This document shows, in pieces, positions 1 to 7,594 of a stretch of 7,594 nt of DNA (positions are counted from its first letter, which is position 1; each line of letters begins with the position of its first letter). The stretch lies in assembly GCA_000004985.1 (NCBI GenBank), contig GG739126.1. One strand, 5' to 3'. This DNA comes from Naegleria gruberi. Lineage: Eukaryota. The translations under genes were made by a program, and so were the position numbers. Below the pieces are notes generated by a model. That model saw only the letters and a list, made by a program, of their open reading frames with translations. It did not search any database and was not told the origin of the DNA.

Positions 1-868
1 ATTGCCATCATACCAATAATTGATTTTATACTATTAAACTGGTATTATACACTATAATTGATATATATATGAATATATAATTGAAAGATTTGGTTTTAGA
101 CATTTATTAATGACGTGGGTTGTTCACTAAGGTAGTAACTTTGTCATACGATAACTATCTAAGATGATATTGAAATCATTCCAAAATTGATTCGATGAGA
201 GTATTTGATGATTATAACATGATAGTATTGAATTGGTGTTGATTATTACCATTCATGACATGTAAGAATGTTAACTTTTTGTCAATAAGTACAGTAGCTT
301 GACAGATATTCCAATTATATAGATATTGATTATATCACTCAGAAACGTTATCAATATCAGTTATAAGAGTAGTGGTATGATATTCAATCTTGTTGTACAT
401 CTTGATATTGACTTGTCATATTATCATGAGTTGTTAGTGACATGGTTAAATGACATGAATACTGAATGATGTCCAAATGATTTGAAATTGATAGAAACCT
501 CATTATATGATGTTAATAACATATTGTATCAATTTGGTATTGAATCTCATTGTCCTTAGGGTACTTCCCTATTGAGGTACCTTAATTGACCATCTCTATA
601 TTTAAATTGAGATATGATATTTATTTCAATTGTATCATTTTGTAAATGATGGATAAGTAGCCAAGTTGTGTATGGTGTAGAATTGGTATAACATTATTTT
701 CAACATTTACAAGTGCCATTTCTCATCATCTGTTGGACCAAAACAAAATTTTTTGTTATAGTGGTGGTTTTTTTACTAACCTACATGTACAATATCGGAA
801 CAAGGAGATGCTCTATAGTTGTGCAGAATCATTCCACCAACAATAAGTTTTTGAAATATTCTTTTCTT
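1..868. repeat. Left copy of a large direct repeat matching 6727-7594. It is truncated by the window start, so the true 5' boundary is unknown.
   Basis: Read against each other, 1-120 and 6727-6846 differ at about 5 positions, and 121-240 and 6847-6966 differ at 4. Further along there are small indels, for example gattatatcactc versus gatatatatcactc, and gtatcattttgtaaatgatggataag versus gtatcatcattttgtaaatgataag. Overall identity is about 94-96%. Both copies share an (AT)5 run, at 61-70 and 6787-6796. Confidence 0.9.
785..860. repeat. Degenerate partial monomer (tail-like) at the proximal edge of the satellite array
   Basis: tgtacaatat at 795-804 matches tgtacaatac at the monomer A tail (1145-1154). 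acaacaataagtttttgaaatatt at 835-860 resembles the monomer tails, acaacaaattaaca at 1157-1170 and acaacaaattaaaatttttatatt at 1815-1840. An extra segment of about 40 bp sits between the two matches. Confidence 0.4.
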
Positions 869-1174
869 AGTGAACTTTGCTTGCATCATAATTATTAAGG
901 AATTTTGTCAAGTAGATGGAAAGTGTTCTAAAATTGCTCTAGATGGTAACATTCCGTTACAGTATACTTAAATTCTAAGAAATGGTTGAGATCAGTCGAT
1001 TTTTCACAACTGTAATCTTTAAAACAGTGGTTGTCATCCAACCCGATGTAACAACTACTATTAAATGTTTCAAATGAGCTTGGAGTTGCTCAAACCCGTT
1101 GCTTCTTCTCAAAAGAGTGACTTATTCAACCTTTTGGTGGGATTGTACAATACTGTTCAACAAATTAACATTGT
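861..1174 (+). repeat. Satellite monomer A (314 bp)
   Basis: A aligns to monomer C along its whole length. The segment 998-1110 matches 1658-1770 with about 3-4 mismatches in 113 bp. Confidence 0.85.
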
Positions 1175-1523
1175 CTTTTCTTAGTGAACTTTTCCTTCAT
1201 CCCAATTATTAAGGAATTTTTACAAGGGGATGGAAAATGTTCAAAACTGGCTATAGATGGTATAATTCCATTGAACTATACTCATATTCTTAATAATGAT
1301 TGAGATTGGTCGATTTTTCACAACTGTTATCTTTGAAACAGTGATTTCATCCAACCACTCTTTAATAACAACTCCATGGACTGGCTCAAACCCGTTGTAA
1401 TATTAAATTAAACTTTCTCAAATGAGCTTGGTGTGGCTCAAACCCGGTGTGCTTACGTAAAATTCAATCGGAATACAATTTTAACTGGTATTCTGGCAAA
1501 GAGCCAACATTTTCACAATTAAA
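1175..1523 (+). repeat. Satellite monomer B (349 bp), a divergent variant carrying an internal duplication of about 51 bp
   Basis: B shares the monomer head and the conserved core at 1300-1345 with A and C, but has diverged 3' of the core. The motif gctcaaacccg occurs twice, at 1384-1394 and 1435-1445, whereas A and C each have one copy. This accounts for the roughly 35 bp of extra length. Confidence 0.8.
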
Positions 1524-1838
1524 CTTTCTTACTGAACTTTGAATATTTCACATAGTAAGGAATTTTTTCAAGTAGATGGAAAATGTTCCAAAATCGATAG
1601 AAATGGTACCAGTCCTTTACAGTACACTTAAATTCTCAAAAATGATTGAGATTGGTCGATTTTTCACAACTGTAATCTTTAAAACAGTGGTTGTTATCCA
1701 ACCCGATGTACCAACTACTATTAAATGTTTCAAATGAGCTTGGAGTTGCTCAAACCCGTTGCTTCTTTTCAAAAAAGAGACTTATCCAACCTTTTGAATG
1801 AGACTGTATTATACTATACAACAAATTAAAATTTTTAT
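1524..1838 (+). repeat. Satellite monomer C (about 315 bp), A-type
   Basis: C is near-identical to A in its 3' two-thirds. Its head is ctttcttactgaactttgaatatttcacatagtaagg, compared with A's cttttcttagtgaactttgcttgcatcataattattaagg. Confidence 0.85.
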
Positions 1839-1875
1839 ATTCTTACTGAACTTTTCTTACTTCACAATTATTAAG
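1839..1875 (+). repeat. Satellite monomer D, only its first 37 bp or so, cut off by the N gap. Its head looks B-like.
   Basis: tcttactgaacttttcttacttcacaattattaag resembles the head of B, tcttagtgaacttttccttcatcccaattattaagg. Confidence 0.7.
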
Positions 1876-4800
1876 NNNNNNNNNNNNNNNNNNNNNNNNN
1901 NNNNNNNNNNNNNNNNNNNNNNNNNNNNNNNNNNNNNNNNNNNNNNNNNNNNNNNNNNNNNNNNNNNNNNNNNNNNNNNNNNNNNNNNNNNNNNNNNNNN
2001 NNNNNNNNNNNNNNNNNNNNNNNNNNNNNNNNNNNNNNNNNNNNNNNNNNNNNNNNNNNNNNNNNNNNNNNNNNNNNNNNNNNNNNNNNNNNNNNNNNNN
2101 NNNNNNNNNNNNNNNNNNNNNNNNNNNNNNNNNNNNNNNNNNNNNNNNNNNNNNNNNNNNNNNNNNNNNNNNNNNNNNNNNNNNNNNNNNNNNNNNNNNN
2201 NNNNNNNNNNNNNNNNNNNNNNNNNNNNNNNNNNNNNNNNNNNNNNNNNNNNNNNNNNNNNNNNNNNNNNNNNNNNNNNNNNNNNNNNNNNNNNNNNNNN
2301 NNNNNNNNNNNNNNNNNNNNNNNNNNNNNNNNNNNNNNNNNNNNNNNNNNNNNNNNNNNNNNNNNNNNNNNNNNNNNNNNNNNNNNNNNNNNNNNNNNNN
2401 NNNNNNNNNNNNNNNNNNNNNNNNNNNNNNNNNNNNNNNNNNNNNNNNNNNNNNNNNNNNNNNNNNNNNNNNNNNNNNNNNNNNNNNNNNNNNNNNNNNN
2501 NNNNNNNNNNNNNNNNNNNNNNNNNNNNNNNNNNNNNNNNNNNNNNNNNNNNNNNNNNNNNNNNNNNNNNNNNNNNNNNNNNNNNNNNNNNNNNNNNNNN
2601 NNNNNNNNNNNNNNNNNNNNNNNNNNNNNNNNNNNNNNNNNNNNNNNNNNNNNNNNNNNNNNNNNNNNNNNNNNNNNNNNNNNNNNNNNNNNNNNNNNNN
2701 NNNNNNNNNNNNNNNNNNNNNNNNNNNNNNNNNNNNNNNNNNNNNNNNNNNNNNNNNNNNNNNNNNNNNNNNNNNNNNNNNNNNNNNNNNNNNNNNNNNN
2801 NNNNNNNNNNNNNNNNNNNNNNNNNNNNNNNNNNNNNNNNNNNNNNNNNNNNNNNNNNNNNNNNNNNNNNNNNNNNNNNNNNNNNNNNNNNNNNNNNNNN
2901 NNNNNNNNNNNNNNNNNNNNNNNNNNNNNNNNNNNNNNNNNNNNNNNNNNNNNNNNNNNNNNNNNNNNNNNNNNNNNNNNNNNNNNNNNNNNNNNNNNNN
3001 NNNNNNNNNNNNNNNNNNNNNNNNNNNNNNNNNNNNNNNNNNNNNNNNNNNNNNNNNNNNNNNNNNNNNNNNNNNNNNNNNNNNNNNNNNNNNNNNNNNN
3101 NNNNNNNNNNNNNNNNNNNNNNNNNNNNNNNNNNNNNNNNNNNNNNNNNNNNNNNNNNNNNNNNNNNNNNNNNNNNNNNNNNNNNNNNNNNNNNNNNNNN
3201 NNNNNNNNNNNNNNNNNNNNNNNNNNNNNNNNNNNNNNNNNNNNNNNNNNNNNNNNNNNNNNNNNNNNNNNNNNNNNNNNNNNNNNNNNNNNNNNNNNNN
3301 NNNNNNNNNNNNNNNNNNNNNNNNNNNNNNNNNNNNNNNNNNNNNNNNNNNNNNNNNNNNNNNNNNNNNNNNNNNNNNNNNNNNNNNNNNNNNNNNNNNN
3401 NNNNNNNNNNNNNNNNNNNNNNNNNNNNNNNNNNNNNNNNNNNNNNNNNNNNNNNNNNNNNNNNNNNNNNNNNNNNNNNNNNNNNNNNNNNNNNNNNNNN
3501 NNNNNNNNNNNNNNNNNNNNNNNNNNNNNNNNNNNNNNNNNNNNNNNNNNNNNNNNNNNNNNNNNNNNNNNNNNNNNNNNNNNNNNNNNNNNNNNNNNNN
3601 NNNNNNNNNNNNNNNNNNNNNNNNNNNNNNNNNNNNNNNNNNNNNNNNNNNNNNNNNNNNNNNNNNNNNNNNNNNNNNNNNNNNNNNNNNNNNNNNNNNN
3701 NNNNNNNNNNNNNNNNNNNNNNNNNNNNNNNNNNNNNNNNNNNNNNNNNNNNNNNNNNNNNNNNNNNNNNNNNNNNNNNNNNNNNNNNNNNNNNNNNNNN
3801 NNNNNNNNNNNNNNNNNNNNNNNNNNNNNNNNNNNNNNNNNNNNNNNNNNNNNNNNNNNNNNNNNNNNNNNNNNNNNNNNNNNNNNNNNNNNNNNNNNNN
3901 NNNNNNNNNNNNNNNNNNNNNNNNNNNNNNNNNNNNNNNNNNNNNNNNNNNNNNNNNNNNNNNNNNNNNNNNNNNNNNNNNNNNNNNNNNNNNNNNNNNN
4001 NNNNNNNNNNNNNNNNNNNNNNNNNNNNNNNNNNNNNNNNNNNNNNNNNNNNNNNNNNNNNNNNNNNNNNNNNNNNNNNNNNNNNNNNNNNNNNNNNNNN
4101 NNNNNNNNNNNNNNNNNNNNNNNNNNNNNNNNNNNNNNNNNNNNNNNNNNNNNNNNNNNNNNNNNNNNNNNNNNNNNNNNNNNNNNNNNNNNNNNNNNNN
4201 NNNNNNNNNNNNNNNNNNNNNNNNNNNNNNNNNNNNNNNNNNNNNNNNNNNNNNNNNNNNNNNNNNNNNNNNNNNNNNNNNNNNNNNNNNNNNNNNNNNN
4301 NNNNNNNNNNNNNNNNNNNNNNNNNNNNNNNNNNNNNNNNNNNNNNNNNNNNNNNNNNNNNNNNNNNNNNNNNNNNNNNNNNNNNNNNNNNNNNNNNNNN
4401 NNNNNNNNNNNNNNNNNNNNNNNNNNNNNNNNNNNNNNNNNNNNNNNNNNNNNNNNNNNNNNNNNNNNNNNNNNNNNNNNNNNNNNNNNNNNNNNNNNNN
4501 NNNNNNNNNNNNNNNNNNNNNNNNNNNNNNNNNNNNNNNNNNNNNNNNNNNNNNNNNNNNNNNNNNNNNNNNNNNNNNNNNNNNNNNNNNNNNNNNNNNN
4601 NNNNNNNNNNNNNNNNNNNNNNNNNNNNNNNNNNNNNNNNNNNNNNNNNNNNNNNNNNNNNNNNNNNNNNNNNNNNNNNNNNNNNNNNNNNNNNNNNNNN
4701 NNNNNNNNNNNNNNNNNNNNNNNNNNNNNNNNNNNNNNNNNNNNNNNNNNNNNNNNNNNNNNNNNNNNNNNNNNNNNNNNNNNNNNNNNNNNNNNNNNNN

Positions 4801-6188
4801 NNNNNNNNNNNNNNNNNNNNNNNNNNNNNNNNNNNNNNNNNNNNNNNNNNNNNNNNNNNNNNNNNNNNNNNNNNNNNNNNNNNNNNNNNNNNNNNNNNNN
4901 NNNNNNNNNNNNNNNNNNNNNNNNNNNNNNNNNNNNNNNNNNNNNNNNNNNNNNNNNNNNNNNNNNNNNNNNNNNNNNNNNNNNNNNNNNNNNNNNNNNN
5001 NNNNNNNNNNNNNNNNNNNNNNNNNNNNNNNNNNNNNNNNNNNNNNNNNNNNNNNNNNNNNNNNNNNNNNNNNNNNNNNNNNNNNNNNNNNNNNNNNNNN
5101 NNNNNNNNNNNNNNNNNNNNNNNNNNNNNNNNNNNNNNNNNNNNNNNNNNNNNNNNNNNNNNNNNNNNNNNNNNNNNNNNNNNNNNNNNNNNNNNNNNNN
5201 NNNNNNNNNNNNNNNNNNNNNNNNNNNNNNNNNNNNNNNNNNNNNNNNNNNNNNNNNNNNNNNNNNNNNNNNNNNNNNNNNNNNNNNNNNNNNNNNNNNN
5301 NNNNNNNNNNNNNNNNNNNNNNNNNNNNNNNNNNNNNNNNNNNNNNNNNNNNNNNNNNNNNNNNNNNNNNNNNNNNNNNNNNNNNNNNNNNNNNNNNNNN
5401 NNNNNNNNNNNNNNNNNNNNNNNNNNNNNNNNNNNNNNNNNNNNNNNNNNNNNNNNNNNNNNNNNNNNNNNNNNNNNNNNNNNNNNNNNNNNNNNNNNNN
5501 NNNNNNNNNNNNNNNNNNNNNNNNNNNNNNNNNNNNNNNNNNNNNNNNNNNNNNNNNNNNNNNNNNNNNNNNNNNNNNNNNNNNNNNNNNNNNNNNNNNN
5601 NNNNNNNNNNNNNNNNNNNNNNNNNNNNNNNNNNNNNNNNNNNNNNNNNNNNNNNNNNNNNNNNNNNNNNNNNNNNNNNNNNNNNNNNNNNNNNNNNNNN
5701 NNNNNNNNNNNNNNNNNNNNNNNNNNNNNNNNNNNNNNNNNNNNNNNNNNNNNNNNNNNNNNNNNNNNNNNNNNNNNNNNNNNNNNNNNNNNNNNNNNNN
5801 NNNNNNNNNNNNNNNNNNNNNNNNNNNNNNNNNNNNNNNNNNNNNNNNNNNNNNNNNNNNNNNNNNNNNNNNNNNNNNNNNNNNNNNNNNNNNNNNNNNN
5901 NNNNNNNNNNNNNNNNNNNNNNNNNNNNNNNNNNNNNNNNNNNNNNNNNNNNNNNNNNNNNNNNNNNNNNNNNNNNNNNNNNNNNNNNNNNNNNNNNNNN
6001 NNNNNNNNNNNNNNNNNNNNNNNNNNNNNNNNNNNNNNNNNNNNNNNNNNNNNNNNNNNNNNNNNNNNNNNNNNNNNNNNNNNNNNNNNNNNNNNNNNNN
6101 NNNNNNNNNNNNNNNNNNNNNNNNNNNNNNNNNNNNNNNNNNNNNNNNNNNNNNNNNNNNNNNNNNNNNNNNNNNNNNNNNNNNNNNN
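1876..6188. other. Run of 4313 N: an assembly gap or masked sequence whose content is unknown
   Basis: The run of n characters is uninterrupted. It starts inside a satellite monomer. Confidence 0.99.
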
Positions 6189-6726
6189 TTGATTTAAGAT
6201 TTTGAAATTGTTTATTGTTGATACGAATCAGAAGCTTCTTATTGTGACAACACTTGATAGAAGAATGGGAAAGTGGTTGCATTAATTCAACATATTGAAA
6301 GTGAACAAGGTTCTCATCTCAAGATTTGGAACTCTTCTTCATGAAGAGGAGGTTATTGGGTGGTGACTAGAGAGAAACATTTCCTTGTAGCTTTTCTACA
6401 AGTAAATGATTAATTGACCAAGATGTTGACCTATAATATGGAAACACAATAAAATTCAATAATACTGATAAATACAGTAGTGAATATGAATGGTAATCAT
6501 AAATCACTGAAAAAATCATGATTGGATCCATTTTGAGACTTTTGGAAGTCAACTTGGATGGCAATAGGGGAGCTTTTGATGTGGTTAACACTTTTAAAGG
6601 GATATGAATATTTTATTGGATAATATATGTCATCGCTGTACTTTATCAATAAATATTGAATATCATGATGTTATAATCTATATTTATAATTTGGGAAATG
6701 TTGCAATGTCAATGTTTATTTGAAAT
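6189..6726. other. AT-rich, apparently non-coding segment with no match elsewhere in the window. It lies between the gap and the right copy of the large repeat.
   Basis: No similarity to the satellite monomer or to 1-868 is visible beyond short AT-rich words. The longest ORF is a 74-aa low-complexity frame on the minus strand. Confidence 0.5.
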
Positions 6727-7594
6727 ATTGCCATCATACCAATAATTGATTTTATACTATAAAAATGGTGTTATACACTATAATTGATATATATATGAAT
6801 ATATAATTGAAATATTTGGTTTTAGACATTTATTAATGACGTGGGTTGTTCACTAAGGTAGTAATTTTGTCATATGATAACTATCTAAGATGATATTGAA
6901 ATCATTCCAAAATTGATTCGATGAGAGTATTTGATGATTATAACATGATAATATTGAATTGGTATTGATTCTTACCATTCATGACATGTAAGAATGTTAC
7001 CTTTTTGTCAATTGGGACAGTAGCTTGACAGATATTCCAATTATATAGATATTGATATATATCACTCAAATACGTTATGAATATCTATTATAAGAGTATT
7101 TGTATGATATTCTATCTTGTTGTACATCTTGATATTGACTTGTCATATTATCATGAGTTGTTAGTGACATGGTTGAATGACATGAATACTGAATGATGTC
7201 CAAATGATTTGAAATTGATAGAAACCTCATTATATGATGTTAATAACATATTGTATCAATTTGGTATTGAATCTCATTGTCCTTAGGGTACTTTCCTATT
7301 GAGGAACCTTAATTGACCATCTCTATATTTAAATTGAGATAAGATATTTATTTCAATTGTATCATCATTTTGTAAATGATAAGTAGTCAAGTTGTGTATG
7401 GTGTAGAATTGGGATAACATTATTTTCAACATTTACAAGTGCCATTTCTCATCATCTGTTGGACCAAAACAAAATTTTTTGTTATAGTGGTGGTTTTTTT
7501 ACTAATATCCACTTGTACAATATCGGAACAAGGAGATGCTCTATAGTTGTGCAGAATCATTCCACCAACAATAAGTTTTTGAAATATTCTTTTC
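6727..7594. repeat. Right copy of the large direct repeat (matches 1-868). It is truncated by the window end, where it is entering the same junction into the satellite array that lies at 851-866 in the left copy.
   Basis: The offset is 6726 at the start and 6728 at the end. The final bases, ttgaaatattcttttc, correspond to 851-866, the first bases of satellite monomer A. Confidence 0.9.

Follow-up and report, generated by a model that had tools for sequence, protein, structure and literature searches.

A diverged direct repeat spanning a spacer-to-satellite junction lies on both sides of a sized scaffold gap

The window, that is, the whole 7,594-nt stretch of DNA analyzed here, contains an 866-nt duplication that includes the start of a satellite array. 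We named the left copy R, the right copy R' and the DNA in front of the right copy U2. Both parts of the spacer, U2 and R, are non-coding and are not decayed satellite. We tentatively read R and R' as real paralogous copies of one spacer-satellite junction, an explanation to which we give slightly less than an even chance. The main pieces of the window are as follows.

1-866, strand not given: R, left copy of the large direct repeat (local alignment, repeat finder and shuffle control)
1876-6188: scaffold gap of 4313 N, a size estimate
6189-6726: U2, 538 nt preceding R', neither satellite nor coding, with no partner inside the window
6727-7594, strand not given: R', right copy of the large direct repeat, 2 nt longer than R (alignment and repeat finder)

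Local alignment showed R and R' to be co-linear, with 833 matches, 28 mismatches and five indels (1, 3, 4, 3 and 1 nt in size). They are 96.7% identical over aligned bases (95.4% counting gap columns), and the K2P distance is 0.033. The alignment score of 1543 is far beyond the maximum of 51 reached in 100 shuffles (29.8 ± 3.5), so chance is excluded. An ungapped repeat finder recovered the same blocks at offsets of 6726-6728. Substitutions and small indels are scattered along the alignment, and uninterrupted identity extends over as much as 118 nt. The first-pass annotation had described a co-linear direct repeat of about 95% identity with small indels, which the pairwise alignment bears out; its limits for the right copy (6727-7594) stand, while the left copy, given there as 1-868, ends at 866. 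It had also held that neither boundary of the repeat can be seen, and indeed the alignment runs from the first base of the window to base 7594, its last, so that the repeat may extend beyond the window on either side.

The satellite array, resolved by repeat finder and MAFFT, begins within R and runs to the gap.

848-1875, strand not given: satellite array, 3.05 monomers
848-1161: first monomer (m1), 314 nt
1162-1507: second monomer (m2), 346 nt
1508-1823: third monomer (m3), 316 nt
1824-1875: fourth monomer (m4), partial, interrupted by the N gap

Two monomer types of 314 and 346 nt alternate in the order A-B-A(-B), making a repeat of about 330 nt and a dimer of about 660 nt. Gapped identity is 84% between m1 and m3, 65% between m1 and m2, and 66% between m2 and m3. 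The array consists of head-to-tail monomers of similar length and sequence, as a satellite does. It was not reported by TRF, because adjoining monomers are less than 70% identical (about 65%). A 26-nt conserved core of the satellite had no match in metagenome contigs and a 20-nt core had none in viral contigs; as a printed sequence, the core was not found in the full-text papers searched.

The duplicated segment is thus itself a junction, in which about 850 nt of AT-rich, non-coding spacer passes into the first 12-19 nt of the satellite. The last 12-19 nt of R (848-866) already belong to the first monomer; they correspond to 7576-7594, where the window end cuts R' off after 12-19 nt of a satellite monomer, and they also align with monomer ends at 1162 and 1824. 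The transition from R to satellite is abrupt and identical in the two copies. Since the duplicated segment spans this transition, we counted it in favor of a paralogous junction. In addition, satellite monomers of the same type are 10-16% apart, exceeding the divergence between R and R', consistent with a block duplication that postdates the satellite.

We considered whether the spacer could be decayed satellite and rejected this, since neither R nor U2 aligns locally with the satellite any better than shuffled sequence does; the same is true of U2 against R. GC content is low (26-34%). Open reading frames in the standard code reach at most 81 codons, which is chance level, and alternative codes give longer ones, as expected with fewer stop codons. 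A 149-codon frame in code 4 (6837-7283) has a length seen in only 0.7% of shuffles. It was rejected as a hidden gene: a 1-nt indel breaks it in the other copy, most differences between the copies alter the amino acid, and it has no Pfam match. No Pfam or protein matches were obtained for U2 and the visible satellite, no tRNA was found in the window, and the single Rfam match in the window (E = 0.8) is far below the gathering score. The word ATTGA occurs 18 times in R, against 3.9 expected by shuffle. A motif array of ATTGA was nevertheless rejected, the enrichment being largely accounted for by an order-2 Markov model (11.4 ± 3.2).

Outside searches returned neither related DNA or protein nor an independent further copy of R in any collection searched, and the source is probably a eukaryote. 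A 21-mer from R had no exact match in viral or metagenome contigs. A 21-mer match among genome contigs, in a Eubacteriaceae MAG, lies inside an ordinary mfd-like gene and is attributed to chance, with an expectation of about 0.3 such matches in 2 x 596 Gb. Most stop-to-stop frames of at least 38 aa were joined into a 955-aa query, which matched none of 3220 candidates (Logan and other assemblies), and blastn in distant mode likewise found nothing among 72,556 plasmids and 50,697 phages.

The arrangement of the two contigs bears directly on what the duplication means. The first-pass annotation had the repeat flanking the gap; one copy does lie on each side, but neither abuts it, R lying 1009 nt away with satellite between (867-1875) and R' lying 538 nt away with unique DNA between (6189-6726). 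R and R' therefore occupy the outer ends of the contig pair and not the gap-facing ends, and this geometry excludes a classical unmerged overlap across the gap. The 4313 N are not a placeholder length, so the gap size was presumably estimated from read pairs. Taken at face value, the scaffold order and this sized gap place U2-R downstream of satellite, with R also upstream, which we counted in favor of paralogy. The period of about 6.73 kb spans the N gap and is only as reliable as the gap-size estimate.

The proposed macro-unit of about 6.7 kb with 5.3 kb of satellite has 1.0 kb of satellite actually visible, and the rest of that figure assumes a gap wholly filled with satellite. Comparison between copies covers no more than 866 of the unit's roughly 6726 nt (13%), U2 being unpaired in the window and 4313 nt being N. 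The first-pass annotation had put forward three explanations without choosing among them: a tandem macro-unit, terminal repeats of a large element, and a haplotype or scaffolding artefact. Judged from the sequence, a tandem macro-unit and a haplotype or scaffolding artefact both remain as candidate explanations. Three points had no counterpart in the first-pass annotation, namely the outer-end dovetail, the ending of the repeat inside the first monomer, and the 13% of the unit that can be compared.

If R and R' are paralogous, a spacer of about 1.4 kb (U2 plus R), AT-rich and non-coding, would run into a satellite array of 330/660-nt periodicity. The locus would then read satellite, spacer, satellite, spacer, satellite, with spacer plus satellite block as the repeated unit. 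Such a unit may stem from unequal exchange, or from local segmental duplication, within the satellite domain, copying a block along with its non-satellite interruption; alternatively, a mobile element may have carried the array together with its flank. A full array would also follow R', satellite would fill the N gap, and R and R' would lie about 6.7 kb apart on one chromosome. No function is implied, and the arrangement would be a structural by-product of tandem DNA turnover. Several points count against the paralogous-unit reading: U2 has no visible partner, the array of R' would lie beyond the window, a mere 13% of the unit can be compared, its period depends on an estimated gap, and the collections searched yielded no independent further copy.

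We also considered that the second copy could be the other parental version of the first. In a heterotype false duplication, which we regard as possible but less probable, each haploid genome would hold one U2-R spacer in or bordering the satellite, and haplotypes differing by about 4-5% would have been assembled separately. Read pairs anchored in collapsed monomers would have misplaced the second contig downstream, and 6189-7594 would really overlap position 1. The overlap forms a perfect dovetail from the first base of the first contig to the last base of the second; such a dovetail of the last contig's end with the first contig's start is also expected from two haplotype contigs, and it counts against paralogy. 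The right contig breaks about 12-19 nt into the satellite, as is typical of a repeat-induced break, and the pattern of differences described above is allele-like. In very polymorphic species, allelic divergence reaches 3-5%. The first-pass annotation had concluded from 95% identity and indels that this is not an unmerged overlap of the same molecule; the conclusion holds for a haploid source, but otherwise two haplotypes give such differences.

Published cases of false duplication offer a direct comparison. Both contigs here are shorter than 2 kb, the size class of most such artefacts (PMC2864568), and haplotype contigs scaffolded as gapped tandem duplicates are known (PMC8081667). The former study screened for overlaps that exceed 300 bp and 95% identity and come within 300 bp of both contig ends; R and R', with 866 nt at 95% or more (95.4-96.7%), fall within its length and identity thresholds and touch window bases 1 and 7594, which may not be contig ends. 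The resemblance thus extends to two small gapped contigs, several hundred nucleotides at 95% identity or more, and an alignment that runs to the ends (PMC2864568, PMC8081667). The layout differs, however. The published overlapping contigs share their facing ends, whereas here the shared segment opens the left contig and closes the right one, so that the contig order would need reversal; we take this mismatch in favor of paralogy. The gap is large and positive, which contradicts a simple overlap and calls for the extra assumption of satellite upstream of U2 and mis-anchored pairs. Finally, a divergence of 3.3% substitutions plus five indels exceeds vertebrate genome heterozygosity (0.1-1.6%; PMC8081667, Rhie et al. 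2021), and the identity is below the median of 98.1% for falsely duplicated contigs (PMC2864568, Kelley & Salzberg 2010), which also favors paralogy. From the window alone, the haplotype and paralogous readings cannot be separated.

The abrupt junction, the same in both copies, invites comparison with satellites carried by mobile elements. Two nearby insertions of a dispersed element, such as a non-autonomous Helitron/Helentron or another tandem-repeat-containing element, could carry R together with an internal array, in which case the spacing of about 6.7 kb would be incidental; we think this unlikely. Recurrent flanks of satellite arrays, partly borne by transposable elements, are documented in molluscs (PMC5139131, Satovic et al. 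2016), where arrays and flanks lie within Helitron-superfamily elements with abrupt junctions (see also PMC3879986); such recurrence of flanks also speaks for the paralogous junction. As in those composite arrays with a recurring flank, an AT-rich stretch here passes abruptly into an array, both copies joining it at one and the same point of the monomer, and all of it is non-coding. Unlike them, the present case has two copies only, on one scaffold, and neither hallmarks nor protein remnants of transposable elements were found. The marks of Helitrons and Helentrons are a 5' TC, a 3' hairpin with CTRR termini, and the same flanks at many dispersed arrays. U2 has a 12-nt palindrome, TCTTCATGAAGA (6336-6347), with CTAG 19 nt downstream, which loosely resembles a Helitron 3' end, but a lone palindrome with CTAG easily arises by chance. 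No terminal inverted repeats, target-site duplication, transposase or Rep remnant were seen in the window, and a third copy was not found in searches of viral, metagenome or genome contigs. A high-copy element, moreover, would usually not be expected to assemble through 866 nt as two distinct versions.

Two direct repeats about 0.9 kb long that span 7.6 kb and share about 95% identity also recall the long terminal repeats (LTRs) of one retrotransposon-like element, whose coding interior would be hidden in the N run. The size (at least 866 nt) and the divergence are typical, yet we consider this explanation highly improbable, and the earlier suggestion of terminal repeats of a large element is disfavored, as the visible parts lack TG/CA ends, a primer-binding-like site, a polypurine tract and a protein match. 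Specifically, the visible edges read ATTGCC... and ...TCTTTTC where TG...CA termini would be expected, although the true ends may lie outside the window; positions 867-890 contain neither TGG nor a primer-binding-like site; and 6697-6726 has 15 purines in 30 positions, the longest purine run of U2, GAAGAGGAGG (10 nt), lying about 370 nt upstream of 6727. Unlike the interior of an LTR retrotransposon, the supposed interior opens with satellite (at least 1.0 kb), which adjoins the 5' repeat and overlaps its end. The visible 1.5 kb of it (1.0 kb of satellite and 0.54 kb of non-coding DNA) shows no protein similarity or coding remnant, and at most 4.3 kb would be left for gag-pol.

The end-to-start overlap and the low GC content would likewise suit a molecule about 6.7 kb long that is circular or organellar, or a sequence from a phage, plasmid or bacterium, linearized arbitrarily so that its ends overlap. 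We find this scarcely credible. The overlap is not exact, being 95% identical with five indels, and the window lacks tRNA and rRNA genes as well as any Rfam match above the gathering score. The chance-level frames in the standard code, the code-4 frame broken in the other copy, the lack of blastn matches among the plasmids and phages, and a sole bacterial match that is a chance 21-mer all point the same way.

Returning to the paralogous reading, a stronger form of it would be a higher-order repeat of about 6.7 kb, a 1.4-kb spacer plus about 5 kb of 660-nt dimeric satellite, iterated in tandem as a previously undescribed composite macrosatellite. We regard this form as possible but less likely than not. 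Known macrosatellites and higher-order units include rDNA spacers with sub-repeat arrays and kb-scale macrosatellites. The present locus resembles them in its suggested kb-scale period, in combining a short-period array with a non-repetitive segment, and in copies a few per cent apart. It differs in covering less than one and a fifth units, mostly N, and in a visible part without gene or RNA. If a composite macrosatellite is real, its satellite family is one absent from the collections and full-text papers searched.

Layouts like that of R and R' are commonplace in draft assemblies rich in repeats, and the window alone cannot tell a real second copy from the other parental copy. Its biological weight is small, since it would be either a familiar non-coding repeat architecture or a familiar assembly error. 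It is useful as a flag of assembly quality, with the last contig dovetailing with the first at 95% identity, and two copies should be confirmed by read depth or long reads before such a scaffold is taken for a segmental duplication, an LTR element or a 6.7-kb tandem unit. If the duplication is true, a block of satellite and spacer would have been duplicated after the satellite diversified, and the spacer copies, 3.3% diverged against 10-16% between same-type monomers, would provide a datable marker.

We also observed a weak inverted repeat across the left edge of R'.

6645-6678 and 6936-6969: arms of the weak inverted repeat (repeat finder)

Its arms pair at 28 of 34 positions, against a block-shuffle maximum of 25. 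With a DNA fold z-score of only -1.0 its folding energy is ordinary, no target-site duplication is evident, and it is at most a weak lead toward a MITE or hairpin. It may hint at homology extending further upstream than window base 1.

The 7594-nt window has a GC content of 26-34% and consists of two sequenced blocks with the following features.

1-1875: first sequenced block, split from the second by 4313 N
1-866: left copy of the large direct repeat (R)
848 (approximately) to the gap: satellite array
848: start of satellite monomer m1, 314 nt
1162: start of monomer m2, 346 nt
1508: start of monomer m3, 316 nt
1824: start of monomer m4, cut by the gap
6189-7594: second sequenced block
6189-6726: non-satellite sequence (U2) adjoining the right repeat copy on its upstream side
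6727-7594: right copy of the large direct repeat (R')

As 4313 is not a conventional placeholder length, the size of the gap was presumably estimated from read pairs. Given its odd and short length, the window probably represents the whole record, in which case alignment ends that coincide with window ends need no special explanation.

The first-pass annotation had described a direct repeat at the window ends, and local alignment with a shuffle control confirmed it. R pairs with R' through 833 matches and 28 mismatches (11 transitions and 17 transversions), with five indels totaling 12 nt, giving an identity of 96.7% over aligned bases, or 95.4% with gap columns included, and a K2P distance of 0.033. 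The alignment scored 1543; the best of 100 shuffles reached 51. The longest perfect run is 118 nt (449-566), and the mismatches are clustered, 15 of the 28 falling in 225-390 (6951-7117 in R'), which is 19% of the repeat. Because the alignment starts at base 1 and stops at base 7594, neither true boundary is visible, as was also noted at first.

We compared the satellite monomers with each other. m1 and m3 are 84% identical with gaps included and 90% ungapped across a 244-nt core, m2 is merely 65-66% identical to either, and the truncated m4 is nearest to m2. The satellite is therefore no simple 330-nt repeat; its A and B monomer types alternate, forming a dimer of about 660 nt. TRF did not report the array because adjacent monomers differ too much. 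m2 exceeds m1 and m3 by about 32 nt owing to an insertion, through which it has the conserved motif GCTCAAACCCG twice (1384-1394 and 1436-1446).

The last 12-19 nt of the repeat (848-866, corresponding to 7576-7594) align with the monomer ends preceding 1162 and 1824, so the duplicated object is a spacer-into-satellite junction; the right copy reaches the window end just upon entering a monomer. Neither R nor U2 scored outside shuffle ranges in local alignment to the satellite, and the same held for U2 aligned to R; the spacer as decayed satellite was rejected on these scores. U2 has no partner within the window.

In duplicated overlapping contigs, the overlap lies between the facing ends of adjacent contigs (PMC2864568). 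In contrast, the shared segment here opens the left contig and closes the right one, thus occupying their outer ends, which rules out a classical unmerged overlap across the gap. The layout, in which the last contig dovetails onto the first, is the most informative point of the analysis. A dovetail of this kind can originate from a tandem unit collapsed by the assembler, from a misordering of two versions of one locus, or from window limits placed exactly on a repeat pair. Provided that the scaffold join is genuine, a rightward-pointing read of the left contig has its mate in U2-R, which would place U2-R downstream of the satellite and R upstream of it as well. The spacer would then sit embedded in a satellite domain, whether the copies are paralogs or haplotypes; these two readings differ only in the number of spacers per haploid genome, at least two or one.

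The first-pass annotation had offered three readings: a tandem macro-unit, terminal repeats of a large element, and a scaffolding or haplotype artifact. This interpretation is supported in part, with the first and third readings both still standing. We tentatively favor real paralogous copies, with somewhat less than even confidence. Here, unequal exchange or local duplication would yield a repeating unit made up of a spacer and a satellite block, and scaffold and sequence are both taken at face value. The divergence of R from R' exceeds the heterozygosity of 0.1-1.6% in a vertebrate genome set (PMC8081667), and their identity falls short of the 98.1% median for proven false duplicates (PMC2864568). 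Further, same-type monomers 660 nt apart differ by 10-16%, whereas the R copies, about 6.7 kb apart, differ by 3.3% substitutions, which makes the large repeat either younger than the satellite diversification or allelic. The allelic case, a haplotype split of a single spacer, seems to us rather unlikely. It requires both very high heterozygosity and collapsed satellite in which mate pairs were anchored wrongly. It would fit the perfect dovetail, contigs this small, the break of a contig where the satellite begins and differences whose pattern resembles that of alleles, and haplotype contigs scaffolded as gapped tandem duplicates are documented (PMC8081667).

A satellite-carrying mobile element that inserted twice has a precedent (PMC5139131) but is improbable. 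The only hallmark found was a palindrome, TCTTCATGAAGA, perfect over 12 nt, with CTAG 19 nt downstream (6336-6370). This loosely resembles a Helitron 3' end and, as a single instance, is a mere lead. Terminal repeats of a large element are disfavored: an LTR pair is very improbable, given that TG/CA is absent at the visible repeat edges, a primer-binding site and a polypurine tract are missing, the satellite begins inside the "5' LTR", and no coding remnant is visible, with at most 4.3 kb left for gag-pol. All readings fall in well-known classes (interrupted or composite satellite arrays, TE-associated satellites, heterotype false duplication); the locus is no new class and is possibly an artifact.

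The sequenced part of the window contains no gene. Its longest ORF in the standard code has 81 codons, about the chance level for its composition, and Pfam gave no match for three ORFs tested. A 955-aa concatenate of most stop-to-stop ORF fragments of at least 38 aa had no relative among 5.8 billion proteins. Under code 4 (TGA = Trp), the right copy holds a 149-codon frame (6837-7283, + strand), a length reached in 0.7% of shuffles. A 1-nt indel splits this frame in the left copy (111-434 / 323-556), most R/R' differences alter the amino acid, and Pfam gave no match; it was judged non-coding and free of coding constraint. No tRNA was found in the window, the sole Rfam match had E = 0.8, and blastn found no match in plasmid and phage collections. 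With the imperfect R/R' alignment, these results essentially exclude a circular replicon.

Exact patterns of R and the satellite core were absent from the viral and metagenome contigs scanned, the sequences at this locus match nothing in the collections searched, and the satellite core as a printed string was found in no paper by literature text search. Because these collections do not extend to eukaryotic genomes, the absence of matches says little. More than 3 kb of gene-free sequence, the 330/660-nt satellite and the sized gap together suggest eukaryotic DNA, possibly from a contaminant or a host contig. The genome-contig scan returned one match, a 21-mer at 7889-7909 of the Eubacteriaceae MAG contig DMAW01000059.1. 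The surrounding DNA differs in character from the window, and the 21-mer is part of a normal mfd-like gene belonging to an unrelated bacterium; the identity is due to chance, and the contig was rejected, and should not be taken, as the window's source.

Both R copies contain a degenerate 12-nt tandem repeat, TATAATTGAATA, of about three copies (53-85, 6779-6815). ATTGA/TCAAT is found 18 times in R within 19-630, with 13 of these on the + strand; the right copy has 17. For R, mononucleotide shuffles predict 3.9 occurrences and an order-2 Markov model 11.4 ± 3.2, so the excess is mostly cryptic compositional simplicity and no motif array. A 34-nt inverted repeat (arms 6645-6678 / 6936-6969, 28 of 34 paired, 257-nt loop) spans the upstream edge of R'. 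It outscores all 40 block shuffles, with a DNA folding z-score of a mere -1.0; if it is real, the partner arm of the left copy would be expected some 50-80 nt before window base 1.

Follow-up and report, generated by a model that had tools for sequence, protein, structure and literature searches.

What kind of repeat lies at this contig break, and how much of the adjoining gap does it fill? The window—the whole 7,594-nt stretch analyzed here—comprises a sequenced block at 1–1875, a run of 4,313 N at 1876–6188 (no strand assigned) that is either a sized assembly gap or a masked stretch, and a second sequenced block at 6189–7594. A head-to-tail array is visible for 1,015 bp before the N-run, and its 3′ end falls inside the run. 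The initial annotation took this array for a satellite with A/B/A/B higher-order organization. We find a real but ordinary tandem repeat: The annotated outline is right, the identities were overstated, and the inferences about higher-order structure and size are not established. Our preferred reading, to which we give a probability of about 0.6, is a short-to-medium, old, degenerate, noncoding tandem repeat of ∼315 bp at a contig end, through which the assembler was unable to extend.

The window is 27–32% G+C and depleted in CpG (observed/expected 0.34), with TG (1.40) and CA (1.36) in excess. CpG depletion with a matching TG/CA excess is characteristic of methylated eukaryotic genomes, and the array lies in what appears to be a draft eukaryotic genome, CpG-depleted and presumably methylated. 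In a six-frame scan of the window, all open frames were at most 81 aa and none had a Pfam match above cut-off. An Rfam search with E up to 10 returned chance-level matches alone, all outside the array. ARAGORN found no tRNA in the window, which leaves a tRNA or SINE source for the motif GGCTCAAACCCG unsupported. So large a share of noncoding sequence speaks against a source among prokaryotes or viruses. The longest open frame of the array is 54 aa, and the array has no Pfam, Rfam, tRNA, or predicted-protein homolog; on these grounds we class it as noncoding. No function is demonstrable for it.

The tandem array and its units

The array comprises 3.1 head-to-tail copies, which makes it satellite-like DNA under a broad definition (a unit of at least 100 bp present in two or more copies, with similarity beyond chance). 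Its units, all on the plus strand, are A (861–1174, 314 bp), B (1175–1523, 349 bp), C (1524–1838, 315 bp, A-like), and D (1839–1875), a 37-bp stub truncated by the N-run; these lengths, and the entry into a fourth unit before the gap, are as first annotated. A core 19-mer, GTCGATTTTTCACAACTGT, occurs at 995, 1309, and 1655, with spacings of 314 and 346 bp, and repeat finding recovers three in-register copies at the same spacings. Self-BLAST aligns 863–1213 with 1525–1875 (A/C) at 85.6% over 353 bp (E = 9e-114) and 860–1356 with 1174–1703 (A/B) at 71.7% over 537 bp (E = 9e-76), values that exclude chance similarity. The array is 68% A+T, with a monomer of ∼315 bp and units of ∼315–350 bp, and a half-monomer subperiodicity (∼157 bp) is absent from it. 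Its onset lies at ∼850–861; the 200 bp of flank that precede it contain nothing resembling monomer tails.

Tandem Repeats Finder, run because a tandem-repeat search had been suggested as a check, reports no array with default and two laxer settings (maximum period 2000). The miss probably stems from few copies, many or large indels, unequal spacing, and the presence of only 1.5 copies of a 660-bp period. We analyzed the array by pairwise and multiple alignments in its place.

Identities between units are lower than first described. A and C are 87.1% identical overall (K2P 0.14), the 5′ half being at 83.8% and the 3′ half at 90.4%, where ∼90% overall and ∼97% in the 3′ halves had been annotated. 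Identity of ∼96% is confined to a central block of ∼160 bp (alignment columns 140–300; ∼987–1113 vs. 1647–1777), which is significantly better conserved than the 5′ part (Fisher P = 5e-5) and could reflect constraint instead of conversion. Unit B has indeed diverged from both: MAFFT alignment gives 72% for A–B and 69% for B–C, or 83–85% at alignable positions alone. K2P distances among the array monomers range from 0.14 to 0.19. In the first 40 nt, A–B identity (87%) exceeds A–C identity (73%), and the stub D matches the starts of A, B, and C at 82, 82, and 81%.

The extra length of B is a 46-bp insertion that bears a second copy of a 17-nt motif, TGGCTCAAACCCGTTGT, at 1382–1398 (plus strand). 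This copy duplicates 1434–1450 (16 of 17 positions identical, z = 9.4, a score reached by 0 of 500 shuffles), and A and C each hold a single copy. BLAST pairs both 1377–1397 and 1418–1449 with 1730–1761. The annotated lack of spacers stands insofar as the units are contiguous, but the last 74 bp of B (1450–1523) are unalignable, their similarity to the A and C tails being undetectable (z = 0.2–0.3). The sole stretch conserved across all three units is a 35-nt core, GTCGATTTTTCACAACTGTAATCTTTAAAACAGTG, at 995–1029 (plus strand), which recurs with 2 mismatches at 1309–1343 and identically at 1655–1689. A 5-bp ACTGT/ACAGT hairpin within this core does not exceed shuffled sequence in stability (z −1.4 to +0.3).

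Higher-order periodicity and extent of the array

The repeat unit had been described as an A/B dimer of ∼660 bp, which the data do not establish. Such a higher-order repeat would be recognized by two complete periods and a B-like D; the window contains 1.5 periods, a single comparison (A–C, 87%) spans one period, and D is equidistant from the other units. Units of true higher-order repeats are usually at least 95% identical to one another. Like classical higher-order satellites (primate alpha satellite; Tribolium Tcast1a/1b), the array suggests an alternation of two types, with A–C above A–B, but it differs from them in its 87% identity one period apart, in spanning fewer than two full periods, and in a fourth stub that is off-pattern. 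The closer similarity of A to C than to B would fit duplication of an ancestral A+B pair. The array appears old and drifting, probably with a dimer-duplication step in its history; a higher-order satellite is not demonstrated. The copies have drifted by 13% (A–C) and ∼17–30% (against B), with only the central block at 96%, which argues against an actively homogenized higher-order repeat.

The array had also been sized at ∼5.3 kb, or ∼16 monomers. The arithmetic is right (5,328 bp at about 330 bp each), but the figure is an upper bound that presumes a true N-run size and a gap filled entirely with satellite. Immediately right of the gap, 100 bp of sequence (6189–6288) align locally to the array no better than shuffled controls do, and BLAST of the whole adjoining block, X (6189–6726), against the array gives no match anywhere. 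The array therefore ends somewhere within the gap. Between 0 and about 13 further monomers would fit there, the maximum needing a true gap size and complete filling. In a surveyed oyster assembly, 56% of arrays with 100–500-bp monomers contain 2–3 monomers and 16% contain at least 5 (PMC7492417).

That the array caused the gap, as proposed at the outset, is plausible, as the contig breaks off 37 bp into unit D. The other copy of the left flank likewise stops after 6 nt of a monomer (CTTTTC, 7589–7594), exactly at the window end. The block ends at 1875 and 7594 fit an assembler failing at the repeat, which would make the array the probable cause of the gap.

We consider it doubtful that the window shows the edge of a long centromeric or heterochromatic satellite, built of ∼660-bp A/B dimers and filling most of the 4.3-kb gap with the ∼16 monomers first estimated. 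Such a satellite would account for the excess of A–C identity over A–B and B–C (87% vs. 69–72% by MAFFT and 83–85% at alignable positions), for a contig that ends within the array and a second array that apparently starts at 7589, and for a monomer size and AT-richness typical of satellites. Yet the window shows no more than 1.5 dimers, D is equally distant from all three full units, A–B exceeds A–C at the 5′ end, the sequence at the right edge of the gap is nonsatellite, and 87% is low for actively homogenized higher-order copies. The monomer is also unmatched in metagenome, viral, GTDB, phage, plasmid, and predicted-protein collections, which says little, as few eukaryotes are represented there.

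In those searches, the core 19-mer had one match among metagenome contigs (L001, 48% GC, 21 bp shared) and two among GTDB genomes (L002, 60% GC, 19–24 bp; L003, longest 20 bp), all treated as chance, and 0 among viral contigs. Positions 1–1875 had no match in the phage and plasmid collections. A profile of three minus-strand satellite open frames gave 0 matches among 5.8 billion predicted proteins, and exact look-up of two flank open reading frames also gave 0. Strings of the window sequence sought in paper full texts returned chance 12-mer matches in coronavirus papers and nothing else, and two satellitome papers, on oyster and Tribolium, yielded no sequence match in their supplements. The sequence collections searched hold little eukaryotic DNA, so these negatives show only that the window does not originate from them.

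The repeated flank across the gap

The flank that adjoins the array is itself repeated beyond the gap. Block Y1 (1–866, plus strand), whose last 6 nt (861–866) are the start of monomer A, and block Y2 (6727–7594, plus strand), which closes on the same 6 nt, align at 96.7% identity (K2P 0.033) and differ by 28 mismatches and by 5 indel events totaling 12 gap positions. They are offset by 6,726 bp, their alignment reaches both window ends exactly, and the flank/array junction is the same in both. Y1 contains no open reading frame above 68 aa and no Pfam, Rfam, or tRNA match. Block X (plus strand), between the gap and Y2, is nonsatellite and includes an 81-aa open frame without a Pfam match. As Y and its junction recur 6,726 bp downstream, the array is part of a larger repeated or duplicated segment. 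Its monomers are much older than this macroduplication, given a K2P of 0.14 for A–C against 0.033 for Y1/Y2. Three readings remain for the macro-repeat: a real tandem or segmental duplication of X–Y–array, two copies of a mobile element, or a false heterotype duplication.

An assembly artifact is a serious possibility, which we entertain tentatively. Two haplotypes of one X–Y–array locus may have been assembled as separate contigs and placed one after the other in a scaffold, with a sized gap between them; the array would then be real and confined to a single locus, and both the "period" and the gap content would be meaningless. The 96.7%-identical copies, with their small indels, flank the gap on one scaffold, an arrangement listed as a hallmark of false heterotype duplication (PMC9516828); the likeness is limited to the macro-repeat, and the 315-bp array sits in one contiguous block. 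Each copy runs precisely to one end of the window, and the contig-like blocks break at the array. A divergence of 3.3% is within the allelic range of highly polymorphic invertebrates, but 3.3% with 5 indel events is high for alleles of most species, and a real tandem or segmental duplication would look identical. Highly improbable is an LTR retrotransposon with Y1 and Y2 as its LTRs, the array in an untranslated internal region, and the coding part inside the N-run. Direct repeats of 866 bp and 96.7% identity do lie at both ends of the 7.6-kb window, and tandem repeats are known from the untranslated regions of LTR elements. The repeat, however, begins ATTGCC and ends CTTTTC, without TG...CA termini; positions 867–890 (TTAGTGAACTTTGC...) carry no TGG-type primer-binding site; and 6700–6726 (TTGCAATGTCAATGTTTATTTGAAAT) is not a polypurine tract. 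These three failures disfavor an LTR retrotransposon, and the supposed LTR ends in 6 nt that already belong to the array, being the start of its monomer.

A mobile element of another kind is unlikely in our estimate. The array would be the internal tandem module of a MITE or nonautonomous Helentron/Helitron, with Y as left arm and X possibly as right arm, or Y would be an ∼850-bp insertion beside the array. The Y/array junction, seen twice at 96.7% identity, would then represent two element copies. An exact 11-mer, TTTGAAATATT, occurs three times in the window (plus strand): at 850–860, where the right end of Y1 adjoins the array; at the equivalent 7578–7588; and at 6719–6729, straddling the X/Y boundary. 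The last two bracket Y and could be the target-site duplication of an ∼850-bp insertion between X and the array; pairs of random 30-bp windows drawn from X+Y2 have an exact 11-mer in common at a frequency of ∼1.1e-3, a post hoc estimate (P ∼ 1e-3). Y itself, however, lacks inverted termini, a poly-A tail, and any protein remnant. Terminal inverted repeats were not found, inverted BLAST matches are weak, and the sole inverted pair in 1–1875 consists of 19-nt arms (74–92 and 303–321) with 84% complementarity. The known copies number just two and lie side by side instead of being dispersed. The architecture itself is well documented among tandem-repeat Helentrons and MITEs (Cg_HINE, PMC7492417; DTC84, PMC3879986), which share a flank–array–flank layout and a junction conserved in more than one copy. 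These elements differ in having 50–100 bp of conserved flank against 866 bp here, and a microsatellite, subterminal inverted repeat, and 3′ palindrome module, of which we found none. The HINE left flank places a subterminal inverted repeat, a complementary inverted repeat, and a microsatellite before the array (PMC7492417), whereas no microsatellite lies between flank and array here (near 700–860). The monomer, too, is about twice the usual 140–180 bp (PMC7492417). We think it similarly improbable that X–Y–array, at ∼6.7 kb, is a genuine repeated module, be it a macrosatellite nesting the 315–350-bp satellite or an undescribed mobile element that makes an 11-bp target-site duplication and carries and spreads long-monomer arrays.

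Origin and significance of the array

Unequal exchange and replication slippage are established mechanisms of tandem repetition. Under the preferred reading of an old, degenerate tandem repeat, an ancestral unit of ∼315 bp would have been duplicated in tandem by one of them. One copy, of B type, would have gained the 46-bp insertion that duplicates the 17-bp motif, and its 74-bp tail would have been replaced or have strongly diverged. A later duplication of about an A+B pair (∼660 bp) may then have yielded C and D, in this putative order of events. The copies would next have drifted to their present 13% (A–C) and ∼17–30% (against B), while the central block stayed 96% alike or was rehomogenized. 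An assembler stalling in such an array would leave a contig that ends 37 bp into the fourth unit. With three monomers visible, several duplication histories fit, of which this is one.

Short dispersed satellite-like arrays provide a point of comparison. Crassostrea gigas carries 14,591 arrays of 100–500-bp monomers (PMC7492417). Like these and the euchromatic repeats of Tribolium castaneum (PMC4675708), the array is head-to-tail, noncoding, AT-rich, and composed of few copies with divergent neighbors, and it has a fixed junction to a repeated flank. It differs in monomer length, 314–349 bp here against a dominant 160–180 bp there (∼2×).

The biological weight of the array is small: It is one more AT-rich tandem repeat, with no function indicated. 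For assembly quality, the array probably explains the contig break, and near-identical 866-bp blocks on both sides of a sized gap are a warning of possible false duplication, which makes the gap length and the "6.7-kb period" unfit for inference without reads. If X–Y–array is a genuine repeated module, the window would capture a transposon-to-satellite transition; and should the flank together with the array turn out to be dispersed as a module, this would add a case to the known link between transposable elements and satellite DNA.

Macro-repeat copies at the window limits

The two copies of the macro-repeat, block Y, are 96.7% identical and fill both ends of the window, with Y1 (1-866) starting at base 1 and Y2 (6727-7594) ending at the last base, 7594. 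This placement means that the window is either an entire small scaffold, with contigs breaking at repeat edges, or a segment cut on the Y1/Y2 pair. Between the copies sits the N-run (1876-6188), an arrangement listed among the hallmarks of false haplotype duplication.

An exact 11-mer, TTTGAAATATT, flanks the 866-bp block and occurs at 850-860, 6719-6729, and 7578-7588; one copy spans the boundary between block X, the non-satellite sequence right of the gap, and Y2, and another adjoins the start of the tandem array. The empirical chance probability is ~1e-3, a post hoc estimate. These copies could represent a target-site duplication from an insertion of ~850 bp or else junction microhomology. 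Both macro-repeat copies also carry, at 53-85 and 6779-6815, a 12-bp tandem repeat of approximately three units (consensus TATAATTGAATA).

Local duplication in monomer B and a palindrome beside the gap

The 17-nt motif TGGCTCAAACCCG(T/G)TGT is present twice in monomer B (1382-1398 and 1434-1450, 52 bp apart) vs. once each in monomers A and C; the extra length of monomer B is partly due to this local duplication. To the right of the gap, at a distance of 42 bp, lies a perfect 10-bp palindrome, AGAAGCTTCT (6230-6239), which contains a HindIII site. It is probably without meaning, because rough arithmetic gives a chance expectation of ~1 such palindrome in the 1.4-kb block right of the gap.

Dinucleotide composition

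Across the non-N sequence of the window, CpG is strongly depleted (observed/expected 0.34), TG (1.40) and CA (1.36) are in excess, and the GC dinucleotide stands at 0.48. CpG depletion combined with TG/CA excess is characteristic of eukaryotic genomes with DNA methylation. Depletion is weaker in the array (13 CpG observed vs. 26 expected) than in its flanks (~0.2-0.3), and the TCGA within the 35-nt conserved core (995-1029, 1309-1343, and 1655-1689) is retained in all three monomers.
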